A DNA stretch of 64,000 nt from Alphaproteobacteria bacterium (GTDB lineage: Bacteria > Pseudomonadota > Alphaproteobacteria > CALKHQ01), in assembly GCA_965227515.1 (NCBI GenBank), contig CBDDFZ010000001.1, forward strand, positions 192,001 to 256,000, in the 5' to 3' direction. Below are positions 1 through 64,000 of this stretch, piece by piece (positions within the stretch are counted from its first letter, which is position 1; each line of letters opens with the position of its first letter). The notes under the pieces were generated by a model, which was given only the letters and a program-made list of their open reading frames with translations, was not told the origin of the DNA and did not search any database. The translations under genes were made by a program, and so were the position numbers.

Positions 1-334
1 GGCCACGGTCGCTATCGACAATTGGGGCCCGCGCGCCATCGACCTGACCGTGACCGCCGAGACCGATACGACGGTCACCGTGAAGCAGTTCTATTGGCTG
101 GGCTGGCGCGCCCGCGGTGCCCTTGGCGCACCGGTGGAGCTGTCGCCCTCGGCACCCGACGGGCTGGTGACGTTCGACCTGCCGGCCGGCCGCCATGTCA
201 TCGAACTCCGGCTGCGGCCGATCTGGGCCGAACAGTACGGTTCGGCGATCAGCGTGGTGGCGCTCCTCTGCCTCGCGGCGCTGGCCGCCCAGGTCGGATT
301 CGGCGGACGCGCGCAACGTCGGCAGCAGGGTTGA
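1..334 (+). CDS. 3' end of a membrane protein (YfhO/glycosyltransferase-associated-like C-terminus), partial
   Basis: Open frame from the window edge to TGA 334: ...QFYWLGWRA...GLVTFDLPAGRHVIEL... followed by a C-terminal TM helix. Confidence 0.55.
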   Translation, partial: ATVAIDNWGPRAIDLTVTAETDTTVTVKQFYWLGWRARGALGAPVELSPSAPDGLVTFDLPAGRHVIELRLRPIWAEQYGSAISVVALLCLAALAAQVGFGGRAQRRQQG

Positions 335-382
335 TTTCCCGGCGCCGGATGCCCATTATTGTCGTTTGGCGAATGCCACTGC

Positions 383-458
383 GTCCCCATCGTCTAGTGG
401 CCTAGGACATCGGCCTCTCACGCCGAAAACAGGGGTTCGACTCCCCTTGGGGACGCCA
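383..458 (+). tRNA. tRNA-Glu (anticodon CTC)
   Basis: Acceptor stem GTCCCCA/TGGGGAC, anticodon arm TCGGC-CTCTCAC-GCCGA, T-loop GGTTCGACTCC, encoded CCA; 76 nt. Confidence 0.97.
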
Positions 459-1971
459 TCTTGCTACTACCCCCCTTCAGCTGGTCCAAAACCCAGAAGG
501 GAAGCGACTTTCCGGCGGTTCGAACTCCGCCGTTTCGCGCATAGGCGGGTCTTTCGGCAAAAACCAGTTTCAGGGCCGTCCGCCTGTCCTCGAGCCGCTC
601 CGAAATCCAGAGTTTCTGCGGGTTTCGCAAAAAGCTCATGGCGGTTCGAAATCTCTCATCAAAGCTTTGCGGCGCTACGCCGCGCTTGCGGGTTTGTCCG
701 TCCAGCTCGGCCCGGCGTTCCTCCAGCGAGCGGATGCGGTTCTCGTAGGCCGCGATCACGGTCTCGCTGCTCGCCGCCATGATCCGGTCGAGCAAGGCTC
801 CGACCTTCTGCTCAATTCCGGCCAGCTCTGCCTTGGCATCCCGGACCTGCTCCTCCGCGTCGGCGTTGTGGCTGTCCCACAGCTCCCGGAACAAAGCCAC
901 GGCCTGGTCCGCCGCCTCCTCCGTGGGACAGAGGGCGCGCATCTCCTCATCGAAATCGCCTTCCAGCTTCTCGCGGCGGATGGACTTGCCGTAGCTGGCG
1001 CAGCCCTTCGTCGGGCAGAGATAATAGGGATACTGCCGAGCGCGCCCGCGCGAGTAGCAGGCGGTTAGCGGTTTTCCGCAATCGCCGCAGAGCACGAAAC
1101 CCCGCAACGGGAAGCTCTCATGCAGGTCCTTGCGGGCGGGCACCCTGGCCCCTTCCTTCAAGCGGCGCTGAATCGCCCGAAACGTGTCGAAACCGATGAG
1201 CGGTTCGTGCTTGGCAGGCTGGAGCCGCACGCTCCAATTCGCCAGGTCGATATATCCGGCGTAGAGCGTGTTGGTCAGGATGTCGGTGACGCGCTGATTG
1301 CGGATTTCGCCCCGGCTGTCGCGCGGGAACTCCGGGTGCGCGGCTAGGAAGCGCTTGACCTCGGCCTGGGTGTCGAAGCGTCCGCAAGCAAATCCCTCCA
1401 GCGCCTCGGCGACGATGGAAGCCAGGGGCTCGTCCCGGACCATCATCTTGCCGTGGCCGGAAACGCGCTCGAAGCGGTAGCCGAAGATCGCGCCAAACAC
1501 CCAGTAGCCGTTCATGGCCCGCGCCCGCATGCGGTTGCGGGTCTGCTCGCCGTTCTTCTGGCGCTGGTGTTGGGAGACTGAGGCCAACATGTTCTCGACC
1601 AACTGGCTGTCGGAGTCCTCGCCGAACTCGATGGACGGGGACTCCAGCCTGCCGCCGACCGACCCAATGGCGCTGCGCAGCTTGAGATGAGCTTCCAGGC
1701 CGCGCGCCAGGCGGCTGATGTCGTCGATGATGACGGCGCAGCTCTGCCCGCCCTGGCGCTTGAGGAATTTGAGCATGGCTTGCATGCCGGGACGGTCGAT
1801 CAGCCCGCCGGATACGTCGTCCCGGAAAACCTCGATCACCCGGTAGCCCTTGTACCTGGCATATTCCCGGCAGCGGGTTTCCTGGGAGGCGAGGCCGTCG
1901 CCCTGGGTGGTCTGCTTGGTGCTGGAGACGCGGCAATAGATCACCGCGCTTTGCTGGGTATGGGTCTTCAT
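418..1971 (-). CDS. Large serine recombinase (integrase)
   Basis: YCRVSS catalytic Ser motif, DDISRLAR, recombinase domain, Zn ribbon CGDCG...YYLC...C, coiled coil; last 13 codons overlap the tRNA antisense strand. Confidence 0.95.
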   Translation of the reverse strand: MKTHTQQSAVIYCRVSSTKQTTQGDGLASQETRCREYARYKGYRVIEVFRDDVSGGLIDRPGMQAMLKFLKRQGGQSCAVIIDDISRLARGLEAHLKLRSAIGSVGGRLESPSIEFGEDSDSQLVENMLASVSQHQRQKNGEQTRNRMRARAMNGYWVFGAIFGYRFERVSGHGKMMVRDEPLASIVAEALEGFACGRFDTQAEVKRFLAAHPEFPRDSRGEIRNQRVTDILTNTLYAGYIDLANWSVRLQPAKHEPLIGFDTFRAIQRRLKEGARVPARKDLHESFPLRGFVLCGDCGKPLTACYSRGRARQYPYYLCPTKGCASYGKSIRREKLEGDFDEEMRALCPTEEAADQAVALFRELWDSHNADAEEQVRDAKAELAGIEQKVGALLDRIMAASSETVIAAYENRIRSLEERRAELDGQTRKRGVAPQSFDERFRTAMSFLRNPQKLWISERLEDRRTALKLVFAERPAYARNGGVRTAGKSLPFWVLDQLKGGSSKMASPRGVEPLFSA

Positions 1972-2035
1972 CGCTTACGTCTTTCCGCCGCCGGATGACC
2001 GGGCGGCCTGTCTCATGTGCTCCTTGTCGATTCTA

Positions 2036-2856
2036 GGGCCTGTTGAGATTCATCGCGAGTTTATGACAGCTGCTGCGAGATGGATGATGGCGTTGAAGCT
2101 TGTGTCGGTTTTGTCTGCACGCATGGCGATTCGCTTGAACTCTTTGAGTTTGCAGAAGAAGTTTTCGATCAGATGACGCCATTTGTACATCTCGGCGTCG
2201 ATTTGCAGCGGGCTGGCGCGGCGCGGATGCTGGGATATGACGATCTTGGCACCGCGCTCGTTGAGGTCAGCAACGATGGCGCTGGTGTCGAACGCTTTGT
2301 CCGCGATCATCGCCTTGAAGGAGAGTCCGTCGATGAGCGGCGGCACGCCAACCGTATCGTAGCGATGGCCGGGCAGGAGCACGAAACGCACCAGATTGCC
2401 AAGCGCATCACACAGCGCGAGGATCTTCGTCGTCATCCCGCCCTTGGAGCGGCCGATGGCCTGGCTTTGAGTCCCCCTTTTGCGCCCTGGCCGTGGCGGT
2501 GCACCTTGACAATGGTGGCATCAACCATGGCGTATTCCATGTCCGGCTCGTCCAAGCAGGCCTCGAACAGCCGCACGAAGACGTCTGCTTTGACCCAGTC
2601 GCGGTATCGCTTAAAGACCGTGTTCCAAGGGCCAAAAGATGTCGGGAGATCACGCCACGGGCTGCCCGTACGCACCACCCACAGCACGGCTTCGACAAAG
2701 CGCCGGTTGTCAGCGCCACTGCGGCCCGGATCGCTCGGCTTGCCCAAGCAATGGGGTTCCATCTTCGCCCATTGGGCGTCACTCAGTACGAATCGTTCCA
2801 TCCGAAGCTTGAATCACAACCAAGCACGGAGAGGAATCCTGAATCTCAACAGGCCT
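2036..2856 (-). mobile_element. IS5-family element (IS427-like), copy 1
   Basis: Terminal IRs GGCCTGTTGAGATTCA / TGAATCTCAACAGGCC, flanked by TA, two-ORF transposase. Confidence 0.92.
2050..2801 (-). CDS. IS5-family transposase (orfA 2433-2801 + orfB, probable programmed frameshift at AAAAGGGGG)
   Basis: orfA LSDAQW...RTGSPWRDLP...WNTVFKRYRDW; orfB ADKAFD...YKWRHLIENFFCKLKEFKRIAMR. Confidence 0.9.
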
Positions 2857-2858
2857 TA

Positions 2859-3906
2859 GAGCGGGATCGTTTTATGCGGAAGCGTATCCTGCATTGACGA
2901 TGTAGTTGTTGCATTCGTGTGGCTGGAACGCGTCGAGTAGTTTTCCGATACGCCGCCATGTGTCGTCGATGGTGCGCTCTGCGGCGCGCCTGAGCAGGTG
3001 CTTGAGCTTGGCGAACACCTGCTCGATGGGATTGAGGTCGGGGCTGTAGGGCGGCAGGAAGAGCAGCCTTGCGCCGGCCTGGCGCAGGGCGGCCCGTACG
3101 GCCTTGCCCTTGTGGCTGCCCAGGTTGTCCATGATGACGATGTCGCCGGGTTTGAGCGTCGGCACCAGGATCTGCTCGACATAGGCGAGGAAGGCCTGAC
3201 CGTTAATCGGGCCGTCGAAGACGCACGGTGCGGTGAGCTGGTCGCAGCGCAGGGCGGCGAGGAAGGTCAGGGTGCGCCAGCGGCCGTGCGGTGCCTTGCC
3301 GACGAGGCGACGACCGCGCCGGCTCCAACCGCGCAACGGCGCCATGTTGGTCTTGGCCCAGGTCTCGTCAATGAAGACCAGGCGGGCGGGATCAAGCTTT
3401 GCCTGATGACGCTTCCAGCGCGCGCGCCGCCGCGCCACGTCGGGACGATCCTGCTCGCTGGCCAGCGCGGTTTTTTTTGAAGCTCAATCCCTCGGCATGC
3501 ACAAAGCGCCAGATCGCGCCGTAGCTCACCCGGATGCCGCGATCGGCCAGCTCGCGCTGCAAGGAGCGCAAGGGAAGGTGCGGCTCGGCTGCCAAACGGG
3601 CCTGCACGAAGTCGCGATGCGGCGCCAATATGATCCGCTTGTGGCCACCGACCTTGCCCGGCGCAACACTCCCGGTGCGCCGATACCGCTGCGACCACTT
3701 CACAACCGCAGACACGCTCACATCGAACGCGGATGCCACAGAGCGAACCGTCTCACCGGCCATCACCCGGGCAACAGCACGCTCACGAAGATCATTCGAA
3801 TAGGGTCGACCCATCGCGCCAGCCTCCTCTCAAGACCAACACGTTGAATCAGATTGCCACCCGAGTCGGGAATCCCCTTTCGATTCTTCCAAAAAAGACC
3901 CCGCTC
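2859..3906 (-). mobile_element. IS630-family element, copy 1
   Basis: Ends GAGCGGGATCGTTTT / AAAAGACCCCGCTC, TA on both sides, 1048 bp. Confidence 0.92.
2872..3814 (-). CDS. IS630 transposase (HTH orfA + DDE orfB, frameshift at A8 run)
   Basis: MGRPYSNDLRER HTH; VFIDET, IMDNLGSHK, LPPYSPDLNPIE DDE motifs; TTCAAAAAAAAC slippery site. Confidence 0.92.
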
Positions 3907-4204
3907 TAGGCCAACGGACCAGGTGTTTGAATCGCCGTCCTTACCGGCGGCACGCTCGCCAGTGTGCGAATGTCGCCGACAGCCCTGGCATTGCGGGCCT
4001 TTGCGCCCCACTCTAAATCATGTGGATAAGGGGTGCCTGCACCCCTGCCCTCCGGCGAGGATGGGGGTAGCAAGTGCAAGGAGGCTCCGAACGAGGGGCC
4101 CCGCAAAGCGGGGAGACGTTTGGATGCCTTGCGCGCGCGAGGGGCGAAGCCCCTTAGTGGACAAGAAATACTGACAGGATAGCAAAGCATGCACAGTAGA
4201 AATT

Positions 4205-4243
4205 AATCTTCAATCGAAGATTTTTGATGGTACATTTGAGCTA
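4205..4243 (+). promoter_or_regulatory. Putative sigma70 promoter (extended -10) with overlapping palindrome; probably leaderless
   Basis: TTCAAT 4209-4214, TGgTACATT 4228-4236 ending 6 nt before the ATG at 4243, AATCTTC-N4-GAAGATT 4205-4222, no SD. Confidence 0.4.
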
Positions 4244-4956
4244 TGGCAATTTCACCGAGGTCAATAAAGATTCTCTGGGCTAATGCTGCGGGACGCTGCT
4301 CATTTGCCGGATGCCTCGAAAAGCTCTGCTTTGGCGAGGCTGCGGACCGCGCGCCGTTCACGCTAGGAGAAATGGCACATATACGCGGAGAACGACCGGG
4401 TTCAAACCGGCATGACCCAGATCAATCACCAGATGAGCGCGATAACTATTCGAACCTGATTCTGTTATGCCCAACTCATCATACGCTCATTGACAAGAAA
4501 GAAAATGAAGCCGAGTACACTGTTGACGTTCTCCACTCCATGAAAGAAAAGCATGAATATTTTGTCCTGGAGCGGCTAGATCGTATGAACGTGAAAGATA
4601 GAGCCGAACTCGTGGCCGAGATACATCGACTTCTTGCAGAAGATCGTGTTGTATGGGAACGATTTGGGCCACTTTCGGACCTCGCGCGGAAAAACCCTCA
4701 TAGCGACGAAGCCCATGCTGTCTGGGTTTCGGAACGCCTTTCTACCATCGTCCCGAACAACCGCCGGATTGTTGAGCTGCTCCGGGAAGGCCATGGATGT
4801 TTTGAGGCGGCCGACCAAGGTGCCATTTCACTATTTTTGATTCACTCCAGGAGCTATGAGAAATGGGTAAATGACGAAATATCCTACGAAGCAGTAGTTC
4901 GTTTCCCGCAGGAGTTCAACGAAATGATCGAGAGGTATGTTAATGCCAGCGTATAG
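4243..4956 (+). CDS. HNH endonuclease with uncharacterised C-terminal domain
   Basis: LWANAAGRCSFAGC...GEMAHI...NLILLCPTHHTLID, like the HNH domain of Cap5-type effectors; C-terminal GP..W..IVPNN..FP domain is too short for SAVED. Confidence 0.85.
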   Translation: MAISPRSIKILWANAAGRCSFAGCLEKLCFGEAADRAPFTLGEMAHIRGERPGSNRHDPDQSPDERDNYSNLILLCPTHHTLIDKKENEAEYTVDVLHSMKEKHEYFVLERLDRMNVKDRAELVAEIHRLLAEDRVVWERFGPLSDLARKNPHSDEAHAVWVSERLSTIVPNNRRIVELLREGHGCFEAADQGAISLFLIHSRSYEKWVNDEISYEAVVRFPQEFNEMIERYVNASV

Positions 4957-5353
4957 CGATGAGTTTCCGTGGCCGAGCCATTACGGTCATTTCAATTTTT
5001 TTGAAGAAAGAATGTCTGAACATGGTGAAGTCACATCATATGAATATTTAGGCGATGGCCTATACAATATTGCTAGAGACGATGGGGGTGAGCTAAGGGT
5101 ATTTATTTGCGAGTGCTACAGTTATGGCATGGCTGAATATGAGGAGAGTGTGCAAGCGCATGGAAATATTGACGCAATTATCATCAATTCGAACTGGTGC
5201 GGCTATACGCCGGAACTAAAGAAACATTGCCGAGAACGAGAGGTCGGGGTATTTAACATCAGGGATTTTATGGCTGCACTGAATCGAGAGAAATATTGGC
5301 TCTATTTGAGCGAAGACGAAAAAGACCAGTTCGAACGATTGGGCTGGATTTAG
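4943..5353 (+). CDS. Hypothetical protein, possible Mrr-like restriction-endonuclease fold
   Basis: SD GAGAGG before ATG 4943, overlaps the HNH stop; C-terminal IDAIIINSNWCGYTPELKKHCREREVGVF pattern resembles the Mrr_cat end. Confidence 0.6.
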   Translation: MPAYSDEFPWPSHYGHFNFFEERMSEHGEVTSYEYLGDGLYNIARDDGGELRVFICECYSYGMAEYEESVQAHGNIDAIIINSNWCGYTPELKKHCREREVGVFNIRDFMAALNREKYWLYLSEDEKDQFERLGWI

Positions 5354-5658
5354 TGGAAAATGTAACGGTATACGGATTTGGTTCATATTTTCGGGGCAGT
5401 AAGTTTGCAGAAGATATTGATATTTTGTTGCTTCACGAAACCACGTCTAAGAAGTCAATAAGCTTTGCCTTGCGGTGCAAGTCGCATATTCTATCAATAT
5501 TACAGAACAGTCATATTACAATTCTCTCCATCGCGGAGGAATCTCAAGTCCGCTTCATTGAGGCGTCCAGGGGGCAGTTTCTTGGACAAGTCAGTGAGGG
5601 TAGGTTTGATGAGGACATGCGGGCAATCGGTGAGAAGATTGCCTCCCAAACAACTTGA
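5353..5658 (+). CDS. Minimal nucleotidyltransferase (Pol-beta superfamily)
   Basis: GTG start overlaps upstream stop (TAGTG); VYGFGSYF...EDIDILLL (GS + DxD); 101 aa. Confidence 0.8.
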   Translation: MENVTVYGFGSYFRGSKFAEDIDILLLHETTSKKSISFALRCKSHILSILQNSHITILSIAEESQVRFIEASRGQFLGQVSEGRFDEDMRAIGEKIASQTT

Positions 5659-5708
5659 GAACGCAAGGGAGTGATCTCGAATACCGCAACGAGCCGGGGG
5701 GATGCAAC

Positions 5709-5764
5709 GGGGGGCGGCACGCCCCCCTTGCCAAGATGGTGTTGTAGTACAACACACATCTTGC
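5709..5764. other. oriT-like double hairpin
   Basis: GGGGGGCG-GCA-CGCCCCCC, then CAAGATGGTGTTGTA-G-TACAACACACATCTTG (15-bp arms, one bulge), ending CATCTTG^C, similar to the MOBP nic consensus YATCCTG^Y. Confidence 0.5.
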
Positions 5765-5832
5765 GGAACGCCTTAATCTCAGCTCCCATGCAGACCCGGC
5801 CCATGTGAACCGGATGTGCGCCTCAGTGTGTC

Positions 5833-5952
5833 TCAGCCGTCGCTCTGGTCATAATCCATAGAATCTGACAGCGCAGTGCCCCCCAGCAGCCTATTCCAGT
5901 CCTCCAGCGTCTGGAACAGGGTGTTCGAACAAAATCCTCTCGGGGACGCCAT
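5833..5952 (-). other. Displaced 3' segment of the recombinase gene (attP-form C-terminus) at attR
   Basis: Reads MASPRG-FCSNTLFQTLEDWNRLLGGTALSDSMDYDQSDG* in the same register as the recombinase MASPRG at attL. Confidence 0.75.
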
Positions 5953-5983
5953 TCGACGCCCAAAGTGTTGATGGCGCGTTTTT
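5947..5983 (+). terminator. Possible native tRNA terminator displaced by the island
   Basis: CGCCA-T-TCGACGC / GTGTTGA-TGGCG hairpin followed by CGTTTTT. Confidence 0.35.
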
Positions 5984-6085
5984 CCAGACAAGCTGCTGCT
6001 TACTGAGCCTCCTGCTGGTACAGAGTGGTGGTGCCGGCCGGGCGGTCGCGTTAAGACTCAGCCAAGGGGCGCAGGATGCTGCGCC

Positions 6086-6808
6086 TTGCGCAGACCAACG
6101 CACCTGACCGGACGCGACGTGTCGACTGGACTGACCACCGAAGCCAAGGATGTCCTGCAGAAGACGGCGCTGATGTCCGCCCTCTCGGCGGAAACGGCGG
6201 CGCTCATCGCGTCCACCGCAAACCAGGTCACCTACAGCCGCGGTGCGACGATCTTCCATCGCGGCGATCCGGTAAGCGCGTTTTATGCCGTGGTGGACGG
6301 CTGGGTGAAGATCAGCCGGGTCACGCAGACAGGCAACGAAGCGGTGCTGGCGGTCTACACCCGTGGCCAGAGTTTTGCCGAGGCCGCGGTCTTTCTGTTC
6401 GGCGCCTACCCCGCCAATGCAGAGGCCGCTTGCGACACGACCTTGGTCAAGGTGCCGAGCAACCCACTGAAGGACCTCATCCTCGCCAAGCCGGACATCG
6501 CGCTGGCGATGCTTGGCTCGATGTCGCGGCATCTGCATGAACTAGTCGGCGATATCGAAGCCCTGAAGACCAGGACCGGCGTGCGCCGCGTCGCAGATTT
6601 CCTGTTGTCCCTGTCGCGTATCCCGGAGGGCGGGGAGACCATAATGCTGCCGTTCGAAAAGAGCCTGATCGCCGCCAAGATCGGCATTACGCCGGAAAGC
6701 CTGTCGCGGGCGTTCTCGCGCCTACGCGGCATCGGCATCGAGGCGCGGAACGGGCACGTCGACATCGCCGATGTGTCGGCGTTGCGCGCTTTCGCCAAGG
6801 GCGACTAG
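6086..6808 (+). CDS. Crp/Fnr-family regulator (NnrR/DNR-type, no Fe-S Cys cluster); start uncertain
   Basis: cNMP-binding-like domain, HTH ITPESLSR (ExxSR), adjacent to nos genes. Confidence 0.9.
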   Translation: MRRPTHLTGRDVSTGLTTEAKDVLQKTALMSALSAETAALIASTANQVTYSRGATIFHRGDPVSAFYAVVDGWVKISRVTQTGNEAVLAVYTRGQSFAEAAVFLFGAYPANAEAACDTTLVKVPSNPLKDLILAKPDIALAMLGSMSRHLHELVGDIEALKTRTGVRRVADFLLSLSRIPEGGETIMLPFEKSLIAAKIGITPESLSRAFSRLRGIGIEARNGHVDIADVSALRAFAKGD

Positions 6809-6844
6809 CCAGATCTGGAATCCCGTTATCGTTTTCCTTGCCGC

Positions 6845-6858
6845 TTGACGTTGGTCAA
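6845..6858. promoter_or_regulatory. Fnr/DNR/NnrR box
   Basis: Palindrome TTGAC-GTTG-GTCAA upstream of the cytochrome c-nos operon. Confidence 0.8.
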
Positions 6859-6940
6859 GGCGCGACCCCTCGCGCAGGCAGATCATCCCCCTGGCGCCCA
6901 TGCCGGGCGCAACCGATCACGGTTTTGGGGGATCTTGGCA

Positions 6941-7381
6941 ATGAAAGCGATCCGGCGACTGTCTATCCAATTGTGCGCGCCAGTTTGCGCTGTCGTCGGC
7001 CTGGCCGGCGCGGCGACGGCCCAGGACGGCGATCCGGCCATGGGCGAGCGCGTCTTCACCCGCTGCAGCGCGTGCCATTCGCTGGAAGCGGACACCCATC
7101 TGGTCGGCCCCAGCCTGTCCGACCTTTGGGGGCGGGTGGCCGGCAGCCTGGACGGTTTCGAGAACTACTCCGACGCCATGAAGGCATCCGGCATCGTCTG
7201 GATGCCCGACACGCTGGATCCTTATCTTGAGAACGTCCAGGAGACGGTACCCGGCACCAACATGGCCTTCCCCGGATTGTCCAATCCGGAGCATCGCGCC
7301 CACCTGATCGCCTATTTCATCGAGCTGTTCGGCGCGCCACCGGACGACGCCGAGACCGGTGACGGCGAAAACGGCGGCTAG
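6941..7381 (+). CDS. Class I cytochrome c (c550/c2-like)
   Basis: Signal peptide, CSACH, GPSL, PGTNMAFPG axial Met. Confidence 0.92.
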   Translation: MKAIRRLSIQLCAPVCAVVGLAGAATAQDGDPAMGERVFTRCSACHSLEADTHLVGPSLSDLWGRVAGSLDGFENYSDAMKASGIVWMPDTLDPYLENVQETVPGTNMAFPGLSNPEHRAHLIAYFIELFGAPPDDAETGDGENGG

Positions 7382-7422
7382 GCCCCGACCCGGAGAACGG
7401 CCACCGGCATTCTCAACCCGCC

Positions 7423-9612
7423 ATGAAAGCGCGCGCGACGATCCTGCTGCTGTTGCTGGCGGCCGCGCTCGGCGTATTGCCGCACGCGGCCAGCGGGCAG
7501 GCACCTCCGCTCGCCGGCACCGAGGCGATCTTCCCCGGAGCCGACCGGTTCGGCCCCGCCGAAGGGGATCCCCCTGCCCTGCCCGCCTATCGCGGCGACG
7601 AGCAGGTCGGCTGGGTGTTTCGCAACACCGACCTGGTCGACGCCATCGGCTATTCGGGCAAGCCGATCGTGGTCGATATCGGCATACGCCTTGATGGCAC
7701 GCTGGCCGGCGCGGCGGTTGTCGCCCACAGCGAGCCGATCCTGCTGGTCGGCGTGCCCGAGCAGGCCCTGACCGACTTCGTCGACAAGTACGCCGGCACC
7801 AACGTGCTGGATATCGACGCGTTCGGCGCCGCGCGGATGTCGGAGATCGAGATCATCAGCGGCGCCACGGTCACTGCCATCGTCGTCGACGACAGCATCA
7901 TCAAGGCGGCGCGGCGGTTCGCGGCGGCGCGCGGCATCGGCGGCGACGGTGCACTGGCCGCCGCATCGCAAGCGCCGCAGCGCCACATCGACATGACATT
8001 GGAAGGTACCGCCGACTGGCCAACCCTGGTCGGCGACGGCTCGGTCCGGCGCCTCCAGCTCAGCGTCGGCGACGTCAGCCGCGCGTTCGACGAACAGGGC
8101 TTGGGCGACGCCACGCAGCCGGAATCCGCCAACCCCGACGACGTGTTCATCGATCTCTACGTCGCCCTGGCGACGCCGCCGACCATCGGGCGCAACCTGC
8201 TTGGTGACCGGCAATACGACCGCCTGATCGCGGAGATGGAACCGGGCGAACAGGCGATCATCGTCGCCGGGCGCGGGCTCTATTCCTTCAAGGGCTCGGG
8301 CTATGTGCGCGGCGGCATCTTCGATCGCTTCCAGGTGCTGCAGGGCGAGGTCACGACCCGGTTTCGCGACCACGACCATCAGCGCATCGCCGCGATGGCG
8401 GCCGCCGGCGCACCGGTGTTCGACGAGATCGGGCTGTTCCGCATCCCGCCCGGCGTCGGCTTCGACCCGGCGGCCGACTGGCGGCTGGAGCTGCTGGTCA
8501 ACCGCCCGACCGGACCGATCGACAAGGTGTTCACCGCCTTCGACCTGACTTACCTGCTGCCCGCACACTACCTTGCGGAACCCGCACCGCAACCGGCGGC
8601 GACGCCGGACACCCCGCCACCCACGGACGACATGGCGTCCGACCAGGATCAGCTGTGGCAGGGCATCTGGCGGGCCCGCGCCGTCGACATCGCGATCCTG
8701 GCGCTCGCGCTCGGCTTCCTGACCATCGTGTTCTTCGCCCAGGACTGGCTGGTGCGCCGGCCGCGCCTGCTGCTGGTGGTGCGGGTGGGGTTCCTGATCT
8801 TCACCGTGGTGTGGATCGGCGGCTGGGCGTCGGCGCAGCTTTCCGTCGTCAACATCCTGACCGTGTTCGGCGCGTTCTTCGAAGGCTTCCGGTGGGAGTT
8901 CTTCCTGCTCGAGCCGCTGATCTTCATCCTCTGGTTCTCGCTCGCCGCCTCGTTGCTGTTCTGGGGACGAGGCGCCTATTGCGGCTGGCTGTGCCCGTTC
9001 GGCGCCGCGCAGGAGCTGATCAACCGCGCCGCCAAGGCGCTCAAGGTGCCGCAGATCAAGGTGCCGTTCTGGCTGCACCAGCGGCTGTGGCCGATCAAGT
9101 ACCTGATCTTCCTGGGCCTGTTCGCGGTGTCGCTCTACGGCCTGGGCGAGGCCGAGGTGCTGGCCGAGGTGGAGCCGTTCAAGACCGCGGTCGTGCTGCA
9201 CTTCGACCGCGAGTGGTACTTCGTCGCCTACGCCATCGGCCTGCTCGCCATCGGCGTGTTCATCGAGCGGTTCTTCTGCCGCTACCTGTGCCCGCTGGGC
9301 GCGGCGCTGGCGATCCCGGGGCGGCTGCGCATGTTCGACTGGCTGAAGCGCCGCCACCAGTGCGGCACCGAATGCCAGATCTGCGCCCACGAATGCATGA
9401 TCCAGGCGATCCATCCCGAGGGCCAGATCAACCCCAACGAGTGCCTGTACTGCCTGCACTGCCAGCAGGTCTACCACGACGACCACCACTGCCCGCCGCT
9501 GATCAAGCGCCGCAAACGGCGCGAACAGCGCGCGGCTGCCGCCGGGCCGCCGTCGCTGGTGCCGCACCACGCGCGGCGCAAGCAGGCGGCTGCGACCCCC
9601 CAACCAAGCTGA
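7423..9612 (+). CDS. nosR: NosR FMN/Fe-S membrane protein
   Basis: ISGATVT FMN site, CGWLCP and CRYLCP motifs, C-terminal 4Fe-4S motifs. Confidence 0.95.
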   Translation: MKARATILLLLLAAALGVLPHAASGQAPPLAGTEAIFPGADRFGPAEGDPPALPAYRGDEQVGWVFRNTDLVDAIGYSGKPIVVDIGIRLDGTLAGAAVVAHSEPILLVGVPEQALTDFVDKYAGTNVLDIDAFGAARMSEIEIISGATVTAIVVDDSIIKAARRFAAARGIGGDGALAAASQAPQRHIDMTLEGTADWPTLVGDGSVRRLQLSVGDVSRAFDEQGLGDATQPESANPDDVFIDLYVALATPPTIGRNLLGDRQYDRLIAEMEPGEQAIIVAGRGLYSFKGSGYVRGGIFDRFQVLQGEVTTRFRDHDHQRIAAMAAAGAPVFDEIGLFRIPPGVGFDPAADWRLELLVNRPTGPIDKVFTAFDLTYLLPAHYLAEPAPQPAATPDTPPPTDDMASDQDQLWQGIWRARAVDIAILALALGFLTIVFFAQDWLVRRPRLLLVVRVGFLIFTVVWIGGWASAQLSVVNILTVFGAFFEGFRWEFFLLEPLIFILWFSLAASLLFWGRGAYCGWLCPFGAAQELINRAAKALKVPQIKVPFWLHQRLWPIKYLIFLGLFAVSLYGLGEAEVLAEVEPFKTAVVLHFDREWYFVAYAIGLLAIGVFIERFFCRYLCPLGAALAIPGRLRMFDWLKRRHQCGTECQICAHECMIQAIHPEGQINPNECLYCLHCQQVYHDDHHCPPLIKRRKRREQRAAAAGPPSLVPHHARRKQAAATPQPS

Positions 9613-9639
9613 GTTCACGCGAACGAGGAGGACTGGAGA

Positions 9640-11586
9640 ATGTCGAAGAAGAAGATCGATAAGACCGGCGGTTCCGACGGCATCGGCCGACGGGGTTTCA
9701 TTGGCGGCTCGATCAAGACCGCGGGCGTCGCCGGCATGATCGGCGCCGGCGGTGGGGCGGCGGTGACCGGCCTGGGCGGCAACGGGCTGACCCGCGCCGC
9801 CTTTGCCCAGGACAGCGAGAACGGCGCCCATGTCGGGCCGGGGCAGCTCGACGAGTACTATGGCTTCTGGAGCAGCGGCCAGAGTGGCGAGGTGCGGGTG
9901 CTCGGCGTGCCCTCCATGCGCGAGCTGATGCGCATTCCGGTGTTCAACCGTTGCAGCGCGACGGGCTGGGGCCTGACCAACGAGAGCGTCAAGATCCTGA
10001 CCGAGAACCTGGCCACCGATGGCAAGGCGTATCTGGAGGCGCACGGCCACCCGTACATGAACGGCGACGCCCACCACCCGCACATGTCGTTCACCGACGG
10101 CACCTATGACGGGCGCTACCTGTTCATCAACGACAAGGCCAACACCCGCGTCGCCCGCATCCGCATGGACGTGTTCAAGGTCGACAGCATCGTCCAGGTG
10201 CCGAATGCGTCCGACATTCATGGGCTCAGGCCGCAGAAGTTCCCGCGCACCGGCTACGTCTTCGCCAATGGCGAGCACGAGGTGCCGCTGCCGAACGACG
10301 GCAGCGTGTTGGACGACCCGGAGAGCTATGTCGCCATCTTCTCCGCCATCGACGGCGATACCATGAAGGTGGCCTGGCAGGTCATCGTCGACGGCAATCT
10401 CGACAACGTGGATGCCGACTATGGCGGCAAGTACGCGTTCTCGACCTGCTACAACTCCGAAAAGGGCATGACCCTGGACGAGATGACCGCCAACGAGCAG
10501 GACTGGGTGGTCATCTTCGATATCGAGCGGATCGAGCAGGCCGTCGCCGACGGCAATTTCGAGACCTACGACGAGACCGGCGTGCCGGTGGTCGACGGGC
10601 GGCACGGCTCGCCACTCACCCGCTATGTGCCTGTTTCGCGCAGCCCGCACGGCATCAACACCGCGCCGGACGGCCGGCACGTGATGGTCGCCGGCAAGCT
10701 GGCCCCGGTGGTCACCGTGCTCGACGTCACCAGGTTCCCAGCGCTGTTCAACGACGAGATCGAGCCGCGCGACGTGGTGGTGGCCGAACCCGAGCTTGGC
10801 CTCGGCCCGCTGCACACAGCCTTTGACGGCAAGGGCAACGCCTTCACCACGCTGTTCCTCGACAGCCAGGTGGCGAAGTGGAACGTCGAGGACGCGATCA
10901 GGCACTACAACGGCGAGGACGTGAACTACCTGCTGGATAAAGTGGACGTGCAGTACCAGCCCGGCCACAACCACTCCAGCATGGGCGAGACCAAGGAGGC
11001 CGACGGCAAGTGGCTGGTGTCGCTGAACAAGTTCTCCAAGGACCGGTTCATCAATGTCGGCCCGCTGAAGCCGGAGAACGAGCAGCTCATCGACATCGGC
11101 GGCGACGCCATGAAGGTGGTGCATGACGGGCCGACCTTCGCCGAGCCGCATGACTGCATCATCGTGCGCGCCGATATCATGAACCCGAAGCATGTGTGGG
11201 GCCTGGACGACCCCTATTTCGACGACATCCGCGCGATGGCGGAGGCCGACGGGATCGACCTGGAATTCGCCCAGGACGTGATCCGCGACGGCAACAAGGT
11301 GCGCGTCTACATGTACTCCGCCGCGCCGATCTTCAGCCTGCCGAAGTTCGAGGTGAACCAGGGCGACGAGGTGACCGTGGTGATCGCCAACGTCGACGAC
11401 GTCGAGGACCTGACCCACGGCTTCTCGCTGGCCAACTACGGTGTCGCGTTCGAGGTGCCGCCGCGCGGCGCGGCCTCGGCCACCTTCACCGCCAATATGC
11501 CCGGCGTGCACTGGTACTACTGCCAGTGGTTCTGCCACGCGCTGCACATGGAGATGCGCGGGCGCATGCTGGTGAACCCGGCCTGA
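9640..11586 (+). CDS. nosZ: Nitrous-oxide reductase, clade I (Tat-exported)
   Basis: GRRGF Tat motif, DAHHPH, LGPLH, QPGH, EPHD CuZ ligands; [12 protein letters not shown] CuA. Confidence 0.98.
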
Positions 11587-11600
11587 CTGGCAAGCGGGCG

Positions 11601-12881
11601 ATGCGGGGCGGGCTGATAGCCAGGATTCTGGGACCGGTGGCGGCACTCGCCGTCGCCGGCCCAGGCGCCCTCGCCGCGACCATCGACGTTCCGGCGGCGC
11701 CGGGCGCGCTGGCCGCGGCGGTCGCTTCAGTGCGCGATGGCGACACGCTGCGGCTGGCCGATGGGGTCCATGATGGCGGCATCGCCTTGGACCGGCCGCT
11801 GATCCTGACCGGATCGCCGGACGCCATCGTCGACGGCCATGGCAGCGGCAGCGTGCTGACGATAACCGCGCCCGACGTGACCGTGCGCGGCCTGACCGTG
11901 CGCAATTCCGGCCGCGACATGTTCGAGATGGATGCCGGCATCTTCGTCACCGAGGACGGCGATCGCGCCTTGATCGACGGCGTCACCCTGACCGGAAACC
12001 TGTTCGGCGTGCTGCTGCAGGGGCCGGAGGATGCCATGGTGCGCGACAGCACCATCGTCGGGCTGGACGGCCCGCGCATCAACGACCGCGGCAATGGCGT
12101 GCAGCTATGGCGCGCGCCCGGCAGCCAGGTGATCGGAAACAGCTTCCGCCTGGGCCGCGACGGCATCTTCGTCACCAACAGCCGCGACAACACGTTCAGC
12201 GGCAACCATTTCAGCGAGCTCAGGTTCGCGATCCACTACATGTACACCCACGACAGCGAGATCAGCGGCAACGTCTCCGAGGGCAACCACATCGGGTTTG
12301 CGCTGATGTTCTCCGACCGGCTGGTGGTGCGCGACAACCAGTCGATTGGTGACCGCGATCAGGGCGTCCAGTTCAACTACACCAACGACACGGTGCTGGC
12401 CGGCAACGACATCATCGGCACCGGCGACCGCTGCCTGTTCATCTACAACGCCCACAAGAACCGGATCGAAAACAATCTCGTCGCCCAGTGCGGCGTCGGC
12501 GTGCACTACACGGCGGGTTCCGAGCGCAACGAGGTCTTCGACAACAGCTTCGTCGGCAACCGCACCCAGGTGAAGTATGTCGGGGCCCAGACCCTGGTCT
12601 GGACGGTCGATGGCATCGGCAACTACTGGAGCGACAATCCGGCGGTCGACCTGAACGCGGATGGCATCGCCGACACCGCCTATCGCCCCAACGACCTGGT
12701 GGACGAGCTGCTGTGGACCAACCCGGCGGCCAAGCTGTTGCTGGCGAGCCCGGCGGTGCAGACGCTGCGCTGGGCGCAGGGCCAGTTCCCGGCGCTGACA
12801 CCTGGCGGCATCGTCGACACAGCCCCATTGATGACGCCGCGCCCGGCACACGCCGAGCCACCGGTGGAGGTTGCGGAATGA
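11601..12881 (+). CDS. nosD: NosD periplasmic maturation protein
   Basis: RDGIF, LRFAIHYMY, GNYWSD beta-helix motifs. Confidence 0.95.
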   Translation: MRGGLIARILGPVAALAVAGPGALAATIDVPAAPGALAAAVASVRDGDTLRLADGVHDGGIALDRPLILTGSPDAIVDGHGSGSVLTITAPDVTVRGLTVRNSGRDMFEMDAGIFVTEDGDRALIDGVTLTGNLFGVLLQGPEDAMVRDSTIVGLDGPRINDRGNGVQLWRAPGSQVIGNSFRLGRDGIFVTNSRDNTFSGNHFSELRFAIHYMYTHDSEISGNVSEGNHIGFALMFSDRLVVRDNQSIGDRDQGVQFNYTNDTVLAGNDIIGTGDRCLFIYNAHKNRIENNLVAQCGVGVHYTAGSERNEVFDNSFVGNRTQVKYVGAQTLVWTVDGIGNYWSDNPAVDLNADGIADTAYRPNDLVDELLWTNPAAKLLLASPAVQTLRWAQGQFPALTPGGIVDTAPLMTPRPAHAEPPVEVAE

Positions 12882-13783
12882 GCGCCATCGCCATTCGTGG
12901 GGCGACCAAGCGCTATGGCCGCCACACCGCGCTGGAGGACGTCAGCCTCGACATCGGCGCGGGCGAGTGCCTGGCGCTGGTCGGACACAACGGCGCCGGC
13001 AAGACCACGCTGATCAAGCTCCTGCTCGGCCTGGCGCGGCCGAGCGCCGGCAGCATCGAGGTGCTGGGCGCGGCACCGCACGCCGCCCATCGGCGTGGGC
13101 GCGACCGTGGCATCGGCTTCCTGCCCGAGAACGTCGCCCTCTACGACCAGATGACCGGACGGGAGGCACTGCGCTTCTTCGCACGCCTGAAGCGGGTCGG
13201 CACCGAGGCGGCCGACGCGTTGCTGGAGCAGGTCGGCCTGACCGACGCGGCGCGGCGGCGCATCCGCACCTATTCCAAGGGCATGCGCCAGCGGCTGGGC
13301 CTGGCCCAGGCGCTGCTGGGCGAGCCGCGCGTGCTGCTGCTGGACGAGCCGACCAGCGGCCTGGACCCGACCCTGCGCCGTGCGTTCTTCGAGATCATCC
13401 TGGAGCGTCGCCGCCAGGGCGCGACGGTGATCATCTCCTCCCACGTGCTGACCGAGATCGAGGCGCGCACCGACCGGGTGGCCATTCTGAGCCATGGCCG
13501 GCTGGCCGCTGCCGGCACGCTGGAGGACCTGAGCACGGCGATCAGGCTGAGCAGCCGCATCCGGATGGCGTCGACCGGCACCGCAGATGCCCTGGCGGGC
13601 GCCCTGGGCAGCGCGGGCGAGCTGGTCAGCGTCAACGGACGCTGGGTCGAGCTGGTCTGCACGCCCGACCAGCGCGTCGCCCTGCTGCAACGGTTGCAGT
13701 GCGGGGCGCTGCCGGTGGCCGACATGGAGATCAGCCGGCCCTCGCTGGACGACATCTACGCCCATTACGGTGGAGCACGATGA
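12878..13783 (+). CDS. nosF: NosF ABC ATPase
   Basis: GHNGAGKTT, YSKGMRQRLG, LLLDEPTSGLDP; ATGA overlap with nosD. Confidence 0.95.
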   Translation: MSAIAIRGATKRYGRHTALEDVSLDIGAGECLALVGHNGAGKTTLIKLLLGLARPSAGSIEVLGAAPHAAHRRGRDRGIGFLPENVALYDQMTGREALRFFARLKRVGTEAADALLEQVGLTDAARRRIRTYSKGMRQRLGLAQALLGEPRVLLLDEPTSGLDPTLRRAFFEIILERRRQGATVIISSHVLTEIEARTDRVAILSHGRLAAAGTLEDLSTAIRLSSRIRMASTGTADALAGALGSAGELVSVNGRWVELVCTPDQRVALLQRLQCGALPVADMEISRPSLDDIYAHYGGAR

Positions 13784-13784
13784 C

Positions 13785-14615
13785 ATGCGCGTGGTCCTGC
13801 TGATCGCCGGCAAGGAAGTGCGCGACGGGCTGCGCAACCGCTGGGTGGCGGCGGCGACCCTGCTGCTGGCCGCGTTGGCGCTGGCGCTCGCCTTCCTGGG
13901 CAGCACGCCGGGCGGCAGCGTCGATGCCGCACCGCTGGCGGTGACCGTGGTCAGCCTGGCCAATCTGTCGATCTTCCTGATGCCGCTGATCGCCCTGCTG
14001 CTGAGCTTCGATTCCATCGTCGGCGAGGCCGAGCGCGGCACGCTGGCCCTGCTGCTCGCCTACCCGCTCGCGCGCTGGCAACTGGTGGTCGGCAAGTTCG
14101 TCGGCCACCTCGGCATCATCGCGTTCGCCACCATCGTCGGCTACGGCATTGCAGGCCTGACGATCTCGTTCGCCACCGGTGACTGGGACTGGGCCGGTTG
14201 GGCCGCGTTCGCCACCCTGATCGGTACGTCGATCCTGCTCGGCGGGTCGTTCGCCGCCATCGCCGGCCTGGTCAGCGCCCTGGTGCGCGAGCGCGCCACC
14301 GCCATCGGCATCGCGGTCGGCCTGTGGCTGGTGCTGGTGATCCTGTTCGACGTGGCGCTGCTGGCGGTGCTCGCCGCCGACAAGGGCGCCATCGTCGACG
14401 AGGGCCTGCTTTCCGCGATCCTGATGCTCAATCCGGCCGACGTATTCCGCCTGATCAACCTCACCGCATTCGACAACGTGGCGACCTTCGGCGGCATGGT
14501 CGGGCTGGCCGATGCGGTCGCCGTCGGCCCGCTGGCGTTGCTCGCGGTGCTGGCGGCCTGGATCGCCGCGCCGCTAGCGCTTGCCGTCGCGGTGTTCAGC
14601 CGAAGGGAGCTTTGA
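13785..14615 (+). CDS. nosY: NosY ABC permease
   Basis: KEVRDGLRNRW, GEAERGTL, NPADVFR. Confidence 0.95.
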   Translation: MRVVLLIAGKEVRDGLRNRWVAAATLLLAALALALAFLGSTPGGSVDAAPLAVTVVSLANLSIFLMPLIALLLSFDSIVGEAERGTLALLLAYPLARWQLVVGKFVGHLGIIAFATIVGYGIAGLTISFATGDWDWAGWAAFATLIGTSILLGGSFAAIAGLVSALVRERATAIGIAVGLWLVLVILFDVALLAVLAADKGAIVDEGLLSAILMLNPADVFRLINLTAFDNVATFGGMVGLADAVAVGPLALLAVLAAWIAAPLALAVAVFSRREL

Positions 14616-14617
14616 CG

Positions 14618-15202
14618 ATGCGCACGATCGCTTTGGCTTTGGCCGCACTGCTGGCGCTTGGCGCCTGCGATGGGGACGATGACAGCCAGACCGCCGCGCT
14701 GCCGGCGCCGCAGCAGCCGGGGCGCGAGGCCATCGGTTATCTCTGCAACATGGTGGTCGCCGACCACCAGGGCCCGCACGCACAGCTCTTCCTGGAAGGG
14801 CGCGACGAGCCATTGTGGTTCTCCACCGTCCGCGACCTGTTCGCCTATCGGACGATGGCGGAGGAGGACCAGCGCGTCGTCGCCGCCTATGTCAGCGACA
14901 TGGGGCAGGACGACTGGGCGCCGCGCGAGAACGGGGCCTGGCTTGAGGCCGAGGGCGCGGTATACGTTATCGGCTCCAGCCGCGAGGGCGGCATGGGCGG
15001 CACCGCCATCGTGCCGTTCGTCGACCGGGACGCGGCCGAGGCCTTCATCGCGGAATACGGCGGCAGCATCGTCGCGTACACGGCGATGCCCGCGGACGTC
15101 ATCGCCGGCACCGACATGCTGCTGGACCATGACAACATGGCGATGGACCCGGACGGGCACGCGCCCGAGATGGACCATGCCGGCCATGGAGCGGACCATT
15201 GA
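14618..15202 (+). CDS. nosL: NosL copper chaperone lipoprotein
   Basis: Lipobox LGAC, CNMVVADHQGP, GGMGG. Confidence 0.93.
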   Translation: MRTIALALAALLALGACDGDDDSQTAALPAPQQPGREAIGYLCNMVVADHQGPHAQLFLEGRDEPLWFSTVRDLFAYRTMAEEDQRVVAAYVSDMGQDDWAPRENGAWLEAEGAVYVIGSSREGGMGGTAIVPFVDRDAAEAFIAEYGGSIVAYTAMPADVIAGTDMLLDHDNMAMDPDGHAPEMDHAGHGADH

Positions 15203-16203
15203 CCGGCCATCTCACGCCCCGGCTCTCGCGCCGTCGCGCGCTGACACTGCTTGCAGCCGGCGCCGGATGCGCGCTGGTGGGCGCGGCAACGCCGGGCGCC
15301 GCCGAGGCCCAGGTCTGGCGCTGGCGCGGCATCGCTTTGGGCGCGAACGCGGAGATGGTGCTGGCGCACCCGGACCGCGCTTTGGCCCGCCGCGTCACGG
15401 AACTGGCGGTGGCCGAAATCGCGCGGCTGGAAGCGATCTTCAGCCTCTATCGCCCCGACTCCGCGCTCAGCCGCCTCAACGCCGCCGGCCATCTCGACAA
15501 TCCACCGCCGGAACTGGTCGCGATCCTGGCCGCAGCGAAGCGCTATGGCGAACTCAGCGGCGGCGCCTTCGACGTCACTATTCAGCCGCTGTGGCGCGTC
15601 TTTGCCGATCACTTCGCGGTCCGGGGCGCCGACCCCGCCGGCCCGCCTCAAGACGTGCTCGCCCGCGCCCGTGCCCTGGTGGACTACCGCGCGATATCGG
15701 TGGAAAGCGGTCGCATAACTTTCGCCCGGGCTGGCATGGCGGTCACCCTCAACGGCATCGCCCAAGGGGTGGTCACCGACCGGATCGCTGACCTGCTGGC
15801 CGACCACGGCTTCGACCGGGTGCTGGTGGATATCGGCGAGCTGCGCGCCGGCCTGCCGCCCGAGGGCCGTAGCGGCTGGCCGCTGCAATTGGCCGGGACT
15901 GCGGGCGATGGCGTGGCCGACCTCTCGATATCCGGCATGGCGGTGGCCACGTCGGCGCCGGCCGGGCTGTCGTTCGGCGCCGGTCGGTTCCATCATCTGA
16001 TCGATCCGCGCGGCGGCGGCGCGGCCAATCGCTGGCGACAGATCAGTGTGATCGCGGCGCGCGCCGCCACCGCCGATGCGCTCTCGACCGCGCTGAGCGT
16101 CAGCGACGACACCGCGGCCGACAACCTGATCGCGGCAACGCGCCCGCATCGCGTCATTCAGGTGACGTCGTCGGGGCAGGTCTGGGATCGCCGGCTCGGT
16201 TAG
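15199..16203 (+). CDS. nosX: NosX / ApbE-family FAD:protein FMN transferase
   Basis: Tat SRRRAL, FDVTIQPLW, TLNGIAQG, ATSA, HHLIDP, ADALSTA. Confidence 0.92.
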   Translation: MTGHLTPRLSRRRALTLLAAGAGCALVGAATPGAAEAQVWRWRGIALGANAEMVLAHPDRALARRVTELAVAEIARLEAIFSLYRPDSALSRLNAAGHLDNPPPELVAILAAAKRYGELSGGAFDVTIQPLWRVFADHFAVRGADPAGPPQDVLARARALVDYRAISVESGRITFARAGMAVTLNGIAQGVVTDRIADLLADHGFDRVLVDIGELRAGLPPEGRSGWPLQLAGTAGDGVADLSISGMAVATSAPAGLSFGAGRFHHLIDPRGGGAANRWRQISVIAARAATADALSTALSVSDDTAADNLIAATRPHRVIQVTSSGQVWDRRLG

Positions 16204-16585
16204 ACCGGGATCGGCCGGCGCAGATCAACTGAACAGCGTGCCGGCCCGGCGTGATATGTGCCAAAGCGCACACAATCACGCAATTGCGATGTCCACTCAG
16301 ACAGCCTCGACCGCCGGCGATTACCTGGGGCTCTATTGTCGATCTGCTTGGCCGCACGGCGCGATATCATGCTGTTATTATGGTTAACGCCCATCACATT
16401 TCTTTTCGGGCGATGTTAGCTTGCCAGAATCTTGAATTAATTTGACGAAAAGGCCCGGCTCTGACATTCCTAACAAAAAGTTAGCATTGCGGCACGGCCC
16501 CGCGGACGCGGGTGATCCGACCCCTTGCGCGGGCGAAATGGTCGATCTTCCCGTCGGCCTAAGACACCAATAAGGGAGTAGAGCC

Positions 16586-19500
16586 ATGGGCCACGCGCGG
16601 CATGAGCGTCCCCAGAGCGGCCACAGCACCATTTTAGCGTGCACCGGGGGAGGCTCACACAAGCACACGCTGGCCAGTCGCTTCTCCTGCGCTAAGAACA
16701 CGCGAAACTGCCGCAGCCGCTCGGTTTCGCTACGCCACAGCACCGCGCTGACGGCTGCCGCTGTCGCGGGCGCCATTGCCGCCCCGTCGATCGCACTTGC
16801 GTTGCCGCAGGACGGCAATGTGGTCGAAGGCCAGGCCGAGATCATCTACGGCTCGAACTCGGTCGAGATCGTCCAGGGTTCCGACCGGGTGATCATCGAG
16901 TGGTCGTCGTTCGACGTCGGCGTCGACGAGAGCGTCAACTTCGTCCAGCCCTCGCAGCTCGCCTCGGCGCTGAACCGGGTGCTGTCGGGCCAGTCCTCGG
17001 CCATCCTCGGCTCGCTGACCGGCAACGGTCAGATCACTATCGTGAACCCGGCCGGCATCCACTTCGGGGCGACGGCGAACGTCGACGTGGCGGCGATCAC
17101 CGCGACGACCATCGACATCATCAACGCCAATTTCATGGCCAACAACCTGGCCTTCGACCAGTTCAACGACGACTTCGCCAACGCCACCGTCACCAACGAC
17201 GGGTCGATCACGGTGCAGGACAGCGGCCTTGCTGCCCTGGTGGCGCCGGGTGTGGCCAACAACGGCATCATCGCCGCGCGCACGGGTGCGGTGGTACTGG
17301 CGTCGGGCACGGCGTTCACGGTCGACCCCTATGGCGATGGGCTGATCCAGTTCGCGGTCAATGCCCCGACGACCGAGGCGCCGGAGGGCATGGACGCCCT
17401 CGTTAGCAACTCGGGCGAGATCTATGCCGATGGCGGCACGGTGATCCTGACGGCCGAGGCCGTGTCGGGCATTGTCGACAACGTCGTCAACATGGACGGC
17501 GTGATCCAGGCGCAGACGATCGAGGGCCGCAACGGCCAGATCGCGCTAGTGGGTGGCGACGGCGCCGGTGCGGTCAATGTGGCCGGCACCCTCGACGCTT
17601 CGGGCAACGACGCCGGCGAGGCTGGCGGCACGGTCCACGTGCTGGGCGACCAGGTGGCGCTGAACGTCGGCGCGAACGTCGACGTCTCCGGTGCGGCCGG
17701 CGGCGGCGAGGCACTGATCGGCGGCGCGTACCAGGGCGGCGCGCAGGCAGCCGGCGCTGCGCTCCAGTATCAGCAGACCGCCTCTGGCCTCAACATCATC
17801 TCCGACACGGCGTTCGAGACCGACGGCTACACACCCACATCCGACATCACGTATTTCGATGCCGATGCCACGGCGAATGCATCGGCCACCGTCGATGGCG
17901 ACGGCGGCAATGTCATCGTATGGGGCGACACCGCGACAGGCTTTTTCGGCGCCGTCAGTGCCCAGGGTGGCGCCAGCGGCGGCGACGGCGGCTTCGTCGA
18001 GGTCTCCGGCGCCTCCTATCTCGACTTCTCGGGCACCGTCGACACCTCGGCGGTCGCCGGCGCGACCGGCGACCTGCTGCTCGACCCGGTCACCATGCTG
18101 ATCATCCTCGGCCGGGGCGACGGCGAAGCCGACGACGACACCTCGAACCTAAGCTGGCTCGACTCCGGCGAGAACGACTTCGACGCGCTTACATCCTCGA
18201 TCACCGAGTCCGAGATCGAGACGCAGAACACCAACTTCACCATTCGCGCCACGCGCTTCGTGCGCGTTGAGGATGGCGGCACCGTCACCGGCTCCTTCGG
18301 TGACGGCGTCGTGCAGCTTCAAAACAACCGCAGCCTGACCATCGAAACGCGCGGCATGGCAGGCGACGGCAACGGCGAAATCGATCTGACCGGCTCCGCC
18401 ACGTTTGGCGCCGACCTGATCTTCCGCACCACCGGCAGCGGGTCGATCACGATACTCGGGTCCGAGGACGGCAGCAGAGTGTCCAACATCGTCCTCAGCA
18501 GGCTCGAGACCGAGAACGGCGATATCTCCGTCACCACCAACATCGGCAACATCACGGCCGAGAACGACCTGACGGTGACCGGGACCGGCGGCATCACGCT
18601 CCAGGCCAACGATGTCCTGACCATCGACCTCGGCGCGCTCGTCACCACGCAGGGCGGCACCGTCTCGTTCACCGCCGGCGACCGGATCGTGGTCGACGCT
18701 CCGCTCACGCTGACCGGCGACACGACGCTGACCAGCACTGGGGCCGGCAACGTCACCTTTAATTCGACAATCGACGGCACCTTCAACCTGACCGTCAACA
18801 CGGCCGGGGTGACATTGTTCGACGGTAATATTGGCGGCACGACGCGGGTTGGCGACATTACCACCGATGCCGCGGGGTCCACGACACTGCAAACACTGAC
18901 CCTGCAAACCCTCGGCAACTTGACGTTCAACGACCCGGTGACCGGCAGCGGCGGCTTGATCATCACCGCCAATCAGAGCGCCGGCACCACCACTTTCGCC
19001 AGCACGGTCGACGGCGGCGACTGGATCATCAACGAGCCGACGGCGCTTACCTTCGGAGGCGCGGTCGGTGCCACCACTGCGCTGACCAACTTGCAGATCA
19101 TCAGCACAGGCGGTGCGGTCAACATCAATGGCGGGTCGGTGCGCGTCAACAACCTGTTGCGCCTGCGCGGCAACCTCGTCTTCGACTCACCCACGAACAC
19201 GACCACGCTGCAGAGCGTGAACAACAATGAGATCCTGCTCGGCCACAGCCCGTTCAACACCATCCGCAGCGCCACCGATGGCGAAGAGTCCCTGATCATC
19301 AACACCACCGGCACGACCAGGATCAATGGTGTGGTCGGCGACAACAACCAGCGGTTCGATGCCATTACCACCAATGACGGCGGCACGACTGTGCTTACCG
19401 GCGGTGCGCTCAACCTCGCCGGCAACACGCTAACCTTCAATGACGCGGTGACGCTGGGCGCGGACACGGTGATCACCGATGCCGGCGCCGTTACGTTCAA

Positions 19501-22500
19501 CAACACCATCGACGGCGCTTTCGGGCTGACGGTGAATGCCGGCGGCAACATCACCTTCGGCAACGATGCGACCGATCTGGTTGGCGGCACGACGGCGTTG
19601 ACCAGCCTGTCGGCCACATCGACCGGCGGCCAGGTCAACGTCAACTCAGCCATAACGACCAACAATGGCGCGATCACCATCAACGCCGATCTGATCGATC
19701 TGGCAGCCGCACTGAATGCCGGCACTGGCATCGCCACCCTGGCGCCCGGTACCGCCGGGCAAACGATCAGCCTCGGCACCACGGTCGCCGGCAGCTTGAG
19801 CTTGCTCGATACCGGCATCGACCTCGTCACCGCCGGCATATTGCGCATCGGGTCGGCTACCGCCGGCTCGATCACCTTCAACAGTGCGATCAGCCCGCTC
19901 AACGCCACCACCCTGTCGCTGATCACCGGCGACGCCATTGTCGACGGCAATGCAGGGCTGGATGTCACGGTATCCAATCTGGCCATGCAGGCCGTGAACG
20001 GCATTGCCGACCGCACCGGCAACCCGATCATCGAGACTAATGTCGACACCGTCGCCGCGCGCAACACCACCGACGGTTCGATAAATATTGTTGAACAGTC
20101 GGGCGGCGGCAATCTTACCATTGGCACCGTCGACGGCGTTGTCGGCATCCGCAACGAGGTCACGGCTGGCGCACGACGGTCGACCCAGATCGAGACCAAC
20201 AACGGCGATCTCATCGTCAACGCCGATATCTTCAACAGTCGCGGTAACACATTCATTGTCGCCCAGCATGTCGGCAATGGCGACCGCCTGTTCGACAACA
20301 ACGCAGCGATCAGCAACTCCGACCGCCAGATCGAAATCCGTGCCAACAACATGTCTCTGGAAGGCGGCACCATCAATGCTGGCAGCAACCGCGTGATCGT
20401 GAGGCCGGAGCTTGCGGGCGTTGCGATCAATCTGGGCGGAGCGGATGCGGCTGGCGTGCTGGGACTGACCGACGCCGAGATCGACACGATCACGACGACG
20501 GGTGTGCTGCAGATCGGCCATGCAAGCTCGGGCGCCATCACTTTCAGTGGCGGTATCACACCTGCCAACGTCGACACCGTAGCGCTTCAGACCGGGGCGC
20601 AGGTCATCAATGACATGGCCGACATCAACATCGCGGTCACCAACCTGGCCATCCGCAGCGGCATGGGCATCGGCGTAACGCCAGGTTCAGTTTCCAACAG
20701 GGCGATGTTCTTCGATGTATCAAATATCGCATTCGAAAACGCCGACGATTTGGTCTCCTTCAACAGCTTCAGCGACCTGACCATCGCGGAGGTGGATGGC
20801 CTGACCGAGTCGACAAACACTTTGTTCAATACGAACATCAATGCACCGAGCATCACGTTCGCCACGGATCTCACCACGGGCCTGACGGGCCGATTCACCG
20901 CGCCCGTGATCAATGTGAACAACGGGGTGGAGGTAAGCTCCACCAGTGGAGCCCTGTCGTTCCAGAATGTCAGCGGCAACCTCACGATCAATCTCGACGG
21001 CAATCTGACGGCCCCCGGCGGCATTTCAGGCAACGGCACCATCATCAATGTCCTCAGCGACACCGGCGGCGCAGAGATTCAGGATGCGGTCGATGTGGCC
21101 AGGTCGAATGCCACGGCCGCCAATCCCGTCACCATCGACGTTGCCGTCGGCACCTACGACAGCTTCGTCGTCGACAAGGAATTCATCACCGTCAGTGGTG
21201 CGGGCAGCGACTTCGACGACACGGTCGGCACCGTGGTGCTGACCGGCACGCCGGCCATCACCATCGTGGCCAGCAACACCACAATCCAGAATATGGCGCT
21301 GACCGCGAGCGGCCTGCCGGACATCGGCATTGCCATCAACGGCGACCCGGCGGTTCAGACCGACCCGACCGACCCGGCCACGACTGGCGTCGCCGATCTG
21401 ACAGGCATCGAGATTATCAATGTCGATTTCTCGAACCTCACATTCGGGGTGCTCACCATCGGCGATATCGGCGACGGGACCGCGGCGGTGGACGTGACCG
21501 TTCGCGGCAATTCCAGCGCCGACAAAGCGGTCTTCGAGGATATGACGCAGGTCGCCATCGCCGTGGGCGACACCGACAGCGACGCTGTCTACTTGATCAA
21601 GGATCTGATCCTCCAGGACGGCAGCGACGCCGACGACCTGTCAGCCGGCATCGATGGCATCGCGCTGGGCGCCATCGCGGCAGCGACGATCCAGGGCGTG
21701 AACATGACCCACGCTGCGGACTTCGACGGCATCTTCGTCGGGCCCACGCTGACCAACGCCACCATCCTGATCGGCGGTCCGACCTCGGAAGACGCCAACA
21801 CGATCCGGGGCCTGAGCGACGGCATCGACACTTCGACCATCAGCGGCGGCAGCTTCATCGTTCAGGGCAACGACCTGATCTTCGGCGACGACGACGCATT
21901 CGACGTCAATGGTCAGATCATCGACAGCGCCAATGTCCAGGTCCTGGACAACACCAGCATCCTCGGCAACGAGGACGGCTTGGACTTCGGGGCGATCCTG
22001 GGCAGCACCGTGACCGTGTCGGGGAATCAATCGATCATGGCGACGGACCCAACAACTGGCAGCGACGCCATCGAGTTCGGGGGCGAGATCGGCCTGGGAT
22101 CGACCGTCAACGTCACCAACAACGTCAACATTGTCGGTTTCGAAGAGGGCCTCGACATCTTCGATCTGACGGGCGGCACGTTCACCGTGGCCAACAATAC
22201 CCTGATCCAGGGCCAGACCCAGAACGGCATCGAGTTCGAAGGGTTCATATTTGGTACGGCACAGGTCGTCGTGCGCGACAACACCGACATTCTGGGCGAC
22301 ATCTTCGGGATCGAGTTTCAAGAGGAAATCCTTGGCGCCACGTCGGTCACCATCGATGGTAACGGTACGGCGCTGCACGTTGGCGCTGCATATGATGGGT
22401 CCCAGCAGGTCGACCTGGCCCAGTTCGTGACAGTGGGCCGGATCCAAAACGGCATTGCATTCACCGCCATTTCCGGGGATGCGGCCGTCACCGTCAGCCG

Positions 22501-23386
22501 CAACATCATCAGTGGCGGCAACGACACCGGGGTCGATTTCGCCGGTTCGATCGACACGACCAGCACAACCGCCATCCACAACAACTTCATCCTGGGCCAT
22601 GGCGGCCACGGCGTGTCGTTCACGTCGAACATCGCCAGCACGGTCGAGGTGTTCCAGAACTTCATCGCCGGCAATGGCGGCAATGGCGTCAATGTCGGGC
22701 GCGGCAGCATCGGCACCGACCTGCTGCTGGTGCAGCAGAACTTCCTGCCCGGCGCCGGGTTCGCCAACGGCAATGGCGGGTTCGCGTTCAGCCACATCGG
22801 CACCGGCACGCCGGATATCGAAGGCAATTGGTGGGGCACGCCGTTCGCGGTGTTCCTGCCCGCCGTGTTCAACGGCGTCTCGATACCGGCGCAAGTCCTG
22901 GCCACGGGCCAGGACACCAATATCGAGGCGACGCTGGGCGTCACGACCTTCGATCCGTTCGCGTTCCAGAACCAGTTCCTCGTGGCGCCACAACCGCTGC
23001 CGCCCGAGCCGCCATTCGATTTCAACGCCATCGCCTTGTCGCTTGAGTTCCCGGAGCAGACCGATCCGGCACTGGCGCCGGGCGACAGGGAATCCGGCCG
23101 CGCGGCGACCGACGCCATCAACGACTTCAACGACGTCTACGGCCTCTCGTTCGGGCTCGCCGAAACCGGCGACCTGGCCGGCCTGACACCTGCGGCCGGC
23201 GGCACCCCATGCGCCTTGTCGGTGGAGAACGGCACGCCGACGATCAGCTGCGGTTCCGGCGGCGGGCTGGAGGGCCTGTCACCGGCGGCTGGCGGGCCGG
23301 GGGGCGGCGATGGCGACTTCGGCCAGTTCCTGCAGGACTTCCTGAACGGCAACACGTTCGGCGGCGGCATCACCTGGCCTGGGTAG
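16586..23386 (+). CDS. Filamentous haemagglutinin-like TpsA exoprotein (2266 aa)
   Basis: SD AAGGGAG; signal ending ALA-LPQDG; TPS domain (LNRV, NPAGI, GGDGGFVEVSG, LLDP); Gly/Thr/Asn beta-helix repeats. Confidence 0.9.
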   Translation: MGHARHERPQSGHSTILACTGGGSHKHTLASRFSCAKNTRNCRSRSVSLRHSTALTAAAVAGAIAAPSIALALPQDGNVVEGQAEIIYGSNSVEIVQGSDRVIIEWSSFDVGVDESVNFVQPSQLASALNRVLSGQSSAILGSLTGNGQITIVNPAGIHFGATANVDVAAITATTIDIINANFMANNLAFDQFNDDFANATVTNDGSITVQDSGLAALVAPGVANNGIIAARTGAVVLASGTAFTVDPYGDGLIQFAVNAPTTEAPEGMDALVSNSGEIYADGGTVILTAEAVSGIVDNVVNMDGVIQAQTIEGRNGQIALVGGDGAGAVNVAGTLDASGNDAGEAGGTVHVLGDQVALNVGANVDVSGAAGGGEALIGGAYQGGAQAAGAALQYQQTASGLNIISDTAFETDGYTPTSDITYFDADATANASATVDGDGGNVIVWGDTATGFFGAVSAQGGASGGDGGFVEVSGASYLDFSGTVDTSAVAGATGDLLLDPVTMLIILGRGDGEADDDTSNLSWLDSGENDFDALTSSITESEIETQNTNFTIRATRFVRVEDGGTVTGSFGDGVVQLQNNRSLTIETRGMAGDGNGEIDLTGSATFGADLIFRTTGSGSITILGSEDGSRVSNIVLSRLETENGDISVTTNIGNITAENDLTVTGTGGITLQANDVLTIDLGALVTTQGGTVSFTAGDRIVVDAPLTLTGDTTLTSTGAGNVTFNSTIDGTFNLTVNTAGVTLFDGNIGGTTRVGDITTDAAGSTTLQTLTLQTLGNLTFNDPVTGSGGLIITANQSAGTTTFASTVDGGDWIINEPTALTFGGAVGATTALTNLQIISTGGAVNINGGSVRVNNLLRLRGNLVFDSPTNTTTLQSVNNNEILLGHSPFNTIRSATDGEESLIINTTGTTRINGVVGDNNQRFDAITTNDGGTTVLTGGALNLAGNTLTFNDAVTLGADTVITDAGAVTFNNTIDGAFGLTVNAGGNITFGNDATDLVGGTTALTSLSATSTGGQVNVNSAITTNNGAITINADLIDLAAALNAGTGIATLAPGTAGQTISLGTTVAGSLSLLDTGIDLVTAGILRIGSATAGSITFNSAISPLNATTLSLITGDAIVDGNAGLDVTVSNLAMQAVNGIADRTGNPIIETNVDTVAARNTTDGSINIVEQSGGGNLTIGTVDGVVGIRNEVTAGARRSTQIETNNGDLIVNADIFNSRGNTFIVAQHVGNGDRLFDNNAAISNSDRQIEIRANNMSLEGGTINAGSNRVIVRPELAGVAINLGGADAAGVLGLTDAEIDTITTTGVLQIGHASSGAITFSGGITPANVDTVALQTGAQVINDMADINIAVTNLAIRSGMGIGVTPGSVSNRAMFFDVSNIAFENADDLVSFNSFSDLTIAEVDGLTESTNTLFNTNINAPSITFATDLTTGLTGRFTAPVINVNNGVEVSSTSGALSFQNVSGNLTINLDGNLTAPGGISGNGTIINVLSDTGGAEIQDAVDVARSNATAANPVTIDVAVGTYDSFVVDKEFITVSGAGSDFDDTVGTVVLTGTPAITIVASNTTIQNMALTASGLPDIGIAINGDPAVQTDPTDPATTGVADLTGIEIINVDFSNLTFGVLTIGDIGDGTAAVDVTVRGNSSADKAVFEDMTQVAIAVGDTDSDAVYLIKDLILQDGSDADDLSAGIDGIALGAIAAATIQGVNMTHAADFDGIFVGPTLTNATILIGGPTSEDANTIRGLSDGIDTSTISGGSFIVQGNDLIFGDDDAFDVNGQIIDSANVQVLDNTSILGNEDGLDFGAILGSTVTVSGNQSIMATDPTTGSDAIEFGGEIGLGSTVNVTNNVNIVGFEEGLDIFDLTGGTFTVANNTLIQGQTQNGIEFEGFIFGTAQVVVRDNTDILGDIFGIEFQEEILGATSVTIDGNGTALHVGAAYDGSQQVDLAQFVTVGRIQNGIAFTAISGDAAVTVSRNIISGGNDTGVDFAGSIDTTSTTAIHNNFILGHGGHGVSFTSNIASTVEVFQNFIAGNGGNGVNVGRGSIGTDLLLVQQNFLPGAGFANGNGGFAFSHIGTGTPDIEGNWWGTPFAVFLPAVFNGVSIPAQVLATGQDTNIEATLGVTTFDPFAFQNQFLVAPQPLPPEPPFDFNAIALSLEFPEQTDPALAPGDRESGRAATDAINDFNDVYGLSFGLAETGDLAGLTPAAGGTPCALSVENGTPTISCGSGGGLEGLSPAAGGPGGGDGDFGQFLQDFLNGNTFGGGITWPG

Positions 23387-23427
23387 ATCGGACCGCGAAC
23401 ATCCGGCAGCGGTGGCGGCGACCCGTT

Positions 23428-23907
23428 CTACTGCTGCTCCAATAGGGCACACCAGTCGGGCCGTGCACCGCCGTGATCGGGCAGGCCGTGGCCGAGGTCG
23501 ATCATCCAGCCGGCGAGGTCGGTCCACGCACCGTCGCCGCCCATATCCACCATGACTGTGGCAATCGGCCAACCGCGCGGATCGGAGGCGAAGTCGACGC
23601 TTTGCAGCGCCACCACGCCGCCGGCATCCTCCAACAGGGACTCCAACGCCGCGGCGGCAGCCAGGCCGGCGGCCAGTTCGGCCTCGCAGGCATATTGGCC
23701 CGAGGTCATTTCCGGCGTGGCGAGGCCGCGCAGGCGGACCAGGATGTCGCCCGGCCGGTCCAGCCCGTTGAGGTCGACCCGAATGACCGATCCGGAGACG
23801 ACACCGATGGCCGGAACCGCACGCGGCTGCTGCTGCGCGACGGCACCCGCCGCCAGGATGGCGAGCATGCCGAGACCGACGGCAATCGCGGCGACGTATC
23901 GGTTCAT
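23428..23907 (-). CDS. Secreted SNase (thermonuclease)-fold protein with degenerate active site
   Basis: Signal peptide; VVSGSVI, VRLRGLATPE, DPRGW, MIDLGHG align to SNase motifs. Confidence 0.65.
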   Translation of the reverse strand: MNRYVAAIAVGLGMLAILAAGAVAQQQPRAVPAIGVVSGSVIRVDLNGLDRPGDILVRLRGLATPEMTSGQYACEAELAAGLAAAAALESLLEDAGGVVALQSVDFASDPRGWPIATVMVDMGGDGAWTDLAGWMIDLGHGLPDHGGARPDWCALLEQQ

Positions 23908-24089
23908 CCTTGTCTCCCAAACCCCGGCGCGCCAGCCGGGCGGCGCAGGCAATTGTAGCAGTTGCGGTTGCACGGTTCGCGATTGCGCACGCAATGCGCC
24001 GTGCGGCAATTGGGCGATCACGCCCGCTTGATGCCGCCGCTGCCAGCCCCTAGACTGCCCATTCCTGAGAAGAGAAAGTGTTTCCTGTC

Positions 24090-24872
24090 ATGACGCAATT
24101 GAGTCGACTTGACGGTCGCCGCGCGTTCGTCACCGGCGCCGGCACGGGCATCGGCCGGGCCATCGCCAACGCGCTGGCCGGGGCCGGCGCGCGGGTTGCG
24201 GTGACCGATATGGATGGTGCCGCAGCCGAACAGGCCGCAGCCGAGATCGGCGCCGACGCGCTGGGCCTGGCGGTCGACGTCACCGACCGCGCCAGCCTGG
24301 CCGCCGGCATGGATGCCACGCTCGAGGCCTTTGGCGGCCTCGACATCGTGTGCGCCAACGCCGGCGTTTCGAACATGAAGTGGTTCGTCGACCTGTCGGA
24401 GGACGACTGGGACTTCAACATGGACGTCAACGCCAAGGGCGTTTTCCTGACCAACCAGGAGGCGGTGCGCCGCTTCCTGTCGACCAAGACCGAGGGCGCC
24501 ATCGTCAACACGGCATCGCTGGCCGGCAAGGTCGGCTGCGCGCTGCTGGCGCACTATTCGGCCAGCAAGTTCGCGGTGGTTGGTCTAACCCAGGCGGTCG
24601 CGCGCGAAGTGGCCAGGCACGGCATCAGGGTGAACGCGGTCTGCCCCGGGTTCGTCGCCACCTCGATGCAGACCCGCGAGCTGGCGTGGGAAGCCTCGCT
24701 GCGCGGCACCACCGAGGATGCGGTGCGGCAGGACTATATCGACCAGACGCCGCTCGGCCGGCTGGAAACGCCGGAGGACGTGGCCGACGTCGTGGTGTTC
24801 CTGGCCAGCGACGCCGCGCGCTTCATGACCGGGCAGGCGGTCAACGTGACCGGGGGCGTCTACATGGGATAG
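24090..24872 (+). CDS. Short-chain dehydrogenase/reductase
   Basis: TGAGTGIG, NAG, YSASK, NAVCPG. Confidence 0.95.
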   Translation: MTQLSRLDGRRAFVTGAGTGIGRAIANALAGAGARVAVTDMDGAAAEQAAAEIGADALGLAVDVTDRASLAAGMDATLEAFGGLDIVCANAGVSNMKWFVDLSEDDWDFNMDVNAKGVFLTNQEAVRRFLSTKTEGAIVNTASLAGKVGCALLAHYSASKFAVVGLTQAVAREVARHGIRVNAVCPGFVATSMQTRELAWEASLRGTTEDAVRQDYIDQTPLGRLETPEDVADVVVFLASDAARFMTGQAVNVTGGVYMG

Positions 24873-24994
24873 CGCAGCGCCGCGGCGCGCCATCCAATGG
24901 GACCACCCGAAATGGCGCGACCCGAAGCGGCGCAACCACGGCCCCCCAATTCACCCGGCGGTTCAAACGCCATTTCAAACGGATCGCGCCGCAT

Positions 24995-25774
24995 GTGGTG
25001 CTGATCACGTTCAGCGCGTCGCTGGTGCTGCCGTTGCTGTGGGTGCTGCGCACCAGCCTGACCAACAAGCTCAACGCCTACAGGCTGCCGCCGGAGTGGA
25101 CGCCGCCGATCTTCGACAACTTCGTCGACATCTTCGTCGAGCACCCGTTCGACAAGTTTTTCCTGAACAGCATCATCATCGCGGTCGGCTCCACCGCCAT
25201 CGCCCTGCCGCTGGCCACCATGCTGGCCTACGCCTTCTGCCGCTTCAATACAGGCGGCGTCGGCCTGCGGATCAGCGTGCTGGCCAGCCAGATGCTGCCG
25301 CCGGTCATCCTGGTGCTGCCGCTGTTCTCGGTCTTCATGACGGTGGAGCTGATCAACAACCATCTCGGCATCATCCTGGCCCATGTCACCATCAACCTGC
25401 CGTTCCTGGCCTGGATGCTGGTCTCGTTCTTCGAGGGCGACGCGCGCCAGGTGGAGGAGGCCGCCCGAGTGGAGGGTGCCAACCGCCTGCAGGCGTTCCT
25501 GTACGTCGCGGTGCCGATGGCGACCCCCGGCATCGTGGCCGCCGGCCTGCTGGGCCTGATCCTGTCGTGGAACGAATTCCTCTACGCGCTGGTGTTGTCC
25601 GGCAAGGCAACGTCGACACTGCCGATCGGATTGTCGGCGCTGGAGACCCACCGCGGCGTGGAAATTGCTCTGCTGGCAGCGGCGACCTTGTTTTCGATCA
25701 CGCCGGTGTTCGTGATGCTGCCGTTCCTGAAAAAGTACCTGATCAAGGGACTGGCCCTGGGAGCGGTGAAGTAG
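24995..25774 (+). CDS. Carbohydrate ABC permease (MalG-like); start uncertain
   Basis: EEAARVEGA EAA loop, SWNEFLYA; first in-frame canonical start after the SDR is GTG 24995. Confidence 0.85.
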   Translation: MVLITFSASLVLPLLWVLRTSLTNKLNAYRLPPEWTPPIFDNFVDIFVEHPFDKFFLNSIIIAVGSTAIALPLATMLAYAFCRFNTGGVGLRISVLASQMLPPVILVLPLFSVFMTVELINNHLGIILAHVTINLPFLAWMLVSFFEGDARQVEEAARVEGANRLQAFLYVAVPMATPGIVAAGLLGLILSWNEFLYALVLSGKATSTLPIGLSALETHRGVEIALLAAATLFSITPVFVMLPFLKKYLIKGLALGAVK

Positions 25775-25819
25775 GTGCCGGCGCCTGGCCGTAGGCGCAT
25801 CAACAGGAGGAGGACGACA

Positions 25820-27085
25820 ATGCAAGGCAAGACGTTATTGCTCGCCACCGCGGTGGCGGCGCTGCCGAGCGCGGCAATGGCCGAGACCATCAGCATCCTG
25901 ATGGAGAGCGTGCCCGACACCCGCTTCGTGCAGGAGGTGGTGCCGCAGTTCACCGAGGCGACCGGCATCGAAGTCGACATCGAGGTCGTCAACTACGCCG
26001 AGATGCACCCCAAGCTGGTCCCCCAGCTGGTCGCGTCGGAAGGCAGCTACGATGTCATCGTTGTCGACTTCTACTGGGTCGGCGAGTTCATCAAGGCCGG
26101 CTGGCTGCAGCCGCTGGACGACCGGATCGCGGCGTCGGGCATGGACACCAGCGTCTACGTGCCGGTGCTGATGGACCTGGTCGGCCAGGTCGACGGCACG
26201 ACCTACATGCTGCCGTTCTACAACTACGCCATGGGCCTGACCTACCGGCAGGACCTGATCGACGACCCGGACAACCAGGCCGCGTTCGAGGCCGAGTACG
26301 GCATGCCCCTGCAGGTGCCGCAGACCTGGGAGGAGTACAAGGCCCAGGTCGCGTTCTTCACCGACAAGGACGAAGGTTTCTATGGCGTGGTCAACCAGGG
26401 CCTGCGCCCCGACCCGATCGCCATGGAATGGTCGAACTACCTGTTCGCCAATGGCGGCCAGTTCTATGACGAGAACTGGAACCCGACCCTGAACACGCCG
26501 GAGGGCGTGGCGGCGCTGAACGACTACATCGGCATGATCAACGACTATGGCCCGTTGGGCGCGGCCAGCTTCGGCTTCGACGAGGCGTTCAACGTCGCGG
26601 CCCAGGGCGATGCGTACAGCTACCTGACCTACAACATGTTCCGCACCGCCTATGACGACCCCGAGCAGTCGGCGGTTGTCGGCCAGATGGAACTGGCGCC
26701 GGTGCCGAACGGCGGCTTGAACGGCGCCTGGGGGTGGGCGATCCCGGTCTCCAGCCCGGACCCGGACGCGGCGTGGCAGTTCCTGGAGTGGATCGAATCG
26801 CCCGAGATCGCCAAGCAGCGCGCCATGCTGGGCGGTTCGCCGACCCGTTTCGACGTGTTCGACGACGAGGAGCTGAACGCAACCTACCCCTACTACCCGG
26901 CGCTGCGGGCGCTGCTCGACACGTCGCACAACTTCCCGGTGTTCACCTACACGCCGGAGCTGGTCGACATCATGGGCCGCGAACTGTCGCTGGCGGTGAC
27001 CGGCGAGAAGACGCCCGAGGAGGCGCTGGCCGCCATCGAGGTCGACTTCGCCGAACTGCTGCGCGAGGACGGCAAGCTCGAATAG
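25820..27085 (+). CDS. Carbohydrate ABC substrate-binding protein
   Basis: SD GGAGG, signal peptide, PQTWEEY, AAWQFLEW. Confidence 0.9.
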   Translation: MQGKTLLLATAVAALPSAAMAETISILMESVPDTRFVQEVVPQFTEATGIEVDIEVVNYAEMHPKLVPQLVASEGSYDVIVVDFYWVGEFIKAGWLQPLDDRIAASGMDTSVYVPVLMDLVGQVDGTTYMLPFYNYAMGLTYRQDLIDDPDNQAAFEAEYGMPLQVPQTWEEYKAQVAFFTDKDEGFYGVVNQGLRPDPIAMEWSNYLFANGGQFYDENWNPTLNTPEGVAALNDYIGMINDYGPLGAASFGFDEAFNVAAQGDAYSYLTYNMFRTAYDDPEQSAVVGQMELAPVPNGGLNGAWGWAIPVSSPDPDAAWQFLEWIESPEIAKQRAMLGGSPTRFDVFDDEELNATYPYYPALRALLDTSHNFPVFTYTPELVDIMGRELSLAVTGEKTPEEALAAIEVDFAELLREDGKLE

Positions 27086-27164
27086 CCGTCACGGGTTCCA
27101 TCGGGGCGGCGGCCATGGCGCCGTCGCCCCAGCACCGCATCGGTAACCGCAAAGCACACCCGCA

Positions 27165-28052
27165 TTGAGCATCTTCGATTCTACGCTGGCCGCCCGCGAC
27201 CGCAGGTTCGGCGCCCTGATGGCGACACCGGCGCTGATCGTGCTGGTGGCCGTGATCGTGGTGCCGGTGGCCCTGGCGCTCGCCACCAGCCTGTTCGACT
27301 ACACGCTGATCGAGATGAACTTCAACCGGTTCATCTGGTTCGACAATTTCCTGGAATCCCTCAACAATCCGGAATTCCACAACTCCATCATCGTCACCAC
27401 CGCGTTCGTGGCCGCGGTCGTCGCGCTGGAGTTCGCGATCGGCTTCGTCATCGCGCTGATGCTGAACACGGTGAAGCGCGGCAAGTCGGTCTACTACACC
27501 ATCCTGCTCATTCCGCTGCTGATCAACCCGGTGGTCGTCGGGCTGATCTGGCGCATGATGTTGCACCCGACCCTGGGCATCGTGAACTTCCTGATCGGCT
27601 ATGTCGGCATCTCGCCCGTCGACTGGCTGGGCGACCCGACCAACGCGTTCTGGACCATCGTGCTGGTCGACATCTGGCACCAGGTCTCGTTCATGGTGGT
27701 CCTGCTGCTGGCCGGCCTGTCGGCCTTGCCGTCCGAACCGGTGGAGGCGGCCCGGGCCGAGGGTGCGGGCACGCTGCAGGTGTTCTGGCACATCACGCTG
27801 CCGATGATGATGCCGGTGATCGCGGTGACCCTGCTGATCCGGCTGATCTTCGCCATCAAGACCTACGACCTGATCTACATCATGACCCGCGGCGGGCCCG
27901 GCGACGCGACCGACCTGATCAGCTACTACATCTACCGCTCGGCCTTCGCGCGCCTGAATTTGGGCGAGGCCGCGGCGCAGGCCCTGTTGCTGCTGGTCAT
28001 CGTCATCGTGCTGACCCTGATCCTCTATCGCGTCATGCGCACACAACGCTAA
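27165..28052 (+). CDS. Carbohydrate ABC permease (MalF-like)
   Basis: EAARAEGA, MTRGGPG. Confidence 0.9.
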   Translation: MSIFDSTLAARDRRFGALMATPALIVLVAVIVVPVALALATSLFDYTLIEMNFNRFIWFDNFLESLNNPEFHNSIIVTTAFVAAVVALEFAIGFVIALMLNTVKRGKSVYYTILLIPLLINPVVVGLIWRMMLHPTLGIVNFLIGYVGISPVDWLGDPTNAFWTIVLVDIWHQVSFMVVLLLAGLSALPSEPVEAARAEGAGTLQVFWHITLPMMMPVIAVTLLIRLIFAIKTYDLIYIMTRGGPGDATDLISYYIYRSAFARLNLGEAAAQALLLLVIVIVLTLILYRVMRTQR

Positions 28053-28070
28053 GCCGGGACCACCACAGGC

Positions 28071-29189
28071 ATGGCCGACATAAGTCTACGCAACATCACC
28101 AAGCGCTTCGCCGACGGCGTCGTCGCGGTGGACGGCATCGACCTCGACATCGCCGACGGCGAGTTCATGGTGCTGCTCGGCCCGTCCGGCTGCGGCAAGT
28201 CGACGACGCTGCGGATGATCGCCGGGCTGGAGACCATCACCGACGGCGACCTCTATATCGACGGCGACCGGGTCAACGAGATGGACCCGCGCGAGCGCGA
28301 CCTGGCGATCGTGTTCCAGAACTATGCGCTCTATCCGCACATGAACGTGGCGCGGAACTTGAGCTTCGGGCTCAGGCTGCGCGGCACGCCGAAGCCGGAG
28401 ATCGAGCGCCGGGTGGCGCAAACGGCGGAGATGCTGGAGATCGACCACCTGCTGGGCCGCCGGCCGAGCCAGATCTCCGGCGGCCAGCGCCAGCGCGTGG
28501 CCCTGGGCCGGGCGCTGATCCGCGAACCGCGCGCCTTCATGCTCGACGAGCCGCTGTCCAACCTGGACGCGCAGTTGCGCACAAGCATGCGCACCGAGCT
28601 GATCAAGCTGCACCGTCAGCTCGGCGCAACCATCGTGCACGTCACCCACGACCAGGTCGAAGCCATGACCATGGGCGCACGCATCTGCATCATGAACGAG
28701 GGGCGAATTGAGCAGGTCGGGCCGCCGCGCGACGTCTACCGCAATCCGGCGAACCTGTTCGTTGCCGGCTTCCTGGCCAGCCCGCCGATGAACCTGCTGC
28801 CCGCGCGCCTGGTGGGCGACGGCCACGGCCTGGCGGTCGTTGTCGGCGATGCCGCGCTGCCGGTGCCGGCGGCCTTCGCCGATGCGTATGGCGCGTACAG
28901 GGATCGCGAGGTCATTCTCGGCGTGCGGCCCGAGGACCTGTCGGCCGCCGCGCCGGACGTCGCCGGCCCCACCTTGCCGGTAACCGTCAGCACCATCGAG
29001 CTGATCGGGCCGGAGGTGATCATGATCGCCCAGTTCGCAGGCCCGCCGGAACGCGAGATCGCCGCCCGCCTGCACCGCTCGTTCGATGCCGATCCGGGCG
29101 CCGAGGTGCGGCTGAGCGTCGACATGACCCAGGCGCACCTGTTCGACTCCCAGACCACGGCGCTTATCCCACGACCGGATGGCGCTTGA
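28071..29189 (+). CDS. Carbohydrate ABC ATPase (MalK/UgpC-like)
   Basis: GPSGCGKST, VFQNYALYPH, SGGQRQR, DEPLSNLD. Confidence 0.95.
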   Translation: MADISLRNITKRFADGVVAVDGIDLDIADGEFMVLLGPSGCGKSTTLRMIAGLETITDGDLYIDGDRVNEMDPRERDLAIVFQNYALYPHMNVARNLSFGLRLRGTPKPEIERRVAQTAEMLEIDHLLGRRPSQISGGQRQRVALGRALIREPRAFMLDEPLSNLDAQLRTSMRTELIKLHRQLGATIVHVTHDQVEAMTMGARICIMNEGRIEQVGPPRDVYRNPANLFVAGFLASPPMNLLPARLVGDGHGLAVVVGDAALPVPAAFADAYGAYRDREVILGVRPEDLSAAAPDVAGPTLPVTVSTIELIGPEVIMIAQFAGPPEREIAARLHRSFDADPGAEVRLSVDMTQAHLFDSQTTALIPRPDGA

Positions 29190-29254
29190 GTCCGGCGGCT
29201 CAATCCCCTCACTCAGCCTCTGTCTGAATATGCTCTTCTCACCAAAAGAAAACT

Positions 29255-29284
29255 GTCATCCTCGCCCTTGTGGCGAGGATCCAT
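29255..29284 (+). repeat. REP-like palindrome, left half of a doublet
   Basis: GTCATCCTCGCCCTTGTGGCGAGGATCCAT; inverted partner at 31275-31304. Confidence 0.7.
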
Positions 29285-29356
29285 ATTTGTCCAGCACTTC
29301 AACACGTTAAAGCGTAGCGCCATGTGAGGTGGCAGATACCATATCTCGATAGTCTA

Positions 29357-30177
29357 GGGCCTGTTGAGATTCATCGCGAGTTTATGACAGCTGCTGCGAG
29401 ATGGATGATGGCGTTGAAGCTTGTGTCGGTTTTGTCTGCACGCATGGCGATTCGCTTGAACTCTTTGAGTTTGCAGAAGAAGTTTTCGATCAGATGACGC
29501 CATTTGTACATCTCGGCGTCGATTTGCAGCGGGCTGGCGCGGCGCGGATGCTGGGATATGACGATCTTGGCACCGCGCTCGTTGAGGTCAGCAACGATGG
29601 CGCTGGTGTCGAACGCTTTGTCCGCGATCATCGCCTTGAAGGAGAGTCCGTCGATGAGCGGCGGCACGCCAACCGTATCGTAGCGATGGCCGGGCAGGAG
29701 CACGAAACGCACCAGATTGCCAAGCGCATCACACAGCGCGAGGATCTTCGTCGTCATCCCGCCCTTGGAGCGGCCGATGGCCTGGCTTTGAGTCCCCCTT
29801 TTGCGCCCTGGCCGTGGCGGTGCACCTTGACAATGGTGGCATCAACCATGGCGTATTCCATGTCCGGCTCGTCCAAGCAGGCCTCGAACAGCCGCACGAA
29901 GACGTCTGCTTTGACCCAGTCGCGGTATCGCTTAAAGACCGTGTTCCAAGGGCCAAAAGATGTCGGGAGATCACGCCACGGGCTGCCCGTACGCACCACC
30001 CACAGCACGGCTTCGACAAAGCGCCGGTTGTCAGCGCCACTGCGGCCCGGATCGCTCGGCTTGCCCAAGCAATGGGGTTCCATCTTCGCCCATTGGGCGT
30101 CACTCAGTACGAATCGTTCCATCCGAAGCTTGAATCACAACCAAGCACGGAGAGGAATCCTGAATCTCAACAGGCCT
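29357..30177 (-). mobile_element. IS5-family element, copy 2
   Basis: Same IRs and identical ORF translations to copy 1 (offset 27321), TA flanks. Confidence 0.92.
29371..30122 (-). CDS. IS5-family transposase (frameshifted orfA/orfB)
   Basis: Identical to 2050-2801. Confidence 0.9.
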
Positions 30178-30179
30178 TA

Positions 30180-31227
30180 GAGCGGGGTCTTTTTTGGAAG
30201 AATCGAAAGGGGATTCCCGACTCGGGTGGCAATCTGATTCAACGTGTTGGTCTTGAGAGGAGGCTGGCGCGATGGGTCGACCCTATTCGAATGATCTTCG
30301 TGAGCGTGCTGTTGCCCGGGTGATGGCCGGTGAGACGGTTCGCTCTGTGGCATCCGCGTTCGATGTGAGCGTGTCTGCGGTTGTGAAGTGGTCGCAGCGA
30401 TATCGGCGCACCGGGAGCGTTGCGCCGGGCAAGGTCGGTGGCCACAAGCGGATCATATTGGCGCCGCATCGCGACTTCGTGCAGGCTCGTTTGGCTGCCG
30501 AGCCGCACCTTCCCTTGCGCTCCTTGCAGCGCGAGTTGGCCGATCGCGGCATCCGGGTGAGCTACGGCGCGATCTGGCGCTTTGTGCATGCCGAGGGATT
30601 GAGCTTCAAAAAAAACCGCGTTCGCCAGCGAGCAGGATCGTCCCGACGTGGCGCGGCGCCGCGCGCGCTGGAAGCGTCATCAGGCGAAACTTGATCCCGC
30701 CCGCCTGGTCTTCATTGACGAGACCTGGGCCAAGACCAACATGGCGCCGTTGCGGGGCTGGAGCCGGCGCGGCCGGCGCCTCGTCGGCAAGGCACCGCAC
30801 GGCCGCTGGCGCACCCTGACCTTCCTCGCTGCTCTGCGCTGCGACCAGCTCACCGCACCGTGCGTCTTCGACGGCCCGATTAACGGTCAGGCCTTCCTCG
30901 CCTATGTCGAGCAAATCCTGGTGCCGACGCTCAAACCCGGCGACATCGTCATCATGGACAACCTGGGCAGCCACAAGGGCAAGGCCGTACGGGCCGCCCT
31001 GCGCCAAGCCGGCGCAAGGCTGCTCTTCCTGCCGCCCTACAGCCCCGACCTCAATCCCATCGAGCAGGTGTTCGCCAAGCTCAAGCACCTGCTCAGGCGC
31101 GCCGCAGAGCGCACCATCGACGACACATGGCGGCGTATCGGAAAACTACTCGACGCGTTCCAGCCACACGAATGCAACAACTACATCGTCAATGCAGGAT
31201 ACGCTTCCGCATAAAACGATCCCGCTC
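30180..31227 (+). mobile_element. IS630-family element, copy 2 (inverted relative to copy 1)
   Basis: Same ends, 1048 bp, several SNPs versus copy 1. Confidence 0.92.
30272..31214 (+). CDS. IS630 transposase (frameshifted)
   Basis: HTH orfA + DDE orfB, A8 slippery site. Confidence 0.92.
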
Positions 31228-31274
31228 TAGATCGGGATCAGCTTCCTCCCGGACCAACCCGAACCGCCACACAA

Positions 31275-31304
31275 ATGGGCCCTCGCGACAAGCGCGAGGG
31301 CGAC
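31275..31304 (-). repeat. REP-like palindrome, right half of a doublet
   Basis: ATGGGCCCTCGCGACAAGCGCGAGGGCGAC, inverted match to 29255-29284 with compensatory stem changes. Confidence 0.7.
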
Positions 31305-31341
31305 GATGTGATGTGTCTTCGAGATGTTTGAGAGCGGTAGC

Positions 31342-31674
31342 TCAGTCCTTCCGGCGGCCCGCGCTCGATCCGGCGCGGATGCCGGCGGCAAACGCGCTCA
31401 TCACGTTTTCCCAGGCGCCGCCCGGCGGCGGGTGGGGCGCGTCGCGATGGCGCTTGCGGCCGCGGGTGATCATCACCAGCACAATCGCCGCACCGATGGC
31501 GGTGCCGAGGAACAACAGGCCGATGTAGAGGGACGCGAAGATCGGCCCGACCCATTCGAAGAGGGCGAGCCAACCGGCGGCGAGCAGAAACAGCCCGCCA
31601 AGGCATAGGCAGAAGCAGATGAAGACGGCGAGCACGGCGCCCGCCGCTGCCTTGCGGATCCAACGTCCCATCAC
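31342..31674 (-). CDS. Small two-TM membrane protein (YqjE/holin-like)
   Basis: Two hydrophobic helices, downstream of a DUF883 gene. Confidence 0.6.
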   Translation of the reverse strand: MMGRWIRKAAAGAVLAVFICFCLCLGGLFLLAAGWLALFEWVGPIFASLYIGLLFLGTAIGAAIVLVMITRGRKRHRDAPHPPPGGAWENVMSAFAAGIRAGSSAGRRKD

Positions 31675-31702
31675 GTTTCGCGCGCTCCGCCGCGTGGGTC
31701 GA

Positions 31703-32029
31703 TCAGCGGCGCGCCAGCAGCAGGCCGATGATGAAGCCGATGGCCGCCGCGATGCCGGCCGCCATGTAGGGCTTCTGATGCACCATCTCGTCGGCCTGGT
31801 GGGTCAGCCGCTCGGCGGCCTTGCGGACCTCTTCCGCCTTCTCCTTGCCCATGTTGAAGGCCTGGCGGGCCTTGCCGTTGGCCGCGTCGGCCGCATCCTT
31901 GCCGGCGTTCTTGGCCAGGTCGCCAATCAGCGAGGCAAGGCCGGAGATGTCGCCCTTCAACTGGTCGATCTGCTCGGACAGATCCTTGACCGTCTCGTCG
32001 GTCGCCTTCGATGTGGACGTGGAAGCCAT
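31703..32029 (-). CDS. DUF883 (ElaB/YqjD) tail-anchored protein
   Basis: Coiled N-terminus, VHQKPYMAAGIAAAIGFIIGLLLARR tail. Confidence 0.88.
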   Translation of the reverse strand: MASTSTSKATDETVKDLSEQIDQLKGDISGLASLIGDLAKNAGKDAADAANGKARQAFNMGKEKAEEVRKAAERLTHQADEMVHQKPYMAAGIAAAIGFIIGLLLARR

Positions 32030-32081
32030 GGTTGCGCTCCTTTGCGCTGATATGGGTTCGGGGCAGGTGTCGTCACCTTTC

Positions 32082-32106
32082 AACACCCCGGTTCGGCGCT
32101 GGTTCC
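32082..32106 (-). promoter_or_regulatory. Sigma-EcfG-type general stress promoter
   Basis: GGAAC-N16-TGTT upstream of the DUF883 gene. Confidence 0.55.
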
Positions 32107-32237
32107 ACCCGCGCTTTGTGCACCCGCGAAAGATCGGACTGTAAGTTACAGCATCTCCTGTCGCGTGTCGCGGCAACCCACGGCAATATGGCGGCGCGCC
32201 CGCCATGGCGGGGCTTCACGGGTCCGCCAAACGAACC

Positions 32238-33809
32238 ATGACCGACGTCTCGCAACCGACCGACCACCCGGCATCGCCGCGCCAGATAGACGATTTCGAA
32301 CTGCTGATCACCGCGGCCGAGGCCTGCCCTGTGCTGGAGCGCGCGTTCCTGGCGGCGGAGCGGGAGATCTGGGCAAGTTTCCGCATCTTCGACCTGCGCA
32401 TGCGCCTGCGCTCGACCGAAGCCCTGGCCGTCGGCAATTCCTGGTTCGACCTGATCCGCCACACCCTGGAGCGCGGCGTCGACATCCACTTCGTGCTTAC
32501 CGATTTCGACCCGCTGCTCGCCCCCTCGCTGCACCACGACACCTGGCGGTCGATGCGGCGGCTGGCGATCGCCAGCGAGGCGACCGACGGCGGCCGGCTC
32601 TGGGCCCATGCCGGCATGCACCCGGCGCGGGTCGGCTGGCTGACCCGGCTGATGCTGTGGCCGGTGGCCCGCCGCAAGCTTGGCAAGCATGTGCGGCGCC
32701 TGCGCGCGATGGCGCCCGATGCCCGCACCGCCTATCTGAGAGAAACGCCCGGACTGGCCCAATTCGTGGCCATTGACGACGACGGCGCGGTGCGCGGCGC
32801 GCTTGGCGCCCCGCCGCAGTTCTACCCGGTGACCCATCACCAGAAGCTCGCGACATTCGACCGCGCGCGGCTGTTCATCGGCGGGTTGGACATCGACGAA
32901 CGGCGCTACGACGACCCGCGGCATCGCCGCCCGGCGGCACAAACCTGGCACGATGTCAGTTGCATGGTGACCGGGCCGGTGGTCGCCGATGCCCAGGCTC
33001 ATCTGGAGGCGTTCTGGCGCGCGCCGCCGGATGCGCGCGACAGCGGCGGCGGGGCGTTCGTGCGCACCGTCTCCCACGCACGGCCGCGCCCCGTTATCTC
33101 CATGTCGCCGGAGCCGCGGGTAACCGAGATCGAGGCCGCGACGTACCGGCTGATCGCGCGGGCCCGCACCCTGCTCTATTTCGAGACCCAGTTCTTCCGC
33201 CACCTGCCGCTGGCCCGTGCACTGGCGCGGGCGGCGCGCGCCAACCCGTCGCTGGGTCTGATCATGATCCTGCCCGCGGCGCCGGAGGACGTCGCCTTCG
33301 AGCACAACACCGGCCGCGACGCCCGGTTCGGCGAGCACTTACAGGCCCGGTGCGTCGCCAAGGTGAGGCAGGCCTTCGGGCAGCGGCAGTTCATCGGCTC
33401 CGCAGCCCAACCGCGCCACCACGATACCGAACACCGCGACACAACCATGCGCGCACCGCTGGTCTACATCCACTCCAAGGTCTCGATCGCCGACGACAAT
33501 CTGGCAATGGTGACCTCCGCCAATCTGAACGGGCGCAGCATGCGCTGGGACACCGAGGCCGGGCTGCATATCGACGACGCCGATACGGTCACGCATATCC
33601 GCCGCCGCCTGTTCGACCACTGGCTCGGCGCCGGTGCGCCCACAGCGCTGTACGATCTGGAGACGGCGGTTCAGGCGTGGCGCGACCGTGCCGCCCACAA
33701 CGCCCGCGCAAAGCCGGAGGACCGCCTCGGCTTCATCCTGCCCTACGACGTCCGGCCGGCGCGGCGCTTCGGCCGCAAGGTGCCGCTGGCACCGGAGGAG
33801 ATTGTGTAG
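32238..33809 (+). CDS. Phospholipase D-family protein
   Basis: Two HKD motifs: HQKLATFD...GGLD and HSKVSIAD...SANLNGRS. Confidence 0.9.
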   Translation: MTDVSQPTDHPASPRQIDDFELLITAAEACPVLERAFLAAEREIWASFRIFDLRMRLRSTEALAVGNSWFDLIRHTLERGVDIHFVLTDFDPLLAPSLHHDTWRSMRRLAIASEATDGGRLWAHAGMHPARVGWLTRLMLWPVARRKLGKHVRRLRAMAPDARTAYLRETPGLAQFVAIDDDGAVRGALGAPPQFYPVTHHQKLATFDRARLFIGGLDIDERRYDDPRHRRPAAQTWHDVSCMVTGPVVADAQAHLEAFWRAPPDARDSGGGAFVRTVSHARPRPVISMSPEPRVTEIEAATYRLIARARTLLYFETQFFRHLPLARALARAARANPSLGLIMILPAAPEDVAFEHNTGRDARFGEHLQARCVAKVRQAFGQRQFIGSAAQPRHHDTEHRDTTMRAPLVYIHSKVSIADDNLAMVTSANLNGRSMRWDTEAGLHIDDADTVTHIRRRLFDHWLGAGAPTALYDLETAVQAWRDRAAHNARAKPEDRLGFILPYDVRPARRFGRKVPLAPEEIV

Positions 33810-33836
33810 ACGTTGCCGGGGCGACCGCACAAAACC

Positions 33837-33922
33837 GTAGCCCGGGTGGAACGGCGTGGAACCCGGGGACATTCCTTCAGCCGCCTAAGGCCCCGGATTG
33901 CGCTGCGCTTCATCCGGGCTAC
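33837..33922. repeat. GTAG-type REP doublet
   Basis: GTAGCCCGGGTGGAACG...ACCCGGG / CCCGGATTGCGCTGCGCTTCATCCGGGCTAC between convergent genes. Confidence 0.75.
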
Positions 33923-33967
33923 CCAACGGCGATGTAGCTGGTTTCGGTCGCGCCTAGATCGCCAAGA

Positions 33968-34789
33968 TCAGATTGCCAAATACTCGTGGCGCATCTTCTC
34001 GTCGTCCAGCACCTCTTGCGCGGTGCCGTCGAACACCACCTTGCCCATGTCCAGGATCAGGGCCCGGTCGGCCAGATGCAGTGCGGCGATCGCGTTCTGC
34101 TCGACAATGACGGTGGTGATGTTCTGCGACTTGATGTGCTCCAGCGTGCGCTCGATCTCCTGCACGATCACCGGTGCCAGTCCCTCATAGGGCTCGTCCA
34201 GCAGCAAGAGCTTGACCTCGCGGGCCAGCGCGCGCGCAACCGCGAGCATTTGCTGCTCGCCGCCGGAAAGCGTCACCGCCTCCTGCTTGCGCCGTTCCGC
34301 CAGCCGGGGGAACAGCTCGTAAAGCTGATCCAGCGACCAGCCGACGGGCGGCGCGATCTGGGCCAGCTTCAAATTCTCTTCCACCGACAGGCCCTGGATG
34401 ATGCGCCGGTCCTCCGGCACCAGGCCCAGGCCGTTCTGCGCCGCCTGGAAGGCGCGCATCTTGTGCAGCGCCTGACCGTCCAGCCAGATCTCGCCCTGGT
34501 GCAGCGCCGGGCTATCGACGCGTGCCAGCGCGCGCAGGGTCGACGTCTTGCCGGCGCCATTGCGGCCGAGCAGGGCGAGGATTTCGCCCTCGCGCACGTC
34601 GAAGCTGACACCCTGCACGATGTAGCTCTCGCCGTAGTAGGCGTGCACGTCCTGCACCGACAGGAATGCAGGCGCGGTGGCCGCACCGGCCGCCGGCGCG
34701 GCCTCGGTGGTCGCGGCCTGGCGAGGCGGCTGTTGGGAGATGTCTGCGGTATCCATGTCCCTACTTAGCAAACCTGGCATCGCCGTCAT
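33968..34789 (-). CDS. Liv-type ABC ATPase (LivF-like)
   Basis: GRNGAGKT, LSGGEQQML, DEPYEGLAP. Confidence 0.92.
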   Translation of the reverse strand: MTAMPGLLSRDMDTADISQQPPRQAATTEAAPAAGAATAPAFLSVQDVHAYYGESYIVQGVSFDVREGEILALLGRNGAGKTSTLRALARVDSPALHQGEIWLDGQALHKMRAFQAAQNGLGLVPEDRRIIQGLSVEENLKLAQIAPPVGWSLDQLYELFPRLAERRKQEAVTLSGGEQQMLAVARALAREVKLLLLDEPYEGLAPVIVQEIERTLEHIKSQNITTVIVEQNAIAALHLADRALILDMGKVVFDGTAQEVLDDEKMRHEYLAI

Positions 34790-35541
34790 AGGTGTGCGCC
34801 CCCAAGATAAGCCTCCTGGACCTTCGGATTGCCCTTGATGTTCTCGGGCTCGTCTTCCGCGATCACGGTGCCCTGCGCCAACACCGAGATCCGGTCGGCC
34901 AGCGAGAACACCACGTGCATGTCGTGCTCGATGACGATCATGGTGATGCCGCGTGCCGCGATCTTCTTCAGGAGTTCGATGGTGTTGTTGGTGTCGGCGC
35001 GCGACATGCCGGCGGTCGGCTCGTCCAGCAGCAGCAGCTTCGGCTCCTGCACCAGGCACATGGCCAGCTCAAGCCGCCGCTTGTCGCCGCGCGAGAGCTG
35101 GTTCGCCACCGTGTCGGCATGGCGGGCGAGCCCGACATCCTCCAGCATCGACATCGCCCGTCCGCGGATCTCGGACTCGTCGTCCATGTCTTTCCAGCCG
35201 TTCAGCGTGAACGCACCGTCGCGCTTGGCGAAGGCCGGGATCATCACGTTGCGTAGCAGCGTCAGGTCGCCGAAGATTTCGGGCGTCTGGAACACGCGGC
35301 TGACGCCGACCTGATTGATCTGGTGCGGCTTCAGGCCGAGCAGGGACTTGCCCTCGAACTCCACCGTGCCGGTGTCGGGGTCGAGCCGACCGACGAAGCA
35401 GTTGAGCAGGGTCGACTTGCCGGCGCCGTTGGGCCCGATGATGGCGTGGACCCGCCCCTCGGCGATCTCCAGGTTGACCTCGTTCAGCGCCTGCAGGCCG
35501 CCGAACCGCTTGTTGACGTTGCGAACGGTGAGGATGCTCAT
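34786..35541 (-). CDS. Liv-type ABC ATPase (LivG-like)
   Basis: GPNGAGKST, DEPTAG, IEHDM, VQEAYLG. Confidence 0.92.
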   Translation of the reverse strand: MSILTVRNVNKRFGGLQALNEVNLEIAEGRVHAIIGPNGAGKSTLLNCFVGRLDPDTGTVEFEGKSLLGLKPHQINQVGVSRVFQTPEIFGDLTLLRNVMIPAFAKRDGAFTLNGWKDMDDESEIRGRAMSMLEDVGLARHADTVANQLSRGDKRRLELAMCLVQEPKLLLLDEPTAGMSRADTNNTIELLKKIAARGITMIVIEHDMHVVFSLADRISVLAQGTVIAEDEPENIKGNPKVQEAYLGGAHL

Positions 35542-35553
35542 GTCGGCGCTCCC

Positions 35554-36783
35554 CTATTCCGCCGGTACGGCGCTGGCCGGCCTGTCGGACGTTCCGTCGC
35601 CCGACTTGGCCGCATGGGTCGCGCTGCCCGGCGAGCCGCCGCCGCGCCCGCGTCGTCGGAACAGCCGACCGATGCGCTGCAGGCCCTCCATCAGGCCGCC
35701 CGGCATGAAGATGACGATGGCCATGAACACGAGGCCGAGCAGCAGGTGCCAGCCACCACCGACGAACGGGCCGACCACGGTCACCAGGGCCGAGTTCGCC
35801 CAGTCCGGCAGGAAGCTGAAGGCATCGACCAGCAACTGGTCGTTGAAGGCGGAGACCTTCTGCTCAAGGTACTTGATGACGCCCGCGCCCAGCACCGGCC
35901 CGATCAGCGTGCCGGCACCGCCCAGAATGGTCATCAGCACCACCTCGCCCGAGCGGGTCCACAGCATGCGGTCCGCGCCCGCCGTCGGGTCGACCGCCGC
36001 CATCAGCCCGCCGGCCAGCCCGGCATACATGCCGGAGATGACGAAGGCCGCCAGCGTGTAGGGCTTGGTGTTCAGGCCGGTGTAGTTCATCCGGTTCTGG
36101 TTCGATTTCACCGCCCGCAGCATCATGCCGAACGGCGACCGGAAGATGCGCATCGCCAGATAGAACGCGAAGATCGTGATGATGCCGCAGAAGTAGTAGC
36201 CGACGTTGAATTGCAGCTCGAAGCCCAGGAACGTGGTGACCCAGGTCTCCTGCATCTCCAGCCCGAACAGATTGGTGCTCGGCAGCGTGCCGCCCTGGGT
36301 GGCCCCGTCGAGGATGCGGGGATCGTCCAGATTGCGCTGCAGGCCGTTCTCGCCACCGGTGACGGGCGTCAGCACGGAATAGGCCAGCGTGTGGGCCATC
36401 TGCGCGAAGGCCAGGGTCAGGATTGAAAAGTAGATGCCGGTCCGCTTCAGCGAGATGTAGCCGATGATCACCGAGAAGATGCCGGCCAGCAGCACGGCAA
36501 GGATCAGCGCCGGCAGCACGTTCATGGTCAACAGCTTCATCGACCACACCGCAGCGTACGAGCCCACGCCGACGAAGGCGGCGTGCCCGAACGAGAGGTA
36601 GCCGGTCAGCCCGAACAGGATGTTGAAGCCGACCGCGAACAGGCCGAAGATCACGAACTTCTGCATCAGGTCCGGATAGCCGGCGCCCAGCGGCGCCAGG
36701 ATCACGGGCGCGAGGACGATCGCTGCGATCAGGCCGATCAAGAGCCAGGTGTTGGTGCGGGCACCGTGGATGGTGTTTGACAT
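35554..36783 (-). CDS. Liv-type ABC permease (LivM-like)
   Basis: [24 protein letters not shown]. Confidence 0.92.
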
Positions 36784-36786
36784 GGC

Positions 36787-37815
36787 TCAGCTCTCCATCA
36801 CGCCCTTGCGGCCCATCAGCCCGCGCGGCCGGGCCAGCAACACGATGATGGCGACCAGATAGATGATGACCTGGTCGATGCCGGGCAGGATGCTGGTGAC
36901 TTCGCTCATGGCGGCGAACGCCTGCAGGATGCCGAGCAGGAAGCCCGCCGCGACCGCACCGGCCAGCGACCCCATGCCGCCGACGACGACGACGATGAAG
37001 CTGTAGACCAGGAAGTCCATCGCCCACTGCGGCTCCGGGTTCTGGATCGGCGCGTACATCACGCCGGCCACGCCCGCAACGACCGCGGCAAGCCCGAACA
37101 TGATGGTGAAGCGCTTGTCGATGTTGATGCCGAGAAGGCCCACCGTCTCGCGGTCGGCCATGCCGGCGCGCACCACCATGCCGAAGGTTGTGAGGTGCAG
37201 GAAGGCGAACACGCCTGCTATCACGATGACGGCGAACAGGAAGTAGATCGAGCGCCAGGCACCATAGACGACGCGGCCCGGCTCGAAGCCGATGGCGACC
37301 CCGAAGTCGACCATGCCGGTCAGGTCCTCTGGGCTGTCCTGGGCGATGCCGGTGGCGCCGAAGATGCCCTTGATGATCTCGTAGAGCACGATCGCCAGGC
37401 CGAAGGTGACCAGGATCTGCTCGGCGTGGGTGCGCTTGTAGAAGAACTTGATCAGCCCGCGTTCCATGATCACGCCGACCAGCAGCATCAGCGGCACGGC
37501 GATCAGCAACGACAGCGGGACGGAATAGTCGACCAGGATGGTGCCGAACTCGCCGAACCATTCCTCGACGATGGGCGTGCGGATCTCAAGCGGCGAGCCC
37601 CAGGCCGTGGTCTCGGTCTCGCTGAGAACCACGCTCTCCAGGCTCAGCACCTTGTTCAGCGCCACCGCGCAGAAGCCGCCCAGCATGAACAGGGCGCCGT
37701 GGGCGAAGTTGACCACGCCCAGCGTGCCGAAAACGATGGTCAGCCCCAGCGCGATCAGCGCGTAGGAGCTGCCCTTGTCGAGTCCGGTGATGAATTGGAG
37801 GACTATAGCTTCCAT
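36787..37815 (-). CDS. Liv-type ABC permease (LivH-like)
   Basis: GVVNFAHG, VVVGGMGS, RPRGLMG. Confidence 0.92.
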   Translation of the reverse strand: MEAIVLQFITGLDKGSSYALIALGLTIVFGTLGVVNFAHGALFMLGGFCAVALNKVLSLESVVLSETETTAWGSPLEIRTPIVEEWFGEFGTILVDYSVPLSLLIAVPLMLLVGVIMERGLIKFFYKRTHAEQILVTFGLAIVLYEIIKGIFGATGIAQDSPEDLTGMVDFGVAIGFEPGRVVYGAWRSIYFLFAVIVIAGVFAFLHLTTFGMVVRAGMADRETVGLLGINIDKRFTIMFGLAAVVAGVAGVMYAPIQNPEPQWAMDFLVYSFIVVVVGGMGSLAGAVAAGFLLGILQAFAAMSEVTSILPGIDQVIIYLVAIIVLLARPRGLMGRKGVMES

Positions 37816-37893
37816 TTTCCCGCCCCTGGCCGAAGCGAACCGGCCACCCCGTCGGAACGGGGCAGCCGGTCAACATTCAACGCAACGCGTGCA

Positions 37894-39237
37894 TCAGGTG
37901 CCCGGGTTGCACTCACCCAGCTCGCCGCCGGCGAACATCGGATGGTCGGGCGCGTAGGTGACCTGCGCGGCCGGCACCACTTCGACGACCTCGAGCACGT
38001 CGAACTGGTTCTCCGGCTCTTCCTTACCACGCACGACCAGCACGTCCTTGAAGCACTGGTGGTCCTCGGCGCGATACAGCGTCGGGCCGTTGCCCATGCC
38101 GTCGAACTCGAAGCCTTCCAACGCCTCGGCGACGCCGCACGGGTTGAAGGTGCCCGCACGCTCGCACGCGTCGGCGTAGAGGATCGCCTGCACGTAGCAG
38201 GTGTGGGCCGCCTGGCTGGGCGGGAAGCCGTACTTCTGGCCGAACGAGGTGACGAACGCCTTCGAGCCCTCGTCCTGCAGCGACCAGTGCCAGTTGGTGG
38301 AACCGAAGATGCCCTTCACGTTCTCGCCCGCGCCCTGCGCCATCAGGCGGGAGTACAGCGGCACCACGACCTCGAAGTTGCGGCCGTTGACTTCCTTCTC
38401 GCGCAGGCCGAACTGCACCGCCTGGGTCAACGAGTTGACCATGTCGCGGCCATAGTGGTTCAGCACCAGCACGTCGGCGCCGGAGTTCAGCACCGGGGTG
38501 ATGTACTGCGAGAAGTCGCCGGCACCCAGCGGGGTCAGCACGGTCTCGACCGTCTCCCAACCCAGGGCCTCGGTGGCCGCGACGATCGATTCCTGCTGCG
38601 TCCAGCCCCAGGTGTAGTCGGCGGTCAGGTGATAGGCCTTGCGGTCGGCGCCATAATTGGCTTCGAGCACCGGCGCCAGCGCCGCACCCGACATATAGGC
38701 GTTGAAGAAGTGGCGGAAGCCGTTGGCCTTCTTGTCCTTGCCCGTGGTGTCATTGGAGTGGGTCAGGCCGGCCATGAAGATGACGCCGGCTTCCTGACAC
38801 AGGTCCTGCACCGCGATGGCGACACCGGACGACGAGCCACCGGTGATCATGACAGCGCCGTCGGCCTCGATCATGCGGCGGGCCGAAGCGCGGGCCGCGT
38901 CGGAGTTGGTCTGGGTGTCGCCGGTCACGTAGGCGACTTCCTTGCCGAGCACGCCGCTGCCGGTCAGCGCGTTCGACGAGAACGTGTTCAGCATGCCGCC
39001 GTCGCCGCCGCCGTTCAGGTGCTCGACCGCCAGCTCGTACGCGCGCAGCTCGTCCGCGCCCTCGTCGGTGTAGGCGCCGGTCTGCGGCACGTTGAAGCCG
39101 AAGGTGACGGTGGAGCCGGTGGGCTCATTGGTGTACGCCCAGGCGCTCTTCGAGATGATCGTCGGCGCGGCGATGCCGGCTCCGACGGCGGCGCTGGTCT
39201 TCAGAAGACCGCGGCGGCTGAGTTTCAGGTCCTTCAT
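37894..39237 (-). CDS. Liv-type substrate-binding protein, Tat-exported
   Basis: SRRGLLK, GGSSSGVA, ADYTWG. Confidence 0.9.
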   Translation of the reverse strand: MKDLKLSRRGLLKTSAAVGAGIAAPTIISKSAWAYTNEPTGSTVTFGFNVPQTGAYTDEGADELRAYELAVEHLNGGGDGGMLNTFSSNALTGSGVLGKEVAYVTGDTQTNSDAARASARRMIEADGAVMITGGSSSGVAIAVQDLCQEAGVIFMAGLTHSNDTTGKDKKANGFRHFFNAYMSGAALAPVLEANYGADRKAYHLTADYTWGWTQQESIVAATEALGWETVETVLTPLGAGDFSQYITPVLNSGADVLVLNHYGRDMVNSLTQAVQFGLREKEVNGRNFEVVVPLYSRLMAQGAGENVKGIFGSTNWHWSLQDEGSKAFVTSFGQKYGFPPSQAAHTCYVQAILYADACERAGTFNPCGVAEALEGFEFDGMGNGPTLYRAEDHQCFKDVLVVRGKEEPENQFDVLEVVEVVPAAQVTYAPDHPMFAGGELGECNPGT

Positions 39238-39482
39238 GCATTCCTCCCTCGTGTTGTGCCTTTGGTGATGTGCCCGGCCCATCTGCCCGAGCGGCAACTG
39301 GGTCTGCCGCAGCGTTCCCCCGACCGGATGACCGTTTCCCGATCGGCTGGCCGGACGACCGAACCTTGGATGATTCGGCGTGCCGGCGGACTGCCCCACA
39401 ACGCAGGCACGGCCATATACTGTGAGCGAACATGCCAAATCGGTGTCAAGATCGAAATAACTAATTGATTTGACGCCGAAAG

Positions 39483-39531
39483 TTTGTAAATTCACCGACG
39501 AGACGATTTGTCGATTTGTCAATTGTTGACA
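39483..39531. promoter_or_regulatory. Candidate ScfR/RamB operator repeats
   Basis: TTTGTAAA, TTTGTCGA, TTTGTCAA in the divergent intergenic region, similar to the PccR-type TTTGCAAA repeats. Confidence 0.35.
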
Positions 39532-39571
39532 TTGCACCGCAGCATGTGCGGGTGCGAAATGGAGCATAGGG

Positions 39572-62210: not shown

Positions 62211-64000
62211 ATGAGCGAAGAAGCCGTTCCCGCCAGCCCCGAGCCCGATGACGCCAGCGATGCGCCCGCCGATCCTCGGCCTTCGCTGACCCGTGGCCGC
62301 GCGCTGATCCAGGCCCGGCTGAAGACAATGCCGTCCTCGCCCGGCGTCTACCGCATGCTCGATGGCCGCGGCGACGCGCTCTACGTCGGCAAGGCGGCGA
62401 ACCTGAAACGGCGGGTGACCTCGTACACCCAGCTCGCCAAGCTGCCGATCCGTCTGCAGCGGATGGTCGCCGAGACCCGGCAGCTGGAAGTGGTGACGAC
62501 CCATACCGAGGTCGAGGCGCTGCTGCTCGAGATCAACCTGATCAAACGCCTGAAGCCGCGCTTCAACGTGCTGCTGCGCGACGACAAGTCGTTCCCGTAC
62601 ATCTTCGTGGCGTCTACGCAGCCGGACGGAGAGGACGGGCCGCCGCGCTTCCCCCGGGTCACCAAGTACCGTGGCGCGCGCAACAAGGACGGCGACTATT
62701 TCGGGCCGTTCGCGTCGGCCGGCGCGGTCAACCGCACGCTGACCGCGCTGCAACGCGTGTTCCTGCTGCGCTCGTGCTCCGACAACGTGTTCGCCAGCCG
62801 GTCGCGACCGTGCCTGCTCTACCAGATCAAGCGGTGCAGCGCGCCGTGCGTCGGCCGCATCTCCGGCGAAGAGTACGACCGGCTGCTGGCCGATGCCCGC
62901 GCCTTCCTGAGCGGCCAGAGCCAGGCAGTGCAGACCCGCCTCGCCGCCCAGATGGAACAGGCATCGGCGGAGATGGCGTTCGAGACCGCGGCCGTGTTCC
63001 GCGACCGTATCCGCGCGCTGGCCCACGTGCAGAGCCACCAGGACATCAACATCGACGGCATCGGCGACACCGACGTCATCGCCGCCGCGCAGTCCGGCGG
63101 CCAGACCTGCGTGCAGGTGTTCTTCTTCCGCTCCGGCTCCAATTACGGCAACCGCGCCTATTTCCCGCGCCACGACAAGACCGACGCGCTGCCCGACATC
63201 CTGTCCGCCTTCATCGGCCAGTTCTACGAGAACAAGGCGCCGCCGGCACGCCTGGTGCTGAGCCATGCGCCGGCCGAGGCCGACCTGCTGGCCGAGGCGC
63301 TGAGCGTGCGGGCGGAGCGCAAGGTGCGCATCGCGGTCCCGCAGCGCGGCTCCAAGCGGAACCTGGTCGAGCACGCCCTCAACAACGCCGAGCAGACGCT
63401 CGCCCGCCACCTCGCCGAGTCGAGCACCCAGCGCCGTCTGCTGGAGCAACTCGCCGACGCGCTCGACCTGGACGCGTCGCCGGAGCGGATCGAAGTCTAC
63501 GACAACAGCCACATCCAGGGCGCCAACCCCTATGGCGCGATGATCGTGGCCGGGCCGGACGGGTTCATGAAGGCGAACTACCGCAAGTTCGCCATCCGCA
63601 ACGTGGCCAAGAAGGGCGCGAAGGCGCCGGAGGCGGCCGATGGCATGGCGGAAGACGCAGAGCCGTACGTCGAAGCGCCCCAGGTCCAGGCTGGCGACGA
63701 CTACGCGATGATGCGCCAGGTGATCGAGCGCCGCTTCACCCGCGCGATCAAGGAGGACCCGGACAAGACCCGGGGGCAATGGCCCGACCTGATCCTGATC
63801 GACGGCGGCAAGGGCCAGCTCAACGTGACCCTGGAGGTGATGGACGACCTCGGCATCGACGACGTGGCGGTGGCGGGCATCGCCAAGGGGCCGGACCGCA
63901 ACGCCGGGCGCGAGGAGATCTACCTGCCCGGCCGCGCCGCCCCGATCACGTTGCCCGACCGCGACCCGGTGCTCTATTTCCTGCAGCGCATCCGCGACGA
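62211..64000 (+). CDS. uvrC: Excinuclease ABC subunit C, partial (runs off the window)
   Basis: Manual translation: PGVYRM...LYVGKAANLKRRVTSY, EALLLE, RDDKSFPY, CLLYQIKRCSAPC, YDNSH, GDDY, LIDGGKGQ. Confidence 0.96.
   Translation, partial: MSEEAVPASPEPDDASDAPADPRPSLTRGRALIQARLKTMPSSPGVYRMLDGRGDALYVGKAANLKRRVTSYTQLAKLPIRLQRMVAETRQLEVVTTHTEVEALLLEINLIKRLKPRFNVLLRDDKSFPYIFVASTQPDGEDGPPRFPRVTKYRGARNKDGDYFGPFASAGAVNRTLTALQRVFLLRSCSDNVFASRSRPCLLYQIKRCSAPCVGRISGEEYDRLLADARAFLSGQSQAVQTRLAAQMEQASAEMAFETAAVFRDRIRALAHVQSHQDINIDGIGDTDVIAAAQSGGQTCVQVFFFRSGSNYGNRAYFPRHDKTDALPDILSAFIGQFYENKAPPARLVLSHAPAEADLLAEALSVRAERKVRIAVPQRGSKRNLVEHALNNAEQTLARHLAESSTQRRLLEQLADALDLDASPERIEVYDNSHIQGANPYGAMIVAGPDGFMKANYRKFAIRNVAKKGAKAPEAADGMAEDAEPYVEAPQVQAGDDYAMMRQVIERRFTRAIKEDPDKTRGQWPDLILIDGGKGQLNVTLEVMDDLGIDDVAVAGIAKGPDRNAGREEIYLPGRAAPITLPDRDPVLYFLQRIRD

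What the first reader, a model, noticed from the sequence alone, without database searches (positions are those of the whole stretch)
418..5952. Serine recombinase whose C-terminus is swapped by integration (attP inside the gene)
Seen: the integrated ORF ends ...SSK-MASPRG-VEPLFSA*, read off the tRNA antisense strand. At attR the minus strand 5952-5833 reads MASPRG-FCSNTLFQTLEDWNRLLGGTALSDSMDYDQSDG* in the same register. The attL/attR differences beside the core are synonymous (CCA/CCG, AGG/AGA). Excision through GGGGACGCCAT would give a 543-aa circle form versus the 517-aa integrated form. Known precedents are SSV1 tyrosine integrase partition and the attP-in-repressor switch of mycobacteriophage BPs. 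Inference: the two tails act as a directionality or stability switch (hydrophobic LFSA versus acidic DQSDG end); no separate RDF gene is visible.
Basis: partly seen in the sequence, partly recalled or inferred. Interest (0 to 1): 0.85.

Follow-up and report, generated by a model that had tools for sequence, protein, structure and literature searches.

The report
tRNA-targeting integrase with swappable tail
A mobile element's integrase gene runs across its own attachment site, so that inserting into a tRNA gene cuts off a conserved end of the protein; hundreds of related elements share this layout, which may act as a built-in switch between integration and excision.

Summary
Confirmed and extended. 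Window 460-5952 is a 5,493-bp island inserted at the CCA end of tRNA-Glu(CTC). Contigs of two related organisms join 460 directly to 5954. The 517-aa large serine recombinase (LSR, 418-1971, minus strand) ends in 12 codons read off the tRNA antisense strand. At the far end of the island, the same register gives a 39-codon tail.

This is a family trait. 112 of 120 closest homologues end in tRNA-antisense residues. 64 of 80 fetched loci abut a tRNA or tmRNA gene in the same register. The tail motif M[AV]xxxGE[TS]SNxLFxxLxxWxxxL recurs at the far island end in 8 loci and a second island of this genome. It also recurs in 7 of 10 further genomes and in 592 protein clusters.

Leucine codons vary synonymously, so the motif is selected as protein. 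An invariant TCGAAC lies 5 nt further out than in the tRNA, as expected for an attP versus an attB half-site. A complex model docks the tail on the recombinase's C-terminal domain and coiled-coil base (0.72; best control 0.01).

The switch function is inferred, not shown. This copy lacks the family's conserved upstream ORF and mobilisation genes.

The parts
383..458 (+). tRNA-Glu(CTC) gene. It is intact. Its 3' part forms the host half (B') of attL.
   Evidence: ARAGORN. A tRNA gene on the opposite strand sits in the same register in 63 of 80 related loci.
449..459 (.). 11-nt exact core at attL (GGGGACGCCAT). It holds the CCA end, which is the likely crossover region.
   Evidence: Repeat D8. 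In 9 of 9 attL/attR pairs the identity block always includes TGG, the antisense of CCA.
435..440 (-). TCGAAC (T-loop antisense) at +20..+25 from the A of the Met codon. Candidate zinc-ribbon-domain motif of the host half-site.
   Evidence: Positions +20 and +22..+25 are invariant in 64 of 64 attL sites. Also.
418..1971 (-). Large serine recombinase, integrated form, 517 aa. The last 13 codons (Met plus 12) overlap the tRNA.
   Evidence: ORF. Pfam Resolvase E 2.6e-27, Zn_ribbon_recom E 4.6e-09, Recombinase E 0.0014. PDB sequence matches to the TP901-1, TnpX and A118 integrase domains.
460..5952 (.). Inserted island, 5,493 bp.
   Evidence: Contigs of runs X3 and X6 join 460 to 5954 and skip 5493 nt. 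G+C dip.
2032..2865 (-). IS5/IS4-family insertion sequence with two ORFs (2050-2436 and 2433-2801), 60 nt upstream of the recombinase start.
   Evidence: Pfam DDE_Tnp_1 and DUF4096. Limits and multi-copy depth come from contigs (tables 2 and 8).
2857..3908 (-). IS630-family insertion sequence (ORFs 2872-3438 and 3392-3814).
   Evidence: Pfam DDE_3 and HTH families. Contig limits.
4243..4956 (+). Cargo: HNH endonuclease-domain protein.
   Evidence: Pfam HNH_2. PADLOC HNH effector and PDC-M68A models, E 3.8e-31.
4937..5353 (+). Cargo ORF with no family match.
   Evidence: No match in Pfam or PADLOC.
5296..5658 (+). Cargo: weak Pol-beta-type nucleotidyltransferase-like ORF.
   Evidence: Pfam DNA_pol_B_palm E 3e-05, just below the cut-off.
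5833..5952 (-). Tail exon of the circle form: 39 codons plus a stop (MASPRGFCSNTLFQTLEDWNRLLGG...). In register with the recombinase ORF through the core.
   Evidence: Profile match E 3.1e-12 in the organism's own genome. Family conservation.
5942..5952 (.). 11-nt exact core at attR.
5923..5928 (-). TCGAAC at +25..+30 of the element half-site (P'), 5 nt further out than in the tRNA. It encodes the invariant Ser-Asn of the tail.
   Evidence: The 5-bp rule for attP versus attB is in PMC3783163.

Best explanation
SHOWN.
- Window 460-5952 is a small genomic island integrated by a large serine recombinase (LSR) at the CCA 3' end of tRNA-Glu(CTC).
- The element's attachment site attP lies across the last codons of the recombinase gene.
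- On the excised circle, the ORF reads through the core into a 39-codon tail encoded at the other end of the island. This gives a 543-aa 'long' form.
- After integration, the ORF reads into the tRNA antisense strand instead. This gives a 517-aa 'short' form, and the tail exon is stranded at attR.
- The architecture defines a large LSR family that targets many tRNA genes and tmRNA.
- The tail carries a conserved amphipathic motif (SNxLFxxLxxWxxxL) that is kept by selection on the protein.

INFERRED.
- The host half-site is made of universal tRNA features: the CCA end as crossover region and the T-loop TCGAAC as the zinc-ribbon-domain motif.
- The element half-site imitates these with TCGAAC moved 5 bp outward. 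That is the canonical attP/attB distinction of serine integrases.
- The tail helix folds back onto the recombinase's own extra C-terminal domain and the base of the coiled-coil. This is the region where directionality factors act in other LSRs.
- The long form, made only on the circle, would then be set for integration. The short form, made only from the chromosome, would be released for excision, possibly with the conserved upstream ORF product.
- I put about 35-40% on this directional-switch step and about 85-90% on the shown architecture. The confidence figure given for this explanation (0.7) weighs the two together.

This particular copy is degenerate. Two IS elements have inserted, the family's conserved upstream ORF is missing, and the mobilisation genes seen after the tail in relatives are absent.
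For: Insertion:
- Empty-site contigs in 2 of 4 runs laid (X3, X6) join 460 to 5954.
- The repeat spacing of 5493 matches the skipped length.
- G+C dips inside the island.

LSR identity.

Family register:
- 112 of 120 best homologues end in M[AV]xxxG[FILV]E[PL], the tRNA antisense. None of the 120 carries the circle tail.
- 63 of 80 loci plus the window have a tRNA at the gene's end, and one further locus has tmRNA.
- TGG at +2..+4 is present in 64 of 64 attL sites.

Tail:
- The profile finds it on the recombinase strand at E 3e-13 to 3e-17 in the window and 9 loci. The next hit has E 0.41.
- A second island in this genome has its tail 17.3 kb upstream of a second family LSR that abuts tRNA-Arg.
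- 7 of 10 further genomes have the tail 12-29 kb upstream on the recombinase strand.
- 592 clusters score E<=0.001 among 1.84 billion representatives. 149 of the 150 listed show the motif.

Protein-level selection:
- Leu12 and Leu16 use CTG, CTA, CTT, CTC, TTA and TTG.
- Nucleotide identity by codon position in motif columns 8-20 is 0.65/0.70/0.47. In columns 1-7 it is 0.57/0.59/0.54.

Uninterrupted natural forms:
- L097, a 533-aa ORF on a viral contig.
- P0193, an LSR C-terminus running into the tail.
- L081.

The +5 shift: TCGAAC lies at +20 in attL and +25 in attR in 9 of 9 pairs. The rule is in PMC3783163 (passages).

Docking:
- ipSAE was 0.72, 0.72 and 0.71. The best of 3 controls was 0.01.
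- The mark was reached by 58 of 80 solved complexes and 2 of 110 mismatched pairs. These counts hold only roughly because my own alignments were used.
- The runs agree in at least 81% of contacts, and the partner's pLDDT is at least 60.
- Tail residues 7-29 (L12, F13, L16, W19, L23) touch recombinase residues 361-368, 440-469 and 489-494.

Place of action: the SPbeta RDF's C-terminal helix packs between DBD2 and the coiled-coil hinge. A reference in the same paper reports a role for the extreme C-terminus of SprA in directionality (PMC11722253, passages).
Against: - No functional data exist. No circle junction was seen for this island. Run X1 holds 0.93 of the words and shows only the integrated form, but contigs cannot show rare forms.
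- Single-chain AlphaFold2 gives the tail low confidence in L097 (pLDDT 32-47) and only moderate confidence in P0193 (tail helix 62-75, linker 47-51).
- The complex model is a prediction with alignments of my own making.
- The first ~10 codons of the tail are constrained as DNA (TCG AAC is nearly invariant). Part of the 'conservation' is therefore the att site.
- No mirror-image TCGAAC is found in the P arm inside the gene.
- A conserved upstream ORF in 77 of 93 loci could be the real directionality factor, which would make a tail switch unnecessary.
- Only 7 of 63 tRNA-abutting loci showed the tail within the fetched flank. One of 10 genomes searched showed none, and 2 showed only weak or misplaced hits.
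- Uninterrupted forms are rare in the collections searched. There were 0 in PLSDB plasmids (6 hits, all stopping before the tail) and 0 in phage records.
- L081's recombinase carries two in-frame stops.
Confidence: 0.7

Rival explanations
1. Neutral overlap. attP merely overlaps the end of the gene to save space. The tail has no function as protein, and its conservation reflects the DNA half-site (P' arm) that the recombinase binds.
For: - TCG AAC (codons 9-10) is nearly invariant at all three codon positions.
- Columns 1-7 show equal identity at all codon positions.
- Integrated tails are arbitrary.
- McMurdie et al. judged the overlapping part of DsiB unlikely to be functional.
Against: - The motif LFxxLxxWxxxL spans nt 34-69 from the Met codon. 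That is beyond a 25-30-bp half-site.
- Its leucines use six different codons, and third positions are the least conserved (0.47 against 0.65/0.70).
- 149 of the 150 listed representatives keep it.
- The complex model scores 0.72 against 0.01 for the best control (counts as given under the best explanation).
Confidence: 0.1
2. The tail is needed for recombinase activity or stability in general. The integrated short form would then be crippled, so that integration locks the element in. Excision would be rare or would depend on a helper, or on a neighbouring island that supplies a tail.
For: - The tail is predicted to pack on conserved hydrophobic residues of the C-terminal domain.
- McMurdie et al. 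proposed that dsiB may be fully functional only on the circle, or downstream of an adjacent island.
- Tandem arrangements exist (L069).
- L081 has an uninterrupted junction inside a chromosome contig.
Against: - Tails at attR stay intact under purifying selection in hundreds of clusters. This requires repeated cycles of excision and re-integration.
- Empty sites in close relatives show recent gain or loss.
Confidence: 0.2
3. The tail is made as a separate small peptide from attR in the integrated state, starting at the ATG created by the CCA end. It then acts in trans on the short recombinase as a directionality factor.
For: - The ATG is always present at attR.
- Many database ORFs start exactly at it, for example those used for alignment A3.
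- The tail docks as a separate chain in the model.
- The RDF helix of SPbeta is likewise a short hydrophobic helix.
Against: - The sequence upstream of the ATG at attR is host DNA, with no consistent ribosome-binding site across the 9 pairs.
- ORF starts in databases are gene-caller choices.
- Uninterrupted in-frame fusions exist (L097, P0193).
Confidence: 0.08
4. The extension serves gene expression rather than recombination. On the circle it carries ribosomes across attP to the next genes, the NikA/MobC-like gene and the relaxase, whose start overlaps the tail's stop. Mobilisation genes would then be made only after excision.
For: - The tail's stop overlaps the next start in L081 (ATGA) and in island 2 of this genome.
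- NikA-like and relaxase genes follow the tail in L016, L062, L066 and L081 and in island 2.
Against: - Coupling needs no conserved amphipathic motif.
- The window's island and the L045/L054/L055 group keep the motif without these mob genes.
- This idea is compatible with the best explanation rather than exclusive of it.
Confidence: 0.12
5. Chance. The 11-nt repeat and the open frame are coincidental, and the region is not an integrated element.
For: Thirty other direct-repeat families occur in the same 5.9 kb. An open frame of this length is common at this G+C.
Against: - Empty-site contigs skip exactly 5493 nt.
- The architecture recurs across the family.
Confidence: 0.01

Closest known systems
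DsiB, the ssrA-specific serine integrase of Dehalococcoides genomic islands (McMurdie et al. 2011, PMC3146451; passages read)
   Same: - It is a ~540-aa large serine recombinase next to attL.
- Its 3' end always overlaps attL and reads into the tmRNA gene or the next island.
- The authors speculated that it is fully functional only on the circle.
- It forms tandem islands at one RNA gene.
   Different: - Insertion was placed in the T-loop of ssrA, not at the CCA end.
- It is described as CcrB-like and is paired with a second small serine recombinase, DsiA.
- No conserved alternative tail was reported, and the authors found the overlapping part divergent.
- Whether DsiB belongs to the present family was not tested here. 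One locus of the present family, L024, does abut tmRNA.
Integration-dependent immunity of mycobacteriophage BPs and relatives (attP inside the repressor gene).
   Same: attP lies inside an ORF, so integration changes the protein's C-terminus and thereby its behaviour.
   Different: - There the split gene is the repressor, the recombinase is a tyrosine integrase, and the lost part is a degradation tag.
- Here the recombinase itself is altered, and the lost part is a conserved helix.
SSV1-type archaeal integrases whose gene is partitioned by integration. Recalled; a review, PMC8371274, was seen only in a search listing.
   Same: attP lies inside the integrase gene, and integration into a tRNA gene splits it.
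   Different: - It is a tyrosine recombinase.
- The gene is cut in two large parts and inactivated, rather than losing a ~25-40-residue tail.
Canonical phage large serine integrases: LI/A118, phiC31, Bxb1, SPbeta SprA (PMC3783163 and PMC11722253; passages read)
   Same: - Domain order: resolvase, recombinase domain, zinc ribbon with coiled-coil.
- Short core identity.
- The attP/attB difference is a 5-bp shift of the zinc-ribbon-domain motif.
- Directionality is set at the coiled-coil base, where RDFs bind.
[quoted passage not shown]
   Different: - They target protein-coding genes or intergenic sites, with attP outside the gene.
- They need a separate RDF.
- This family has an extra ~60-residue C-terminal domain, targets tRNA/tmRNA 3' ends, and carries attP inside its own ORF.
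tRNA-targeting tyrosine-integrase islands (Islander, PMC4383910; passages read)
   Same: Integration is at the 3' end of tRNA/tmRNA genes, with regeneration of the RNA gene. Islands are small and carry cargo.
   Different: - The enzyme class is different.
[quoted passage not shown]
- Core identity here is 3-12 nt, not tens of nt.

Membership tests
Large serine recombinase (serine integrase) | N-terminal resolvase-type catalytic domain with the nucleophilic serine | tested here: met
   Pfam PF00239, E 2.6e-27, residues 9-156. R14 and S16 are invariant in the 32-sequence alignment A1. That S16 is the nucleophile is by analogy and is recalled.
Large serine recombinase (serine integrase) | Recombinase domain (DBD1) followed by a zinc-ribbon domain (DBD2) | tested here: met
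   PF13408, E 4.6e-09, above its cut-off. PF07508, 19.3 bits, just below its cut-off of 21.1. phmmer match of residues 226-322 to the A118 integrase C-terminal domain, 4kis/6dnw.
Large serine recombinase (serine integrase) | Long coiled-coil inserted after the zinc ribbon | tested here: met
   The AF2 model of homologue L097 has helices 347-366, 368-395 and 399-425 at pLDDT 74-93. This was not modelled for the window's own protein.
Large serine recombinase (serine integrase) | Short identity between attP and attB around a central dinucleotide | tested here: met
   Identity blocks of 3-12 nt in 9 of 9 attL/attR pairs, all including TGG. The dinucleotide itself was not mapped.
Large serine recombinase (serine integrase) | Zinc-ribbon-domain DNA motif 5 bp nearer the centre in attB than in attP | tested here: inconclusive
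   TCGAAC lies at +20 (tRNA) against +25 (element) in 9 of 9 pairs. This fits on one arm only. No mirrored motif was found in the other arm. That TCGAAC is the protein-bound motif is inferred.
Large serine recombinase (serine integrase) | Catalyses attP x attB recombination; excision controlled by a directionality factor | not testable with these tools
   Only the footprint of integration is seen, as empty sites in relatives.
Integration-dependent gene-end switch (BPs repressor / DsiB type) | attP lies inside an ORF, so that attL and the circle encode different C-termini | tested here: met
   Uninterrupted ORFs in L097 and P0193.
Integration-dependent gene-end switch (BPs repressor / DsiB type) | The circle-specific end is conserved as protein | tested here: met
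Integration-dependent gene-end switch (BPs repressor / DsiB type) | The two forms differ in activity, direction or stability | not testable with these tools
   Only a docking prediction is available.
Integrative mobilisable element (IME) | Own relaxase and accessory protein | tested here: not met
   None among the island ORFs of the window that were scanned. They are present right after the tail in L016, L062, L066 and L081 and in island 2 of the same genome.

The most novel reading that the evidence does not exclude
The recombinase carries its own directionality control. The extra C-terminal domain together with the detachable tail helix would replace a separate RDF. With the tail present (gene on the circle), the coiled-coil is held in the integrative setting. 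Integration itself removes the tail, and the chromosome-encoded short form becomes competent for attL x attR excision. The state of the DNA would then be written directly into the enzyme that reads it. This would be a one-gene, self-resetting integration/excision toggle that works on the universal CCA and T-loop features of tRNA genes.
Probability: 0.3. Interest if true: 0.9.

Novelty: new variant of a known kind. Interest (0 to 1): 0.8.

Why it matters
Serine integrases are the main tools for one-way insertion of large DNA. How their direction is set is an active structural question, and reversing them needs a separate, hard-to-find RDF.

A large natural family in which integration itself rewrites the enzyme's C-terminus gives a directly testable case of state-dependent control. 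Two defined protein forms, one 15-residue motif and four candidate contact residues are ready for mutation.

The finding also contradicts the older statement that serine integrases do not target tRNA genes (PMC4383910). It suggests how one enzyme family can use many tRNAs, through the CCA end and the T-loop. That matters for annotating genomic islands, because the short stranded ORFs at attR are a ready marker of the far end of an island. It may also matter for choosing integrases with near-universal bacterial landing sites.

For annotation: nearly all database entries of this family (112 of 120 examined) are the chromosome-encoded form, with a tRNA-derived artefactual end.

Tried and rejected
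- Synteny search for an empty site in 40 related genomes. Only one same-family genome (G001) and one same-class genome (G040) matched the right flank, and no tRNA lay beside either match. This led nowhere. The empty site came from laid contigs instead.
- Finding attR by DNA repeat. Best scores of 5-12 were no better than the reverse-strand controls at 6-11, so the search did not discriminate. I replaced it with a peptide profile.
- A loose regular expression for the tail gave 19 hits on the recombinase strand and 12 on the other. It was too unspecific.
- Alignment A5 misplaced P0193 on the N-terminus and was not used. A6 was made from C-terminal stretches instead.
- Single-chain AF2 of L097 gave tail pLDDT 32-47. 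For P0193 the result was moderate only.
- Neither model was compared with fold libraries.
- A mirror-image TCGAAC in the P arm was not found.
- Uninterrupted forms on plasmids or in cultured phages. PLSDB gave 6 hits, all ending before the tail. INPHARED gave none.
- A remnant of the conserved upstream ORF in the window: none, best E = 5.
- Expression: no RNA holder was listed.
- Excision in the source-like run X1: no joint. Contigs cannot show rare forms.
- A beta-clamp-binding motif (QLxLF, recalled) was considered for SNxLF. I set it aside because the Q and first L positions do not fit. It was not tested.
- Relationship to DsiB was not tested, as no DsiB sequence was at hand.
- Literature. 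Seven searches were answered. They found no description of this family's tRNA targeting or of the conserved tail. This covers only the held library.
- Supplementary tables were closed and not seen. The TIGER/Islander supplements may list serine integrases with tRNA targets.

Full report

ARAGORN finds one tRNA gene in the window, tRNA-Glu(CTC), at 383-458 on the + strand. The ORF 418..1971 on the minus strand (517 aa) ends ...GGSSKMASPRGVEPLFSA. From its Met codon (457-459) onward it is read off the antisense of the tRNA's acceptor and T arms.

At the other end, the minus strand 5952-5836 reads MASPRGFCSNTLFQTLEDWNRLLGGTALSDSMDYDQSDG and then a stop. The two places share 16 of 18 nt, with an exact 11-nt core GGGGACGCCAT. 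Their spacing is 5493 nt. The two mismatches are CCA/CCG and AGG/AGA, both synonymous in frame.

Taken alone, this would not exceed chance. One search lists 31 repeat families in the same 5.9 kb, and an open frame of 34 more codons is common at this G+C.

2. IT IS AN INSERTION.

I laid the contigs of four public runs on window 200-6300. Runs X3 (one contig) and X6 (one contig of 3786 nt) come from two other organisms and two studies. Both join position 460 directly to 5954 and skip 5493 nt. X1, which holds 0.93 of the sampled words and is probably the source, shows no such joint, and neither does X2.

Related organisms therefore have the tRNA gene followed at once by the window's right flank. 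G+C drops to 0.43-0.50 at 4200-5800, against 0.62-0.70 outside.

The island holds:
- the recombinase;
- an IS5/IS4-family element (about 2032-2865);
- an IS630-family element (about 2857-3908), both multi-copy by contig depth;
- an HNH-domain ORF;
- an ORF with no family match;
- a weak nucleotidyltransferase-like ORF.

3. THE PROTEIN IS A LARGE SERINE RECOMBINASE.

Pfam gives Resolvase (E 2.6e-27), Zn_ribbon_recom (E 4.6e-09) and a sub-threshold Recombinase domain. PHROGs places it in an integrase family. Solved-structure sequences match in the catalytic domain (TP901-1, TnpX) and in the A118 integrase DNA-binding region. An AF2 model of a homologue shows the long coiled-coil, followed by a further small C-terminal domain.

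4. READING INTO A tRNA GENE IS A FAMILY TRAIT.

The homologue search found 3155 proteins at E<=0.001 among the 8000 candidates scored, and listed the best 120, at 56-64% identity to the query apart from the window's own protein.
- 112 of the 120 end in M[AV]xxxG[FILV]E[PL], the translation of a tRNA 3' end read backwards. Many run on across the whole tRNA.
- None of the 120 has the circle-type tail.

Of 80 loci fetched from one-genome-per-species contigs:
- 63 have a tRNA gene on the opposite strand whose CCA end sits in exactly the same register. The A of the Met codon is the base after CCA.
- One more abuts tmRNA.
- The other 16 include contig ends and cases without a detected tRNA.

Targets are mostly tRNA-Arg (five anticodons), but also Glu, Ala, Leu, Ser, Tyr, Val, Thr and Lys.

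Across the 64 attL sites (63 loci and the window), TGG at +2..+4 and the T-loop bases at +20 and +22..+25 are invariant.

5. THE TAIL IS CONSERVED AT THE FAR END OF THE ISLANDS.

The DNA repeat is too short to find attR: scores equalled the reverse-strand controls. Some candidate sites nevertheless translated to peptides like the window's tail.

A profile built from them finds the peptide on the recombinase strand in the window and nine loci, at E 3e-13 to 3e-17. The next hit scores E 0.41. The nine loci are:
- seven tRNA-abutting loci with the tail 3.6-8.3 kb upstream of the recombinase start (L016, L020, L045, L054, L055, L062, L066);
- L069, a tandem arrangement at tRNA-Met;
- L081, where the recombinase frame runs uninterrupted into the tail, although that gene has two in-frame stops.

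Most islands are longer than the 10 kb I had fetched. In the genomes behind ten further loci:
- seven have a strong tail (E<=7e-12) 12-29 kb upstream on the recombinase strand;
- one has none;
- two have only weak or misplaced hits.
That these tails lie on the same contig as the recombinase is inferred from coordinates.

The window's own genome has three tail copies:
- The window's own tail.
- A second family recombinase at C1:2761003-2762529 reads into tRNA-Arg(CCT). Its tail lies 17.3 kb upstream.
- A third, orphan tail lies at C1:1590120 and closely resembles the window's.

Against 1.84 billion cluster representatives, the 34-position profile finds 592 clusters at E<=0.001. Of the 150 listed, 149 are ORFs of 29-223 aa with the consensus M[VA]xxxGE[TS]SNxLF[ED]xL[EA][DE]W[NE]xxL[KQ]. 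One is a false hit in a repeat protein. These are the stranded tail exons as gene callers see them.

One of them, P0193, is a recombinase C-terminus (aligning to residues 324-510) that runs straight into the tail.

Among 13 viral contigs with a family member, one (L097) has an uninterrupted 533-aa ORF with a variant tail, and no tRNA was found in the stretch fetched.

6. PROTEIN OR DNA CONSERVATION? BOTH, IN DIFFERENT PARTS.

Codons 9-10 (Ser-Asn) are TCG AAC in nearly every copy, and columns 1-7 are equally conserved at all three codon positions. That is the signature of a DNA site.

From codon 11 on, the invariant leucines use CTG, CTA, CTT, CTC, TTA and TTG, and Phe uses TTC and TTT. Identity by codon position is 0.65/0.70/0.47. 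That is the signature of a translated, selected peptide.

The motif extends to about nt 69 from the Met codon, well beyond a serine-integrase half-site.

7. HOW THE SITE IS PROBABLY READ (INFERENCE).

In all nine attL/attR pairs, the identity block (3-12 nt) contains TGG, the antisense of CCA. TCGAAC lies at +20..+25 in the tRNA but at +25..+30 in the element arm.

Rutherford et al. showed for LI integrase that the zinc-ribbon-domain motif of attB is shifted 5 bp toward the centre relative to attP (PMC3783163, passages). The element arm thus looks like a tRNA 3' end with 5 bp of extra spacing.

This would explain how one family uses many tRNAs. One attP type (MVEVSGDTSN...) is found at tRNA-Tyr, tRNA-Leu and tRNA-Val. 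I found no mirrored motif in the arm inside the gene, so this reading rests on one arm.

8. WHAT THE TAIL MAY DO.

I folded the window's recombinase (residues 1-505) and the tail as two chains.
- The score was 0.72, 0.72 and 0.71. The best of three controls scored 0.01.
- The mark was reached by 58 of 80 solved complexes and 2 of 110 mismatched pairs. These counts hold only roughly, as I used my own alignments.
- The runs agree in at least 81% of contacts, and the partner's pLDDT is at least 60.
- The conserved tail residues (L12, F13, L16, W19, L23) touch residues 361-368 at the start of the coiled-coil. They also touch 440-469 and 489-494 of the extra C-terminal domain, which hold family-invariant hydrophobic residues.

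This is a model's confidence, not a measurement. Single-chain AF2 models give the tail low (L097, 32-47) or moderate (P0193, 62-75) pLDDT.

In SPbeta integrase, the RDF's essential C-terminal helix packs between DBD2 and the coiled-coil hinge. A role of SprA's extreme C-terminus in directionality is cited in the same paper (PMC11722253, passages).

Logic adds one constraint. The long form can only be made from the circle, so it is the integrating enzyme. The short form is what a resident island makes, so it, alone or with a partner, must carry out excision. Intact tails at attR in hundreds of lineages show that the cycle is run repeatedly. A tail-dependent setting of direction is therefore my preferred mechanism, at about 35-40%.

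(a) 77 of 93 related loci have a conserved small ORF ending a median of 27 nt before the recombinase start. Its consensus is DxxKYxxxxxxxDLTxxQKxExLxxLWxIMxxFVDxGFGVxP, and it has no Pfam family above threshold. It is a candidate partner or RDF.

(b) The window has no trace of this ORF (best E = 5). An IS element sits 60 nt upstream of the recombinase. Island 2 of the same genome keeps the ORF.

(c) In several relatives, the tail's stop overlaps the start of a NikA/MobC-like gene followed by a MobA/VirD2-type relaxase. The circle therefore carries an integrase-mob operon that integration breaks. These elements are mobilisable islands, and the window's copy lacks these genes.

(d) The integrated ends are arbitrary, so the specific LFSA/DQSDG contrast has no family support.

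10. KNOWN OR NEW?

The nearest precedent is DsiB of Dehalococcoides. Its 3' end 'is always found overlapping attL', and its authors speculated that it may be fully functional only on the circle. They found the overlapping part divergent and reported no conserved alternative end (PMC3146451).

[quoted passage not shown] The IME review places serine-recombinase sites inside genes.

My seven answered searches of the held library found no description of this family's CCA-end targeting or of its tail. Supplementary tables were closed. I therefore rate this as a new variant of a known kind: a real, widespread architecture whose functional meaning is open and directly testable.

VERDICT: observation confirmed; interpretation partly supported; interest 0.8.

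Noticed in passing
G000 C1:2743722-2762577 (loci L099, L102), outside the window: The same genome holds a second, complete island of the family, about 18.8 kb long. Its order is: tail, then a NikA-like and a relaxase-like ORF, then cargo, then the conserved small ORF, then a recombinase 56% identical to the window's that reads into tRNA-Arg(CCT). It is a better candidate for experiments than the window's stripped copy.
   Followed up: partly
G000 C1:1590120-1590245 (locus L104), outside the window: An orphan third tail copy (...GFGSNILFQTLEEWSRLLEDNSLSNSMDYD, then a stop). It is very like the window's tail and is followed by similar DNA. No family recombinase was found nearby in the genome search.
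   Followed up: partly
L005-L097, directly upstream of the recombinase (for example L045:9669-10001, L099:1100-1483): A conserved small ORF of unknown function occurs in 77 of 93 related loci and ends a median of 27 nt before the recombinase start. It has no Pfam family above threshold. It is absent from the window.
   Followed up: partly
window 4243-5658: The cargo looks like a small defence module. The HNH ORF matches PADLOC HNH-effector and PDC-M68A models (E 3.8e-31). It overlaps an ORF with no family match, followed by a weak Pol-beta nucleotidyltransferase-like ORF. This region has the lowest G+C of the island (0.43).
   Followed up: partly
window 2032-3908: Two insertion sequences lie back to back, one of the IS5/IS4 family and one of the IS630 family. 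In the source-like run their contig depth is 150-330, against 10-15 for the rest of the island, so they are multi-copy. Near-identical copies occur in other organisms' runs.
   Followed up: partly
window about 5725-5768: A short stretch between the nucleotidyltransferase-like ORF and the tail has much higher summed contig depth (126 in bin 5708-5911, against 10.7). Contigs have loose ends at 5725 and 5768. It may be a small dispersed repeat.
   Followed up: no
L045, L054, L055 (attR near 5890, 5304, 3905): Nearly the same element arm and tail (MVEVSGDTSN[QR]LFE...) sit at three different tRNA genes (Tyr, Leu-TAA, Val-GAC). They share only ATGGTGG with the target. This suggests relaxed target choice within one attP type.
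   Followed up: partly
L069:3324-8905: A tandem arrangement at tRNA-Met. A full recombinase ends in a tRNA-like fragment. A tail exon follows 1.5 kb further on, then a remnant recombinase C-terminus that abuts the tRNA gene. This resembles the accretion of islands described at Dehalococcoides ssrA.
   Followed up: partly
L081:11590-11625 and L102:1610-1620: The last codons of the tail hold the ribosome-binding site and the overlapping start (ATGA) of the next gene. This may explain the recurrent ...GP[QS][PL] endings of tails in the database.
   Followed up: no
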